Below, in pieces: positions 1 through 64,000 of a stretch of DNA of 64,000 nucleotides. Under the pieces are notes generated by a model. The model saw only the letters and a list, made by a program, of their open reading frames with translations. It did not search any database and was not told the DNA's origin. Numbering within the stretch: position 1 is the stretch's first letter; each line of letters starts with the position of its first letter. This DNA is from Moniliella sp. 'wahieum' (taxonomy: Eukaryota): positions 186,001 through 250,000 of the forward strand of contig RSEE01000082.1 of NCBI GenBank assembly GCA_003971905.1, read 5' to 3'. The position numbers and the translations under genes were made by a program.

Positions 1-26
1 GAGAGAGAGAGAGAAAGAGAGAGAGA
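1..26. repeat. (GA)n microsatellite, truncated by the window edge
   Basis: gagagagagagagaaagagagagaga at the window start. Confidence 0.9.
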
Positions 27-260
27 AGGTCAAGCAGTCGGACTGTTCGCTCGTCCTTCTCGTCCTTCTCCTTCTTTGGCCGTACCTGGAGCACTGGACG
101 CGGTCGGGGCAGAGGAAGGCGCGCTGGGCGCGATCGGGGCAGGGGAAGGTCCACTGGAGCCCGCTGCAGAGCAGAGCGGGCCATCTTATCCAGAGTATCC
201 TTGTCGGACACGTATCCCTCCTCGCCGCCGGGTGTGGCGCGGATCGGTCCAAAAATATCG

Positions 261-3200
261 TCAAACACGTTCTCGTCCGGGGCGCGCAGCGGCCCCAGAT
301 CCGCCGGGTGCCCGCTGCGTCCACTGCAGCGCGAGCCTGAGGCGAAAGCGCAGCGAGCGCGGCGAGACCGAGCGCGAATGACGCGAACGTCGACGGAGCC
401 AGGTAGGGTCGAGCTGGGTGAGCGCCTGGTGGCGCGCGGCATGGATGCGCGCTTGTCGCTCCGTTTCCCAGATGGCTTCAAAGGTGGCGGTGAGGTTCTT
501 CAGGCCCCAGAGGTAGCCTGAATCGGGCCCATCGGGGTGCGAAGGCGCAAAGCGAACGACGGGACGCGAAAGCCATTCAGCAAATGCCTCCTCTTCCAAT
601 GCATCCTGCGCCTCGTACAGCGCTTCCTTGTCGGCGTACAAGTCGGCCTGGGCCGACCAGGCGTATCGCTCCTCCTCCTCCGACTGGTTGGCCAAAGGGG
701 AAACGAATTCTCCCCGGGCATACGATAGTCCTTGCCCGTGGTCGAGTGGGCAAAATCAATGATGCGAATTTTCATCTCGCCGCGGTGGGGTTTGGTATGG
801 TGATGGTGGTGGTGGTGATGGTGGTGTTCCTTGCCCGGACGTGAGGGAGCACCTGCAGCCCCGGCAACGGTCCAAGCAGGGGGCACACCTGCCTTTCCCT
901 CGCGTACGCGCCGCTCAAAGTGGTTCATCAGACGCGTCTGCGCCGCACAGTCGCCATCGTAGATGAAGAGAAGCGACGAGGCATAGAAGCGGTAGCCGGG
1001 CAGCTGGTGCACGATCCGAGCCAATTGGCGCAGCTGCGCCACAATGCCCGGCACATGATGGATGAGGAGCGCGGTGCCATTGTATAAAAAACCGGGCCAG
1101 GGCAGATTGGAACTCGGCAGGACGCACGGTGCGACCATAGTACTTGTCCTGGAACAGGTAACTCGAGCTTTCGCAGTTGAACACTTGCATCCCGCAGATC
1201 CTCGCTCCATGGGTCCGGGTCGTCGTTGCCGCCGCCTTGGCTGACTGCGACGCCCGCTTGGTATCGGTCGCATCGAGACTGTACTGCCGCATGCCCATTG
1301 AGGTCCAGCACGCACGGCGAACGCAGCCGGCCAGTCAAATCCTCCATCAACAAAAGTACCCCGATCGAAGCAGTTTCTCATGGCCGCCGGCATCGAGCCA
1401 AGAAAGGTGCGTGCCCTCCCTCTTCTCGTGGGCCACAGGCTCTTCTCTCTCCCTTTCCTCCTCCCCTCCCCTTCTCCTTCCCTTCTCCTTCCTCCTCCCC
1501 TTCCTCCCCATTGTGCTCCTCAGCCAAGTCCAGTGTTGAACGGGGGGGAGTAGGCATGCCCTCGGATGGATGCAGGTCGTCCATTTCGAACATACCATCG
1601 TGTCCAGCCGGCAGGACAGTTTCCCTCCTCTCCCCCACCTCAGCTGGTTGGGAATGGGAAGGTGGGGATGGGGCTGAAGGAGAACGTGTCGGAAGGGCGT
1701 CCCTGCCCGGGCGGTAAGGGGTCGATCCCTCGGACTCGTAGGCGCCGAAGGGTTCGGGGACCGGATGGAGGTGTTGGAGGAAGCAGGAGTGAGTGGGTGA
1801 GGGGGAGGAATGCGAGATGGCGCAGCAACGGGAGGAGGGGTGCGCCTACGTGGGTGCTCTGCCGACATGGAAGCATGACCGCGCTCGGTCGACTGAGCTC
1901 GGCTGGTGGATCCGGGGCGGGTGGAGGAGTGGGAGCGTGAGTGGCTCGACCCAGCACGGGACGAATGCGTGCGTCGACGAGCAGCAGCAGTCGGGTCGCG
2001 CAAGTTGGACGCCGAGAAGACTTCGCGCAACACCTGCGCTTGCAACCGACGATTGACCGCGGTGCTCCGCGGCCAAAAACGCAAGCCTGACTGCCAGGCG
2101 GGTGGGTGCTCGGTGTGCCCGGGGTCGAAGGGCGCGGGACGCCTCCTGGACCTACGGTCGCCGGAGCGGTAGCCAGCCCAACAGGCGTGCGGATCGGTGT
2201 ATGAGGGACAGATTGTCGCCCCTCGCTCCGTGCCGGGGAACGATGGGCGCGGGGAGAGCTAGCGGAGGCAGGGGGGAATGAGGACTGCTAGAGAAGGGAA
2301 TGCGGGAGCTTCGACCAGTTCGAGCATCCGAATCGGATAGGACACCCGAGTCGTAACTTCGTCTCGCCCCATTTGCTGCACCCAAGTGGCCATTCGAGGA
2401 CGAAGGCGGGCCGGGGGGCGAATGGGCATGGATGCGGGAATGGCCACGAGGATGCTCCAGCGCCCATAGGGTTGGAAGGGGGGAATGAGGTTGACTCCCT
2501 TCGTGTTCCCCCTCGGTGCCCAATACCCACTCGGGCATCAGGTGTCGGTTCATCTCCACTGCCACCTCGGGAACCTCCACATCATCCATGTTCTGGCCCT
2601 TGAAAATCTTGCGCCTGGGGGGTAGGCCGGGGGTGCCGGGTCGGGTAGAAGGGGTGCCGCCGTGGTGGGGGGCAGGACTGGAGGTGGGGTCACGGGTGTA
2701 GGGGGACGAGGGGGAAGGTTCATCGGTAGTGGTGGCGGGATGCTCCTCATGGTCTACGGGGCGGAAGGAGACGTTGAGCACGCCCAGGTAGCGCGGAACG
2801 AATCGAAGCAGTTGGCGTCCATTGAGTTCCAACGACTCGTAGAACTGGTTCTCGCGCGACACGAGCGGCTTGCACACTGCGTGGCTCGAAAACTGGAAGA
2901 TGGAGCTGTGACCACCGACTTGGTTGTAGAATGGCTGAAGCTGTATCACCGTCGGCAGTTGTCCCGCCTGATCCTCGTCCTCGTCCACCGATGCACTCTG
3001 GTCGTCCGAAAGAGGGAGCGATGAACCAGCGCCCCCGCGGAAAGAGGAGCTTGCGCTCCTTGTATCCGCTCCCACTCCTCGGCGGGGGGCAGACGGAATG
3101 GAGATGGACGGGGTCTGGGAGGCGGCAGGAGAGTCGTGTTCGGCATCATCATTCTCATCCTCAGCAGCCTCATCCTCCTCCTCAGCCGCATCATCTTCCC

Positions 3201-4304
3201 CGTTGGCGGTGGAGAAACTGTCGGTATCGGATGAGGAGTACGAAGAGAGCTCCGTGTCGGTGGTGGATAAGGCATGTTCAGGAACAGGGGCGCGTGGGGG
3301 CACAACGTCGGGATGGGGTCGCGTCGTCGAGGCAGCGGGCTGGCTAGGGGAGATGGACAGAGGCGGTGGGCTACCGGACGGAGAAGGAAGTGCAGCGCGC
3401 TTCTCTGCAGGGGGACGGTGCGTGATGGAGACGAGCTCCGGATTGACCCGGGCCAGAAGCGCCAGGGGGTGGCAGGTTCGGCGGGAGAGGGCTGGAGCGC
3501 GTCCCTGGTAAACTGCACGGTGCGTCGGCGGGGCGAGGGGGCGAGGTGGTAGCGACGGTGGCGGCGCGGGAGAGGTGAGTTGGGGATGGGGGTGGGACTG
3601 GGACTGGCCTTGGGCGGCGGCGGCACCAGCGGGGGGCGGCGGCAGCGGCGGGACGGAGCCGGGTGGTTTGGGGGGCTGTCTTTGGCGTGCTTGCTGGACG
3701 CAGAGCCGGCGAACAAGTGGAGGGAGACGGAGGCCTTGCGCCCAGAGGCGTGCACGGCGGGAGAGGGCAGGGCCATGCCATAGTCGCCGTGCGCGGCAGG
3801 CGCGTCGTGCTGGTGGCTGGGCGAGCGGAGCTCGGGCCGCGGGCCAAAGGAGACGGGCTCGGGCGCGGCGGAGGCGGGGGTGGCGGTGGGGGCGGCGGCG
3901 CAGCGGCGGTGGGCTTGGATGCGCTCATGCGCACGCGGGGCGAGCGCACCAGGCCGCCATCGGCCCTGCCAGCCTGCGGCGGGGGGCTCCATTCGACCAC
4001 CGGCTCCCACGACGGCGGCACGGAGGGGGTGCGGGCCGGTTTGGAGGAGGAGGAGGCGGTGGCGGGGGCGGGCCGGGCGGGGCGCGCGGGGCGGAGGAGG
4101 TGAGGAAGTCGTAGGGGAGCGGATGTGGATGCTGCCGGGGGCGGTGGGGGCGGACGTGGAGGCGGGGGGGCGGGGGCGGCGAGGGCGACGAGGGCGGGGG
4201 GCGAGGGCGGCGAGGGCGGGGGCGCGCGGCGACGCAGGGGACGCGGGCGACGCGGGCGGCGATGCCCAGGAGAAGGCGGACAGCGGCGGAGGCGCGCGGC
4301 TCAT
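261..4304 (-). CDS. KCS1: Inositol polyphosphate (IP6) kinase, Kcs1/IPK family; split across frames by consensus indels; both ends approximate
   Basis: IPK motifs in order across ORF pieces: LQPFYNQVGGHSSIFQF..VCKPLVSRENQFYE (2152-3303), LMEDLTGRLRSPCVLDL(K)MGMRQY (PxxxDxKxG, about 1350-1280), ARICGMQV, FYASSLLFIYDGD, IRIIDFAH, PDSGYLWGLKNL. Long Pro/Ser-rich N-terminus, probable ATG at 4304 (MSRAPPPLSAFSW). Confidence 0.92.
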
Positions 4305-5866
4305 CGTGCTCGTGGCGGGCTGGCCATGCAGCAGCAGCCGGGGGCGGGGCGGCGGTGGCGGAGCGCTCTGCTGGGCGTCCCACCATCGGCCGCATCCAAG
4401 GCAACGCAGCCAGCCGCACCGCCCGCCCGCACCACACCAGTCTCGCCCAGCACCTGCCCCGTGCAGCGCCCGCAATGTTCCGAACCGACCATCGGTACCG
4501 GCCGATCACCCATCCATCCCATCCCATCCCGCCTTCTCCGCCGCTGCTCTGCCGCCTGCCCGCCCACCCACCGCGACCACCACCACCTCCTCCTCCGCCG
4601 CCGCCGCCGCCGCCGGTTGGCACGCACGCCCTCCGTGCTCCCGCCCGCCCTCCTCCTCGCCATGGCCAACCAAACAAGCTACAGGCAGTGCGCCTAGCAG
4701 ACCAGCGACGGTCGCTCCCTCACGCTCACCGCTCGCATGCGGACGCCGGTGACGCGCCGGACGCTCCAGCGAGCCCGAACGATTCGTGATGGAGAACCGG
4801 GAGAACCGGGGGGAGACGTGCACGCACGTGCCCACTACGCCCAGCGTAGATCGACAAAGGCCATCGATGTGACATCCATTCCATCCTCCGTCCTTGTCTG
4901 CTACCTTTCTGGCCGCGCCCTTCTCCAGACGGGACGAACGCGGTTTGGGCATGCCGGGCAAGCCGGGCCGACGAGGCGATGGGGCACCCAGAAATGGCGG
5001 TTAAACATTCAACGGGTGGCCCAGCACAAACAGACAGACACGCCGACGAGGGGAGACGGTGGCGGAGGCGATTCCTATGGGTCACATGGCCCTGCATGGC
5101 GCTTCTTGTCTGCTGAGGGTAAAGTCACCAGCGCCCCAACTAACCCATTCCATCAGTTCCAATGCGGCGGCCAATCAAGTCTGCGATTGAATGAACGAAA
5201 CAGGTGGCATGCGATGATGCGGGTCTTTACTGGCCCTGCGCCACCACCTTTTGGTGGACAAAGTGCAGTGCCCAAGTAAAGTACTAACTACACCAACATG
5301 CACGGCGCGCATCCTGCGCCCTTCTGCCTGTCCCACCCCCCTCCTTGCCTCCTTAGACTGCTCGCCACACAACATTGCGAAACAGTCCGCGTCCTGTGGG
5401 CACCCTGGCGTCTTGATTGCCCCGTGGTCGCATCCCCCCTGTCGTCTTTCCACCACGCAAGCGCCACTGCTTCCACTCCCGTTGCTCCTTGCCCATAACA
5501 GCCGTGGGGGGAGAGACTTACTCGCTGCAGTGTACCGCTCTTTCAGCGATTCGTCGGTGCCATCAGATCCGGGCAAAAACGACCATGTAGAGCGAACCAG
5601 CAATTCCCATCAGCATCAGAGAGGTTTCATGGAAAGAGACGTACTACAGACATGCATACGAGGCCCATATAACCCCGCCCTAAGGGAAAACAGAAACGAA
5701 GAGAAAGTGCACCTCGGAAGACAACTGAGGCCCTTTATTCCATAGGGGAGAACAACCGCGCTAAATTGGACAAGGGACTGTTGCGACACAGCAAGACGGG
5801 GAGAAGGAAAGAAAAGGAAAGAAAAATGGAGACAGAAAAAGATATCCCCTAAGGGAGTGCCAACGA

Positions 5867-6740
5867 TTACTCCAGGCCAAGTGCGTGGAGGAGGTACGGA
5901 AGTCCAAGGAAGTTCTCCAGCTTGCCAACCGCGCCGCCAAGCAGGGTGTTGTCCAGGACATCCTCAAGAGCCGTGACGCCTGTACAGAGGAGCCGAAAGA
6001 GAAAACAAGAACGGAGAACAGAAAAAAGAGGGAACGTATTAGTACCTCGTGTTTGCATCAACGTAACACCACTCCCGCGTGAAGGAGAAAAGAGTGTAGT
6101 GTCTCAAGCAACACCAATTGAACGCGATAGAAAAAAGAGAACATACCAATCTTGTCGTCAATGAGCTTGACCAGGTGCAAGATCTTCTCCAGAACCCCAT
6201 CTGGCACACAACCGTTGACGAGACCGAGGCCCAACTCGGCCTTGGTCAAACCAACTTCCTCCTCCAGCTTGTCCTGTACATCCACAACATACAGATGTAA
6301 TAGTACCCACTTCGGTTAGCCTTTCTACATTCTCTGTTTTCTGCTTGCACCAACCGCAGCACGGCACGGCACGTAGAGTGAGGGAGGAAATGCGCATGTG
6401 GACATACCAAAGAACCACCCAGTGCACCATTCAGCGCATTTTCAACCGCCGTGATCCCCAAGCCCTTCTCAATCAGAGCCACGAGCTGGCCAACAAGTAC
6501 TGAGTAATGTCTGACGCGCTGACGTATGATGCAACAGATGTGCCACACTTGTCTGTGCAACGCATCTCCGCTTTTCTACTGTATCATCGTGCCTAGTTTG
6601 GATACTCTGCTTCCTCTTTTGTTTTTCTGTGTTTCTGTGTTTCTCTTGCCTCACTTCCCCCCCCTGAAAGGGACGGTGAGATGAACGTCGACGAGGATAT
6701 CGATGATGCCCAGTCGACCCCAACGCTGGCCCGCAGGCTA
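5867..6740 (-). CDS. Small multi-exon Leu/Gly-rich protein with two internal repeats of about 45 aa; 5' exon and start not found
   Basis: Canonical introns (GTATGT donors near 6406 and 6146, GCTAAC branch, TACAG acceptors near 6274 and 5980) join LVGQLVALIEKGLGITAVENALNGALGGSL / DKLEEEVGLTKAELGLGLVNGCVPDGVLEKILHLVKLIDDKIG / VTALEDVLDNTLLGGAVGKLENFLGLPYLLHALGLE* in frame. Confidence 0.7.
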
Positions 6741-6771
6741 TATTTGACTCTCAAGGTTCCAATGCCTCTCC

Positions 6772-6828
6772 TCAAGCTTCAAGCTTCAAGCTTCAAGCTT
6801 GATCACTGCATGTCACAAGCTTCAAGCT
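6772..6828. repeat. (TCAAGCT)x4 heptamer array (AAGCTT palindrome + 1 nt)
   Basis: ctcaagcttcaagcttcaagcttcaagcttga, plus a further copy at about 6816-6828. Confidence 0.9.
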
Positions 6829-7196
6829 CTATAGTCACCCGGGGTTCTTATGCCCTGTGGAGAGGAAGGGAGAGCCACTTAATTAATCATTGCTCTTCCG
6901 TTATTCCGAGCGGCTACTTAGCACTTCAGATGCCAGAAGGACCGGTTGCTGGCATGTATGCGATACGGTTATACTACGACCTCTCTGCCTTCAATGGGAC
7001 CTTCATCCATGCATACCCAATCAACGTAATCAACAGTGTTGCATTACTATCAACCGAGGCCTGAATCGATTGCCAATGGTGTGGATCAGAAGTGGCTTAG
7101 TAGTATGACAGGAAAAGCGAGAGGGGTATGGTGAAGAGCAGCTATGTTCAAGGTGGGTAGGGAAGAATCCAAACGAGGGTGTGTGGTTTCAAGGCC

Positions 7197-10017
7197 TCAG
7201 AGGGCAAGATAGAGACTGGGTGAATCGGTCAAGTTCGGTTCGTCGCGCAGTCGCGTCTTCCAACGTGACCTTTCCGCCCAAGGGTGGGACTGCGTGGTCA
7301 CCCGCTCGTCCTGCCAAAACGGTATAGGAGAGAAGGCCGTCCCCATGTTGGTTCCGGCATGGTGAGGCGGGGAGACTCGGCCAAGTGGGAAAGACAAAGG
7401 CGAAGAAGTGTATGGGCCCTAAGGGCTGGAGGAAGTAGGCTCAGGAGTTGGAACAGGGAAAGGGGAGTTCGAGGCACGATGGGATTTACGTGGTTGCCCT
7501 ACCACGGGAATCGGCAGATTTTCTGACGACGCTAGGATGGTGACCCCCATATGGAGACGATGGGAAGAACCATGGGCCCGCACCGGTCTTCCTTCCGAAT
7601 TGGCTGCAGAGTGCTCACCCGTTGGAGGGAGCACGACGTTACTTCCCTCCGCCGCGGGGTTAGGGCGAAGACGCGAAGTAGTAGACATGATGTACTCTCC
7701 GTTATTCTTCATCCCTTCGTTTTCTACATCCGCCATGGATGATGGGAGTCCGGGAGAAAGCGTCAGGGTGGCAGACAGAGCACCCTTGCGCTTAAGCCTG
7801 TCTTTTCCATTTGGCTCGGGCAACTGACCTTGGGCCCCGTTGAGTTTACGGGTAAGGTGTTTGATCTCTTCATGCAAACGCTTCCGTTCCTTGCGCAACG
7901 ACGTTTCTGCCTCCCTGATCCGGTCTCGCTCGGCCCAAGCGACGATGGTGTGGGTCTTGCTGCGAAGAAAATGTTGTTGGGGCCCAACCACGCAGCCAGG
8001 ACGCATCAACCGCATCCACCCCATGGCCTCGTTGGCATCAAACCCGTACTTGTAGATCAAGTAACTGCCAATTAGCACCCTGTCCGTCCCAGGCCTGCTT
8101 TGCAATGGACTGCAACAACGCCCCCGTCGGCGGTGACGGTGCGAATGCGGCGGAGAAAAGTACGCAGAATGTGGTCGGTCGGTAGGATTGGAGCCATCTT
8201 CAAAGTAGAGATCGAGATGGTCGATCCCCGCCTCGGTGAACAATGCGGGATCATACAGCGCTTCATTCAGTCGCACGACCAGTTTAACATTGCGGGAGGT
8301 AAAATCGGACAGAAGACGGTCACGCATCTGGTCCCACATGGAAAACGAGGCGCTCTCTTCAACCGAATCGGGAGTAAGGGTGAGGTACTGTTGAGAAAAG
8401 CCAGAAGCCTGGTTGGCATTCGCATCGGGTTGCTGAACGATGCCTTGTTCTACCCCCTTGCGAAAGCGCGGGTCTTGGGGCGAGGCAAACGCGATCACAT
8501 TGGGTGTGATCCAGGACCAGTCGTTGTTGGTTGTGCGTTCGCTGTAGAGGTACTCGCAGAGGTCAAATCTCTCAATATCAAAAAGGTGGTTCAGCGTTAC
8601 GGCTCGCCAAGCGCCGTAGACCACATCTTGTAACGACAACCCATAGTCAGCCTTTCCGTACCCAGCATCTCGAAAAGGCTCAAGTTCGAGCTATAATATG
8701 CATGATAGAATGCGTTAGCTCTGTTCACAGAAGGGGAAAGGCAATAGCGGGTACGCACCGTGCAAAAGGGGTGCAACGCCTCAGCTGGAGGTTTATCCTC
8801 AATTAGGACCATGCGCAGGGCAAGCAGAGCGACCGCATTGGCCTTCACCCGGGGGGCGGGTGGAGGTGTAGAAGACGATGCCATGGTCGATAAGGTCCGG
8901 CCGCTGGAGACAAAAAGATTAGTGTCCATGCCAGTACACAGAGAGCGGTTCAACTGGCGTGGTGGCAGTGGAAGCGGTGGGGTAGACGCGGTCTCATGGG
9001 AGAAGCGGGGAGGAACGGGGAGGAGCGGGATGCTTACCGTGAGCATGTCATGCAAGAGAACACAGAACTGATAGACGAGCGACATGTTGAGTGGTCCCCA
9101 GTCATCAAAAAGGGAAGGTGAGCAAAATTGGTGGCCGTTGCCTCAGAGCAGTGTGGTGGAGCCTTGGGCTTGCGGTCAACGGTAAACCAGTAGAACTTGG
9201 ATTCAATTGGCCTGGGAGACCAGACGGAATCAAATGACGTCCCCCTGACGAAGGCAGCGTTCTGCGGCGGCGGAGCATTCATTCCTGCCGATTTCGGTGC
9301 CGCGTGCGGGAAGATGGCATGCCGCGTTCCATCATGCGCATTCAGCAAGGAGGGGGAGGGAAGGGGAGAATCGAACATGGCAAAGTATATGCGCGAGCTT
9401 GCTTGAATCAAGGGCTGGGCCAAAATAGGAGGTTCTCTGGCCCTTTTTGATACCGCGCCACCTTTTGAGATTGAAGCACGGGACTTGGGGGTGCTGGTGG
9501 AAGAGGGAAATGAGGTATTGACGAGGGTGGGGGAGGGAGGGCAGATGGCTTCTGATGCCGGCGGATCGTCATCGGTTAAAGGCCGTAGGCGTTTACGTGG
9601 CCGCTCGACTGGGCCATCATCGACATTGAATGCGAGGGGAAGCTCAACGCCGACGACGGATTGGTCTTGGGCAGTGGCGCTGCCGGGTATATCCAGTTCA
9701 TCGGGTATGCAGCAGTCTGAGGGGGAAGGGGAGGCAACACAGGTCAGGTCGCCCATATCGACCGGATGGGGGTCCAGAAGAGAGGCGGCGACGGTGCTGT
9801 TGTGCTGTGATGGAAGGAGGTCGAGAGGGTCTCTGGACGATGCTTGCGACATCATCGGAGGCGAGGGAGTACGAGACGATGAAGAGCGTGGCGAGGGTGT
9901 GTTGGCGGCGGGTGCGTTTAATACATCTGCCGTCGCTGCCTCTGATGAGGCAGCTGCGGTGGGCCGTGCCGAGACAGCAGGGGCTGTTGCCGTGGGGGCG
10001 ATGGAGATGGTTGTCAT
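7197..10017 (-). CDS. CDC14: Cdc14 dual-specificity protein phosphatase (intron 8904-9037; several consensus frameshifts; 3' end approximate)
   Basis: SRIYFAMF; F(F)DDWGPLNMSLVYQFCVLLHDML; NDWSWITPNVIAFASPQ; VVRLNEALYD; DLYFEDGSNP; catalytic AVHCKAGLGRTG (8072-8266); GWMRLMRPGCVVGPQQHFL. Confidence 0.95.
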
Positions 10018-11419
10018 CCTCGCCTGGCCCTGCGATGGCGACGAAGGGGGAAGGGGAGGCGGAGGGTTGGTTGGTTAAAGGCGAGAAGGCGTTGACAAGT
10101 ACAGACGGTCAATAGCAGGGCAACGCCCCTGGAGCGCGGCAGGGGGTTGTGGCCCCAATGCGCCCTGGGTGTATTTTAGTGTTGCGCTCAGGCCGAGTGG
10201 GTGATAATGACGGATGACTCTCACGCGTCACGCCTCACACCGCCTTTTAAAGTACCCCCGTTCCGCCCCCGCCTTGTTCCGCTAAAGTGCTTACGTCAGA
10301 TGCGTACTTGAAACTTGCCGCCTGCAGCTTGCTTTGCTGGCCAAGCGAAGCGATCCAAAACGCAGCTGCTGGCAGGCTGGTTTGCCTCTGCTTGCGTGTC
10401 CATGTCACCAGCACCGCTGTCGGTGACGGTGCGCCTCCAGTCGAGCTTGTACGATTGGAAGCCCACGTTCAACGCGGTGTGTCACAGCCTCATGTCACAT
10501 GTCACAGGACGCTCGGTGCACCACGGGTGCCCCAATGCCCAGCGTCCAACGCGCACCGCCATGGGCGGAGGTGATATGGCGATGCCGGTGATAGCAAGCG
10601 CTGGGCGCAGCTTTCCCAGTTGGAAATCAGAAGTTGAAATGTTGCGGCTTACTTCGTTGCCTTGGGATCGACGAGCGTGTTCCGGACTACCATCAGAAAA
10701 AGAGGGGACACATCGAAGGTCCAACCCCATCTCCATCTTCACGTCGCCTCCATCTTCGCTAGCAGCCTGTCCTCCACGTCGCTCGTAGCGTCTTTCAACG
10801 GGGCCAACAAGGGCCAAGTTCCTCTTCCCGCAACACTGGCAATCCCCGGTCACTCACACTAGACTAGTACTTGAAGTCAGTCACACCGTCACGACTGGCG
10901 AAAAGTCTCATCGGAGTACCCCATCACTCGCATCACTCTATCCCAGAAGGCCAAAGGACGCGTAACGCAAGCGCCAGGAACATTGCTCTGCCAAACTTGA
11001 GGTGCTCTTGTCCTCTCCGTCACTGAAGGTGTGACTCGTCTCCAGTTGCATCATCGACATCCTCGCATTTCCCGCCCAGATCGCTGGCCATTATGCATTA
11101 TCGATCAACTGAGGGATACTGAGGTATGAGGGGGAGATCCACAACAGAGACCGAGTGACTAGTGAATGTTCACGACGTTCACACCGGTTTCCAGTGCCGC
11201 CGGTTACCGTTTACATCCAGCCCCACAGGACTCTCTCAGTACCCGAATCCTTCAGAAGCTCATTCGGGTTAGCAGCTTGCAGGCGAACCATTGCATCAGT
11301 AGCAAACTGCCGAAACGTGCCCGTCGATTCATACACGCCGCCTCACCGGCCTCAGGCCTCATCCGTTCAACGTTGTTCAACAATCAACTGAGCGTTCGTT
11401 CAACAAACGTTGACCGGCC

Positions 11420-11466
11420 TTGAAGCTGAAGCTTGAAGCTTGAAGCTTGAAGCTTGAAGCTTGAAG
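11420..11466. repeat. (TGAAGCT)x6 heptamer array (AAGCTT palindrome + 1 nt)
   Basis: ttgaagctgaagcttgaagcttgaagcttgaagcttgaagcttgaag. Confidence 0.9.
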
Positions 11467-11720
11467 AGTGACCACCCCAAGTGAAGAACAAATCTGCACG
11501 ACGTGTGTGTGCTTGCTGGGTGTGCCTGGTGTGCATGTGACGGATGTGACCATCGTCGGGGACTGCAGCGACGGTACAGAACGTAGAGGTCCACTGTGTG
11601 CGCACCAGAAGGCTCAGCCTGAGCTCGGTACCCTTGGTCCAGCCCATTCAGACGCCGCAAACGCCACCACCACGCAATCCACACCACTCCCACCCGCCCC
11701 TCGCCAGCTGCTCTAGGGCC

Positions 11721-12375
11721 ATGCGTCTCCCCGTGGCCACTGCCACTGCCTTGGCCAGCGCCATGCTGGCCGCCGCCTCGCCCGTCGCCAGCGCCCCGGC
11801 TGCGGTTGCGCGTAGCTATACTCCTACCGCCAAGTTCGACATGAAGGGCTGCGTTTCCTCACCCCTTACAACTTCAACAAAAACCACGGCCGAGGCATGT
11901 GGTTCGTCGAGTTCTACAGCCCCAAGTGCAAGTGTACGTCCCCCCCACTTTCCTCCTCACTTCTCGCTCCTGGCTGGCGAGGGCACTTTTCGAGAGTCTT
12001 TGGAGCGCTAACTGTTAGGGCCTGGTTCTCCCTCTTGATCCCTCCACGCCCAGACTCTCGCCACTTCATGCCAACGTGGAAGGAACTGTGTGGGGCTAGC
12101 GCCCGGCTGGAGAAGTCGAGTTCCTTCTACATGGCTCGTGTCAACTGTTTGGACCACGGCGAGCTGTGCGACCAGGAGGATGTGGAACTGTACCCCACCA
12201 TGCGCCTGTACGACGAAGGAAAAATTCGTTACCAACTACCTGGGCAGCCGCCAATACTCCATCCTTCACCTGGGTTTTTGGTCAGGCGACGAACACCGTC
12301 GCCACCAAAAATCGTCGTGGTTTTTCGGATGGTAATGAGTTCTGCTGGCTCCTTTTGACCAGTACAACTATATGA
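11721..12375 (+). CDS. Secretory-pathway thioredoxin/PDI-family protein with a single Trx domain and a CKYS active site (intron 11934-12053; 3' end approximate)
   Basis: Signal-peptide-like MRLPVATATALASAMLAAASPVASAP. Then MWFVEFYSPKC-K-Y-S-RHFMPTWKEL after splicing (GTACGT..GCTAAC..CAG), and FYMARVNCLDHGELCDQEDVELYPTMRLY with the cis-Pro motif YPT. Confidence 0.8.
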
Positions 12376-12559
12376 ACTCATTGACCGTTTTCCCAGTTCC
12401 GTCCCTATCCTGTCAGTGGTAGCAACTTGCTATTCTACGTTCTCACTTTCTAAGTCTGCATTCTTCTTCTGTTTTTCTCGAGCTAGACTGGATAACAAGC
12501 GTTGGATTTGTGATATAGGTCGATTAGAGAGAGCGCACCGTGGGTCGTTTGACTCGTTC

Positions 12560-15500
12560 TTAGCTTTCCTCCTGCACAAAGGCGGTAAGGATGGAGCTGA
12601 GCACGTTGGGCATGTCCTTGGTCTCGGGGCAGACAAATGCCTTGCCTGGCAGGGCACGCGCAAAGTGCTGTGCCTCGGACCCATTCTTATCGATAAAGAT
12701 GATGGCCGAACGCACCTTGTCGCCCCCTTGTTCAAAGCACGAGACAAGATGGGTACCGTGATCCCGTACCGCGACAGTGGGCGTCCGACATGCCAATCAC
12801 AAAACGCGCATCCGCCTCTTCCTTGGCCAAGTCGATGGCCGACTGCTCAAAGGAAGAGACAGTGTTGTCGCCGCTGTCCGTGTACTGCATATACGCCACC
12901 ATGTCACGTAGGACTAATAGCACCGAGAACAGAGTGATTCCAGTTAGCACCTGAAGCACGAGAGCGAGCAAACCACACACCGAACCAGAACCACACGTAC
13001 CTTTCCACTTGTCACCCTGCGTCCGCGGCGGCTTGTTGGCCGGGATAAGGACGATGGAGTTGCCATCGCCATTGTGTCCGACCAAGTCCCAGACGAACTT
13101 GCCCGGATCAGCATGCTGCATGGCTTCCATGATCATCGTCACCGTCTTCACCTCCCGGTCCAGACGTCCGTCAAACTGCATCACATACATGCTGGCCGAC
13201 AAGTCGACCAAAAACCGGATACGTTTCGGCTTGGTCTGCGGCGCGCCAGGCTCGGGCGGCTGCTCTTGCCGCCGACGGAAAATGTTGCGTTCGCCCGTCA
13301 GGCCATCGGCCAAGCGCCGTTCGTCCAGCTCGCCCTCCTGCTGACGGGAGAGCCATTGTCGTTCGTGCGCAGACGCCTGCAATGCATCAAAGATGCCTCG
13401 CAGCGCACGGATTTGCGGGGCCATCTCGGACTGGTACGCATGCAACGTCGCGCCCTCGGTCGCTGTCAAGCCGTCCTCGGCCAACTTCTTAGCCAAGGCC
13501 GCTAAGGCCATCTCCTTGGCCTGCTTGCGCACATGTTCCGGCACCGCATCCTTCATCTCCTGCGGCACTTGGTGGATATCGTGACCGGTATACAGACGCT
13601 CGTACCCTCCCCTGCCTCCGAGGCCAGCGTGTCCCTGCCGCCCGTACCACCGCGCCAGGTATTGCCACCGACATGCGGGTTGTTCTCGGGATCGATCTTG
13701 CCCTCCTTGGGCTGATCCAGCGACGTGTCCTTCCACTCTCCCGTGGGTCAAACTTGATGAGTTTCGGTGCCGCCTTGCCTTCCTTTTGTCCAAGTGCCGC
13801 TTGGGCTGCCTTGGCGGCTGCTGCAGCGCGCACGGCGGCCAAACTCATGCTGGACGTATCGATGCCGTAGCGGTCGAGGATGCCAAGCACATGCGACATG
13901 GCTCTCGGGTCGGTGGAGGTCAAACGCAAGTGTATTGAGCAGCACAGAGCTCAGCTGTTCCTCAGGGAAATTCTCAAGGTGACGGACGAGATGAAGCAAT
14001 TCGCGCAACGAGTAGGGGTAGGCCACCAGGCCATCCACAAATGCTTGGCGCAGTTCATGGAAGGCCAAATCGAGGCGCTCCAACAGGTCACGCGGCACAC
14101 TGGGTGCGGCCTGTTGCAACAGTCGGATCTCCGAGTCGGGGTCCGGGTTCGACACGGCATAACAGCTAAACCCTTCTCCGATGACTTGGAGGAACTCGTT
14201 GCCCAAGAACGGGTACCCCGGCCGGTTCGATAACAAGATCAATCGGAAATCCGGATGGAGCAGAATGTCGTCAGGAGAGCCATGGCGCGACGAGGGCCGT
14301 ACCCTACGCCCGTCGGGAAGAGAAAGCTCTCCGCGCTCGGCGAGCGACTTGAACACTGCTGTCACGGCGGCCGACGCCTTGTCCGCCTCGTCAATCACCA
14401 TGATACGTCCTGTACGAATGGCGCGGACCAAGGGTGACTCGAGATAAGCAAGTTGCCCGTCCTTGAGCTGAACTTGCTGCAAGATGGAGGCCACCGTCGA
14501 GTCACGATGCAATTGGATGTACTCGCGGGGCCGACGGAGGAGCTGAAGCAAACGATCCACCAACTTGTTTTTGCCAGTGCCTTGGTTGCCCATCAGGAGG
14601 AGATGCTCACCAAGAAGATGCAAGTCCTCGGCCATCGCTTTCAGCAAGGCCGTCTGGTCGGGGTTGTTGTAAAACGACTTCATTGTCGGTACCAGCAGTT
14701 TCCCCTCGGGGTCCCTCTGGTCCACATCAAACAGGGGCACCTTCTCGGGCGGAGAGGAAGGTTCGGTAAGATCGGAAAAGACGAGAGAATCTCCCTCCAC
14801 CTCCGGATCCGCAAGAAGCGGAGGAGGACGGTACTGGAACGCGCCCTCTGCTCCGACGGGATAGATCCGATTCTGGACCAAGAGATCCAGCACCACCGTC
14901 CGCACGCCTTGGGCAAAAAGTCCACCAGCAAGGAACGTGATGAGCCAGTGCAGATCCGAATCGGGAAAGTGAGCCAGACGATGGGCCATGCGCAGCAGTT
15001 GACGCGTGCCGAGCCGACGCGACTTGGCCAGGGACAAGTTGGGATCGGCACTGAGTTTGCGGTACTGCGCCGCAAAGTCCAGCAGCGGTTCCAGCTGCTC
15101 GGGGGGGCACTCGGTGCGGTCCGCTACCACGTGAGCCTCTTCCTCTGGGTCCATAGGACTGGGCTGGACAAATCCAAACATGGTGCTCGACTCCTCGTCC
15201 AACCAGTCTCCTTTGGCCGCGGCAGCCGTGGCGACCAGTCGAAACGAAGGCTGAATCACGGGCAGCACCGCCCCGCCCGCTGCCTCGGCCAATTTTTCCC
15301 GCACCGTCGTAAGCGACAGCGGGGGATCGTCAGGGTGGGCGAGGATGAAGCGGTTCCCGTTCCAAAGTTCCGACTCGCGGTCGGTAGCCAGCCGAGCCAA
15401 GCTGCCCAGCGTGGGACCGAGCGTGTCCACCCCGGCCAAGTGCACCAGACGGCCCTCGACGGCTCCCTTGAGCAGAGGCGCCAGCTCCCACGTGGTACTG

Positions 15501-17522
15501 CCATCGGGTGCGGTCGCACGGCGCATGAGAAGCTCTTGACCACTAATGTCCTTGAAGAGATGGAGCGTCTCCAATGGATAACCAAGGATCGAAGCAAAGA
15601 TGCCAATCGAGGTTGAGGTGGATGACGAAGCTTGTCCGCTCACGCCCTTGCGTGCTACCGACGGGCTGTGCCGCCCGGCCAACGACGAGGGCAAAAGACA
15701 AATGTCGCGCCCGACCGCGTGCAGCTGGAGCATCAGAGTCAACTGGGCCATCATGCGCGGTGTGATGAGGATCCCGTCTTGCGTCGTTTCTCCTAGGGTG
15801 GGAACAGGGACCAAGGGCAGGGAGCCGCCCGGCGTGCGCAAGCGAACCACTTGGCCGTCTCGACTTGTTCAAACAGAAGCGAAACCTGGTTCGAAGCCGG
15901 GTCGGGCCGCTCGGCACGGATGATTCGGTAGCCCAAAAGCCCCACTCCTTCTTGAGCCGCCTCTTCGCCCAGGCCTTGACTCAGCCCCACAGCAGCCAAC
16001 AGCTCGGCGAGAAGCTTGTCCTGGGTATCGTCAAAGGTATGCATGACGGGGTACCCAGTACCCAACAGGGTCGCTGTAGAAGGAGCGATCAATGCTGCAG
16101 GGGGACGATTGGCTAGCTTTTTGAACGCCTCCATTTCCCGTCGAGCTTGCATGGCACGTTGGGTCGAATGCATCTGCAATGCATGCGACGAGGAAGCTGC
16201 CTTTTCCAGTTGGGCCTCAGGATTGACACGAGGCGGGGCAGAAGTGGGTTCGTCGTCCGCCTTCTCGCCCAATTTGGCCACAGCAGGGGCACGCGGGCCG
16301 GCAGGAACTGAGCAATTGTCTCATCAATCAGCGGGATCGCCGTGCCGGCCAAGTGAGGCAGTTGGGTGGTGGGGGGAGCCCCGTCTCGCCCGAGGCGACA
16401 TGGTTGTGCTCCCGGACCAAATGGCCCCACTGATAAAACAGTTTCTGTACCTCCAACCCTTCGGCTTGATGTGTTGGGTCCGGCGTACCTTCTACCCGAG
16501 CTGCCACGTCTGCCGAGCCCGTGTGACCCACATACCCTTCCACCCAGCGGCCTTGGAACCGGCTCCGAAAGGGGGGTCGAGCGGATGGCCCTTGTAGGAG
16601 GAACAGGGACTCCGATGGTGATCACGCGAAAGTTGGGGTGGACGGGAATGAAGCGGCTATGGCTACCGTCCTTTGCTCCGCCCCGTTGGGCTCCTCAGCC
16701 CGCGCTGCCTCGAGACGCTCGGCTGGGATAAGGTGCGTGCCATCGGGTAGGTTTTGTTCCCGGTTCTAAGCCCAAGGCGAGTCAGGATATGCAACGAAAA
16801 TTGGTTTGGCAGAGTCAAGAAAAAGGGCAACAACGTACCTCGAGAATGTTATTGAGGAGGGGGAGAATGTTCCTCGGCACGTTGGGTGCCTTCGAGAATG
16901 AGAAGTGCACCTTGCGTCATGGCACGCACACCGGTCCGTTGTGGTACACCAGCGACCGGCCTCCCTCCAAGTTACGAGTCTGGAGCAGATCCGCCTCGCC
17001 TACATCGCGGTGGAGCGAGACCAGCTCGTAGGGCAACTGAAGAAGCGCAGCAAACGTCAGGGCCAGGCGGCGTGCGTACGGCCCGGAGGGGAGAGAAGGA
17101 AGACATCCTGCCCCAAGCGCCACTTCTTGGCGAGCCATTCCAGATGCTCGGCGACCAAGGGGTCGGCCGTGTCGAGGAGGAGGCGGGGGGAGGGCAGGCG
17201 GGCTGGCTCGGCGGGGCGGGTGACAGGGAGGGACACGGCGCCGACATGGACGGTGCCAATGATGTCGTCAGACGCGGCGGTGGCCAGGAGACGGGTGCTG
17301 TGGGGGGTGGTGGGGGCGAGCTGGCGGGCCAAGGCCGCGACGCGCTGCTCGGGGGCGGGGCGGGGCGGGAGGGGGCGCCATGGGCCAGGGAGAGGTGGTG
17401 GTAGTGGAGGTGGGGGCGGTGGGGTGATGGAGGTGGTGATGGAGGTGGTGATGGAGGTGGTGATGGAGGTGGTGGCGGTGGAGGCGGGGAGGATGGGCAG
17501 CACGAAGCAGACGGAGGAGCAT
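12560..17522 (-). CDS. VWA8: VWA8 (KIAA0564)-like protein: tandem MoxR/dynein-related AAA+ modules plus C-terminal VWA domain; probable mitochondrial presequence
   Basis: HLEWLAKKWRLGQDVFLLSPPG; ELVSLHRDVGEADL; NFRVITIGVPVPP; Walker A GNQGTGKNK; YIQLHRDSTV; Walker B VIDEADKA; HPDFRLILLSNRPGYPFLGN; YPYSLREL; GLGGRGG; ERQWLSRQQEGELDERRLADGLTGE; MIDAS FLVDLSASMY; Arg/Leu-rich start MLLRLLRAAHPP. Confidence 0.9.
17424..17475. repeat. 12-bp coding tandem repeat (GTGATGGAGGTG)x4 in the VWA8 N-terminal region
   Basis: gtgatggaggtg repeated four times; encodes (TTSI)n on the minus strand. Confidence 0.85.
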
Positions 17523-18295
17523 CCTACGCTGTGTGTGGCTTTCCCGCCGGCAGCAGCAGTGGTAGCAGCTGGGCTTGGGCCTCGCATTCACTGTCAGTCG
17601 CTGCCCAGCCTGTGAATCGGCTCTGCTCGGCCACCGCCTCGGCCCAGCCCACATCCGGTACCCGGTTGCCAGTCCTCTCCCCACCCGCAAAAAAATGGTC
17701 AATATGAGGCTTGAACTCATGACCTTGGCATCACCAACACTCCCGGAGGACATATTAGTACCACGCTCTGACCAACTGAGCTAATCGACCGCTTGAGTGC
17801 GTGGTCTTTTTCCAGTAGTGTCGTCAGTTTCAATTTCAATTCTTTCAATTCCGCCAGTCGATCTAAGCGCCAATTAAGCTTTAGCGCGAATAAGCGCGCT
17901 CCCCATGGCGCTTATCAGCCTGTTTCCACTGCACCAGCCCACCGCCAGTCTCCTGCGGGTGAGGTTCACATCCATCCTTCCTGTTGCACAGCTCGGCCCA
18001 AGTTGGCCCTATACCAGTGTTGGCCTACAAGAGCCCGTAATGGGGGGTTCACAGTTCACACATCAGAGCCTGCGCGCCGAACACAAAAAAACTGGGAGTC
18101 TATCGGGGGACATGTGTGCATATTTCAATCGAGGAAGACCAGGGGGAAACAAGGCATAGGGGGAGCAAAGGGCAAGTGTGAGGAAGAAACCCCCGAACAA
18201 AAAAGGGAGGAAAGGATATGGCCTAAAGTACAGATGAACTAGAAGTAAAAGGAGAAGCAAGGGAGGCAAGGGGAGGACGGTAATGGGAGCGCGAT

Positions 18296-19428
18296 CTAAA
18301 GCTTGGACGGGACACGCCGCACAGGTTCGGCTGCCTTGGGGGTCCAAATGTCCTCTGGGTCCGTGCCGTAAGGCGTCATCTGCTCCAGCGCATTGGCAAA
18401 CACATTGTCAACCAAGCTCTTGAGTGCACGAGCTCATCAAAGTCGACCGTCGGTGCCTTGAGCCCGCCGCGACGGCCATAGGCATCCTCAATGGACTTGC
18501 GCCGCGCCCGAGCATCGACTTGTACTCCCCCAAGGTCTGCTGGACCAGGGGAGAGAGACGAGACGAGGTACTGGTCGTAGAGCTCAAAGTTGTTGGAGCA
18601 GTTGGATGTTGCGGAGGTTGGTAATGTCCTCGGTCGGCCGCTTGGGACGGAAAGAAGGACCATGGTGAGTGATCGCTCAAACGCATTGTCGCAAGGCAAG
18701 GCAGCATGGTTAATGTACCCACCCTGCATCAACACACACGATCCAAGTTGGGACCGATCGCCTTGATCGCCTCGCATCTCCACGGCGAATCTCCGTTTCA
18801 CCCACCGACCATGCCTTCCACATCGGACAGCATCAGCACGCACACCCAGGGTGCGTCACGGTGGTATCCCCACCACGGGCGCCGTCTTCTCCCCATTCTT
18901 GGGTGCAAACCGACACGTGCGACTTGGCAAACGGATCGGCGGCAAAGGGTGTTGATGTACTCGCGACGGTCCAGCCAGCCGGGACTTGGATGTGGTGTGG
19001 CCCAGCTCGTAATCAAACACTGGCACCAGCTCTTCTCCGGCAGCTTCGGCAAGCGCAGCCAGGGTCGCGGGATTGGTCAAAAGTCGTACACGAACTTGGA
19101 TGCTTCCGGCGCCATACCGCGCAACTGCGCATTGCGGCCCAGCAAGGGTGGACTGCATCATGTGGTGGTCGAGCACATGCGGTTGAAGGATAGCCTGACG
19201 CATCGCCTTCACGCCCTCGTACGATGCCAGGGGGAAAGGGCCAGCACAGCCCATAGGAGACGGGGCCTTGAGACCAGCCAGCGCCAGCTGGTTCATCGTT
19301 TGGCGCTCCTGGTCAAGTGGCTTGGTGTACTGCAGGTGCACGGCAGGGTTGAAGGTGGCCTCACCGGCCGGCACGCCGTACACAGGCGCGGGGGGAGTAG
19401 CGGGCTGCTGTTGAACAAGAGCGTCCAT
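18296..19428 (-). CDS. Fungal Fe(II)/2-oxoglutarate-dependent dioxygenase superfamily protein, substrate unknown
   Basis: FNPAVHLQYTKP..GPFPLASYEGVKAMRQAIL; ELVPVFDYELGH; HxD motif YHRDAPWVCVLMLSDVEGMVGG; distal His in LMQGGYINHAAL; ER-TMV; stop TAG at 18296. Confidence 0.8.
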
Positions 19429-20359
19429 GGCGGAGATGTGGTGGAAGAAGGGTGCAAGGAGGGAGAGGGAGGTGGAGAAATGGGGCTTAGGCGGCGTGGT
19501 GTGGTGGACAGGTTGTCGACGAGGCAAGAGTTTGTACCATTTATATGCAGGTAGAGGGTGCCTCGGTATAGGCATCAACGCGCTGGGGGTAGAATTATAC
19601 ACTGGCCAGCTTACCGCGCTACGTCGCTTAGATTAATTGGCCGGGGACAAAGGAACAAGACTGGCGCAGTTCGGTGCTCAGCAGTTGTAATGGACGCGGC
19701 AGGGGGGCAGTGTGTATGCGCGGCGACACAGGGCGGTTGCTGGGAAGCGCTGTGCTGCATCCAGACGCGGACAGACTGGCGCTGTGCGTTGGGGGTAGCG
19801 AGCAGCGCTGAGGCTCAGCTGGGAGGCGCAGGAGTAAGGAGTAAAGCCTAAGGATTGGGCTGCGAGGAGAGGCGTGTGATGTGATGCGTGTGATGGAGGC
19901 TGCCTTAGCGCGTATGGCTGCTCCAAGCAGTGTGGGCAAGCGCGTATATTGGCGAGATCTGACGAAACGGACACCCCACCCAGCCACTCCGCCGCGCTAA
20001 CCGTCCCGATTAAATCGAGATGCGCTGGCTGAGTCGAACCGCGGCAACCCGTCATCATCGAACTACGCCCCCGTGTCTCGCTTCGCCCGCACAAGGCCGC
20101 ACACACCGCGTCTGAGATCTCATTAATCCTATCGATTCACAGGCAACGTTACCAAGCCAGAACCTTTTGGACGCCTCGATTAGTCGTTTAGGCGAGAATA
20201 CAACGGGCGCTTAGCGCTTACCACCAGTTACGGCGTACTAGCGCCAAGTATTACCCCACCAGTACATTTATTTTGACGACCAAGAGGGCTCCTCTCCGGT
20301 ATGGTTATTGTGCTGAGGCCATATTGCAGCTTGGATAACCGCCCCGCCGTCGGAGTCGC

Positions 20360-21700
20360 TAGTATCATTGATCATTGGGCGGAAAAGCAGCGGAAAGATC
20401 TCTTGACAGAGCGAAGAGCATTACGCGCGCGGTGGAAGGCGCTGGGGCAGAGGGAGTATGATAGAAAGCCCTCTCCTGTCGCATAATTATGATTGCATGC
20501 CAAAACGACCAAGGGATAAACAAAAGGAAGCGGTCCAACGGTTGGCTTCCGCAGCTACCCGCGACAGGGGAAGAGTTGGGAGTGGACGCTACTCTATAAC
20601 GGATATGATCATGTGCAAAAGCAGGAAGGTGTCCCAAACCAGAAGTATCATGCATGGTGGGTAGGGAGCCACGGAATCATTTCAGAGACAGATTCCGACG
20701 GACGTAGGTGTCATGCCCAGCACGAGCGGTCCCCTGCCTGATGGGGGTCGCCGTGGGGCTTTTAAGGGATACAATCCCTTGGATCGGAAAGGTCGATTCA
20801 CGGGATGTTATTCGTGCATGGGCCTGTTGGTGAATCCTAACGAGGGTTTAGTAGGGACAGGGAGAGGCCACTCGGACAGAAACGGCTGCTGCTTGTGTGA
20901 CAACACTTGCATAGGCTCGGGCTTGGGTAGCAGTGACGTGTCTCTAGTCATCGGTACTCTCGCGGACAAGAAAAGAGGCAGCGGAGATGACACCGCTGCC
21001 CGAACTTGGACTGCAGTGGGAACCGCTGAATTGGAAAGCTGGAGAGACCGCAAGATGCGAAACTGGAAGATCCACGGGTTGGATTGTGGATCCGAAAGCT
21101 AGTATATAGTCATCGCTAGTCACGCGCTTCATGGTCACACAGGCATATTGGGGCGCTGGCATCATCGCTAGCTGGCCGGTACTTCCCTATTTCCTCTCGT
21201 GGCACGGCGCGAAATCCCACCAAGTCGAGAACCGCTTCCGTCTCAGAGAAAATACGCATGTGTGGTGTACGAGAAACAGTGTTAGTAGGGGGTAGAAGAT
21301 GCAAGTGAAAGACTCATCGTCATTTCAACAGTTTCTGTTGTTCGAGACGAGCATTACGCTCATACCTCCTGTGGTCGTTATTGCGCAGGGGACCACCACA
21401 AATCGCGAAGATGATTTCAGGATTCAATAAAAGCGGAGCTGTGGATAACCCCACACATGTCCAAGGGATGGCTGGCGCAATGGTAGCGCGTCTGACTACG
21501 ATGAAAAGTAATCAGGAGGTTGCAGGTTTGACCCCTGCGTCGTTCGATCCGGCACGCTTTGGGTCCCATTTTTTGGCGGATAGGTCCATTCGCCATGCGT
21601 CCCGTGCCATTAACACGGACGGGTGTGAAAATTGAAATATGGGTGATGGCGGAATTGGAAAATGGGTAGATGGGCTGGATAAGCGGAGTGGGGCTGAAGA
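20360..21700 (-). CDS. Possible hypothetical or decayed gene
   Basis: Chain of short protein-like minus-strand ORFs (21116-21304, 20944-21165, 20808-21053) and a GTATGA donor near 21365; no recognisable motif. Confidence 0.2.
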
Positions 21701-22049
21701 GGCAGGTGGCAGAGACCCGACGCTTGTGGCGACAGGCATTTGGGGCTGCAACCCACGCCTCACCGTCTGGCCTCTTACTCCATAACCGCCCCTTCGCTTC
21801 GGCCATGCCCCTGCGCATGGGACGCATGACAGTCACCCGTCACCTGGCTCGTTTGCCGGCAAAAGAAGCTTATGTGCGCATGCGCATCATATCAAAGCGC
21901 CGCCCATCGCCCCATCTCACGTCTCGAGAGGTTCGGGCTGATGGATCCGGGACGCGCACCACCCTATGACCCGGCTGCTGACGACTGACGACTGCCACCA
22001 AACCTATACTCATCCTCATCGCGCAATGCATGTCCATCTGGTTCTCGCA

Positions 22050-23300
22050 TCAATCACTGTCACTGTCCGAAGAGTCGTCGCTGTTGCCCCCTCCTCCGAC
22101 AGCGACCACGGCAGGTGTCTTCTTCTTGGCGCGCTTGTCCCAGGTGCATGGCACAGTTCGTTGCAATCCTACTGTTATTGGCTGGGGCCAGCACTTCTCG
22201 TGGAATATCGACGCCATCAGAGTCGTAGTGAGCTCTTCCTTCCCTTATTGCTCCAGCACCCCGGGAGGAGCCCCAGGCCGAGCCACCACCGAGCCATCAC
22301 TAATAGACACATCGTACCCCGGTGAAGAGTGGTGCAGAATCTTCTCGGAGATCATGACGTTGTACAAAAAGGTGTCACCCGGGAGGTTGTAGAAGTTGCA
22401 ATGGACAACGGACGCACAGATGTGCTTCACGCGACCCTCGAATCTGACAGCGTCCGTGTTCTGGAGAGGGCCGAACAATTCGAGCGCATCAGACGTATGC
22501 GCCAGGAGGAGATGGAGCTTCGGTCGCGTCGCGATCATGGCGCTGTCGGGGCCGAGTCTCGAAAGGCATTCGACAAATCGGTATGCAGTCTGGGTCGCCC
22601 GGTACGGTTCCAGCCATAACAGGCATGTCAGCGTCTAAACCCGTATATATCAATCAAGGCTGTGGGACGTACCATGAACTGCGCCCTGGCCTGCCCGGCA
22701 GCCGGGTACCATGTCCTGGAAAGCAAACCATGCAGGTCGGCTGCCGCGACGATAGCGTCATAAACCGGAATCGGAAACGTGAACTCCTTCTCATCGTTGG
22801 CCTCTTTTCCGGTCTCGAGGATGGGGAGGGCGGCGAATGGGAGAGAGCGACAAGGATAGTGCGCACATCCTTCCCAACCCCACACAGTCTTTAGGTTAGT
22901 CAACAAACCCCTAGCTCGGATATTGGTGCCCTCTGCGCCAGGGATACCCTCCGTGTTGAGATCGCTGATCTTGCCCTCGTTTCACCTCTGGTCCGCAGTG
23001 CCATCGTACGTGCCCGCTTCCTCCGCATTCCCCTCGCTTCTGCTGACCTTGTGGGTCGCACGCGTGACGTGCATGCATCGTTTCGCTCGCCTTCGGCCCA
23101 CCTTTGTCCATCTTCTCGCTTTTTGACTCGCCTGTGGTTCTCTCCCTTGGCTGGTCTGCCTTGCTATCGTACGTCCCCCGTACTTCGCGCTTGGAGTTAT
23201 ATCCTGCCCACTGACACTGTCTGCCCAGCTGCTGCATGCACCATTGAATACACCCTCCCCCCCCCCTATCTTTCTCCCCTTCCCTTTTTGCCCCCTTCTC
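22050..23300 (-). CDS. Hypothetical protein, fragmented
   Basis: Protein-like consecutive ORFs 22628-22906 and 22245-22538 (..RVKHICASVVHCNFYNLPGDTFLYNVMISEKILHH..), a GTACGT donor near 22672, and an acidic/Ser tail near 22055. Confidence 0.4.
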
Positions 23301-23489
23301 CTGCTGCGTTTGCCCAGCACGGGGCCTACTCAGCTGCCCTATACTCAGCTGCCCAGCAACTTGCATGCCTCTCTGCTGGTATTATGCATCATGTGCGTAT
23401 AGTATGATCTTTCGCAGCCCCCCGCGTCAGTAGTTTTTGTCTAGGGAAAGAAGCCGAGAAGCGATAGAGACGATAAGGAAGTGGAGGCG

Positions 23490-25350
23490 GCTGTGCAAGG
23501 TGGCTCAGACGTCGCCCCGTGACACACTTGTTATGACAACCATCAGGGAATCTAGAATCTTGCGCGTAGCGGCGGTAATGTTCTCTGTACTCAAGATACT
23601 GCTCAAAAGCCCAGGTTGATCGATCCTACCCCAGCCGACAGCTCCGCATCAGCGGGAAGATCTACCTTCGGGCGAGTTGAGTGGGTGTGAGGTAAAAAAG
23701 ACAGAGCCCGTATAGCTCTCACCCGGCACAACGCTCTGGTGGTTCAACGACCAGTCGCGCTCGCCCCGATTATGCCTCCACGAAAGGTTCACCGAGCCCG
23801 TCTTGGCTGCCGCCTTGACCAGCCCGAAAGACTCATTGTACGTCACATTCACTGAGCCCACATCGGAATGGATCTGGGATGACCAAACCTGTGCCAAAGT
23901 GCCAGTGGGGTCCCGGTTTTCGCGCCCAAACTTGTCTTTGAAGGTAATCTGAACTTGTCCGGTAAGCGCCACAGCGCCTACCTGCACTCCTAACCTTTTA
24001 TCTTCCCAGAAGCTCACGGGCGTTACATGGCCAAGTATGACCGAACCCTTGTCCGTCTCGACGGAGAGATGATGGGCCACGACTTGTCCGTGCACCTCGA
24101 TCGTTCCCATATTGGACACGAGCTTGGCAATGGGTGCATAGATAGAGGCGAGGCCAATGCTGCCTTTGTCGGACAAGAACTGAGCCGAGACAATGGAATG
24201 CATGGCGTTTCCGTTGATTGACCCCAGTTTGGACTCAATCACCATATCCCGTGCGTAGAGGGCTTGCTTGAACAAAAGCGAGCCCGTCTCGGACACGATA
24301 CGTATATATTTAGCGGTAGGATTGACTCCCGTGAAAGTAACGCTACCGACCGTTGCATGAACCTGGACCCGTCTGCAGTAACCCCCAGATCGGCTGAGGA
24401 GACCGAGCCTTCATCTGAAAGGATATCGAGGGTGCCTAGCGCCCCCTCGGCACGGGGGAGACGCGCCTTGACCGTAACTGCGATCTTCGGCTTGAGAGCG
24501 GGAAAGAAGTATGCGGGTCCGAGTAAACCCCAATCCTAATCCAACCCTTTTGGGTTTGCAGCCGCACCACCCGCAGCTCCTCCTCCAGCGTCGCCTCCGT
24601 ATCCGCCCACGCTTCAACATCCACAAAGGTCTTACCGGACCAGCCAGTTCCGGGTCCCGTTCCGACCAAGTCAATGTTCGTTGTGTGTCGCTTACCAAGA
24701 GAATGGATAGACAGCCCATTGCTCGTCTTGTCGGAGGGGAGCAGCTCAAAGGTGGCCCTGCGCACAAAGGGCTGGCGGGGCGAGAAACCCTTGCGCTCAA
24801 TAGGGCCCCAGGAGGCTTCGGAAACGAGAATGCCCTCGGATGCAGGTACGTCGGGTCCCTTGGCAGCGGACGCGTTGTTGTCGAAATTGAGCATGATTGT
24901 GTAGAGTAGTGATGGTGGGAGGGATGATGGCGACGAGCCCATGCCGGTTAAATGTGGATCGTTGCCACCAACCAAGCCGAGGACCTCAGAAACACGTGGA
25001 TGCGGCAACGTGCGACTCGCTGTCAAATATCAGCCTCCGCATCGCTTGGCGCGTCCATATCGATAGGAACCAGCCGGCTGGCCTCAGGGTTCACTACGTT
25101 CACTCTTCATTCATTATTCCAACGGGGCCATCTGTGCGCTCAGCTGAGCCGCTGAAGGATAAGATTGTTAGAGGTAGTGCTACGGTTCTCCTGCACAGCC
25201 TTCAATGGATTGGTGACGCTCGCTTAGCCGGGCGGAAGAGTTCCGCTCGCAGGCCGCGCACGTCTTGCTCGCTCCATCTCCCTTCTCTCTCCTCCTTTCT
25301 CCTTCCCTTCAGACGTTGCTTGAAGACTGTGGCTCACCACTTTGCCTTCA
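23490..25350 (-). CDS. Putative adhesin / DUF4097-like beta-strand repeat protein; boundaries approximate
   Basis: Repeated [ST]-x-x-G-[ST]-[IV] units: SETGSL, SKLGSI, SDKGSI, SNMGTI, TDKGSV, ALTGQV, SDVGSV, AKTGSV (23649-24296). Upstream ORF 24436-25026 has similar style. Confidence 0.6.
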
Positions 25351-26237
25351 CGCCTTGTCTGCTGCTTTGCAGCTGATCCATAGGATCGCGAGTGCTCCCA
25401 AGTCGCACTCTGGCAAAGATCAGGCTCATTTACGTAGCGTGAGTAACGGTACAGGATACGAAGTTAAAGAGGAACTCTGAACCGCAAACCATTGAATATT
25501 GAACGAATGTCGATGATTGACCTTATCGCAAGATACCGCGACATGGTTGGCATCGGGTTTCCAAAGCCAGTACCAGGTACGATCAGCCCCTGTACGTGTG
25601 GCCTGAACGGCCTGACGCTTGAAAAGGTTGAACGTTGACATGAGTCCGTCGGTATAACCACAGGAGCCGGCAATAAACACGTAAAACCTCCGCATCCGTA
25701 TGATGCTCATCGATCATCATGCATCATGTATCATGCATCATGCACCCAGTGACGTCATAGGCAGCTTGGCGTTGCTTATTGAAGCTATTGAAGCTTGAAG
25801 CGTGAAGAACAACAGAGCAACTATAATGCTCGTGACGCGGGCATACTGCGACGGTGGAACGGTGGCCAAGGTGGCGACGGGATGGAGCGCGAGACGAGCG
25901 GGGGAAAAGGTTGTATGGAACGGTGAACGAGGGGGCAAAGATGGTCGCAGATCGTCGCCATCAGCACGAAACAGGCTGCACAGACCGGGGGCCGCGTAAG
26001 CCCGGGGGTCCCTTCCCGTAATACGTAAATTGGATTGCACTGCCCATCCATGCCTTGGCCCAACATGTGACTCGTCAGTGACGGACGACGCCTGCGGAAG
26101 ACTGCGCAGACGAAGAGACAGAATGGGAGATCGCCACCGTTTCCCATCAACCTCACTATATATTTTTCCTCTCTCTCTCGTCTCTATCTTGGGGGTCTAT
26201 ATATCTCTCTCATCGCCCACGCTCCCATCCCTTTGCA

Positions 26238-27191
26238 TGCCACACCCCTTCCACCATTCTGCCCCCAATCACTTGGACCCGCAGTCGCGCATGAGCAACT
26301 CCGGTTCTGATTCTCAGCATCACCATGCGTCGCTGACATGGCTGGCATGTACGCCGTCCCCCAAACACTGTATCTGTTCTCCACAGTGTCCAAACCTGCT
26401 GCTAACTCTCACTGCATTACACTTCGTCAGATCTGTTTATCCCCGCGATGTGGTTGGCGCTATTTGGAATCTTCGCGTGGATTTGGACCTGTTCGAATTG
26501 GTTGGAAGATCTCCCTCCAAGAAGACCAATTAGAATAAGCTGGGGCGGATGGTGGAGCAATATGCCGTCTATTGTTTCACCAATAAGGAGAATGGTACGT
26601 CGGAGACGTCCACATCCTCTTCCAGCAGGGAAGAGAAGGCCGACAAGTACTGACACACCCCCTCTTTATATTTCTCCTGCTGTTGTGTTATGATCCCCAG
26701 ACGACAAACGTCGGCTCGTTCCTCGCTAATCCCCGCCTAATGCACAAGCGCAAATCCAGCCCTTCCCTTCTCCTGACGATGAGGAGAGTAACCCCCAACC
26801 TTCTAATCCCGGCTCTGCCGCCAATCCTTCCGTGCTCACCACCTTTTTCAAGTGGAAGAAACCCGCTTATTTTTCCCACATGCGGAACCAACCTCCATCT
26901 GGCGCTACCTCAGAGTCAGCGCTGCTTCACCCAGACTCGGGCAAGAGGCGCAATCGAACCATCCGTTCTCTCTTTACCGCCCATGTCCATTCCTCTCCGC
27001 TCCCCCCGCACCTAAAAGTAGCGGACGAGCCGCCGCAACTGCCTCACATCCATGAACTGTTGCAGCGCCCATTGCAAGTCACGGAGTCCTCCATTCCCCC
27101 GCTCCCCCCCGCTCCCGCCGGCGTACATGCCTCACACGTTGCCACCCTATATTCCCCGGACTTCTTCTCCACCCCCGCCACCAACTTATGA
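26238..27191 (+). CDS. Hypothetical single-pass membrane protein with Pro-rich tail, paralog 1 of a tandem pair; start uncertain
   Basis: Intron GTACGC(26349)..GCTAAC..CAG(26430), then hydrophobic LFIPAMWLALFGIFAWIWTC. Tail HLKVADEPPQLPHIHELLQRPLQVTE resembles copy 2. Confidence 0.45.
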
Positions 27192-28159
27192 CCCCTACCC
27201 CGTTGCTTTCATCGTCCTACGCCCCTCGGACGTCGACTTCGGCTTCTTCTGCGTCATTTTAGACCACTGATGACGCGCCAATCTGTGGGCATCCCAGCGA
27301 GACTAGCCAACCCCATCAGGCAGATGATGTGGTATTTATACGCATGCTCCTCTCTCTCTCCATATCATGTGCAAACTCTCAGTGTGAAAAAAAGAATAGG
27401 TATAGGATGCACAATGCGTCCTCTTCAATTCAGACTTTTGGAAGGCAATCATAGCATCCACATATCAACGTCATATCAACAACATATATATGGCCTTGTA
27501 TCAGTGGCTCGGTCCGGTATAACTTTCTACCGGGCCCCGGTTCGTATACGTACAGTTCATACCGCAGATCTCACCATTTGTACTCTCGGAATAATAAACG
27601 ACTGGCACAAATATATAATGTAGTTAAAACATACACCAAAAAAGCTTCCTTGTTCCTGCATCCTGTCGCACTTCCCTTTGTATAGTCCCTTTCTCTGTCC
27701 ACATGATGCCTGACGCATGATTGCCTCTGAAAAGCTATGCAATCAAACCAGTAAACTGCGTGACGAGTATCATCTTGGCAATAAGCGCCGAGACCCTTGA
27801 TCCCATCGCGCTGTGGCGTCGCGACCAGTGTCTATATTAACAGGGGCGTAACTATACGATTAGTTTTGTGGGGGACGAGCACTGTGGCCGCCGTCTCTTT
27901 CTCCTGCATGCGGCGGGCAGCCACTTGTCGTCCCCCAAACAGCTATATATATACGACGACACGCGATAGCTCCCAATGGGTACATATGCTCATCGTCGCT
28001 GGACTTGCGTATATCGACACCTTTTTCCGTCGAAAAGCGCATTCCCCCCTCCCTTCCAGCTACCACCTCACTTGCGCCAACGCACCCGCACTTACTTCCC
28101 GTGCTCGCATCCACGCATACCTCTTTTCTACTTTCTGTGTGCTTTTCCCCTTCCTTTCA

Positions 28160-29090
28160 CATGAATGCGCCCCTGTTCCCGCGCGGCGGCACTGGCCATC
28201 ATGTAAAAAAGGCAAAGACAATAGCTGGTGGCCCCTCCTCTTAAGTACGCCGTTCTCCTACCTTTTATTGCACATCTCTCCCCATCCCACCTTGCTACTA
28301 ACAGATGCACGTTCAATCTCTCGAGAACAGTCCTTATCGTCCCAGTTACTGGGGGACTACTGCTAACGTTATTACCGTTTCTGTGCATGTGCGCGCGCCG
28401 GCCTCTCAGCTCATGGACGCGCAGAAGGTGGAGAGGGATGACTACATTGTTTCGCCAAAGGGTGAGATCCATATCCTCCACCGTGCCTTCCCCCCCCCAG
28501 TTGACAGGATCGAAGATTGACCACCAGTGCCCCACTCTCTTTTTTGGTTTGTTTGTTTCTGGCCTAAACACGATCGCCCCACCCAGCCCAGGTACGATTT
28601 TGCTGGCCTTGGAGAACCTGACGAAGACGTGAGAGCAACCCTCGGTCATCCACCTACACTGTCTCCTCCATTCCTATGGCCCCTATCTCCAAATGGAGGC
28701 CTGCCTACTTTTCCCACGTGCCACGTAAATCCTCCTCTGCTACCGCCACCTCGGACCAGACGCTCGCCATCGACGCCACCTGGGGTAAGGCGCTCAGTCC
28801 CCCGCCTCCACCACCACCGCCTCTCCCATACCTCTTCGCTCTCCTCCCACGTTAAGGCAGAGGGGAACCCGCCCCAATTGCCTCAACTGCAGGAGCTGCC
28901 AGAGCTGTCGTTGCCAGTAACGGAACCCATCCTTGCCCCGCCCGAGCCTGCATATATCCCTTCCACCCCTGGCTCACGCCCTCTTCCCCCCTGAGGCCTG
29001 ACCTCTACACCCCGCAGCCTATACACCTCCCCCACGGACTCGCCTGTCTGGCTGCCTGCCCGCACAGAGAACCCAGAACCCAGTTGACCT
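28160..29090 (+). CDS. Hypothetical single-pass membrane protein with Pro-rich tail, paralog 2 of a tandem pair; start and end uncertain
   Basis: Intron GTACGC(28245)..CTAAC..AG, then hydrophobic [21 protein letters not shown]. Tail [26 protein letters not shown]. Confidence 0.45.
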
Positions 29091-29424
29091 CGCGCTGCGC
29101 ACGCCTCGCTCTCTGCTCTTTTGACGTGGGACGAATTTGGACGATACCCTAGCTCCGGACCCAGCCAACCAAAAGGGATCCTGAATATACCCGGTTTCCC
29201 TTTCTCTTTCGCTTGCGCCCCCCCCCCCCCCCCACACACAACGTCATTATGTAGCAAGTAGGATGAGCAATGCGCTGTCACAGCACAATCTTTGCATGTG
29301 GCATCGTACGGCTTGGCGACCGGATCAGGGAGCCCAGTGTCCCGTGTGCGAGCCTCTCCTCCTTTTCCAGGCCTGCGACGAGTAGCATGGAAATCGATGC
29401 TGCGCGTCTTGGGTCGCACCACAC

Positions 29425-29866
29425 TTACTTCTGGTAGCTCCACACGTTGCGCAGGACTGCAGTCCAAGCCAGCAACCGAGTCAGTACACCTGGCTAAACA
29501 CAGCGGGGTGATCACGGGGGGAAAGAAAGAACGCCCGTCGCGCCCGGCAAATCGCCCCGCCGCGCCCACGCCCTTTGTTCTTTGTAGGGGAGAGCGCCAA
29601 GAAAAAAGAGAATAGGAAAGAACATAGAACGTACGGCCCTCCTGAGTGGCAAGACGGTTGATCGAGTCGTCACTCTCGCCCGACTTGCGGACAAAGCCCG
29701 AGATAGCAAACACCGTCGAAGCACCGGGGATCGCACGGCCCTCCTCGTCCACGTCGGCGACCGCGATCTGGACCGAAGCGTGGTCCTTGGCCTGGAGGAT
29801 ACGGCCCGTGGCGGCACACTTCCGGGGGACGTAGAGGTCCACGAGCTGGTGCTTGTCGTTTTCCAT
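29425..29866 (-). CDS. RPS21: 40S ribosomal protein S21 (eS21), exons 29866-29635 and 29456-29425
   Basis: [49 protein letters not shown] + [10 protein letters not shown]. The GTACGT..CAG intron at 29457-29634 gives an 87-aa product. Confidence 0.97.
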
Positions 29867-30809
29867 TCTGGCAGGTAAGCGGAAGAGGTAGGGTGAGAGA
29901 CGAGAGACGAGAGGCGAGAGACGAGCGGCAGACGGGACGGCGAACCAGGTGGTGTGCGTGGGCTGTCCAGGGGTTGGGTGGGAGGGGGGGGATTTATTGC
30001 GCCAGTTGCTACACGCTGGTATCGGGCACAGGGTAGTATACATCCCATCAACCCTATTTATATTTGGAATGGCTGCGGCACGTGACGTACCCTCTCTGTT
30101 CGGCCTTTTCTTTGGTTGTCTGCCTCAAGTCCTCAGCCTCGGGGCGAGCAAGCGCAAGGGACACGTGAGCCCGGCGGTGGGATCCGTGCACACGCATGCG
30201 GCCACGACGCTTAGAACCACCGGGTTGGGAAGTACACCCGCACGCAGTTGGGCCACCCAGCCAAAGAGGTGGCGGGTGACGACAGGGAATGATTAATGGG
30301 GAGTGATCTAGTGATCGGTGATCGACAATCGACAATCGCCTCATCGATGATCTTATCAGAACGACGTATTGAAGCTGAAGGCACCAAAAGTTGTCCGCAC
30401 CTGGCCGACTATCGCGTCCATCCCCTCCTTTGGTAGTACACCGTCCCTGGCGCTCGGCACAGCAAGGCACCCGTTGTTACGTCCTGGGCTCGGCACCAGT
30501 CGCATGCCATGTCCCTACTTCCACATCACCTGTCTTAACCATAACAGCACAGAACGATAGTGTGGGGGGGGGGCTACATAAAAGAGTTCATTTAGTACAT
30601 CCCCATACTCCTCTACATCCCTGGTCGTGAGGCTGCTGGGTTGTGGAATGCATCCATTTCCCATCTCTGTTCCAGGCCTTTCGGGCGGCTCGAACATATG
30701 TCCAACCCCTGGCCACATCAGGTAAAACCGGGTTTGTTTTCTTTTATATTTCGCCCTGTGTAACTACATGCTGCATCACTTTTTCAGACGGGTGCTTGTC
30801 GCCCCTTTC

Positions 30810-32020
30810 TCACTTGTTCCCCTCTCCCTCCCTTCTCCAAAGCAAAAGAAGAAGGAGCTGATGCCCAAATACGCAGAACAGATATAGATGGCGCGACATG
30901 CGATTAAGTCTCGATATGGTACACTGCGGAACCGCTGGGCGACGGATGGCTGCTAGCTGCTGGCTGCTGGCTGCTGTGCAGTGGAGCAGAGAGCGCAGGG
31001 GGGCGGGGGGGGTATAATACGAAGCTACGCGTTCCATCCTAAGCGCTGTACTTGGTCCAGCCAGTCGGGCTGGAGGAGGGGACGGGGTTCGGGTCGGGAC
31101 GGAGGGATGCACGCGCCCGGGTCCAAAGGCGGGGGGGGAAGTGGTCGAGCGTGACGCAGCTAGGTCCAGCCGGAAAGAGTTGCAACACCATCTCGTGCGG
31201 GAGCACCAGCGGGCGACAAGATAACGTTGTGGGGCTCAGTGCGATCACTGTCACCGCCGGCAGACCAGGATGGACCAAGGGTCCTCCCGCCCACACTGCC
31301 TCTTCGTCCGACGCCAGCCCGACCCGGACCCCGCACGCGTGAAAGTGCGTGACCAAGCGCCCGTTGGCATAGAGCGTTATCCTGCCGGCCCGCCGACCTG
31401 TCCTGCCCCCCCCGCGGGACGCAAGCGCGCAACATTCGATCGTCGCGCGCTCGTAAGAGCGGGAAGGTGGTGTGCGGGGCAGTGGAGAGCGTGGCCTGGG
31501 TCCGCCGTCGAAAGGGGAAGAAGGTTGTGCCAGACTGATGCAGCAGGGGGAGGAGGGAGGTTGGCCAGTGGCCCTTGGGTGGCAAGGTAAGGATGGGTGG
31601 GACGGAGCCGGGGAAAAGATGCAATGCCCGGCCCAGAGCGCCGGGCAGGACCACCACCACTTCCACTTCCACCTCGGTCCCCTTGACATAGGCCTGTGTC
31701 CGGCTAGCTATCCCCGCATCCGTACGCGCGTCGGGCGGGAGGAAGAGAGTTGGTACCCTGTTCCTACGCAGCTCGTCTACCACTTCTCGTACTTGCTCCG
31801 CCCGCTTGCCCCCCGCGGAGGCACAACCAACACCCGACGGACCGGACAGCGCACACGTACCCCGCCCTCGTCTTGCCACCCCACGGGATACGGCGAGAGC
31901 GTACTCCTCGCCAGGATTGTGCCCGTGTGGGGCACAGGACATACCGACGCACAGCTGTAGGCACTGGGTGGGGTGAGGTGGGCGTGGGGCTGGCCGAGGA
32001 GGGGTGGGGGAGAGGCGCAT
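30810..32020 (-). CDS. Highly divergent NAD kinase homolog lacking catalytic motifs (probable pseudoenzyme or pseudogene); 3' end 31039 or 30810
   Basis: EVVVVLPGALGRALHLFPGSVPPILTL matches the NADK segment 'LVITLGGDGTVL.A..LF...VPPVLSF'. [21 protein letters not shown]...[39 protein letters not shown] matches the C-terminal 'SAGGPLVHP..PAILxTPICPHTLSFRPLVLP'. Confidence 0.7.
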
Positions 32021-32727
32021 TGCGATGGTGTGGGAGTGGGAGCGGGGGGCTGGGGGCGAGCCACCGTTGGTCCTGGCGGCGGGGGACAGCGGGGACTGGG
32101 GTAAGAGCGCGAGCGGATGGAGGCTGTGGTGGCTATGGTGGAGAAGGAGAAGCAGAAGGTGGTGGTGGCGAAGGAGGAGGAGCAGCTGCGTTCGATGCCC
32201 ATCTGGCCTGATCAGTTGATTAGCGTGAGTTGTGATTGATGATTGCGTCATGATTAAGATTATCGATGATCCATTTAGCCGCACGTCGCAAGTGGGCTCA
32301 GGCTCAGGCGCTCAGGCCTCCGCGGGGCTCAGCCTCTCAGCAAGGCTCCTGCTGAGACCGAGACGCTGAGGCAGGTCGTGCTCACTCGTGTTTGTGCTCA
32401 GACCAGGGCCTCAGATCGATCAGACCTCAGATCTCCGAGTGTAACTGTAAATCATGGAACGGGTAGTACTCGCAGCGAGTTGGAGCGGCAGTGGCCCTCG
32501 CGTGCGCTCGAGTACCTCCACCATCTCGGCATCCGTCAACACCGTTCTCTCCCTTGGGTCGTCCTATCCAACCCTCTCTCCTCCGCCCGCCGCTTGTTTG
32601 CCCTCCCACACTCTCTTTCTGCACGTGCGCCTCCTCCTGGGGGTGCCATCAATAAATTAGGTTACTGACGCCGCGCGCTCGCAATCTTCCCTCGGACGAC
32701 GTGTGTGTGTGTGTGCCCGCCGTGGCT

Positions 32728-32794
32728 AGTGAGGAGTGGCAGTGAGGAGTGGCAGTGAGGAGTGGCAGTGAGGAGTGGCAGTGAGGAGTGGCAG
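32728..32794. repeat. 13-bp tandem repeat (AGTGAGGAGTGGC)x5, preceded by a (GT)n run near 32700
   Basis: Five exact copies in the divergent intergenic region between the NADK-like gene and RPS4. Confidence 0.92.
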
Positions 32795-33211
32795 CAACAA
32801 GGCCAGCGAGTTGCACGAGCCCATGGAGCAGGCATGCCTGGCATACCACCGCTGACGCACCGACTTGCCCCCCCCGAGGCGATCCATGATCGATCCACGA
32901 CAGCCGGGCACCCGATCACGTGGCACGCGGAGTGCGAGCCGGACCAACCCTACGCACTAGGCTTTATTGCGGAATGGGCCAAAATTGACCGCTGTCCCGC
33001 ACCCGGGCCCTGTGGGGGACAGGTGTGGGGGTGTGGCCTGTCTAGGGTTGGGCCCACCACGCTGGAGCGCGTGGGCTGCTTGCTGGGTGCGGCGGCCTGG
33101 GCTCTGCCTCACCCCAACTCTTCTCCCCAAGCAAGCAAGGTACGTGCTTGGGTGCGGCGGTGCGGCTGGTGCGGGTGGGTCGAACGGCGAGCTGACAGGC
33201 GTGCTGGGCAG

Positions 33212-34001
33212 ATGGTCCGTGGTCCTCGCAAGCATCTCAAGCGGCTCGCAGCGCCGTCGAGCTGGATGGACAAGCTGGGTGGGGTGTACGCGCCGCGGCC
33301 CAGCACGGGTCCGCACAAGTTGCGCGAGAGTTTGCCGATGGTGGTGTTGCTGCGGAACCGGTTGAAGTATGCGCTGAATGGCCGAGAAGTCAACACGATT
33401 GTGCAGCAACGCCTGATCAAGGTGGACAACAAGGTGCGCACCGACATTACCTTCCCCACGGGCTTTATGGACGTGATTAGCATTGAAAAGTCGGGCGAGT
33501 ACTTCCGTATCCTCTACGACGTCAAGGGCCGCTTTGTCGTCCACCGCATCACGCCCGAAGAAGCAAGTTACAAGTTGCTCAAGGTGAAGCGCGCTGAGCT
33601 CGGCCCGCGCGGCGTGCCCCACATTGTCACCCACGACGGCCGCACCATCCGCTACCCGACCCGAAGTCAAGGCTGGCGACTCGATCAAGTTCAACTTGGT
33701 CGAGAACAAGTTGGAGGAGGTGATCAAGTTCCAGCAGGGCGCTTCGGTCATTGCCACTGGCGGTCGTAACCAGGGCCGGGTGGGCGTGATTGTCGGCCGT
33801 GACTCGCACCCTGGTGGATTTGACATTGTGCATGTGCGCGACCCCATTGGCCGCGAATTCTCCACCCGTATCGGTAACATCTTTGTTACCGGCACCGATG
33901 GCCAGCACTGGATTTCCCTCCCGCGCGGGGGTGGCATCAAGCTCACCATCACTGAGGAGCGCGACCAGCGCCGCGCCCAGCGCGAGGCGGCGGCCAACTA
34001 A
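33212..34001 (+). CDS. RPS4: 40S ribosomal protein S4 (eS4); consensus frameshift near 33660; probable 5'-UTR intron 33140-33211
   Basis: [58 protein letters not shown] / ..[41 protein letters not shown]. Confidence 0.97.
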
Positions 34002-34554
34002 GTGCCTGTCTGCCTTCTTTCCGTGCCTTGGGGGGGCGGTGGGCGGTGGCGGGGCAGCGCCCGCCGGCAGAGGTAGGATGGGGAATGGGGAATTGGGAGG
34101 GGGGGACGTTACCTTGGTTCCGTTTTGTCCGAATTGGTGCGTAGGGCAAGAGCGGAATTGAGGTGCCTTCTTTGCTTGCCTTGTTTGTGGTCTTCCCCTT
34201 TTGCCCCACTCTGTTCCTTACCTGATGGGAGCGGTAAAAAACCCTTGGATTCTTGGTGCTTGTTTGGTTCTGTACATCTACCTTTCCCGCTGTCCTGCCC
34301 TGCTCCCTCCGGTCCCCTCCCCCGCCCCATTTGACTCCTGGCCCAACCATAGGCCACACCTCAATAAAGAAACAAAGCCCTCATGCCTGCCGACGTGTGC
34401 TGCCTTGCTCGCTCCCCATCTATGTTGTGCAATGAGCGTTCCGGACGACATAGAACCATCCCCCTTCTTCGTAGGCGAACATGGCCCTTGACTGGACCGG
34501 ACCGGCTGGCGCTTCGGTTCCTGGGGATGCACACATGATGATATGGAGACACGG

Positions 34555-35043
34555 TTAGATTGAGATGGCATGATGCACATGATGCATGATGCATGATCGA
34601 TCATTGCAACGGCTGTGAACATGTGGGACCGATGAACCCCATCGACGGTTCACGTCGATTTGGTGGGTGGAGCAGGCTGGCTCTCGTGGTCCAGGGCGGG
34701 CTTGTGGCGGACGTGTTGTTCTCGATTGGGGTTGCGTTTGCGATTCCGGGCTGGGGGAGGTGTCGTGGGTTTGGGACTTGTGCTTTTCAGCCAAAGCAGC
34801 GGCCTTTTGATGCGCTTTGGTCCCGGCTTGCTCCACGCCGTGCTCGACGGCATCAACAGCGGCGGTGGCTGCGCCGTTGGCCAAGTCGGAGAGTTGGTAC
34901 CAAAAGTTACCCTTGTGCGCGCTAGCGCCGTGCGACTCGCCCGGCTCGGCGGTCTGCGCAGACTCGGAGGGAGGATCGGACGTCGCTGGCTCCGTGGCCG
35001 GCTTCGTCGCAGAGCTGGGGGGGTCGGTGGCACTCGAGGACAT
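34555..35043 (-). CDS. Small hydrophilic (hydrophilin/LEA-like) hypothetical protein; 3' end uncertain
   Basis: ATG-initiated ORF with Ser/Ala/Thr/Pro-rich ends and a helical core GNFWYQLSDLANGAATAAVDAVEHGVEQAGTKAHQKAAALAEKH. Confidence 0.5.
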   Translation of the reverse strand: MSSSATDPPSSATKPATEPATSDPPSESAQTAEPGESHGASAHKGNFWYQLSDLANGAATAAVDAVEHGVEQAGTKAHQKAAALAEKHKSQTHDTSPSPESQTQPQSRTTRPPQARPGPREPACSTHQIDVNRRWGSSVPHVHSRCNDRSCIMHHVHHAISI

Positions 35044-35790
35044 TAGGCGCAGAGGCGGGCTGGTCGTGCGTGGTAAGGGGGGGTTGGACGTTGAGGTCTC
35101 AGCGCGATACCGTGGGGGGGCACAGGAAGCACGTGTGATTCAAGGACAAGGAACGTACTGCTGTAGAGGGGGGGCAGGCAGAGGCAGAGGCGCAACCGGC
35201 TGTCGGGAGCGCTGGCAGATCGAAGGGAAACGAGGTTGGCTCCGCCTGGGGTTTGGGTGGTGGTTGGTGTTGAGAGGCAGGCGGTGGGCGCAAGCGCTGC
35301 TGGGCAGCCTCCAAGCTTCAGGCTTCACGTTGCGTGGCGTGCTGACGGATGGGTGACTGCCAGCACGGCGGGGAGGACAGACGGCCTGCGCAGGGCGCTA
35401 GCCTGCTCCTCCTGTCTCCTATCGACTATCCCCATCCCCCTCGCTCCCACCGCCACACCGGCGTGCGCCGGTGGGGAGTCAGCCATGCGGCGTTGTGGCT
35501 GGCCTGCTGGCTGTTGCGTGCCATGTCCATCATGCGGCCTGTCTGATGCAAGTCGGATGAGCATCGCCTGGCTCCTCGAGCGCATCATCCTCATTGGCAT
35601 GGAAGAGTGAGTGCAGAGGATATCACCCAGCCACACCGGCGTCGTGTGGACTCGCGCGCGCTCGGCCTCAGCGCCTCAGCGCCTCAGCTGGCCTCAGCCT
35701 GAGGCGCAGTCTGAGGACTCAGCCTCAGACGGTCAGCAGACGACGTCAGCGCTGAGGCTGCGCTCGACTGGCTGCCATGGCAAAAGGCGT

Positions 35791-35938
35791 AAAAAAACGC
35801 GACGGGCTGGGATTCGAACCGGGGCGAGGGGGGGTGCACGTGTGCTAGTGAGCACGTGACTGGGGTGTGACAGGGCGACGCGGAGGGCAGGCGAAGGAAT
35901 GCGCTCAGGTAATCCATCCGATCCGAGGCCAGCCGACG
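35791..35938 (-). other. tRNA-like Pol III cassette: A-box-like motif, perfect B-box and T7 terminator (degenerate tRNA or extra-TFIIIC site)
   Basis: Minus strand reads cgtcggcTGGCCTCGGATCGG...(about 100 nt)...GGTTCGAATCCC-agcccgtcgcg-TTTTTTT. The acceptor-like pairing is only 5/7 and the T-stem 3/5. Confidence 0.45.
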
Positions 35939-36138
35939 TGGAGGAGGCATGCACGGGGGAGGATGCGTGGATGCCGGCGCCCCCGCCAGCCCCGCCGCCG
36001 CCGCTGACCTCAGCCAGCCCACACCAGGCAGGCGGACCACCATCGCCATTGCCACTGCCACTGCCACCGCCACCGCCACCGCCACCGCCATCCCCACCGC
36101 CATCCCCACCGTCACCCCCACCGCCACGCCCCCGCAGC

Positions 36139-39100
36139 ATGCACCCCCCGGCGCCCCCCGACCAGGTACGCACCCTGCCCTTGCCTGTGCTCCTCCTGCC
36201 GCTGACCCCCTTCCCCTCCATCCTGCCCGCCCAGCCGGCCATGCCCAGTGCGCGCCGCCCCGCCCGCTCCTCCATGGGCATCGCGTCCCTGCTCAACGAC
36301 CGCCCCCCGTCCCCCCCCAAGCGCAGCGCACCCTACTCGCCCTCCCCCGCCTCCCACCCGCCGCGCGTCCTGCCCCCACCCCCCTCGCCCACGAGCCCTC
36401 CTCTGCCGAGCCCCCCTCTGCCGAGCCCACACCCGCCGAGCCTGAGCCCGAGCCTGCCTGAGCCCGACCAGACCATTCCCGATCAGACCATGCCCGACCA
36501 GGCCATGCCCGACCAGACCATGCCCGACCAGACCAACCCCGACCAGCCGCCGCCCGAGTCCAAGCCGGCGCCCCGACTGCGCTTGACGCGCAAGAGTCGC
36601 CCCTCCCACAAGGCCGACCGGCCCAAGCCCAGCGAGCCTCCGTCGGCCAAGGCGCCCAAAGAAACCAAGCCCAAGGCGGAAAAGGCCAAGGCAGACAAGT
36701 CCAAGAGTGACAAGTCCAAGAGTGACAAGTCCAAGGCGGACAAGTCCAAGCAAGCTGGCGACAAGGCCGCGGACGCGGCTGCTGCCTGCCGCGGCTCCGG
36801 CCAAGCGCTCGCACAAGCGCCGCGTCGAGGACGGTCCTGAGGACAAGCGCAAACGCGCCCGCACCGAGGAAGAGCCCGACCTGGAGGCGCCCGAGAACGT
36901 GGCGTTGTGGGCGCCCGCGTTGGAACGCTACCGTTCCCAGGCCTACCTTCGTCGCGATGCTGTCGATGCGGCGTATGGGATGCTAGAGGACGAAGGGGAC
37001 GAGCGGACGTTGTCGGCGCTGGCAGCGGCGTACACGACGCGGTACAAGGCGGTGGTCCGGCAGGCCGAGCGTCGTCTCCGTGCCGAGCGGGCCAAGCAAC
37101 AAGAAGCACGCCAGCAACGAGAGCGTCTTCGTGCCCGTCGTCGCAAGGAAGAGGAACGAGAACATGCGGACCGGGTCGCGCGCGCCAGGCCAAGGCTCGT
37201 CGTCAGCAGCGAGAACAACAGATTGACCAAGAAATTTGGGAAACGCTCCATCCGCCTCGCGCCCCTGTGCGGGAGGAAGAGTCGGACGATGACGCGCCCC
37301 TCGCCTCGCGTTTCTTCTCGGTCGATTCGCCCCGCTTGACCAAGAGCAAGCAAGGGAGGAAGAAGTGTTTGTGCCGAGCGGCTTGGCCACTCCCGAGGAG
37401 GAGCCCACCTACGACCAGGACGGGTACCGGATCCTCACCTCGGCCCGTGCTGCCGCCCTCGACGCGTCGCACCGCAAGATTTGGACCGGGCTCGCGAAGC
37501 GGGACGTACCGAAAATGTTGCGCGTGGTGCAGATGGGCCAAGCGAACCGGTCGGCGTATTGGCGCCGAATTAGCGTCGTGGTGCAGCGGGAGGCAAAGCG
37601 GGTCGCCAAGCAAGCCAAGACGGTCAAGGACGTACAGACGCGCGGCCGGCGTGCGATGCGCGAAGTGTTGCTCTTCTGGCGTAAAAACGAGAAGGAGGAA
37701 CGAGAACTTCGCAAGGCCGCCGAGAAGGCCGCAGCAGAGAAGGCACGTCAAGATGAGGAACGAAGGGAGGCTCAGCGTCAGGCGCGCAAACTCAACTTCC
37801 TCATCACCCAGACCGAACTTTACTCGCACTTTGTCGGATCCAAGCTCAAGACGGAGCAGTCGGAGCAATCTGCCGACACCACCTCTGTTGCCGCCCCCCG
37901 TCTTCTTCCCGCGCCCTCATCACCGAGCTGCCCCCTTCGGGCGACGGCGAGTTGGAAGCGATTGATTTTGACGAGGAGGACGAGACGAACCTACGAGCGC
38001 ATGCGGCTCGCAATGCGCAAGCCGCCGTGACGGCGGCGAAAGAAAAAGCGCAAGCGTTTGATCACCAGGCAGCGCAAGAGCGCCGTGCCCACGAGGCAGC
38101 CGGAGCAGCGTCAGCCTCTGGCCAAGGCGAGGCGAGCAAGCAGCTGGACGATTTGAACTTTATGGACCCGTCAGGCATGGGCGAGGTGAGGTGACAGTGG
38201 CGCAACCCAAGATGCTCACCTGCGAACTGAAGGAGTACCAGCTCAAAGGGCTCAATTGGCTCGCCAACCTGTACGAGCAGGGCATCAATGGCATCTTGGC
38301 CGACGAGATGGGCTTGGGCAAGACGGTGCAAAGCATCAGCCTGATGGCCTACCTCGCCGAGGTGCACGACATTTGGGGCCTTTCCTCGTCATCTCTCCTT
38401 CCTCGACCTTGCACAATTGGCAGCAGGAGATCACCAAGTTTGTGCCCCAGCTCAAGGTGCTTCCCTACTGGGGCAGCGTCAAGGACCGTACCGTGCTCCG
38501 CAAGTTTTTCAGCAAGAACTCCATCTACACCCGCGACGCCCCTTTTCACGTCTTGGTCACCTCCTACCAACTGGCCGTGTCGGATGAGAAGTACCTGAAC
38601 CGGGTCAAGTGGCAGTACATGGTCCTGGACGAAGCGCAAGCCATCAAGTCGTCCTCGTCGGCACGGTGGAAGACGTTGCTGGGGTTCAACTGCCGCAACC
38701 GCTTGTTGCTGACGGGCACGCCCGTGCAGAACAGCATGCAAGAGCTTTGGGCGTTGCTTCACTTTATCATGCCTTCTCTCTTTGACAATCACGACGAGTT
38801 TTCCGAATGGTTCTCGCGCGACATTGAGGCCAATGCGGAAAACAAGGGTGCCCTCAACGAGCACCACTCCACCGTCTCCACATGATCCTCAAGCCGTTCA
38901 TGCTGCGTCGCGTCAAGAAGAATGTGCAGAACCAGCTCGGGGAAAGGTGGAGGTGGATCTGTTGTGCGACATGTCCACGGCAACGGCAGATGTACAATGC
39001 GCTCAAGGAGCGCGTGTCCATCACCGAACTCGTCCGTGCCGGCGCGGCAGATTCGGACCAAGGTCTGAAGAGCTTGATGAACTTGGTCATGCAGTTCCGC

Positions 39101-41153
39101 AAGGTGTGCAACCACCCGAGCTATTTGAGCGTGCGGACGTACGCACTCCGTTCGCCTTTGCGCAGGTACCGCACTCGGCCCAATCGTTGGCGCGCGAAGG
39201 CGATTCGCTCGACTTGTCCTTTTCCGCACGCAATCCCATCTCGCTCTCGCTGCCGCGCTTGCTGCTCGACTCGCTGCCGACGGTGGCAGGGTGGAACAAC
39301 CGGCACGGATTTGACACGCGGTACCGCGACGCTCTGCTCAATGTCTGGCGCCAGCCGAACCTTGTGGCAAACAAGGACGTGATGAGCAGCTTGGCGTGGG
39401 CGGGCCTGAGTGCGGTCGATGCTGAAGCGGCATTCCATGCGCCAATGGCCTCCTTCTTGGCCGCTCGCACGCGCGAAGGCCACTGGGACCAATACGGCAC
39501 ACTTCTGCTCGACCGGGACTTTATTGCGGCGCATGCGCCGCGGCCGCAGGGACGCGTGACCACGCCTTTGCCCTACTCGGGCTCTGACGCATGGTCCAAC
39601 CCTGTGCTGCAACACACTGGCTTGCCCCGCTCGACCAAATCTCCGCCCTTGCCGCACAACTGCACCCGTTCGCCAGCCCGCACAAGCGCGTGATTGTTCC
39701 CGCTGCCATTGGCCGCCAGTGGAGGTAGTGGCATCGGATGCGCACCTCAAGTTGTCCCTGCCCAGTGTGGATGGGCTGGACGCTCTTTCGCATACTGTGC
39801 TGTACGGTCTGCCGCCGCCCGTGGTGGACGATGCGCGTGCGCTGGCCCAGTGCGCGGGGAAACGGGATTGTTTGCCCCCCTACCGCCATCGTACCCTGGC
39901 ACAGCGCGTTATCTCGCCGTCTGCCGTCTCTGGCGCCAACGGGGTTGTGGGGCAGCACGCCGGCCGCGTCGTTGCCGAGCTCGGGGGTACAGATGCCGTC
40001 GATGGAACGGCTGATCCACGATTCGTCCAATTGGCCCGGTTGGACCAACTGTTACGCCAGCTCAAGGCGGGCGGGCACCGTGTCCTGATTTATTTCCAAA
40101 TGACCCGCATGATCGATCTCATGGAAGAGTACCTCGTCTCGCGCCAGTACAAGTACCTCCGCCTCGATGGCGCGTCCAAGATCTCGGATCGTAGGGATAT
40201 GGTCATGGACTGGCAAACCAAGTACGTACCCTACCACTCATTCCCCTGCTCTTACCTTTTCTTCCCGGCCTTTCTCTCCAGCCCCGACATCTAACTGACT
40301 TGGGGTATATTTTTGTTTTTTGCTTTTTGTTTTGTTTTGTTTTGCTTGGTTCCAGGCCCGAGCTGTTCATCTTTCTCCTCTCCACGCGGCAGGCGGGCTG
40401 GGCATCACGTTGACTGCGGCGGATACGGTGATCCTGTACGAGAGCGACTGGAACCCGTCGAACGACAGCCAGGCCATGGACCGTGCGCACCGACTTGGCC
40501 AGACGAAACAAGTGACGGTCTACCGTCTGATCACCAAGGGTACGATTGACGAGCGGATTGTCAAGTTGGCTCGGAGCAAGAAGGCGGTGCAGGATATGGT
40601 GGTGGGCAGTCACCCTGCGCCTGGGACCGGTGCTTCGTCCAGTGGCGATGCGCCCGGCGGGCAGGACATTGTCAATTTGCTCTTGGACGACGACGAGATG
40701 GCACAGGCCATGGCACGTCGCAAACAAGATGCTGGTGCATCTTGACCACGACCACGACCACGACCAGTTCCAGTTCCCCACGTGCCTCTTCCTCCACCCC
40801 AACGGACCAACCGGTCTCGCACCGCGACAGTGTGCGCGCAAGAAACGCGCGTTGAAAGCGTCCGCCTCCGCATCTGTACCGGCCGCTCCGGCACCCGATC
40901 TCTGGGCCCTGGACGAAGACGAAGACGATTTCTTTGGTGCCAAGCCGCCGCCGGCCGTGGAGCCTACGCCACCCACTTCCACGACCAAACGGTCAGGGAA
41001 GAAGGCTACCAAAGCAACTACTACCCCACCGCCGCCCGCACCAAAAAGGCCCCGCCGAAAAAGAAACGGTTGTCGAAATCGTCCCCGCTGGCCAAACCCT
41101 CGGAACCTTCCACCTCCGCGTCCAGCCCCGTCAGCACAGAGCGAGAGCTCTGA
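36139..41153 (+). CDS. INO80: INO80 chromatin-remodelling ATPase (DBINO + split SNF2 helicase); introns about 36166-36234 and 40221-40355; many consensus frameshifts
   Basis: [62 protein letters not shown]. Helicase: [108 protein letters not shown]. Confidence 0.97.
36463..36750 (+). repeat. Two 15-bp coding tandem repeats in the INO80 N-terminus: (PDQTM)x5 and (DKSKS)x4
   Basis: cccgaccagaccatg variants at about 36463-36546; gacaagtccaagagt variants at about 36694-36750. Confidence 0.85.
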
Positions 41154-41762
41154 GCGTGCTAGCCCACTCGGGTGGGACGCGAGCTGGGGGAGAGGAGCGA
41201 GGTGGTACCCAGGTGGCAAGCCAACAGTCGTGGCGCGGAGTGCGGGGAAGACAGAGGGGGCTCGATCGGATGCATGGCTGTTTTGCTTTGGGATGGATTC
41301 ATGAGGAGAGGAGGAGGAGGGGGGGTGTGTTGTCGCGCACCGACTGAGCAAGGCAGACTTGTACGTACTAGTAGGACCGTGCGTTTGTTTCTCCGCAAGT
41401 AGGCAGGGCAGGAGCGTTGAGCGAGCCGAGCCAGCGCCCGTCGCGTTCAATACGTTCAATGCGATGAGGGTAGGGATGCCCGCGAGAGTAGCTACTACGG
41501 GCGTCGGAGCGAGTGACGAGGGGTCGGTGGGTGGAGGGGCGTGCGTGCAAGGCAGTGGAGCTCGTGCTGCTGCGGGGCTACAGGTTGCAGGTTAAGTATT
41601 GAAGGCTAGCACTACCGTGTGCGCAACGCCAGGCCTCTGTTCCTGTTCTACGGATTCCGGGGTACGGTGCACACACAAATTAGATCGATCGATTCAGAGA
41701 GCATAGGCTGATTATCGAGATGATCGGGCACGAGAAGGAGGAATGGCAGTGGCAGTGGCAGA

Positions 41763-41865
41763 GAGAGCAGAGCAGAGCAGAGAGAGCAGAGCAGAGCAGC
41801 AGAGCAGAGCAGAGCAGAGCAGAGCAGAGCAGAGCAGGCAGAGCAGAGCAGAGCAGAGCAGAGCA
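41763..41865. repeat. (AGAGC)n pentanucleotide microsatellite in the KGD1 3' region
   Basis: About 100 bp of gagcagagcagagca... with few interruptions. Confidence 0.92.
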
Positions 41866-41925
41866 CGGTCCAAAAGCAAGAGCAAAAGGGAAGGACGACC
41901 AAGGCCAGCAAGCAAGTGCCAATGA

Positions 41926-44900
41926 TTACTCGGCCAGGGCCGGGTCAAACGCATCGTGCAGCAAGTTCTCCAGTTCGCGAAGATGATGTTTCTTGATGCC
42001 GGTCGCGACCGAGGCCGAGGGGGGCGCGAAGCGCACTTGGCAAACGTGTTGCGGTGGTGCTGCGAGTGGCAGGCGGCAGTACGCAGCCGCGGACCGACGT
42101 AGAACCAACATCCATTGTTCAGTGGTTCCTGCACCCACGCCAGGTCCGCATTCGGGTACTTGTCCAAGTGCGGCGTCAATCGTACGGGAAGGGCGAAATC
42201 TGTTCCAACCGACTGATCGCCACATCGTTCCGGCCCAAGTCGCGACGACGCTTCAGTAGCTCATAGTACACCTGCCCCGTGCAAATAATGTGCCGTGATC
42301 TGCTCGGGCGGCAGGAGCGCATCTTGGCCTTCGGTCTGGTGCGGCTCGGCAATGTATTTTTGGAACCCACCGGCACCGGGAAGGAAGTCGGCCACCTCGG
42401 AGCGCGCCATCGGGTGACGCAGGAGCGACTTGGACATAAAGTGGATCAAGGGCTTGCGGAAATCACGGTGCACTTGCCGCCGCAGCACATGGAAGTAGTT
42501 GGCAGGGGTGGTGGTGTAGACAGCTGCATGTTGCAGTCTTGGTGTTGCCGGTTCATCTCTGCCTCGGTAGGGAAGTGGAACGGATTGTCGTCGCAGAGCT
42601 GGAGGAAGCGCTCGATACGCGCCGAGGAATGTTCAGGTCCTTGACCATCGTATCCATGGGGCAAACTCAGTACCAAACCCGTGCGTTGGAGCCACTTGCG
42701 CTCCCCGGAGGCAATGAACTGGTCAATGATGCACTGCGCATTGTTGGCAAAATCGCCAAACTGCGCTTCCCACATCGTCAAGTTCTTGGGATCGACCAAC
42801 GAGTAGCCCAGCTCAAACCCAGCGCACCGTATTCCGACAGCGACGAGTTGCACACCTCAAACGTGGCCTGATGCGCGTCGACATGCTCAAGCGGAGTATA
42901 GGTCCGTTCGGTCTTTGGTCATGGAGCACAGCATGACGCTGCGAAAAGGTACCACGCTCCACGTCTTGGCCACCAACACGAACGTAATACCCTTCCTTGA
43001 CGAGCGAGCCAAATGCCAAGGCTTCTCCTGTGGACATGTCGATTCCCTTGCCCGTCTCGATCGTCTTGGCCCGGTTGCGAAGGATACGAGCCAAGTTGCT
43101 GTGAACGGTGAAATCGTCAGGATAAGAGGACACTGTCTTGCCAATGTGCTCGACAAGCGCTTCACTGATCCCAGTCTCCTTGTGGTCCAGGATCTTCTCC
43201 TTGAGCTCCTTGGGCGAGGGGAAACCCTCCCAGGCGGAAGAGAGCCATTCGCGCTCACCGGGATTGTAGTCCTTGGCTTTGACCGCCGACTGCTCCAGCA
43301 AACCCCACACCCACTTGCCATGCTCGTCCACCTGCTGCTGGGTAAAGGTTCCTTCCTTGACCAGTTCCTGAGCATAGAGCGTGAGCGTAGTGGGCTTCTT
43401 GGCGATCGCCTCGTACATGCGCGGCTGGGTGAACGAAGGTTGGTCCGTCTCGTTGTGCCCGTAGCGACGGTAACACACCAAGTCAATCACCACATCCTTC
43501 TTGAACTTGTACCGCCAGTCGGCCGCCAACTGGCAGACAAACGTGACGGCCTCCGTGTCGTCGCCATTGACGTGGAAGATAGGGGCGTCAATGGCCTTGG
43601 CCAAGTCCGAAGGGTACGGCGTCGAGCGCGCAAAGCGCGGGTCGGTAGTAAACCCAATCTGGTTGTTGACAATAATGTGGATCGTGCCGCCAGTCGAGTA
43701 GTTGGGCAAATTGTACATGCCCATCGTCTCGTATACCACGCCCTGTCCGGCAAACGCAGCATCGCCATGCAACAAAAGAGCCACCGAGGACTTGTGTTCC
43801 TTGTCCCCGGCAAAGTCCTGCAGCGCACGCGTCTTGCCGGTCACCACCGGGTCCTCCGCTTCCAAGTGCGACGGGTTGGCCACCAGAGACAGAGCCACCT
43901 TGCGACCCGAAGGGGTCGGACGGATGTAATTGGCACCCAAGTGGTACTTGACGTCTCCGCCGCCATCCGAGCCATCGTCGGCACCCTTGAACTGGTTCAG
44001 GATCCCCTCGACCGGACGACGAATCACGTTGGCAATCACGTTGAGACGACGACCACGATGGGGCATGCCAATCGTCACGTTGCTGGCGCCGTGTTCGACA
44101 ATCCGATCAATCAGCGCTTTGATACCAGGAATCAGCGACTCGCCGCCCTCGAGACCAAAGCGTTTGTCGGTCGGGAACTTGCTAGCGATGAAGCGCTCAA
44201 AGTTGTCGGACCACATGAGGCGGTCGAGAATCTGCTTCTTTTGGTCGGGCGAGTACTTGTACGGCTCGGGGCACTCGATGCGCTCGCGCAGCCAGTCGCA
44301 CCGGCTGCGGTCGGGAATGTGCATGTACTGGTACCCAATGTGGCCGCAGTACACTTTTTTGCACGTATCAATCAACTCGCCAATCGTCATCTCCTTGGTC
44401 GTGGTGGCGAAATGAGGGAGCAGACCCGATCCCAGAGACACCTTCTTGCTCATGTCGGCGGGGGTAAAGCCATAGTACTCCAGCGTCAGCTCTTCGGGCA
44501 CCTTGTTGCGGGGCGCAATGCCCAGCGGGTCCAAGTCGGCCAGACGGTGGCCCCGGACCTGGAACGCACGGACCAGCAGCTGGACCTGGCGAGCAGAGGC
44601 ACAGGCACATGGAGAGGACACGTCAGCAGCAACGCCCAGCGCACGGGCGGAGCAAGGGCACCAACGAAAGAAGCGACGTACCTTGAGCGTGTCATCCACC
44701 TGCACCGCGGTCGAGGGCCCGAGCGGGGCTGGATCAGCGAAGCGTCGCTGAGCATGGGCGGGGGCGTGACGGCGTTCTGGGAGGGCAGGCCCTTGTCGAG
44801 GCCCGAGAAGTAGGCGTTCCAGCTGGCGTGGACGCTGGCGGGGTCCTGGCGCCACTGGCGGTACATCTCGTCGACGTAGTAGCCGTTGTTGGAGCTGAGG

Positions 44901-45051
44901 AACTTGTCGTTGGCCGACGGCGGGTCGGCGGGCGCGGCGAGGCGGACGCGGGCGGAGGAGGCGAGCGTGCGGAGGTGCGGCGGGGGGGCGCGCGCACAGA
45001 CACGCGCAGGCGCGCGGGCACAGCCGCCGTGCGCAGGAGAGGGCCGAGCAT
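41926..45051 (-). CDS. KGD1: 2-oxoglutarate dehydrogenase E1 component, mitochondrial (intron 44586-44681; consensus frameshifts)
   Basis: [71 protein letters not shown] motif [81 protein letters not shown]. Confidence 0.98.
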
Positions 45052-45699
45052 GGTGGACGCAGAAGAAACGAAACGCCCAGATACGGCGGCCAGCCGACGA
45101 ATATACGAGGCCGCGTCCGCCGTCTGCATCACCCACCACGCGCGCCGCCGCCATTGCGTCACACCCGCCCGACACTGCCCCCCGGCCCACCCGCCCGCGC
45201 TTCGGCCCGCTGCTCACCGGCCAGCGTCAGCTCCGATTTGTGCCGCCCACACGGGGCCCGTGCGCACCATCGGGGCGCAGCGGGGGGGCGCTGTCCGGCC
45301 CGTCGCCCGGTCTACAGTCCCCGCGTGCCCTGGGGGTTCGGGCGGCAGGGTGGTAGGGTTATCTCTCTGTTCGTTCTTGCGCAGTGCTCGGCTGCTGAGT
45401 TGAGAAGACTCGCTCCTCCCATGTCACACCTACCATGACATATCCCGCCTCACGCAGATCGCTCCTGGCTTTGGCATCGCACTTGCTTCGTGTAAGACCG
45501 GAGGAACCCAAGGGGTTGGGCGATGAACCGCTGGAAACGGAGAGCAATGCAATCGCGGTGGTGGTGGTTGGGTCTAAGATCTAAGCCCAGTGCCACACCT
45601 AGAGACCGGGGTTCCAACAAGCCTGAGTATACACGTGGAGGCTTCAAGCTTCAAGCTTCAGACGTCAAATCAGGGACAAAGGGTGATAATCGATTGATC

Positions 45700-47478
45700 C
45701 TTCAGTTACGATGACAACGTCGATTTCAAGCAAGCCCCCTCCGTAATGGCGGAGCACAAGAGACGGCATTCGTCCCGTGACTTCGAAAACGCTCGGTTTA
45801 GCAGCACCAAAGAGTGGTCGTTTTGGCCGGAGTTGAAGAGGGAGACGTTTTCGTTTTCGACCGCAGGCCATGTAATGTCAACCTGCGCACAACCACTTCG
45901 CCTCCAAGAATTATATGGTCTTACGAGGCGTCTCCTGAATCATTCTTTATCGGAGGAGACTTTCATAACGATCTAATCCTACTTTTGTTCTACCAGGTTG
46001 GCCCGGATGCCAGCGAAGGTGCGTACGTGGTCTCTGTTCACCGCGCCACCAGTCCGCTGGATATCGATATGGAAAACAGTGATTCATCAGTATGTTGCGT
46101 TCATGAGCATGACATTGTCATGCCCTGTGCATCAATTCCTACCTATGATCACCCTTACATCGTCTTGGATGGGTCTACACTTCGGTTTTTGTAAGTCCAA
46201 CCCTGCCCCCATTTTTCGCATTGTCCTTGGCATCTGATCGATTTCATCATCGTTTCTCCATCATATCCATCAGAGACATTGGTGGCCGATAGAAGTGGTT
46301 TTTCGAGTATGCCATATCAACGGGAGAGCCTACATCCCGGGCGGTTCTGGATGCACCACAAGACGATTCCTTGGCGCATCACTCTCTCAATAATCTCCCC
46401 TTTAGAGTCGATTCTGTTTGTGTCGTGCAGGAGTGAGCTGTTCGTTTTTGACCGTGCATCGGGCGCCCGCCTTTGGTCACTGTCCGAAATGATGCAAAAT
46501 GTATCAGGTTACTGCACCAATATGGTACACCTTTCGATTGGTAGGACTGGTTCGCCTCTGGACAAATCCTGTTTACATGAAGCGGTAAGCATCCTTTCCC
46601 ATATTGCCTTGTTTTTGAGAACAAAAAACTAAATGATTTTTCTTTGCGCTTCAGGATCCACCTAACTGGTGCTTCGATTGGAGGAGCGATGGAAACATCA
46701 TTCTCTCTTCACTAGAAGTGTTCCCTGACTCGGAGAGTTTTTGGTTTCTCCTGCACACACCTCGTGACTCTTCGACTATTCCCTCCTATCTCTGTATAGT
46801 GAAGGGCTATCGCCATGCCTTTACCGGGACCGTACACACCCACCCATCTTGGTTTGTCACGGTCAACTTGGGAGGCATTACTGCTCCGGGTCCAATCATC
46901 CCTCCCACTCTCAACTATGACAGTCGCTTCATGTACCAGGCACTCTCCGACGGCTGGTCATACAAAGTGGACTCTGTCCTGCCAGGCGAGAAGGTCACCT
47001 CCATTCCGTCAACCACAAGTATCATGCCCTACAGTGAACCTCCGCTGCGCCTTGGATGCCTCAGATTGGTCCTTGTTGACTGGAAACATTCTCGTTTCCC
47101 AATGAAATTCTGTTGACAGACATGCCCCTTCGACCGACTCGGGTTGATACGCCGACACCGATGGTCTTGGGACCTGATCTCGTCCCTGATATTTCCCAAA
47201 TTGAGAAGGACAATGACAAGAATCAAAACCAAAATGGGAACAACAGTGTCCGACATCCCATGGTTCCCACCGATTCGTCCACTCCCAATCAGCACCCGGA
47301 ATTCATCTCGTACAACCACAGCTCCACTTCCTTTATTGAGCCGAGGAGTATCCTCTTCTCCACAGGGGCATTTTTGGCATTCAAAGACGATTCATATTAT
47401 AGGGATCCTCCCACTCGCTTTCACCAATTATATTGGGATTGGAGTGCCAAGGCACGCCACTGGCTCCAAACCCACTGA
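45700..47478 (+). CDS. Hypothetical protein, possibly a beta-propeller of the lineage-specific F-box-associated type; fragmented, lower GC
   Basis: Consecutive plus-strand ORFs (45746-45976, 45814-46194, 46279-46632, 46718-47116, 47113-47478) with beta-strand-like segments such as SELFVFDRASGARLWSL, and GTAAGT..CTGAT..CAG intron signals near 46191-46272. Confidence 0.4.
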
Positions 47479-47630
47479 TTGCATCCCATTTGGGACCCTC
47501 AACATCCTCACAGCCTGGACTGGTTCCCTCTCGGTCCTCAGGCCGCACACCTCATTTTCCTTGCCGCATTTCCGACAGGTAAGACCCATCGAATCCACCG
47601 GTGCTATGCGTTGGCGGGAAAAGGGGGAAG

Positions 47631-48452
47631 TGTTACGGGCTGCGGCGGACCCGAGATGGTCCGATCCAAGCTGAGGCCCGCCTGCTGCGCTCACATGCCC
47701 AGTAGAGCGAGCTCCGCAGGCCAACCAAGTGTGATGATGGTTGGCTAAATAGGTGTCGTGGTCCGAAGGGCCATGCATCCGCGCAACATCCGCGCAACCG
47801 TGGCCCTCCGCCCAACCGAGCTTCCACCTCTGTCTTCGTTTCCTTTTCCTTTCTCGGTCGCGCCTGCGGCGACCAACCCCGCCTTCGACGTGTCTTCCTT
47901 TCTGCAGACCTTCTTGTATTCGTTTCCCTTTTGATCATGCCTGCCCCCCTGGTTGTGGGGGATCCTTTCTCCCACCTTTCGTTCTCGTCATCTCTCGTCT
48001 ACCCTCTATCCTCGTCCTTTCCCGCCTATCCTGTCCGACCCCGCCCGTTTTCCAGCCAATTGATCCAGTTGACAGTCAGCCTCCTCTTGTTAGCGTCCGA
48101 CTCCTCCTCCGACCTCGTCCTCCAGCAATCCGTCAGTCCAGTCGAGCGAGCCCTCCTCTAGCCGCGTCGATTTCCAGTCTCTATCCAGTCTCAGTTGAGG
48201 CAGTCTTTGTCCGCCGCTGCTTCCTCCCCTCCCTAAGTCCGGAGGCTTCAGGCATGTTACTACAGCCCAAGCCGGTGCAGACGCAGTCAGTTGCTACACG
48301 AGCAGCCGCCTCACCAAAGGTCTCTCCTCGTCCCTAGGTACTGTACGCTCGAATTCACTAACTAGCCCAAGCCCGAAACTACCGTGAGTCGACCTACCGT
48401 CGCCTAAGGGATTGTACCCCATCAAAACCCCAACAGGGCGGCCCCCCTTATG
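47631..48452 (+). mobile_element. Probable LTR-retrotransposon LTR relic preceded by a polypurine tract
   Basis: GGGAAAAGGGGGAAG (47616-47630) directly followed by TGTTACG; TATA-like CTAAATA near 47745 then a CT-rich tract; the last ~220 bp are homologous to 51029-51285. Confidence 0.55.
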
Positions 48453-49353
48453 AGTTCTGAGTACTCAGTCTGAGTGTTCTATGCGATCGAAACGCGTAGA
48501 AATGATGGTATCATCAAGGACAATATATCAGGGATGGCTAGCGGCTCCCAACAAATTGGATTAGGCGGCGCACGAAAGCTATAGGCGGTGCGCACATAGA
48601 TGCGTGAAAACGTTCGCAACATTTTACTTGCCTGAACTGTAGTGCAGGCTACCTAGGCGCCTCTTTCCACATGAGGCCTGAGGCTCAGGCTCAAGCGCAT
48701 GCGTTCCTGCCGCCTGAGGGCACGAGGCTTGAAGCTTGAAGCTTGAAGCTTGAAGCTCTTAAAGCTCCCGATCTTAAGCTTCAGGCTTCAAGAATTTCAA
48801 GCCACAACAAGTCTATTACTCAGATCTCAGATCTCAGACTCAGTATACTCATACTCGGACTCACCGGTCAGGAAGGCTGTCCCCAAACACGCTCCTCTCA
48901 GCCGCAGAAGCTTGAACTTCAAGCTTCAAGCTTCAAGCCTCAATATCGCACTATCTCAATCTTCAAGCTTCAGGGCTGACATGTGGAGAATGCATCTCAT
49001 ACAGCACACACTGCATCGGCCTCTGAAAATCAGGGAAGAGAAGAGAAGTATAAGGCCTAAGGCCCTAAGGCTTATAGGCCTTGCACCATGCTTGATGTCG
49101 ACGAGCGATCGCTTGAGAGGCATGGATGTATGATGCATGATATACGATGTATGACGCGTGACGGGTGCCGCTGTCGGAGCCGCGCAACGAAACATTTCCG
49201 GGACGAGGCGCAAGAAGGGTGGGACTCCTTCATAGATTGATGTCGGCGAAGCCGGAGGGCATATGCCATGTGACATGTGACATGTGAGGCCTGAGAGGCC
49301 CGGAGAGCCCTCCAGGGTGGGGGCGGGAGAGGGGGCTCAGCCGGTCAATATAA

Positions 49354-49418
49354 GTCAACGGGTCAACCCTTGTCAACCCTCGTCAACCCTTGTCAACCAC
49401 GTCAACCACGTCAACCAC
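49354..49418. repeat. GTCAAC(C)-core tandem array, 7 copies at 9-10 bp spacing
   Basis: gtcaacgg-gtcaaccctt-gtcaaccctc-gtcaaccctt-gtcaaccac-gtcaaccac-gtcaaccac. Confidence 0.85.
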
Positions 49419-50982
49419 ATCTCGGTCTGAGATCTGAACACTCAAGTTGAGTCCAATGTTCAACCACTAACTGCTCCGCCTGGACGGATAAACGTTAAAC
49501 GTATCAACAGTAAACTGCTTAGAAGCATGGGGAGAATTCAAGTCAGCGTGTGGTTCCCGAGGAGCCTACTGTAGAGGCAGTGTGACATGTGACATGTGAT
49601 GCATGATGGTAGAGAGCAGCGTCGTTAACGTGATTGATGTCATTAACCATCATTATCGCGTCTGCGTCTGTTACCTCCAGTCCGTATAAGCCACAATTGG
49701 TTCTATAGTCGATCCTATACAAGCCGAAAGGGCTTGCGCTTATGGCGCTTATATGAGCCAAAAGCGGATGGGATAGGCGATTATAGAGAGAGGCCAGAGC
49801 AGCGCCATCTATACTAGCGGTTAATTATAGCAATAGTGCTTCGTTCGTGCCTTGGTTACAAAAGGGAGAGAGGGAAGCGGGAAGAACACAGAACAGAACA
49901 ACATGACCGTCGATGAGATCGATGGGACTGTAGCTGGTTCTATGTATAGCAAGTGCGAAGCAGAGACGAACGAGCACACACGGAGTACTGCGAGCAGCCT
50001 AAGACCTAACTGCTGACTGTGCTGACTGCTGAACGCTGAACTCATCCTCTGAGGACTCAACCTGAATGCGCAGCCAGCCCAGAGCAAGTTTTGAAAATTG
50101 GCATTGAAGCTTGAAGTATATCTCGAGCGGGAACGAGAACAAGAGAGGAAAGACATCATGCGTGCACGGGGAGTGGCTATCGAGTGGCTTTTGTTGTAGA
50201 ACTAGTCAGCAGTTTTCTAGTCACTGCTAATCACAAGTCACATGCATCACAGCTATACTATATATACCCTGCCTTCTGTACTCAGTGTACTCAGTACTCA
50301 CTGCATGCAGTCACGTCCTCTCAGATCTCAGATCTCACGCGTCACAGTGACATGGCCACAAAATACCTGCAACACCATCCTGGAGGAAGAGGGCACATCA
50401 AACATCTGCCTCAAGCTTCAAGGAGGGTCTCTCAGGGTCTCGATCTGTAGCACCCTCCGGCCTCCCGCGTCCCGTCGCCGTCAACGCGTCTCAACGTGTC
50501 AACTTTAAACCCTTCAAGGTGGGGTGACAGATCTGAGGTCCAAAAGACCTGACAGGTTCGAGATCTGACTGGAGAGTGACTAGTGACTAGTGACTAGTGA
50601 CTCCCCGGCGATGAGAGTCAAGCTGATTGGTTGAGCTTAGTCGAGCTTCAAACTCCAAGTGACGAGTACTAACTAAAGTGATTCCCCCAGTTAGTACGTT
50701 ATACTGTAACAATTTCATTGACAGAGGTTAAGTCTGGGACAGGGGAACACTACGCCTAAACCGACCCGTTCACTTTGCGTGTGTTACTTGGTAGTGCCAC
50801 CATGCTAGGGAACCAGGGGGATCGCCAGGATATCAGGAACCTCTGGTGCTTGCCATCCGCGTACCCGAGGTGGTAGCGCGTGTGGACACGGATGAACGTG
50901 GTAGACTTCCGAGCTATACAACAACACTACTGTCGACTTGCAGCGCTTGAGGTTCTACGCCGCGGTATCTACACGTTTTACA

Positions 50983-51295
50983 TGTTACGCGTTGCACGTT
51001 TTGAAGAGATTCTCCTGCCTCTGCTCGACCCTATGCCCCGGAGGCTTCAGCCACGTTACTACGGCCCAAGCCGGTGCATATATACGCTGCCTTGCCACAC
51101 ATGCAGTGCAGCCACCTATGCTTGACGGCTTTACGGTTTGGCACCCAGCGGCCTCTCTCTCCTCGTCCCTAGCTCCGCTCGGATCCACCACCTAGCCTAA
51201 GCCCGAAACTACCGTGAGTCGACCTACCGTCTCCGAAGGTATTGTACCCCATAACCCTGGCTGAGCCCCTTGGTGGGGCCCCCGTCTCCGTGACA
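50983..51295 (+). mobile_element. Second, related LTR-like fragment; 5' boundary uncertain
   Basis: Shares a 33-nt exact core AAGCCCGAAACTACCGTGAGTCGACCTACCGTC (51199-51231 = 48369-48401) and flanking similarity with the first copy; ends in CGTGACA; TGTTACG at 50983. Confidence 0.5.
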
Positions 51296-51722
51296 TGTGA
51301 CATTGAATCAGGGGGAAGGATGGAAGGGGTGGCTTCCGTGCAGATCTCCCTGGTATATATGTACTTGGCAAACCTGTCTCTTTTCTTGCAATCTATTTGC
51401 GCCCCAGTAGTTTTCCCTTTCCCAGTTTCCTTCGGTGTCCCAACATGGGCATTTGTTCATGCACCCAGTATTGCATGTACACAACTTGGTACATGATCGA
51501 TCTCCGAGTCTCTTGGTAGGATGCGCGGCTGGGCTGGGGGGGGCATCCCGTCCATGAGGATGGAACGGTACAGTGGGGAGCATATAGATAGAACAAGGCA
51601 GCACCATTGGACTTACTAGATTCCTGGCCGACGGCTTGTCGCCGTGACCACACAATAAAGGGAAGGTTCAAGTGACGTACGAACGACACCGCTTGGGCGA
51701 GCCGGGTGGCGTCGTAAACACG

Positions 51723-51772
51723 CGTAACGCACAACTCGTAACGCACAACTCGTAACGCACAACTCGTCACGC
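51723..51772. repeat. 14-bp tandem repeat (CGTAACGCACAACT)x3 plus a partial copy
   Basis: cgtaacgcacaact three times, then cgtcacgc. Confidence 0.9.
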
Positions 51773-54700
51773 GGATGATAATCGATAATCGATAAATCGA
51801 TAATCCAAGGCAGACAATCCCAAACGCATTCACATCTTGGCAGATACATTTCGCACTCGGTTGTAGCGTACATACTCGGACTCAGTACTCAGTCTGAGTA
51901 ACTCAAGTATCGAGGAGTGCTCACCTGCTCACCGGTCACTCAGTCTGAGATCTGAGGGCGACTGAGCGCACGCCTCTCCGCCTCAGCGCTCAGTCCGAAA
52001 TTGAAATTGAATATCCAGATGGTAAGATCAAGGTCGGAGAGACGCCACACCCCGACACGCGTCGGGTAATCTGGCAGCCCTCACGATCTCAGATCTGGAG
52101 ATATCCAGCTTCCAGAGTGGCTGAGAGGCTGGTCCACACGTACGTACATTCCCAGTATTCAGATTGAGATTGAGATTGAGCTATTGAGTCTACATACCCA
52201 GCACTCCATACTGCGTAGTGCCTCTCCAGCGAATCAGTAACCGGTAACCGGTAACCTAGGGCCTATAGTGGGGCCAAGGGAAGATCTCAGCCTGAGGCTC
52301 AAGCCTCAGGCCCTCAGGCCGGGCAAGCCGGTCAAGCGTCAAGCCAAGGGACCAGCGGCTCAGCCAGGAGCACCGCGCGCCCTCCGTCTGAGTACTCAGC
52401 GCGTCAGCCGCTCCGGCTGAGCCCTATTAAACCCTTGAGCCCCCACGGGCGGGTGGGTACACGCATGCATCATACATCATGCATCGAAGAATTCGATCCC
52501 CAAGCTCCCTGGCCAGCAGCTTGAGGCGTTGCATGTTACACGCTGTTAAGCCTTTTGGAAGCGCAGCCACAGGATGTCGGATCGTCGAATCGCACAGCAC
52601 ACAGTACTGTGGTACTACCGAGCACTGGATCATGAATCCTGAGGATTCAGTCTGAGGCCTGAGCGCCTGAGCCTGATATTGATTGAATCCTGCATGGTGC
52701 GGAATGCTATGCGCGCCCACCGGCCACCATCCACACATCCACAACAATTTATCCGCCATGCTCTTGGGGGCGCAGGCGTCCTGTCCGTCTCTAGCTGGTT
52801 CAGCCAAGCCGTCGGAGTGAGTCGTGAACCGTAGCGCGTGACCGCGTGACCGGTATCACCGGACAAACCTCGGTGCTCGTACTTGTACTGAGGCGAGTAG
52901 TCAGCGCCATAAAAATGGTGTGTGTTTTGGCGTGTGTGTGCGCTGATTGGGTGGGTGGTAATGAAATGGATCAAACGAGCGTGGGGGGTGGGATGCTAGG
53001 TGCCTAGCGCCAACAAACACAGCTAGGTGCAAGCCAACAGGGGCTTGGTGTATGGGCAGGTGCGGCGGGGGCGGAGAGAGGGCGAATGTGTGGTGGCGGA
53101 ACCCCGCTGGTGGAGGACTGGGCGCTGGAAGGGGAGGCGCGTGGCGAGTGCTACGTATCGAGGCCGGATAAAAAAAGCAAAGCGAGGGGACAGTGGCGGG
53201 GTGGGTGGGCGAGGGACGGCGACTTGTTTCTGGTATGCTGTGCGCTATGCGATGCTGGGGGGTAGGGTTAGGGTGTGTGAAACGATGCGCGTGATGCAAT
53301 GCACTGCGATGTATAGACCACCGCACGCGTGGCCCGCCCCCAAGCCATAGCAGTCATCATGCATCAGTGCATCTGTGCTTCAGTACTCAGTCTGAGTACT
53401 CAGGGCTGCATTCTGCGCGCCCCGCCACACCGCAGGGTGTGGCGCAGGGTGTGTGTGCCTTGCGACGGCGCACAACAAATGACCCCATGCAGGCGGAATG
53501 CATACGGCTGCTCTGTCCGCTCTGGTGGGACGCATCTGCAGAGGGGACCCTAAGGCCTAACCCCCCCACGCTGTCCCACGTCGCTTCCGTCCTGCGCAGG
53601 GCCTGAGCCTGCCTGAGCATGTCAGATCCGCGGCGGGGCGCCGAGGCAGGCGCGTAGTAGGCGGACGTGCCCCGTCGGCGCATCGGACAGCTGGGCGTGG
53701 GCAGTGTGCTGCGCTGCCTTTGCCACAGCACGCGCCAGCCTGTCTCGATCGCTGGGCTGCCTTTGGCTGCTGGGATGCGCTGGGATCGATGATCGATCGG
53801 GCTGCGTCGGGTCGCAGAGGATGGGTGATCTGAGACAGACGCCATACTATGGCGGGTACGCGCTGGGGGCAGACGCAGGCAGGGGCCTGTGTAGGGGTAT
53901 GTATATATGTATGCATAGCATCCTGCAGCGCATGCACCCGTCCCGACGCGGCCGGCGCCATCTCGGGCACGGGCGATGTGTACCCGCCTGCACCCCGGCG
54001 ACCCCAGTAAAAACCCTGGCACACGCGTCTGCGGGCGTGGGGCGGACCCTCCCATCACCCTCCCTCTGCTCCTCCACCCTGGTCTTCTCGCTTCCGCCCG
54101 CTGGGTCCCGTGCCCTGCCCTATCCGCACCATCGACCCTTCCTTCCCTCCGCTCTGCTCTGCTCCACCTCCATCGCATCTCATCCCCTCCCCTCGTCGTA
54201 CGTGTTACCCCTTCCTTCCCCCATCCCCCACCGACAGCCCACGCGGGGGGGCAGCCTTGCCTCTGGCCAGCACACCTCCTCCAACCGCAAGTCACTAGCT
54301 TCCCACTACCTTCACCAGTCCAGTGCGCCGCCCCACCGTCGTTCTGTGCTCCTGCCGCCACAATCGATCCACTGGCTCTCCTCCGCCTCGTCCGTCGTCC
54401 CGCCGCCCACAACACAACTCCGTCGGCGCCCCACCGATCGCCGACGGTCCGATCCCACACCCCACTTCACATCAGTACTCAGTAGTACTCAGTACTCAGG
54501 GCCGCCACCCGAATCACAGCTGCGCAGCCGGACGCTGGCCATGTCCTTAGCGTTGGCGCACGTGCCCCCCCCGCCCCTAACCCCCCCCCCCGCTTTTCCT
54601 TGTCACATGTCACATCCATCTCGGGTGCTATCCCAGCTCCGTCTCCTTGTATCCGTTACTGACTTGCGCTCCTTCGTTTTTGCCCTCTCTGTGCGCTGCG

Positions 54701-55082
54701 TCACATTAATCTGCACTACTCATTTCCGGGGCTACCGTCATGTCCGCGACTGACCTGCTGCGATGTTGACCGTCACGTTTACCGCCGACCATGCATCATC
54801 ATCATCCCATCAACATCCTCATCCTCATCGTCATCGTCATCGTCATCATCGTGCATGGTCCCGCCCTCTTCAGGCGCCAGGTGTGGTAGCTCAGCTTAGC
54901 TCGCCCTCCAGGTTCAGGTGGATTGAACGGCGCTTTCCTGCTGTGTTGACCTGATCCTTTTAAGTCCAAGTGGGAATTCGGAAAAGACCTTTCTTCACCC
55001 ATCATATTTCGCCTCGCCCCCGGCAACCCCCTCCCCCTCCTCCCTCTAGCGTTACCTGTTCTACCTCCCACGGCGGCCATCC

Positions 55083-57988
55083 ATGCCTCGTCTCGATCCT
55101 ACTGCCGCCGATATTGTGATCGATGAACGGCTTCCTCCTCTGCCAGCGCTTCCGCGAGCGGGATCGACCACTGTGCCCAGCACGCTTGAACGTGCTGCTC
55201 CTACTCCCTCGCGTCGCTCTGGTCCCGAATGGCGCCGGCAGCCCGGCCCATCGTTTGTCAATGGCCCGGGAAATCTGACCTCGGGTCACATTCCCCAGTT
55301 CAATAAGGCCGGCGCGCCACCTGCGTTTCGTACCCCCCAACATCACGTGGTGCTGGCGCAGGGTCCGCAGGTCTGCATCCCTACCCTCCCTCCTTTATGC
55401 CTATGGACCAAGCCAAGCCCGCTCGGATGCCCTTGCGACAATCGGCAATGGGGGCACCGCTGCATCCAAGCATGTCCCCTGATACGCCCAAGTTTGGTGC
55501 GTTTGCCTCGCATCGGACCGGCGGGGCGTATGCGCCGTCGTCTTCCCCCGACGATCCAAGTCGGCGCGGCGAGAATGGAATGAACTTTGCTCCTCTCCGC
55601 TCGCACTCTGGTTCGGCAGCCACTTCGGGTTCGGAATTCTCTTCACTTCATTCGGCCCCTTTTCCCATCCCGGCCTTGCCCCCGCCTCCGCCTCAAATCC
55701 AGACGGGGAGCGTGGGAATGCTGAGCTTGCACGACGAACGGATTTTGGCACCGTTCCTGAAACCACGGGCCAAGCGGCGCCGTGACCACGAGGCAGGTCA
55801 CGCTTCTACTTCTACCAAATCCCGCCCGTCCGTCGACCACACTGATTCCCTCGGTGGCTCGCCCGAGGGCGACGGGGATGTGAAACCACACCTCGAAAGT
55901 GAGGATACTACGAAACCTGCGCTTTCCTCCGAATCGCCAGATGTGCCCACGGCGGATACCACACTACCCGACTCGTCGGCTACCAAGCGCAAACGTCCCC
56001 CCCGCGGTCCAGCGAACGTCCTGGCCCCGTCATGATCGATGGCAAAAAACGATACCCCTGTGGCTCGTGTACACTTACGTTTAGCACCAGTGGTCATGCC
56101 GCCCGGCACAGTCGGATTCATCGTGGTACGTTACATGTCCTTGTGCGCGCTTGCTTGGTTCGTTTTTTTCACGTTGGCCTCTGTCCTCGTGGCGATCCAA
56201 TTTACCGCTTTACCCATCGAGATGCGATCCTGGCTGACCTGCTGACCATTGTGCTTTGCGTCGTGCTTTGCGTCCTCTGGACCTGCTAGGTTCGCGGCCG
56301 TACGTGTGCACCTTTCCCGGCTGTGGCAACCGTTTTTCGCGCCAAGACAATAGCTTGCAGCACTACAAGACGCATGTGAGCGCATCGCGCAATTCGCGCG
56401 ACAATGAGCTAGGGTACTTGCTCAAGTCGGCCGCAGAGATCGCGCAGGAGGACCGGTACATTGCGTTGGGCAAGAAAGCCTTACTGGATGGCACGGCGAT
56501 TGCGGTGATGCACGACGTGTTTGACAGCAAGGGTCGGCGGACGGGGGAGAAACTAGTGCGGTCCGTAGGCGCCGACTTGTCTACTCGCTTGCCTCGGTCT
56601 AAGAACGACCCTACGCCACCGGCGCATGTGCTGCAACGGTGGAGGTGGAACGCAGGCGGCCACTGCGAGTCAACATGGTTACCTCGGTAGGTGCAACCGC
56701 GCTCGAGGCACAGGCACGCCAAGATTCTTCCTCTGCTTCTGCTTCTGCTCTTTCCGCCCGCTGCGATGGCCGACCCCATGGCTCCCATGTCCGACTCGAC
56801 CCGGCTCGGCGCGGCTTTGGGACCGACGATGGCCGCGGGTGGATTGTAGGTGCACCAGTCACTTCTTCCATTGGCGATCCGAGCGGCGGAGGAGGGGCGG
56901 TGGTCTGCCCCCACGCACCATGCCCTACTCCATGTCGACGGCAGGTCCAGGCCCAGGGCCGGGCGCGACGACCGCCAGCGCGGGCTATGGCGCCATGCCT
57001 TCCAATCCCGTTTCCGTAACGTTTGCCGACCCTTCGCTCGGCCCCGTTTCCACGGCGACGGGTGGGCAGCGTCGGGTGCTGATGGCGTGCCGGCCCAGTT
57101 TGGCCCTTCGACCCCAACCGTGTTCCCTCGTGCGAGCACGAGCACGAGCACGTCGAGTAGCAGCGTGACGGGCCGTGTGATGCCGGTCGGCATGGCGGCT
57201 GTCTCGCCTACCAATATGGGTGGCTACGGCCCGTCTGCCTCTGCCTCGCACGCCTCGCATGCGCGCTCCTCAGCGTCCTACCCTCCTGGCCGTGGGCACA
57301 CAGATATGGGCAACACGGTACCCAGCCACTCGCCTACGACCGCATCTGAGATGACTGTCATGTCCGCCGCCCGGGCCCGGGGGGCACCAGCACCAGTACC
57401 GGCACTACCTTTGGCCCGAGCATGACGTCTGCCCGCCCACCACATCCACATCCACCACCACCCTGCTCCCGCCTTCGCCGATGATCAACCCGGGTGCATC
57501 TACGATGTACGTGTCGGGTCCGTCGGGCGCGGTAGGTGCGCAAGGGCTCGAGTACAGTTCGGGACGCGCAGCAGAACGGACCCAGTTCGCAGCACAGGTA
57601 TTACCCTTCGTACGCACAGGCACAAGCACAAGCACAAGCACAAGCACAGGCACAGGCACAAGCACAGGCACATGCACAGGCACAAGCGCCAGGACAAGCG
57701 CCGGGGCAAGCTACGTGGCGCCCGCCCGGGCCAGGACCGAACCAGGCTATGGCCTACCACGCTTCGGGCTACGCTTCGGGCTACGCTCCGTCCGGCGGGC
57801 CCTACTACCAAGCGTCGCCTTCGTACGCCATGACGTCGGCGCCGCCAGGGCGGGTGCACGGCGCAGCCTGTTCCAGGCTGGCGCCTGCGCAACGAAGCGC
57901 GCGTACAATTAATGAGCCGTTGAGTATCGGTCACGGTACACGTACAGGGTACTATACTTTGCCTGCAGTGCGCCTTGGAGTACCTTAG
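55083..57988 (+). CDS. C2H2 zinc-finger transcription factor, Nrg1-like (intron 56127-56289 between the fingers); ends approximate
   Basis: YPCGSCTLTFSTSGHAARHSRIHR|GSRPYVCTFPGCGNRFSRQDNSLQHYKTH matches the Nrg1-family signature (TSGHLARH.RIH..C..PGC..RFSR.DN..QHY.TH); low-complexity tail with (AQ)n. Confidence 0.85.
57614..57688 (+). repeat. (GCACAA/GCACAG)n hexamer repeat encoding poly-(AQ)
   Basis: YAQAQAQAQAQAQAQAQAHAQAQAPGQ in ORF 57536-57988. Confidence 0.85.
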
Positions 57989-58088
57989 TTCGCCGTTTGG
58001 GCCCTGTAGGTGGTGCCCTGTAGCGTTGTGCCCTGTCTGGCTCTTGGCTCTTGGCTGCTGTTTGCCTAGACTCCGACTCTCTCGAGAG

Positions 58089-58125
58089 GTGCAGTGCAGT
58101 GCAGTGCAGTGCAGTGCAGTGCAGT
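58089..58125. repeat. (GTGCA)x7 microsatellite
   Basis: gtgcagtgcagtgcagtgcagtgcagtgcagtgcagt. Confidence 0.92.
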
Positions 58126-59278
58126 CTCTTTTTTCACGACGGATACGTTTCCTCTGTTCTTCAAGTACGAGCGATCCTTGGCTCTTTCCTGTTACCCCGT
58201 CGCCGCTTCCTCTTGGTAGGCGCCACAGTTCTTTTTCTTCCTCGTTCCTCGTTCCTCGGCCCTCGTTTGTTCGTTGTTCGTTCTTCGCCACCGACTATAT
58301 CCATGAGGCGAGACCCGCGAGGCCCAGGCTACCTTCCGTTGCTTCCCCATTGCTCATGATATGCCCTGCTTCGATGTGCGTTTTCCTCTTCCTCTCTCTT
58401 CTCTCTTCTTTCTTTCCCCCCTCGCCATCGCCCCTATAATCGCCCCAATCGCCCCAATCGCCCCAACCGCCCACCCTTTTGTGTTCTTGTTGGTTCCGAC
58501 ACACTTGACGATGCCTTGCTGCCAATGCCCCCCCCCCCCCCCCCATCCGACCGCTTTCCCCTCCCCATTCCTCTCCCCTGCGCTGATGGGGGTAGCTCCT
58601 CGGATGCCTCGATGAATCCCATTTGCGTTTTAGGTCTTTGGGATCCCTCTTGTCCCTTTGGCCTTTTTGTCCTTTTTGGCCCATTTGGCCCATTTGGACC
58701 TTTCACCCGCGCTCTTGCCTTCCTGCCCTTCCCTGCCCTTACCAACTGGTGCCATTCCATCCTCTCTCTGCCCCCGCTTGTTACATGTTACGCACGTTCC
58801 GCCGCGGTCGCAGTACCCAGCCAGCCGGTCGCTCTGGCTTCGATGGTCCCCAATGCCGGTCTCATGCCGATCCCCATTGCGGTCACCGCCAACGCCAGTC
58901 ATCCCTTGCTTTTTTGGATGCCCTCTTACTATCTGCTCCCTCGCCCTCACGACGACGGTCCCGCGGTCCCGTTCTCTCTACGCCCAATTTCTTTGTGTTC
59001 CCTTGCCTTCTTTTCCTTTTCTTTCCTTTTTCTTCCGCTTTTCCTTTCTTTTTTTGTGCCTATGTCTTGTCATTGCCTTTGCCTCTCCCTTTCCCTCTCG
59101 CCTCTGCTTGCGGGATCGATCTCTTGGGCGGATGGGCAATGCGGATTGCTTCCCTATGCTAGTTGGGAGTTAGTTGGAGGGTGCGGTAGGATGGATAGGC
59201 GCTGAGCCGGGCCGAGGGTTGGGACAGCAGGGGAAACGTTTCGCACGTCCGTTTGCGCTCAGCCTGAGCGCGGAGAAT

Positions 59279-59481
59279 GAAGGAGAAGGAGAAGGAGAAG
59301 GAGAAGGAGAAGGAGAAGGAGAGAGGAAGGAGAAGGAGAAGGAGAAGAGAAGGAGAAGGAGAAGGAGAAGAGAAGGAGAAGGAGAAGAGAAGGAGAAGGA
59401 GAAGGAGAAGGAGAAGGAGAAGGAGAGAAGGAGAGGAGAAGGAGAAGGAGAAGGAGAAGGAGAGAGAAGGAGAAGAGAAGA
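59279..59481. repeat. (GAGAAG)n polypurine microsatellite, about 200 bp
   Basis: Uninterrupted purine tract of gaagga/gagaag units. Confidence 0.95.
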
Positions 59482-60603
59482 GGTTGAGGAGGATCCATGT
59501 AGTAGGCACATATAGGGAAGTATGTGTGGATTGGCAGCCGTCAGCAATGCCATTCTGTGGTGTCCCATTGAGCATTCCCAACCAAAAGTATTATGCCAGT
59601 CCCCCCCCCCCCCCCCCACACGTGCCGCACTGGATCGTGCATCGCCCATCGCGAATCGCCAACACCCGTAACCAGCTGCATACCAGCCTGGAACCGCGCC
59701 CCGTGGGCGTGAAGCGGAAGCAGAGGCGAGGGAGGGGTACGTCAATCCTGCCCAGGCTACCCAGGCTGGCGTCCTACCTCGCATTGGGGATGCCCCCACG
59801 ATGCGATGAAGGTCGTGATGCATACTAGTAGTCATGATGATCGATGACTGAACCGAGGCCATCCCAGGACACACCCGAGACCAGTGGACCGGACTGGCCT
59901 CGACCCACAAGGAGGGCGCTCTTCCTCTGTCGAGCCAGATCACCTCCCACCAACCTGGTACTCGTCCGAGTCGCCGGGGCAAACTAAGGCGCCCAACCCG
60001 GTTGCTACCGCGGTCCATCCTGCTACATCACCGACGGCAGCGAGTGGGGGGCGGTAACCGGTCTACGCAAGGGCAGGTACAACCTGGGCTAGGGAACAGC
60101 AGGAGGGGGGGCGGGGGCGTCCAACTTTCATCTTGTATCGCAACACAATCCTAGTGCCGTCCCAGTGCACCGAGACGCTATGGTAAGTCCTGGCCGTGGC
60201 CTGCTCTCTGGGTGGCACTACAATCTGGGAGTCCATGTTGGTCCATATTCCCCACTGCGAGCGGATGTACAGCGGGGCGTAGTGCTGGGACGGGATGCGC
60301 CGTAGGGTGGGGGCAGGCAACGCGCCCAGTGACTGACCAAGTCGAGCTCAGTGCCCCTCGTACTTTTCCCCAGCCCCAAACGCACCACAAAGCCAGAGTA
60401 GGTACGTCCCGTCCCCGTGGGCGGCACCTCACGAATACAACTGGGGGGGTGCGGAAAAGATGCATTCCTGTCTTTCCCGTTCCGGAGGTAAGTCAATCGA
60501 TTGTCGTTTCCGTATACGGGGCGAGGAAGGGCAACGGGGATGGGATGCGGAGAAAAGACGCGCATCAGGCCCCAGGGTGGCCTGTGCTTGCCAAGGCATC
60601 GTA

Positions 60604-61410
60604 TCATTCATCTGCCGGGGGGGCCTCTTCATCGAGGTACCGAATTAACCGCACACGAAGCTCCGTCGTAGCATCACCACGCAAAACGTCAGAGATGAAC
60701 TTGGCTTCCACCTGCATGTTAAGCTGGTGACATTGGGTCAGTCGACGTGCGTTCTTCGTGCGTTCTTCGCTATCAAGCAAGGAGGGGTACGTACCATTTC
60801 CAAAGATCCGCGAATGACGCCAACAAGCACGTTGGAGAACCAGAGACCACTTCTACTGCCTCGGGGGGCAACTCGGCCAATTCGGCAAGAGGATTGTCGT
60901 CCAAAGTCAGGGTGAACTGGTCGGTGCTTTGGGCCGAGGCCGAGGACGCAGCGGGCTCGCCGGCGGCTAGGGAAGCGTGGGACGCATCCTCAGCGCCTTC
61001 GGGCGTGCCGGACAGACGTTCGGTGGACTGAGAGTGGGCAACGGCCGGGACAATGTTGAGGTACATCTTGAAAGCCACCTTGGCAATCACGTCGCCTGTC
61101 TCGCGAAAGTCGGAGCACCGTGCACCGGACCAACTAGGGACAGACGAGGAGGCGCTTCCTGGTGCGCCGGGAGCGCCAGATCCCGACACGGCCAGGCTGC
61201 TGCGGGCGAGAAAGTCTTCGACAAGACGGACGCCGATGTTGTACCCCATCTTGTCCAGCTGGGTGTTGACTTGGCCGTAGTCTTCGTAGTCGCGGATCAG
61301 CTGGGCGACGAGCGCGCCATAGGTGAGGGTGAAGAGCTCGACATTGATCTTCTCGGTCCTGTCTTCCAGATGTCCTCGCCGGCGGCACGGAGCGCCTTGC
61401 TGCTGGACAT
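60604..61410 (-). CDS. BET3: TRAPP complex subunit Bet3 (TRAPPC3); intron 60724-60794; two consensus frameshifts
   Basis: MSSSKALRAAGEDIWK..EKINVELFTLTYGALVAQLIRDYEDYGQVNTQLDKMGYNIGVRLVEDFLARS..RCSDFRET..IAKVAFKMYLNI..LDDNPLAE..WFSNVLVGVIRGSLEM|LNMQVEAKFISDVLRGDATTELRVRLIRYLDEEAPPADE*. Confidence 0.96.
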
Positions 61411-61785
61411 GGCGATGGTGGGGTTGGCTTGGCCGCCCTTTCGCCCCGCCGCTTCCATCCAGCCGCCGCGCCCTCCAGCCTGCCCCGGGCGCTGAGGTAA
61501 GCGTGCCCCGCACGCCCCGTGGCCGAACGCACGGTTGAAACATTTCACCCCCGCCCTCGCTGCGGCCGCAAACGAAGGGAGGATCGGCCGTGTCACATGT
61601 CACCCTCTGATCCACACCCGCGACAAAAGCCATACGAGCCTCCCATCTGGAAAGTCATTCGCATCATCTTCAACAGGTACGCAAGTCCGCGAGGTGGGAC
61701 CCGCAGACGCAGAAAAGCGAGACACAAGGAGAGAAGGGAGAAAGACTGAGGTCCGCGACTAGTACTAATACACATTTTTAAGCCC

Positions 61786-64000
61786 TCACTTATCAGACGC
61801 CGGGGGTGGCAAGTCCATATCCGAGCGCAAGGCTTGACACCAAGCCTTCGAGCAAATGGATCTGCTGGTCAGCCTGATGTAAGTACTCTTGGGGTGAGTA
61901 AATGTCCAGAGCAAGGTCTCGTTGCATTCCCAGCAGGGCCATCCGCACCGACTTGAGCTCCAAAGCAGTGGGCCCCTGTTTGTTCTGTTCTTCCTGTGGT
62001 GATCCCTGTTTTCGTTCTGGCTCCTGCATGACTTCAACGCCCCCAAGGGGCCCATGACGCTTCCAATCGACGGGTTGTGCATCGGCCCCTTCTCAGTCCC
62101 TGCAGTCATGTTGAACGAGGCGTCCGACAGAGGGGACGATGAGGATGACTGATGCGTAGGAGCAGTCCCAACCGTAACACAGTCCTCCTGACGCGAGGTG
62201 GGAGTGCCTGTCGTCTTGAGAAAAGAAGGATGGGGATGAGAATGAAGTTGAAGCAACAAGCTGACCTCAGATTCATCTGCGTCGTGTCGGAGGACTGCGG
62301 AACGGGGAGGCGGAGGCCCTCAAATCCAGAAGGGGAGCTACGTTCGTGGACGCGAAAGAAGGAGGAGGAAGCTGAATTTGAATGAGCCCTATCGGACCCA
62401 ATGGGGGGTAAGTTCTTGTGCAGAGCAAAGGAACGAGCTTGGAGGGAACGATGGAGCAGCTCAGCAGGAGTGGAGGAACCCAAGGACAAGTGAGGATGTT
62501 GGTGACCCTCGGCTTTGCTCAAGTGCGCAGCAACCGCTTGCTCCACGATCGATTGCCAATCATCAGCGCCATACGCTTCCGCCAGTGCGTACCCCGCGTC
62601 GTCCAAAGACGTTTGCAACAACCCAATTTCGATCATTAGGCGCTCGTTGTCCTTTTGCGTGGCAGCCAAGATGCGCTCTTGGTTGCAAAACTCGTCCTCG
62701 GCCACATCCAGTGCTTCTTGGTTGCGACGTTGCTCTTCTTGTAACAACAAGAGATGCATACGCTCGGTTTCCTGTAGTTCGGTCTGAAATGCTTGCTCCC
62801 TCGCTTGGACCAGCTAGGCAAAGGGGAGAGCGTTAGGACTCTCACACTTCATGCCCCGAGAATCCTCAAGCGACAACGTTACCTGTATGGCTTTCTTGTA
62901 GTCATTGGTATGCGCACGTTTCTGATCTTTGAGGGCTTGGATGAGGCGCCGAACGAGGTCCGAGTCCGTCTTTCTTTCCACCTCCAACTCTTCCCACCAC
63001 GACGGCCGGTCGAGGTCGTTCAGTGTGTCGAGTGCAGATGGAAGAGGAGAGGCAAACAGGCTATTGCTGCGTCCTCGCCCACGGCGCAGAGCCGTACCTA
63101 TCACGGCGCCTGCCCCGCCCAGGGCGGGCTTGGGGTGGTGAGGGAAAAAGATACGGGGCTTGATGGGACTGGCGGGGCTGCGCTCGGAACGAGGGACAGC
63201 GGTGAAGAGCATGGAGGAGCGCTGATGCATGCGGGACCGGATGGCGCGTGCAGGTGTCGCGGTGCGCGCAAGGGACGTGGCGGCGGGCTGTGCTGGAGTC
63301 ATAGTGGCGGGGAGGGGTGTCAGCGGAGAGTCGGGAGGTGGTGGGACGGGGCCAGGGGCCAGAGGTCAGGGGCCAGGATCGAGCGACGGACAAGCGAGGA
63401 CGTCCAATCATTAATCAAACCACTCGGACGCGCGCGTTCAACGCAACGTTGGGCGCTGGTCTTGGGCCGCGTGGGCTGCGCTAAGGCGCACGTGACCCAA
63501 GCGAATATCCTAGCTGGTTGCCATCGACTCTTCCTATTGGGCTAATACGGGCACTGCGCTTCGCCTACAGATTCGCTTCATGTATCGTGCATCTCCTGTT
63601 CCACGTCCAGCCCCTGCTCCTCTACCGGCCCCCTAATACAGCTCACAAAGCAGATGATGGTGCCCCGTCAGAAGCTTTTCTATGGGTATACATAATGGCG
63701 TGCTGCGTGGCCCCCGAGGCCGGAGGGGGTTATTGGAACCTGAGCATTGGTGCAAACAAGCACCTGTCGTCGGGATGGAAGATCCGAATCGGTGCGGACT
63801 GTCGAGCGACGGGGTGGCTCGCGCTTCTGCCCAACGTCCCTTTGGCCCTCTTCAGGCCTAGGTGCATCCCGATGTTTTCTCTTCAGTCGTTGCTTCTGCA
63901 TTCAGGCCTAGCGTGGCAACTGTGTGACAGTTATGATAGGTATCTCCCTATAGGTGTCGCTGGTTGACTGCGAGGCCACCACTGGTGCGATTATATCACA
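61786..64000 (-). CDS. Hypothetical coiled-coil protein; 5' end probably beyond the window
   Basis: Ser/Pro-rich ORFs followed by heptad-like segments (SDLVRRLIQALKDQKR; QEEQRRNQEALDVAEDEFCNQERILAATQKDNERLMIEIGLLQTSLDD); GTGAGA donor near 62845. Confidence 0.55.

Follow-up and report, generated by a model that had tools for sequence, protein, structure and literature searches.

A NAD kinase-derived locus of Moniliella sp. 'wahieum' that may encode a pseudoenzyme

Introduction

NAD kinase (NADK) is the sole route to NADP+, and the ways in which cells tune this enzyme are understood only in part. Pseudoenzymes such as pseudokinases, which keep the kinase fold, serve as scaffolds or allosteric partners. 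Can a NADK homologue likewise lose its catalytic residues and persist as a protein, or does such a locus merely record the decay of a gene? This question is raised by a locus in a 64,000-nucleotide stretch of DNA from Moniliella sp. 'wahieum' (contig RSEE01000082.1, positions 186,001 to 250,000), hereafter called the window. An initial annotation of the window described a NADK homologue in which all three catalytic signatures are replaced while the structural flanks are retained, and it proposed that the product is a non-catalytic regulatory subunit that could associate with an active NADK. Here we examine how far the homology, the motif losses, the coding signals and the pattern of conservation at this locus bear out such a protein.

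Results

Position and reading frames of the locus

A three-frame reading from 32400 to 30700 places the NADK-like feature on the minus strand at ~31942 to 31039 (Table 1). Thus, the feature recognized by the initial annotation is real, but the range of 30810 to 32020 assigned to it is too wide. Two frames are open on this strand, f2 from 32311 to 31160 (383 codons) and f0 from 31707 to 31039 (222 codons), and the NADK-like path follows f2 down to a run of eight G residues (G8) and f0 from there to a TAG stop codon. Read through with an X at the break, this path yields 301 residues. The peptide strings quoted in the initial annotation are all present, but they are minus-strand readings and do not share one frame, being divided between f2 and f0. 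The stop codon falls roughly where the NADK domains end in tblastn alignments, the DNA beyond it (30810-31038) has no match to anything, and the coding signal is weak upstream of ~31942. The G+C content is 59% for the window and 66% for the NADK-like locus.

The flanking genes encode ribosomal proteins S21e (RPS21, ~29.6-29.9 kb, minus strand) and S4e (RPS4, ~33.2-34.0 kb, plus strand). Farther neighbours encode INO80, the E1 component of 2-oxoglutarate dehydrogenase, an inositol polyphosphate kinase, an AAA_5 protein and a TRAPP subunit. The dehydrogenase shares 75% identity with its counterpart in Tilletiopsis washingtonensis and other Ustilaginomycotina and 90% with one further protein, from which we take the organism to be a basidiomycete yeast that lacks close annotated relatives. 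A transposon origin of the locus was considered on account of an inverted 15-nt motif on both sides, and was rejected when the similarity proved to stop after ~20 nt.

Table 1. Features of the NADK-like locus, with match-emission scores of profile blocks in the last six rows
Feature	Position	Strand	Frame	Remarks
Whole NADK-derived frame	31039..31942	-	f2, then f0	~300 codons, no intron-sized gaps
Candidate ATG	31942-31940	-		
N-terminal (Rossmann-like) NADK scaffold	31589..31801	-	f2	profile positions 40-108
VVVLPGALGRALHLFPGSVPPIL	31589-31657	-	f2	
L-P-G-A in place of L-G-G-D-G-T	31637..31648	-		profile alignments; two codons missing in frame
Middle block, 184 nt	31405..31588	-		GSLGFLT loop to NE/D motif; no significant profile similarity
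R-M-L-R-A-C	31418-31435	-	f2	resembles RMRLxC strand
ATIECCALASRGG	31408..31446	-	f0	string quoted by the initial annotation
G8 homopolymer	31406..31413	-	f2 to f0	single frame break of the locus
NADK C-terminal domain core	31159..31404	-	f0	profile positions 171-254; frameshift-aware alignment, 84.9 bits
Degenerate first half of conserved region II	31291..31341	-	f0	string beginning HACG
Well-kept block, from AGGPLVHP onward	31198..31290	-	f0	AGGPLVHP at 31267-31290
Retained segment downstream of AGGPLVHP	31198-31227		f0	
C-terminal tail to stop	31042..31158	-		collinear with tails of single eukaryotic NADKs (tblastn P0007, P0005, P0019)
Stop codon TAG	31041-31039	-	f0	
Block score, N scaffold				profile 40-87 and 92-108; locus 38.1 bits, genuine median 53.0
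Block score, GGDG				profile 88-91; locus 1.9 bits, genuine median 13.7
Block score, middle				profile 109-170; locus unalignable, genuine median 77.5 bits
Block score				profile 171-192; locus 23.3 bits, genuine median 23.5
Block score				profile 193-210; locus -6.2 bits, genuine median 53.0
Block score				profile 211-250; locus 72.5 bits, genuine median 93.5

Homology to NAD kinases

Profile comparisons indicate that the locus is derived from a NAD kinase gene. Specifically, the Pfam model NAD_kinase_C matches the f0 open reading frame above its cut-off (E 5.7e-6; 26.5 bits versus 23.7), with the match limited to f0 residues 140-179, or profile positions 49-88 of 126. Of the two Pfam models that the initial annotation named as a check, this one was found, but the N-domain model, NAD_kinase (PF01513), has no match at E<=1 in the f2 open reading frame, nor does any other Pfam family. 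We also built a NADK profile from 85 sequences taken from matches to the C-terminal part of the locus itself, which may flatter the C-terminal scores of the locus, whereas the N-terminal result is without that bias. This profile scores the f0 open reading frame at 62 bits (E 3e-18 among 1447 open reading frames of the window), and hhalign assigns the C-terminal core a probability of 99% (E 1.9e-18).

When HMMER is applied to the read-through, the N domain (hmm 40-108, E 0.0073) and the C domain (hmm 173-252, E 7.4e-21) appear in the correct order, so the structural flanks are recognizable and correctly arranged, as the initial annotation had it. The N-terminal homology is much weaker than the C-terminal homology, but it is real and significant. 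In hhalign, the f2 residues match the GGDG region of the profile with P 0.0013, and a frameshift-aware alignment of the N scaffold scores 20.65 bits, which none of the dinucleotide shuffles equals (0/150 and 0/700, 0/850 in total). The spacing also fits, with a gap between the N and C parts of 184 nt for 62 profile positions. In the C-terminal tail, VTLDH pairs with FDG and PNPVP with PYPLP of the eukaryotic proteins, but the tail is not significant against our own profile (260/400 shuffles equal its score).

Relatives of the locus are remote. A HMMER search of 1.84 billion representative proteins gave 151 matches at E<=0.001, the best at 2.5e-8, and the best database matches share 31-49% identity over ~60-135 residues. 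Among the ten best matches looked up, three have an organism name, and these belong to a choanoflagellate, a glaucophyte and a jakobid. All 150 main tblastn matches fall within 31063-31506, and a word-based protein search with the 383-residue f2 open reading frame returned 0/8000 scored candidates at E<=0.01. One metagenome locus (L001) was set aside as a chance match to the back-translated pattern DHFPPRLW; its best NADK match has an E value of 1.4, and it has no DNA similarity. The initial annotation had proposed a search for orthologues; none was encountered among the 1.84 billion representatives, in the word-based search or in the metagenome scan. Likewise, among those representatives there is no similar motif-less NADK, and no E value falls below 1e-10. 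A joint loss of the motifs occurs in none of the 150 nearest database proteins: GGDG is retained in 97/100, xDG in 150/150, G-S-[TS] in 147/150 and N[ED] in 138/141.

Loss of the catalytic motifs

Mutagenesis described in a report on NADK (PMC8553519) identifies as vital the Asp of GGDG, the Asn and Glu of NE/D, and the Thr and Tyr of conserved region II. At the locus, the profile alignments place L-P-G at the GGDG position, such that the catalytic Asp is absent, and no frame contains GGDG. In conserved region II the AGGP part is kept, and the ADG and TPTGSTAY parts are lost: ADG has become ACG, and TPTGSTAY has become LA--SDEE, in which two codons are missing in frame and the S alone is kept. 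Both motif deletions are therefore in frame, at two codons each. The replacement of GGDG and of the ADG/TPTGSTAY segment reported by the initial annotation is borne out by these alignments, as is its statement that the segment downstream of TPTGSTAY is retained (Table 1, profile 211-250).

We scanned the other frames for a hidden GGDG, NE/D or TPTGSTAY, both by eye and by frameshift-aware alignment, and none of these motifs was restored. With cheap frameshifts allowed, the score of the region II block is equalled by 171/300 shuffles. The product of the locus is therefore predicted from its motif losses to be no active NADK, unable to phosphorylate NAD+, because GGDG and ADG have both lost their Asp, the Thr and Tyr of region II are gone, and NE/D is absent or unrecognizable.

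The middle block and the frame break

The status of NE/D depends on the middle block, where the initial annotation set ATIECCALASRGG in place of LNEVVIDRG. This assignment is not borne out. Compared with profile positions 105-178 in all frames, the block is unalignable, reaching 9.9 bits at a frameshift penalty of -7, a score that 201/400 shuffles equal. A penalty of -1.5 raises the score to 20.3 bits (2/300 shuffles), but the path then switches frame repeatedly within 51 columns, which we regard as overfitting; the signal is lost at -3 (61/300 shuffles) and at -7. Coding-type periodicity is found in f2 only (GC1/2/3 of 0.62/0.62/0.79), and the codon score is +2.5 bits in f2, -10.7 bits in f0 and -8.2 bits in f1. 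Because the periodicity there is confined to f2, ATIECCALASRGG most likely arises from reading f2 coding DNA in the wrong frame. The f2 reading contains no short NE/D motif (no N-E/D with RG context), and f0, which is likely out of frame, gives I-E.

Removing one G from the G8 run, or adding two, would fuse f2 and f0. Across 75 scanned junctions the scores span 62.3-65.9 bits, with a peak at 31417 of only ~1 bit, so that homology by itself does not locate the break. How should a frame break at such a site be read? Genes elsewhere in the window are instructive, and each of their missing bases was called by comparison of the site with a conserved relative. The SNF2 domain of INO80 runs across three frames with no intervening DNA, with one base apparently missing at ~38378 and at ~38870. 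The 2-oxoglutarate dehydrogenase gene, compared with a 90%-identical protein, undergoes at least four successive frame changes without gaps from 42915 to 41941; at four of the five sites examined, a single base seems to have dropped out of a run of A, T, G or C, and the fifth is ambiguous. Together, the two genes have six or more frame breaks, and six of these can be read as the loss of 1 nt from a homopolymer.

The assembly demonstrably miscounts homopolymers within essential genes, and this touches every frame-based call in the window. The break at G8 thus says little in favour of a pseudogene, because a real frameshift at this site would look the same as an assembly error and other genes of the window carry 1-nt homopolymer deletions. 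It implies one extra base or two missing, whereas the errors elsewhere in the window are single deletions. Substitution quality, on the other hand, is good, given that a single frame of the dehydrogenase gene matches the protein of its closest relative at 90% identity for 559 residues.

Coding signals

The homologous path has no stop codons, a condition that 250/5000 dinucleotide shuffles share over 732 nt and 88/5000 over 898 nt. The 383-codon open reading frame is matched in 3/1000 shuffles, and the median longest open reading frame in shuffles is 191 codons; the window also contains a 668-residue open reading frame antisense to the dehydrogenase gene. The largely open frame noted by the initial annotation accordingly stands as a description, with ~300 codons, no stops and one break, but it is weak as evidence at 66% G+C, where 2-5% of shuffles are as open.

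The difference between GC3 and GC2 in the homologous frames is 0.186, a value reached by 1/5000 shuffles, and real genes of the window have 0.22. The codon-usage score is +0.13 for f2, above the off-frame 95th percentile of 0.057 (n=210), and +0.05 for f0, just below it; both are small next to those of real genes (mean 0.245, 5th percentile 0.027, n=42). The encoded protein has little K, Q, D and I and much G, P and V, and its composition is half-way to that of off-frame translation, with a distance of 0.158 from real proteins and 0.156 from off-frame translations, which makes it uninformative. Protein-language-model features of the N part lie nearest to NAD(P)-binding SDR fragments (0.90, ~140/256 shared), a weak resemblance that calibration places at chance level.

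Conservation by block

We scored the locus block by block as sums of match emissions, with nine genuine NADKs left out of profile building as the reference (Table 1). Scaffold blocks keep 72-99% of the genuine score, as against <=14% in the two motif blocks that can be aligned. In this sense the catalytic residues have been lost block-selectively, much as the initial annotation had supposed. The N scaffold with the GGDG columns included scores 40.0 bits, which 0/300 residue shuffles (positions 40-108) equal; the corresponding counts are 2/300 for positions 171-210 and 0/300 for 211-250. Of 32 strongly conserved columns, 16 are kept, and in a change-point test on them 26/2000 permutations match the observed pattern. 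When the splits are fixed beforehand, however, heterogeneity in the kept columns is not significant (11/17 versus 3/9, p 0.22; 11/17 versus 5/15, p 0.16). Uniform neutral decay that spares ~75-100% of the scaffold signal should not wipe out the motif blocks.

Discussion

What kind of gene, then, keeps the frame of a NADK and none of its catalytic signatures? Our leading explanation, to which we give roughly even credence, is that the locus represents a full-length, intron-less NADK paralogue that is unable to phosphorylate NAD and that has long evolved as a translated, non-catalytic protein, making it a present or very recent pseudoenzyme. The long history as a translated NADK-fold protein is suggested because the decay is uneven and spares the scaffold. 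Also counting for it are the order and spacing of the domains, the block scores, the in-frame deletions, the absence of stops, the periodicity, the location of the break in the G8 run and the position of the stop codon. Counting against it are the missing orthologue, the low codon scores, the composition, the failure of the Pfam N-domain model, the single-deletion error pattern of the assembly, the p values of 0.16-0.22 at fixed splits, and an unmatched middle block of 61 codons that is also home to scaffold elements.

Some of these same observations suit an ordinary pseudogene, in which a duplicated or resident NADK lost its function and now decays free of selection. The frame break at 31406-31413 would then be real, and the openness and periodicity would be remnants favoured by the high G+C. 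The break lies mid-locus, every catalytic signature is gone, and the 61 codons of the middle block have no similarity to anything. No homologue is closer than E 2.5e-8 and there are no motif-less relatives, and codon usage scores low, with a composition that drifts toward G, P, A, V and R. Long open reading frames are common in this DNA, as the shuffles and the antisense 668-residue example attest, open paths arise in 2-5% of shuffles, and heterogeneity is not significant with splits fixed beforehand. A plain pseudogene, however, should not decay so unevenly (scaffold 72-99%, motif blocks <=14%, 26/2000 permutations), nor show periodicity nearly that of real genes (1/5000 shuffles) across ~300 codons without stops. 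Moreover, its motif deletions are both multiples of three, and its break falls at eight consecutive G residues in an assembly whose homopolymer errors are proven. Taken together, the sequence signals favour long translated, non-catalytic evolution over plain decay, which we hold to be a serious possibility though a less probable one. A recently dead pseudoenzyme would look identical, and therefore the two explanations overlap on history and differ only on present function.

The errors of the assembly also invite the suggestion that the locus is a normal, active NADK that only looks degenerate through sequencing or assembly mistakes, given that several 1-nt homopolymer deletions occur in essential genes of the window. 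This we consider highly improbable: the errors seen are single-base indels rather than substitutions, substitution quality is good (90% identity over 559 residues of the dehydrogenase), nearly all residues of the motif blocks differ in an uninterrupted frame, and no frame gives GGDG, NE/D or TPTGSTAY even with cheap frameshifts. Less easily dismissed, but still improbable, is a neofunctionalized protein in which a NADK/DAG-kinase-type fold has been reused to bind a ligand or partner that is new and has nothing to do with NADK regulation. The block scores, with a scaffold kept and an active site rebuilt, would be expected of such a protein, as would a middle block of conserved length and wholly new sequence, and the language-model features of the N part point weakly toward NAD(P)-binding SDR fragments (0.90, ~140/256). 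That similarity, however, is at chance level, there is no pointer to a specific new function, and the search of 1.84 billion representatives supplies no relatives for comparison.

If the locus does specify a pseudoenzyme, the protein would retain its N-terminal alpha/beta scaffold, along with most of the C-terminal beta-sandwich, and would have lost GGDG, the NE/D region, the Asp of ADG and TPTGSTAY. Such a protein may still be encoded today, considering that the assembly miscounts homopolymers and the sole break is at a G8 run. The protein may be translated at present, and its most likely activity would be protein-protein scaffolding through the retained C-terminal domain.

The regulatory-subunit idea of the initial annotation is mechanistically reasonable because the NAD site of NADK spans the homodimer interface, with the Asp of ADG contributed by the neighbouring subunit (PMC8553519). 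A heteromer with a protein that carries ACG would therefore have a crippled NAD site, since the Asp of ADG acts on the neighbouring subunit in that account (PMC8553519). Extended to its full form, this idea holds that a dead NADK paralogue maintained by selection pairs with an active NADK via its intact C-terminal beta-sandwich and would act as a stoichiometric brake on NADP+ synthesis in a basidiomycete yeast, with the shared NAD site disabled because Cys replaces the trans-acting Asp of ADG. It would then be the first pseudoenzyme of the NADK family. In this specific form, we regard the proposal as unlikely.

The literature searched describes no catalytically inactive NAD kinase and no NADK pseudoenzyme, in agreement with the statement of the initial annotation that a non-catalytic NADK subunit is not known from fungi. 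A non-catalytic NADK member would, if true, represent a regulator of a new kind and found a new family of pseudoenzymes. If the locus is a pseudogene, the consequences are small, yet it still provides a clear case in which block-wise scoring tells "dead enzyme, living fold" from decay.

The canonical NADKs of fungi include Utr1, Yef1 and Pos5. Relative to canonical NADKs (PF01513 plus PF20143; Utr1/Yef1/Pos5; and Ppnk of M. tuberculosis, PMC8553519), the locus is alike in its two-domain order, its spacing and its ~300 residues. It shares with them the N-terminal alpha/beta scaffold and the C-terminal beta-sandwich core with AGGPxVHP and TLSxRPxVLP, but it is without GGDG, NE/D, the Asp of ADG and the Thr and Tyr of region II, residues that the mutagenesis reported in PMC8553519 identifies as vital. 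Processed or duplicated housekeeping pseudogenes resemble the locus in that it is a single copy without known relatives, with a dead active site, one frame break and an unusual composition. Unlike such pseudogenes, the locus combines uneven, scaffold-sparing decay with an absence of stops, in-frame deletions and a break at an error-prone homopolymer. With pseudoenzymes, finally, the locus has in common conservation that preserves the fold, the loss of catalytic residues, an open frame and coding periodicity.

Coding limits and neighbouring open frames

Upstream of the candidate ATG (31942) of the NADK-like ORF, a NAD kinase-derived reading frame on the minus strand that lacks the catalytic motifs, the same frame stays open for 123 more codons (31943-32311). 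This stretch is of low complexity, with runs of L, H, P and S that mirror a GAG/GAA-rich plus strand. Its coding signal is weak, with G+C contents of 0.71/0.58/0.69 at the three codon positions and a score of -0.07 per codon, and it is probably a 5′ leader, not protein. An open frame by itself has little meaning in this genome, and three very long stop-free frames lie antisense to bona fide genes of the window.

Antisense open frames and copies of the 15-nt motif
Feature	Position	Strand	Length	Relation
Stop-free ORF	42807-44810	+	668 aa	antisense to 2-oxoglutarate dehydrogenase E1
Stop-free ORF	14438-15613	+	392 aa	antisense to AAA_5 protein
Stop-free ORF	32960-33997	-	346 aa	antisense to S4e
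15-nt motif, copy 1	30341-30355	+	15 nt	
15-nt motif, copy 2	32255-32269	-	15 nt	

Frame breaks and assembly reliability

The SNF2 domain of INO80 (plus strand) switches frame at 38360-38400 and again at 38850-38880, with no intervening DNA; judged against the conserved peptide, one base appears to be lost at each place (CC for CCC; CACCA-CTC). These switches are probably homopolymer errors of the assembly. The minus-strand gene for 2-oxoglutarate dehydrogenase E1 changes frame at least four times without a gap within 41941-42915, relative to a 90%-identical protein, and four of the five sites read have the appearance of a one-base loss within homopolymers of A, T, G and C. Farther upstream in this gene, a stretch of 1677 nt (44588-42912) keeps a single frame throughout. 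Error density along the window is uneven. Assembly is least reliable at the kind of site represented by the G8 run within the NADK-like ORF (31406-31413) and by a G10 run (30563-30572) in the spacer separating this ORF from the S21e promoter.

Sequences flanking the NADK-like ORF

Ahead of the ribosomal-protein gene S4e, a (GT)7 run (32701-32715) precedes a perfect 13-nt tandem repeat, GTGGCAGTGAGGA, of 5.5 copies (32722-32794). A 15-nt motif occurs exactly twice in the 64 kb (0.06 copies expected). Its copies, inverted relative to each other and 1.9 kb apart, flank the NADK-like ORF, and each lies within one of two AT-richer, GATC/ATCGAT-rich blocks. Because similarity between the copies stops after ~20 nt, they are more likely a cis-element common to the ribosomal-protein gene promoters here than the ends of a transposon.

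Follow-up and report, generated by a model that had tools for sequence, protein, structure and literature searches.

The 64,000-nt stretch of Moniliella sp. 'wahieum' DNA analysed here (contig RSEE01000082.1, positions 186,001–250,000; hereafter the window) carries tandem arrays that share a 7-bp period but not a sequence, which raises the question of how so many unrelated cores came to be written with the same geometry. The genome is that of a basidiomycete with multiple subgenomes. An earlier note described the repeating unit as an A-NNNN-T palindrome plus one nucleotide and proposed a mutational or repair process rather than a single transcription-factor site or plain slippage. Our results support that proposal, and the arrays probably arose as a cut-and-paste DNA transposon repeatedly visited the same sites, leaving excision footprints that stacked up.

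Anatomy and placement of the period-7 arrays

All 21 arrays listed in the earlier note were real and lay at, or at most 12 bases from, the positions given there. At least 2.0 exact units were present in 20 of them (exactly 2.0 in 7), the exception being the array at 53380 (1.7 exact units). The window contained 49 exact period-7 runs of at least 14 nt, and 28 of these consisted of a palindromic hexamer plus one base. The A....T class, joined by T-N-A, accounted for 27 of these 28 runs (and of all 49), leaving a single palindromic run with other boundaries. In Markov controls of order 1, 3 and 5 (20 each), the number of A....T runs was 0.05–0.5 (maximum 2), so that under 1 was expected versus 27 observed in the window, and the predicted enrichment of palindrome-plus-one units and their A....T subclass was confirmed. 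No palindrome-plus-one runs were found in the window at periods 9, 11 or 13. The arrangement TNA-N4-TNA had a palindromic core in 93 cases and other cores in 95, indicating that the enrichment is confined to the palindromic class. Genome-wide, the 21-mer (TGAAGCT)3 gave 1039 overlapping matches, and the reversed control gave 0.

All 16 possible palindromic cores were present, with AGCT arrays forming the longest class. N was identical on both sides of the core in 480 cases, flipped in 45 and otherwise different in 42; for palindromes with a spacer of 3, the same-N and flipped counts were 113 and 107 for TNA versus 93 and 64 for ANT, respectively. Each of the 25 mixed-core arrays showed exactly one core switch, the left core equalling the left flank in 21 and the right core the right flank in 17 (chance, 1/16 each). 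Regarding the one-core arrays, 61 of 315 matched neither flank, mixed arrays being left out of this tally. The unit is therefore better described as a fixed TNA triplet plus a flank-templated 4-mer than as a palindrome plus N, although the arrays themselves stand as first reported.

TNA-palindrome-TNA sites clustered upstream of genes, most of them in the 6-kb region preceding a zinc-finger gene, which held 46 of the 79 sites in the window. In the slightly wider interval 48400–54700, 33 arrays or single scars were counted (Table 1). The genic part, roughly half of the window as marked from ORFs, held 4 of the 79, and the earlier statement that no arrays lie in conserved coding exons was thus about right. 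LTR copies contained 0 sites in 23 kb. Twelve stretches chosen regardless of arrays contained 81 sites in 120 kb (roughly 0.6 per kb), about a tenth of which are attributable to chance; this density corresponds to tens of thousands of sites in the 69.5-Mb genome.

Table 1. Arrays, scars and neighbouring features in window coordinates; C105 is another haplotype.
Feature	Position	Strand	Remark
Array (TCA AGCT)n, 4.1 units	6772..6800
Array (TGA AGCT)n, 5.7 units, between divergent genes	11427..11466		C105 about 27 bases shorter
TCA TGCA and TGA AGCT scars	25715..25801
Array (TGA TGCA)n, 2.9 units	34578..34597
Minimal event TC-TAA-GA-TC-TAA-GC	45573..45585		C105: TC-TAA-GC; 5 bases repeated, 2 inverted
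Array (TCA AGCT)n directly upstream of KGD1	45641..45660		C105 lacks 14 bases
Solo-LTR-like repeat, truncated at right end	47631..48448		C105 allele: one rule insertion opposite 47730
Scar-dense non-coding region upstream of C2H2 zinc-finger gene	48450..54620		46 sites in 48450–54500
Array (TGA AGCT)n, 4.4 units	48727..48757		C105 version shorter
Array (TCA GATC)n, 2.9 units	48819..48838		Common to C105
Array (TCA AGCT)n, 3.1 units	48917..48938		C105: lone target CT-TCA-AG (14-bp indel)
Scar TAA GGCC TAA, then +8 variant TAA GGCCC TAA	49051..49072
Mixed-core array TGA CATG/CATG/GGCC, one switch	49267..49294
Mixed-core array TGA CATG/CATG/TGCA	49581..49606		Both end cores equal flanks; C105 without TGCA unit
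+9 variant TCA GT GTAC TCA (whole 7-bp target repeated), then scar TCA GTAC TCA	50278..50300
Mixed-core array TCA GATC/GATC/CGCG	50319..50344
Array (TGA CTAG)n, 4.0 units	50575..50602		Common to C105
End fragment, high-copy non-LTR retrotransposon	50712..50914	-
Single scar TGA CATG TGA	51290..51303
Array (TAA TCGA)n, 2.7 units	51777..51795
Single scar TCA GTAC TCA	51880..51893
Array (TAA CCGG)n, 2.9 units	52237..52256
Single scar TCA GTAC TCA	53380..53391		Surrounding stretch differs from C105
TCA GTAC scars with +10 junction TCA GTA GTAC TCA between	54472..54499
Downstream gene, two C2H2-like zinc fingers	55050..57990 (approximate)	+	Pfam zf-C2H2 match below cut-off

An insertion rule centred on TNA

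Haplotype pairs revealed a one-step rule, in which ab-TNA-xy becomes ab-TNA-xy-y'x'-TNA-xy, or its mirror. Templated insertions were found at indels, as the earlier note had anticipated: the rule at TNA fits 22 of the 59 orthologous 7-bp indels, with a further 3 obeying it at non-TNA sites and 28 unclassified, and most of these haplotype differences can be read either as insertions or as deletions. The 22 events correspond to about 1 per 290 substitutions between haplotypes (6398 substitutions). Indels of 7 bp were more numerous (59) than those of 6 bp (47) or 8 bp (24). Among the 9-bp indels, 4 of 22 obeyed the rule at TNA, and that at L032:7617 repeats all 7 bp, the two copies being separated by 2 inverted bases. 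Slippage was rejected as the origin because 14 of the 22 rule-fitting 7-bp indels (of 59 in all) are not explicable as direct duplications; it may still have lengthened the long AGCT arrays. Rule insertions also occurred where no prior repeat existed.

The junction spectrum in 234 kb was likewise specific to TNA, with 54 left-overhang and 41 right-overhang junctions versus 0–3 for ANT, GNC and CNG. Plain 7-bp duplications were not enriched at TNA (11 versus 19–31 at other triplets), and the strict +8 and +9 classes numbered 3–6 each at TNA versus 0–1 elsewhere. These longer forms were rarer than +7, and their repeat reached up to all 7 target bases. The residual repeat spanned 5 to 7 bases, centred on TNA, and thus had a fixed maximal length. 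Flank-templated P nucleotides were present at the junctions.

Probable stacked excision footprints and their possible agent

Three features, namely the repetition of as many as 7 bases across both flanks of TNA in the +8 and +9 classes, the direct copying of N and the restriction to TNA, suggest that a 7-bp target was duplicated and that excision then proceeded through hairpins on the flanks. A transposase would insert at the 7-bp target ab-T-N-A-xy, and gap filling would duplicate the target. At excision, both flanks would be sealed as flush hairpins in the manner of RAG/Transib, and a host nuclease would, by analogy, open them 2 nt past the tip, leaving the 4-nt 3' overhangs xy-y'x' and b'a'-ab. 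Artemis is described as opening hairpins mainly at +2 with 4-nt 3' overhangs (PMC2175297). End joining would then mostly retain one overhang and trim the other, an outcome seen as the +7 products TNA-xy-y'x'-TNA-xy or mirror, with +8 to +10 less frequent. Since the scar contains new TNA targets, return visits would extend it into an array with at most one core per flank, the pattern that is seen. The scars would thereby constitute a genome-wide fossil record of transposon landings, from which a 7-bp target length, a TNA motif and the position at which a fungal end-joining pathway opens hairpins could be read without experiment. They also show a non-slippage route by which short tandem repeats are seeded.

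As the likeliest agent we tentatively name an element of the EnSpm/CACTA type (CMCT clade) whose duplication would, unusually, be 7 bp long. Transposase_21 (PF02992) matched three loci in the genome, one of them above the Pfam cut-off, in a search that more distant copies could escape. It was the only DNA-transposase family detected; no genome match was obtained for six others, namely hAT (PF05699) and KDZ (PF18758), for both of which the control was also silent, MULE (PF10551), Tc1 (PF13358), Plavaka (PF18759) and Harbinger (PF13359). Motifs D, D, C(2)C and H(3-4)H were read by eye in the frames of one transposase gene (C34), which is single-copy and whose reading-frame breaks may stem from assembly errors. 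In another (C17), H replaces the first catalytic D; an HMMER search retrieved 437 relatives, and a word-based search found no homologue among longer proteins. The C17 gene was absent from all three syntenic homeologous regions, and its interpretation as a domesticated EnSpm gene was therefore dropped. Neither TIRs, CA..TG termini nor a target duplication were found around the three EnSpm-like genes. On the basis of shared motifs, EnSpm has been placed together with Transib and RAG1, and the clade members described have 2–5 bp duplications (PMC12730594), whereas the scars imply 7 bp. If the agent is EnSpm-like, the scars would be evidence for a superfamily that excises via flush RAG-like flank hairpins and is capable of 7-bp duplications.

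A scan for TIRs plus duplication in 727 kb (partly redundant, about 1% of the genome) yielded 4 candidates, none of which was an element with a 7-bp TNA-centred duplication. Neither TIRs nor 7-bp duplications were seen at the aligned ends of large haplotype-specific insertions. With 399 scars or arrays counted in 494 kb, more stuck copies than were seen would be expected if the transposon had had an ordinary history. Known excision footprints are also more varied than the scars of this genome. A rather unlikely variant is that one or a few EnSpm-like transpososomes act by hit-and-run: after strand transfer at NN-TNA-NN and filling of the 7-nt gaps by the host, the still unligated new 3'-OH ends would attack the opposite strand, upon which the element would depart at once. 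Flush hairpins, a uniform scar and the missing stuck copies would all follow. One or few elements would then have produced tens of thousands of stereotyped +7 insertions in open chromatin without copy build-up, amounting to a mutator at work across the lineage and to a novel way in which tandem repeats arise.

Alternative explanations and known systems

Among the alternatives, an enzyme that leaves no lasting insertion (a domesticated transposase, or a transpososome releasing itself after gap filling) could make 7-nt staggered cuts around TNA, the ends being filled and hairpinned. It predicts a junction geometry identical to that of transposon excision, and would accommodate both the plentiful scars without matching-duplication elements in 727 kb and the EnSpm-like genes without recognisable ends. 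We nevertheless consider it unlikely, as the C17 gene, missing from the three syntenic regions, and the single-copy C34 gene are unlike conserved host genes. No host enzyme is known to us that combines a 7-nt stagger with hairpinning of its ends.

Snap-back or template switching by a polymerase alone, in which a growing end folds back at T-N-A, copies two bases in reverse and realigns, is less likely still. It requires no element, gives inverted bases beside a short direct repeat, and allows the +7 product to be drawn; however, it demands loop-free inverted copying at the xy/y'x' junction. In addition, GNC and CNG should work at least equally well, but only TNA of the four X-N-X' triplets does. 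Return after the triplet would flip N, which was instead copied directly (480 to 45), and the +9 class with both flanks repeated is not produced; the repetition of as many as 7 bases across both flanks (+8, +9) is left unexplained. Thus, of the routes proposed in the earlier note, hairpin opening at TNA agrees with the observed P-nucleotide geometry, while snap-back or template switching alone is insufficient. Staggers of the Top2 type (4 nt) and the Spo11 type (2 nt) were dismissed on theoretical grounds, since neither can repeat both flanks or preserve N.

Selected dimeric transcription-factor sites multiplied by slippage would account for the clustering upstream of genes, especially in the 6 kb before the zinc-finger gene, for the rarity of sites in the LTR copies and for AGCT arrays being longest. 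This explanation is very improbable, as all 16 cores occur, each mirroring its flank, non-palindromic cores are not enriched, and scars are new where a repeat had not existed. Moreover, conservation between haplotypes was similar to that of the surroundings (T, A and core, 0.95–0.97 versus 0.94–0.96; N, 0.96–0.99), and 26 of 123 to 38 of 136 sites were gapped in the other allele. An amplification, sequencing or assembly artefact is hardly credible: the many frameshifts in core genes (e.g., KGD1) imply that small indel errors are common in the assembly, but identical arrays occupy identical places in separately assembled contigs with about 4% substitutions, occur in other subgenomes too and avoid coding DNA.

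The excision-footprint reading has parallels in known systems. PIF/Harbinger elements target a 3-bp TNA/TWA, and the TNA triplet is similarly copied on both sides of the scars; however, a 3-bp duplication can supply neither the flank-templated core nor the +9 class, and PIF/Harbinger footprints were rejected on these grounds and for want of a PF13359 match. The earlier remark that no named system is known was too strong: named analogues are V(D)J coding joints and the P-nucleotide-bearing footprints of transposon excision. In RAG/Transib reactions and V(D)J joining, flank DNA is hairpinned with an even palindrome at the tip, and the main product carries 2 P nucleotides, in agreement with opening at +2 (PMC2175297; PMC5499845). 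The differences are that a 7-bp TNA-centred target is duplicated here, versus 5 bp for ProtoRAG (PMC7481187), and that the present scars are very uniform and iterated into tandem arrays across a fungal genome. The hAT element Ac/Ds likewise leaves a target duplication with P nucleotides once hairpins have been opened and the ends joined, but its palindromes are described as centring on an extra base, the complement of the element-adjacent base (PMC5873905), which the present scars lack: the core of the dominant class is an even 4-mer, and the spacer-3 counts given above (TNA, 113 and 107; ANT, 93 and 64) do not fit the hAT type. In basidiomycetes, hAT7 of rust fungi is reported with 7-bp duplications (PMC12730594). 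T1 of Cryptococcus deneoformans resembles the inferred agent in being active, of few copies and intergenic near promoters (41 of 46 intergenic), but no target motif was found for it, and the word "footprint" is absent from the main text of that report (PMC9942834). No published description of the TNA-palindrome scar pattern was found in a search that covered few subscription journals.

Other repeats were set aside as agents, including the non-LTR retrotransposon and two LTR-like families, whose duplications are 5 bp. A 3-kb cluster was also rejected, as it reads as transporter-like genes, presumably of the oligopeptide-transporter family. A 440-bp high-copy repeat is also present in the genome.

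Palindromic 7-bp arrays and their genomic setting

The earlier note had described 7-bp tandem arrays of palindromic units, chiefly at positions 48450-54500 of the window. All 21 array positions were recovered within 12 bases of its coordinates, and at least two exact units were present at 20 of the 21. Among the 49 exact period-7 runs of at least 14 nt in the window, 28 had a unit made of a palindromic hexamer and one further base; all but one of them (27) belonged to the A....T subclass (0.05-0.5 in the Markov controls used as background; maximum 2). The same units can be written as TNA plus a palindromic 4-mer core, xy-y'x'. TNA-bounded palindromic cores numbered 93 in the window, versus 95 for all other cores, which corresponds to the background; enrichment was thus restricted to palindromic cores. 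The 7-bp arrays are real and rule-bound, and the pattern is present genome-wide. A literature search retrieved no genome-wide description of such arrays. Amplification, sequencing or assembly artefacts are an unlikely cause, because the arrays recur in separately assembled, diverged contigs and avoid coding DNA.

Of 79 sites in the window, 46 fell within 48450-54500, a region bounded by a solo-LTR-like repeat and by the start, near 55050, of a zinc-finger gene, and four lay in the genic half, as marked by ORFs. An odd palindrome repeated in this region (Table) could represent either a variant scar or a genuine binding site. Scar bases were conserved between haplotypes about as well as their surroundings, and 26/123 to 38/136 sites were gapped in the other allele (~4% divergence), a pattern not suggestive of selection on binding sites. 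LTR copies contained no sites in 23 kb, and retrotransposon copies 12 in 33 kb. The upstream bias of the scars and their scarcity in LTRs are compatible with putative open-chromatin targeting, resembling that reported for T1 of Cryptococcus (PMC9942834).

The window corresponds to C82:186001-250000. The assembly comprises 69.5 Mb in 223 contigs, and the relatives of its RPS4 (79-84% identity) are basidiomycetes. KGD1 occurred in seven copies (contigs C82, C105, C6, C22, C20, C3 and C61). The C105 copy, on the sister haplotype of the window, was 96% identical and the other five 77-78%; C22/C20 and C3/C61 formed further pairs. These copies represent at least four lineages (pairs 93-96%, groups 77-88%), and the assembly is a complex hybrid or polyploid one. 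The frameshifts seen in core genes point to frequent small indel errors, and apparently broken genes are possibly intact.

Insertion rule and proposed array growth

Haplotype pairs were aligned over 162 kb; 11 pairs of paralogous loci and a tandem duplicate were removed before indels were counted. Indels of 5, 6, 7, 8 and 9 bp numbered 57, 47, 59, 24 and 22, respectively. Of the 59 7-bp indels, 22 followed the rule ab-TNA-xy -> ab-TNA-xy-y'x'-TNA-xy on either strand, as at 45573 (TC-TAA-GA-TC-TAA-GC versus TC-TAA-GC in C105). The remainder were rule-like at non-TNA sites (3), direct duplications (6) or unclassified (28). The target was non-palindromic in eighteen of the 22; 14 of the eighteen, one of them doubtful (at 10232), could not be drawn as direct duplications. 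A clean rule insertion at a T-C-C site (11016, compared with stretch L010) indicates that the final A of the triplet is not strictly required. The direction was established once, as insertion: opposite 47730, the C105 allele has extra bases, and only 2 of 32 aligned LTR copies have bases in those columns. No rule insertion was seen among 18 young retrotransposon copies.

In a 234-kb junction analysis, the spacer between identical triplets was divided into an xy-y'x' piece and a b'a'-ab piece. Strict left and right classes numbered 54 and 41 at TNA and 0-3 at ANT, GNC and CNG, whereas plain 7-bp duplications were not enriched at TNA (11 versus 19-31 at control triplets). Strict +8 (6 and 3) and +9 classes (4 and 5) also occurred at TNA (controls, 0-1), as did a +9 step in 4 of the 22 9-bp haplotype indels; thus, repetition may extend to both flanks and cover as many as 7 bases. 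A survey of 434 kb, including 80 kb picked on array hits, gave an identical N at the two sides in 480 cases and a flipped N in 45; each of the 16 palindromic cores was represented, and the 123 isolated scars showed no strong preference apart from T-N-A.

A scar contains fresh targets, and return visits would extend it into an array. Since the outer flanks stay ab and xy, repeat visits predict at most two cores per array, each mirroring its own flank. Scanning 494 kb yielded 399 scars or arrays, 25 with mixed cores. All 25 had a single core switch, and the left and right cores matched their flanks in 21 and 17, respectively (chance, 1/16). As counter-evidence, 61 of 315 one-core arrays matched neither flank; we attribute these to sites arising by chance and to subsequent mutation. 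The longest arrays have AGCT cores and up to 12 units, and may owe part of their length to slippage or to a favoured target.

Proposed excision mechanism and candidate agent

The scars behave like a RAG/Transib-type excision footprint, a class to which their sequence features would assign them, with a putative causative element. The junction outcome is observed directly, and insertion, hairpin formation and hairpin opening would probably account for it. Insertion with a 7-bp target duplication, then excision through flush flank hairpins, would give the duplication plus inverted bases without a central base. Hairpin opening 2 nt from the tip would leave 4-nt overhangs on both flanks; keeping one and trimming the other would produce both mirror forms of +7, and partial trimming +8 to +10. 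Flank hairpins are reported for hAT, Transib, MULE and RAG (PMC5499845), and the main opening position of Artemis is reported to lie 2 nt 3' of the hairpin tip, which gives 4-nt overhangs (PMC2175297). Ac/Ds fits poorly: its footprints centre on one extra base (PMC5873905), whereas these scars have none.

A genome search for six transposase families (hAT, MULE, Harbinger, KDZ, Tc1 and Plavaka) gave no match, the hAT and KDZ controls also being silent. EnSpm-like PF02992 had three matches, on C17, C34 and C127. The C34 gene covers almost the entire profile, built from 45 sequences including this gene, and its catalytic-type motifs are spread across frame breaks, which are possibly errors of the assembly. 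The C17 gene is missing from three syntenic regions. No TIR or target duplication was found around the three genes, nor, in 727 kb, any TIR element with a matching 7-bp NN-TNA-NN duplication. In PMC12730594, EnSpm is placed with Transib and RAG1, and hAT7 in rusts has 7-bp duplications; described EnSpm-group duplications are 2-5 bp, unlike the 7 bp implied here. An EnSpm-like source is a tentative lead, somewhat short of an even chance. What speaks most strongly against an ordinary transposon history is the shortage of stuck copies, and this shortage leaves some, though low, probability for a transpososome that departs directly after gap filling, without lasting insertion.

Neighbouring features

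The solo-LTR-like family has 5-bp duplications at many other copies. The high-copy non-LTR retrotransposon, presumably Cnl1/CRE-like, is young (92-98% identical); it contains an RT frame, and one of its ends is fixed.

Features in the window and in other contigs (C) and stretches compared (L)
Feature	Location	Strand	Remarks
EnSpm-like transposase gene	L120:3262-6872 (C34)		single-copy, near full-length, frame breaks
440-bp repeat	L117:2616-3055		at least 35 copies; directly upstream of C17 transposase gene
Large inverted duplication	L123/L124 = C127:102702-118000		~93%; host protease-like gene and part of EnSpm-like transposase gene; one arm lacks 2.6 kb
Palindrome CTCAG-T-CTGAG	window 48464-48474, 51885-51895, 51940-51950, 52648-52658, 53386-53396
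Low-GC gene-like segment plus LTR	window 45709-48448; L013:7957-10000, L014:1928-4710		in tandem twice on C105; no Pfam match in segment frames
Solo-LTR-like repeat	window 47631-48448		TGTCAC...GTGACA; truncated at window copy
Second solo-LTR-like fragment	window 51029-51295		2.8 kb from first copy
Non-LTR retrotransposon end fragment	window 50712-50914	-	other copies L031:1215-4090, L048
tRNA match	window 17696-17790	-	Rfam; not called by ARAGORN
tRNA match	window 21466-21546	+	Rfam; not called by ARAGORN
Paralogous gene cluster	L027-L032, L037-L041 (C82:86-146 kb, C105)		~3-kb genes, oligopeptide-transporter-like reading
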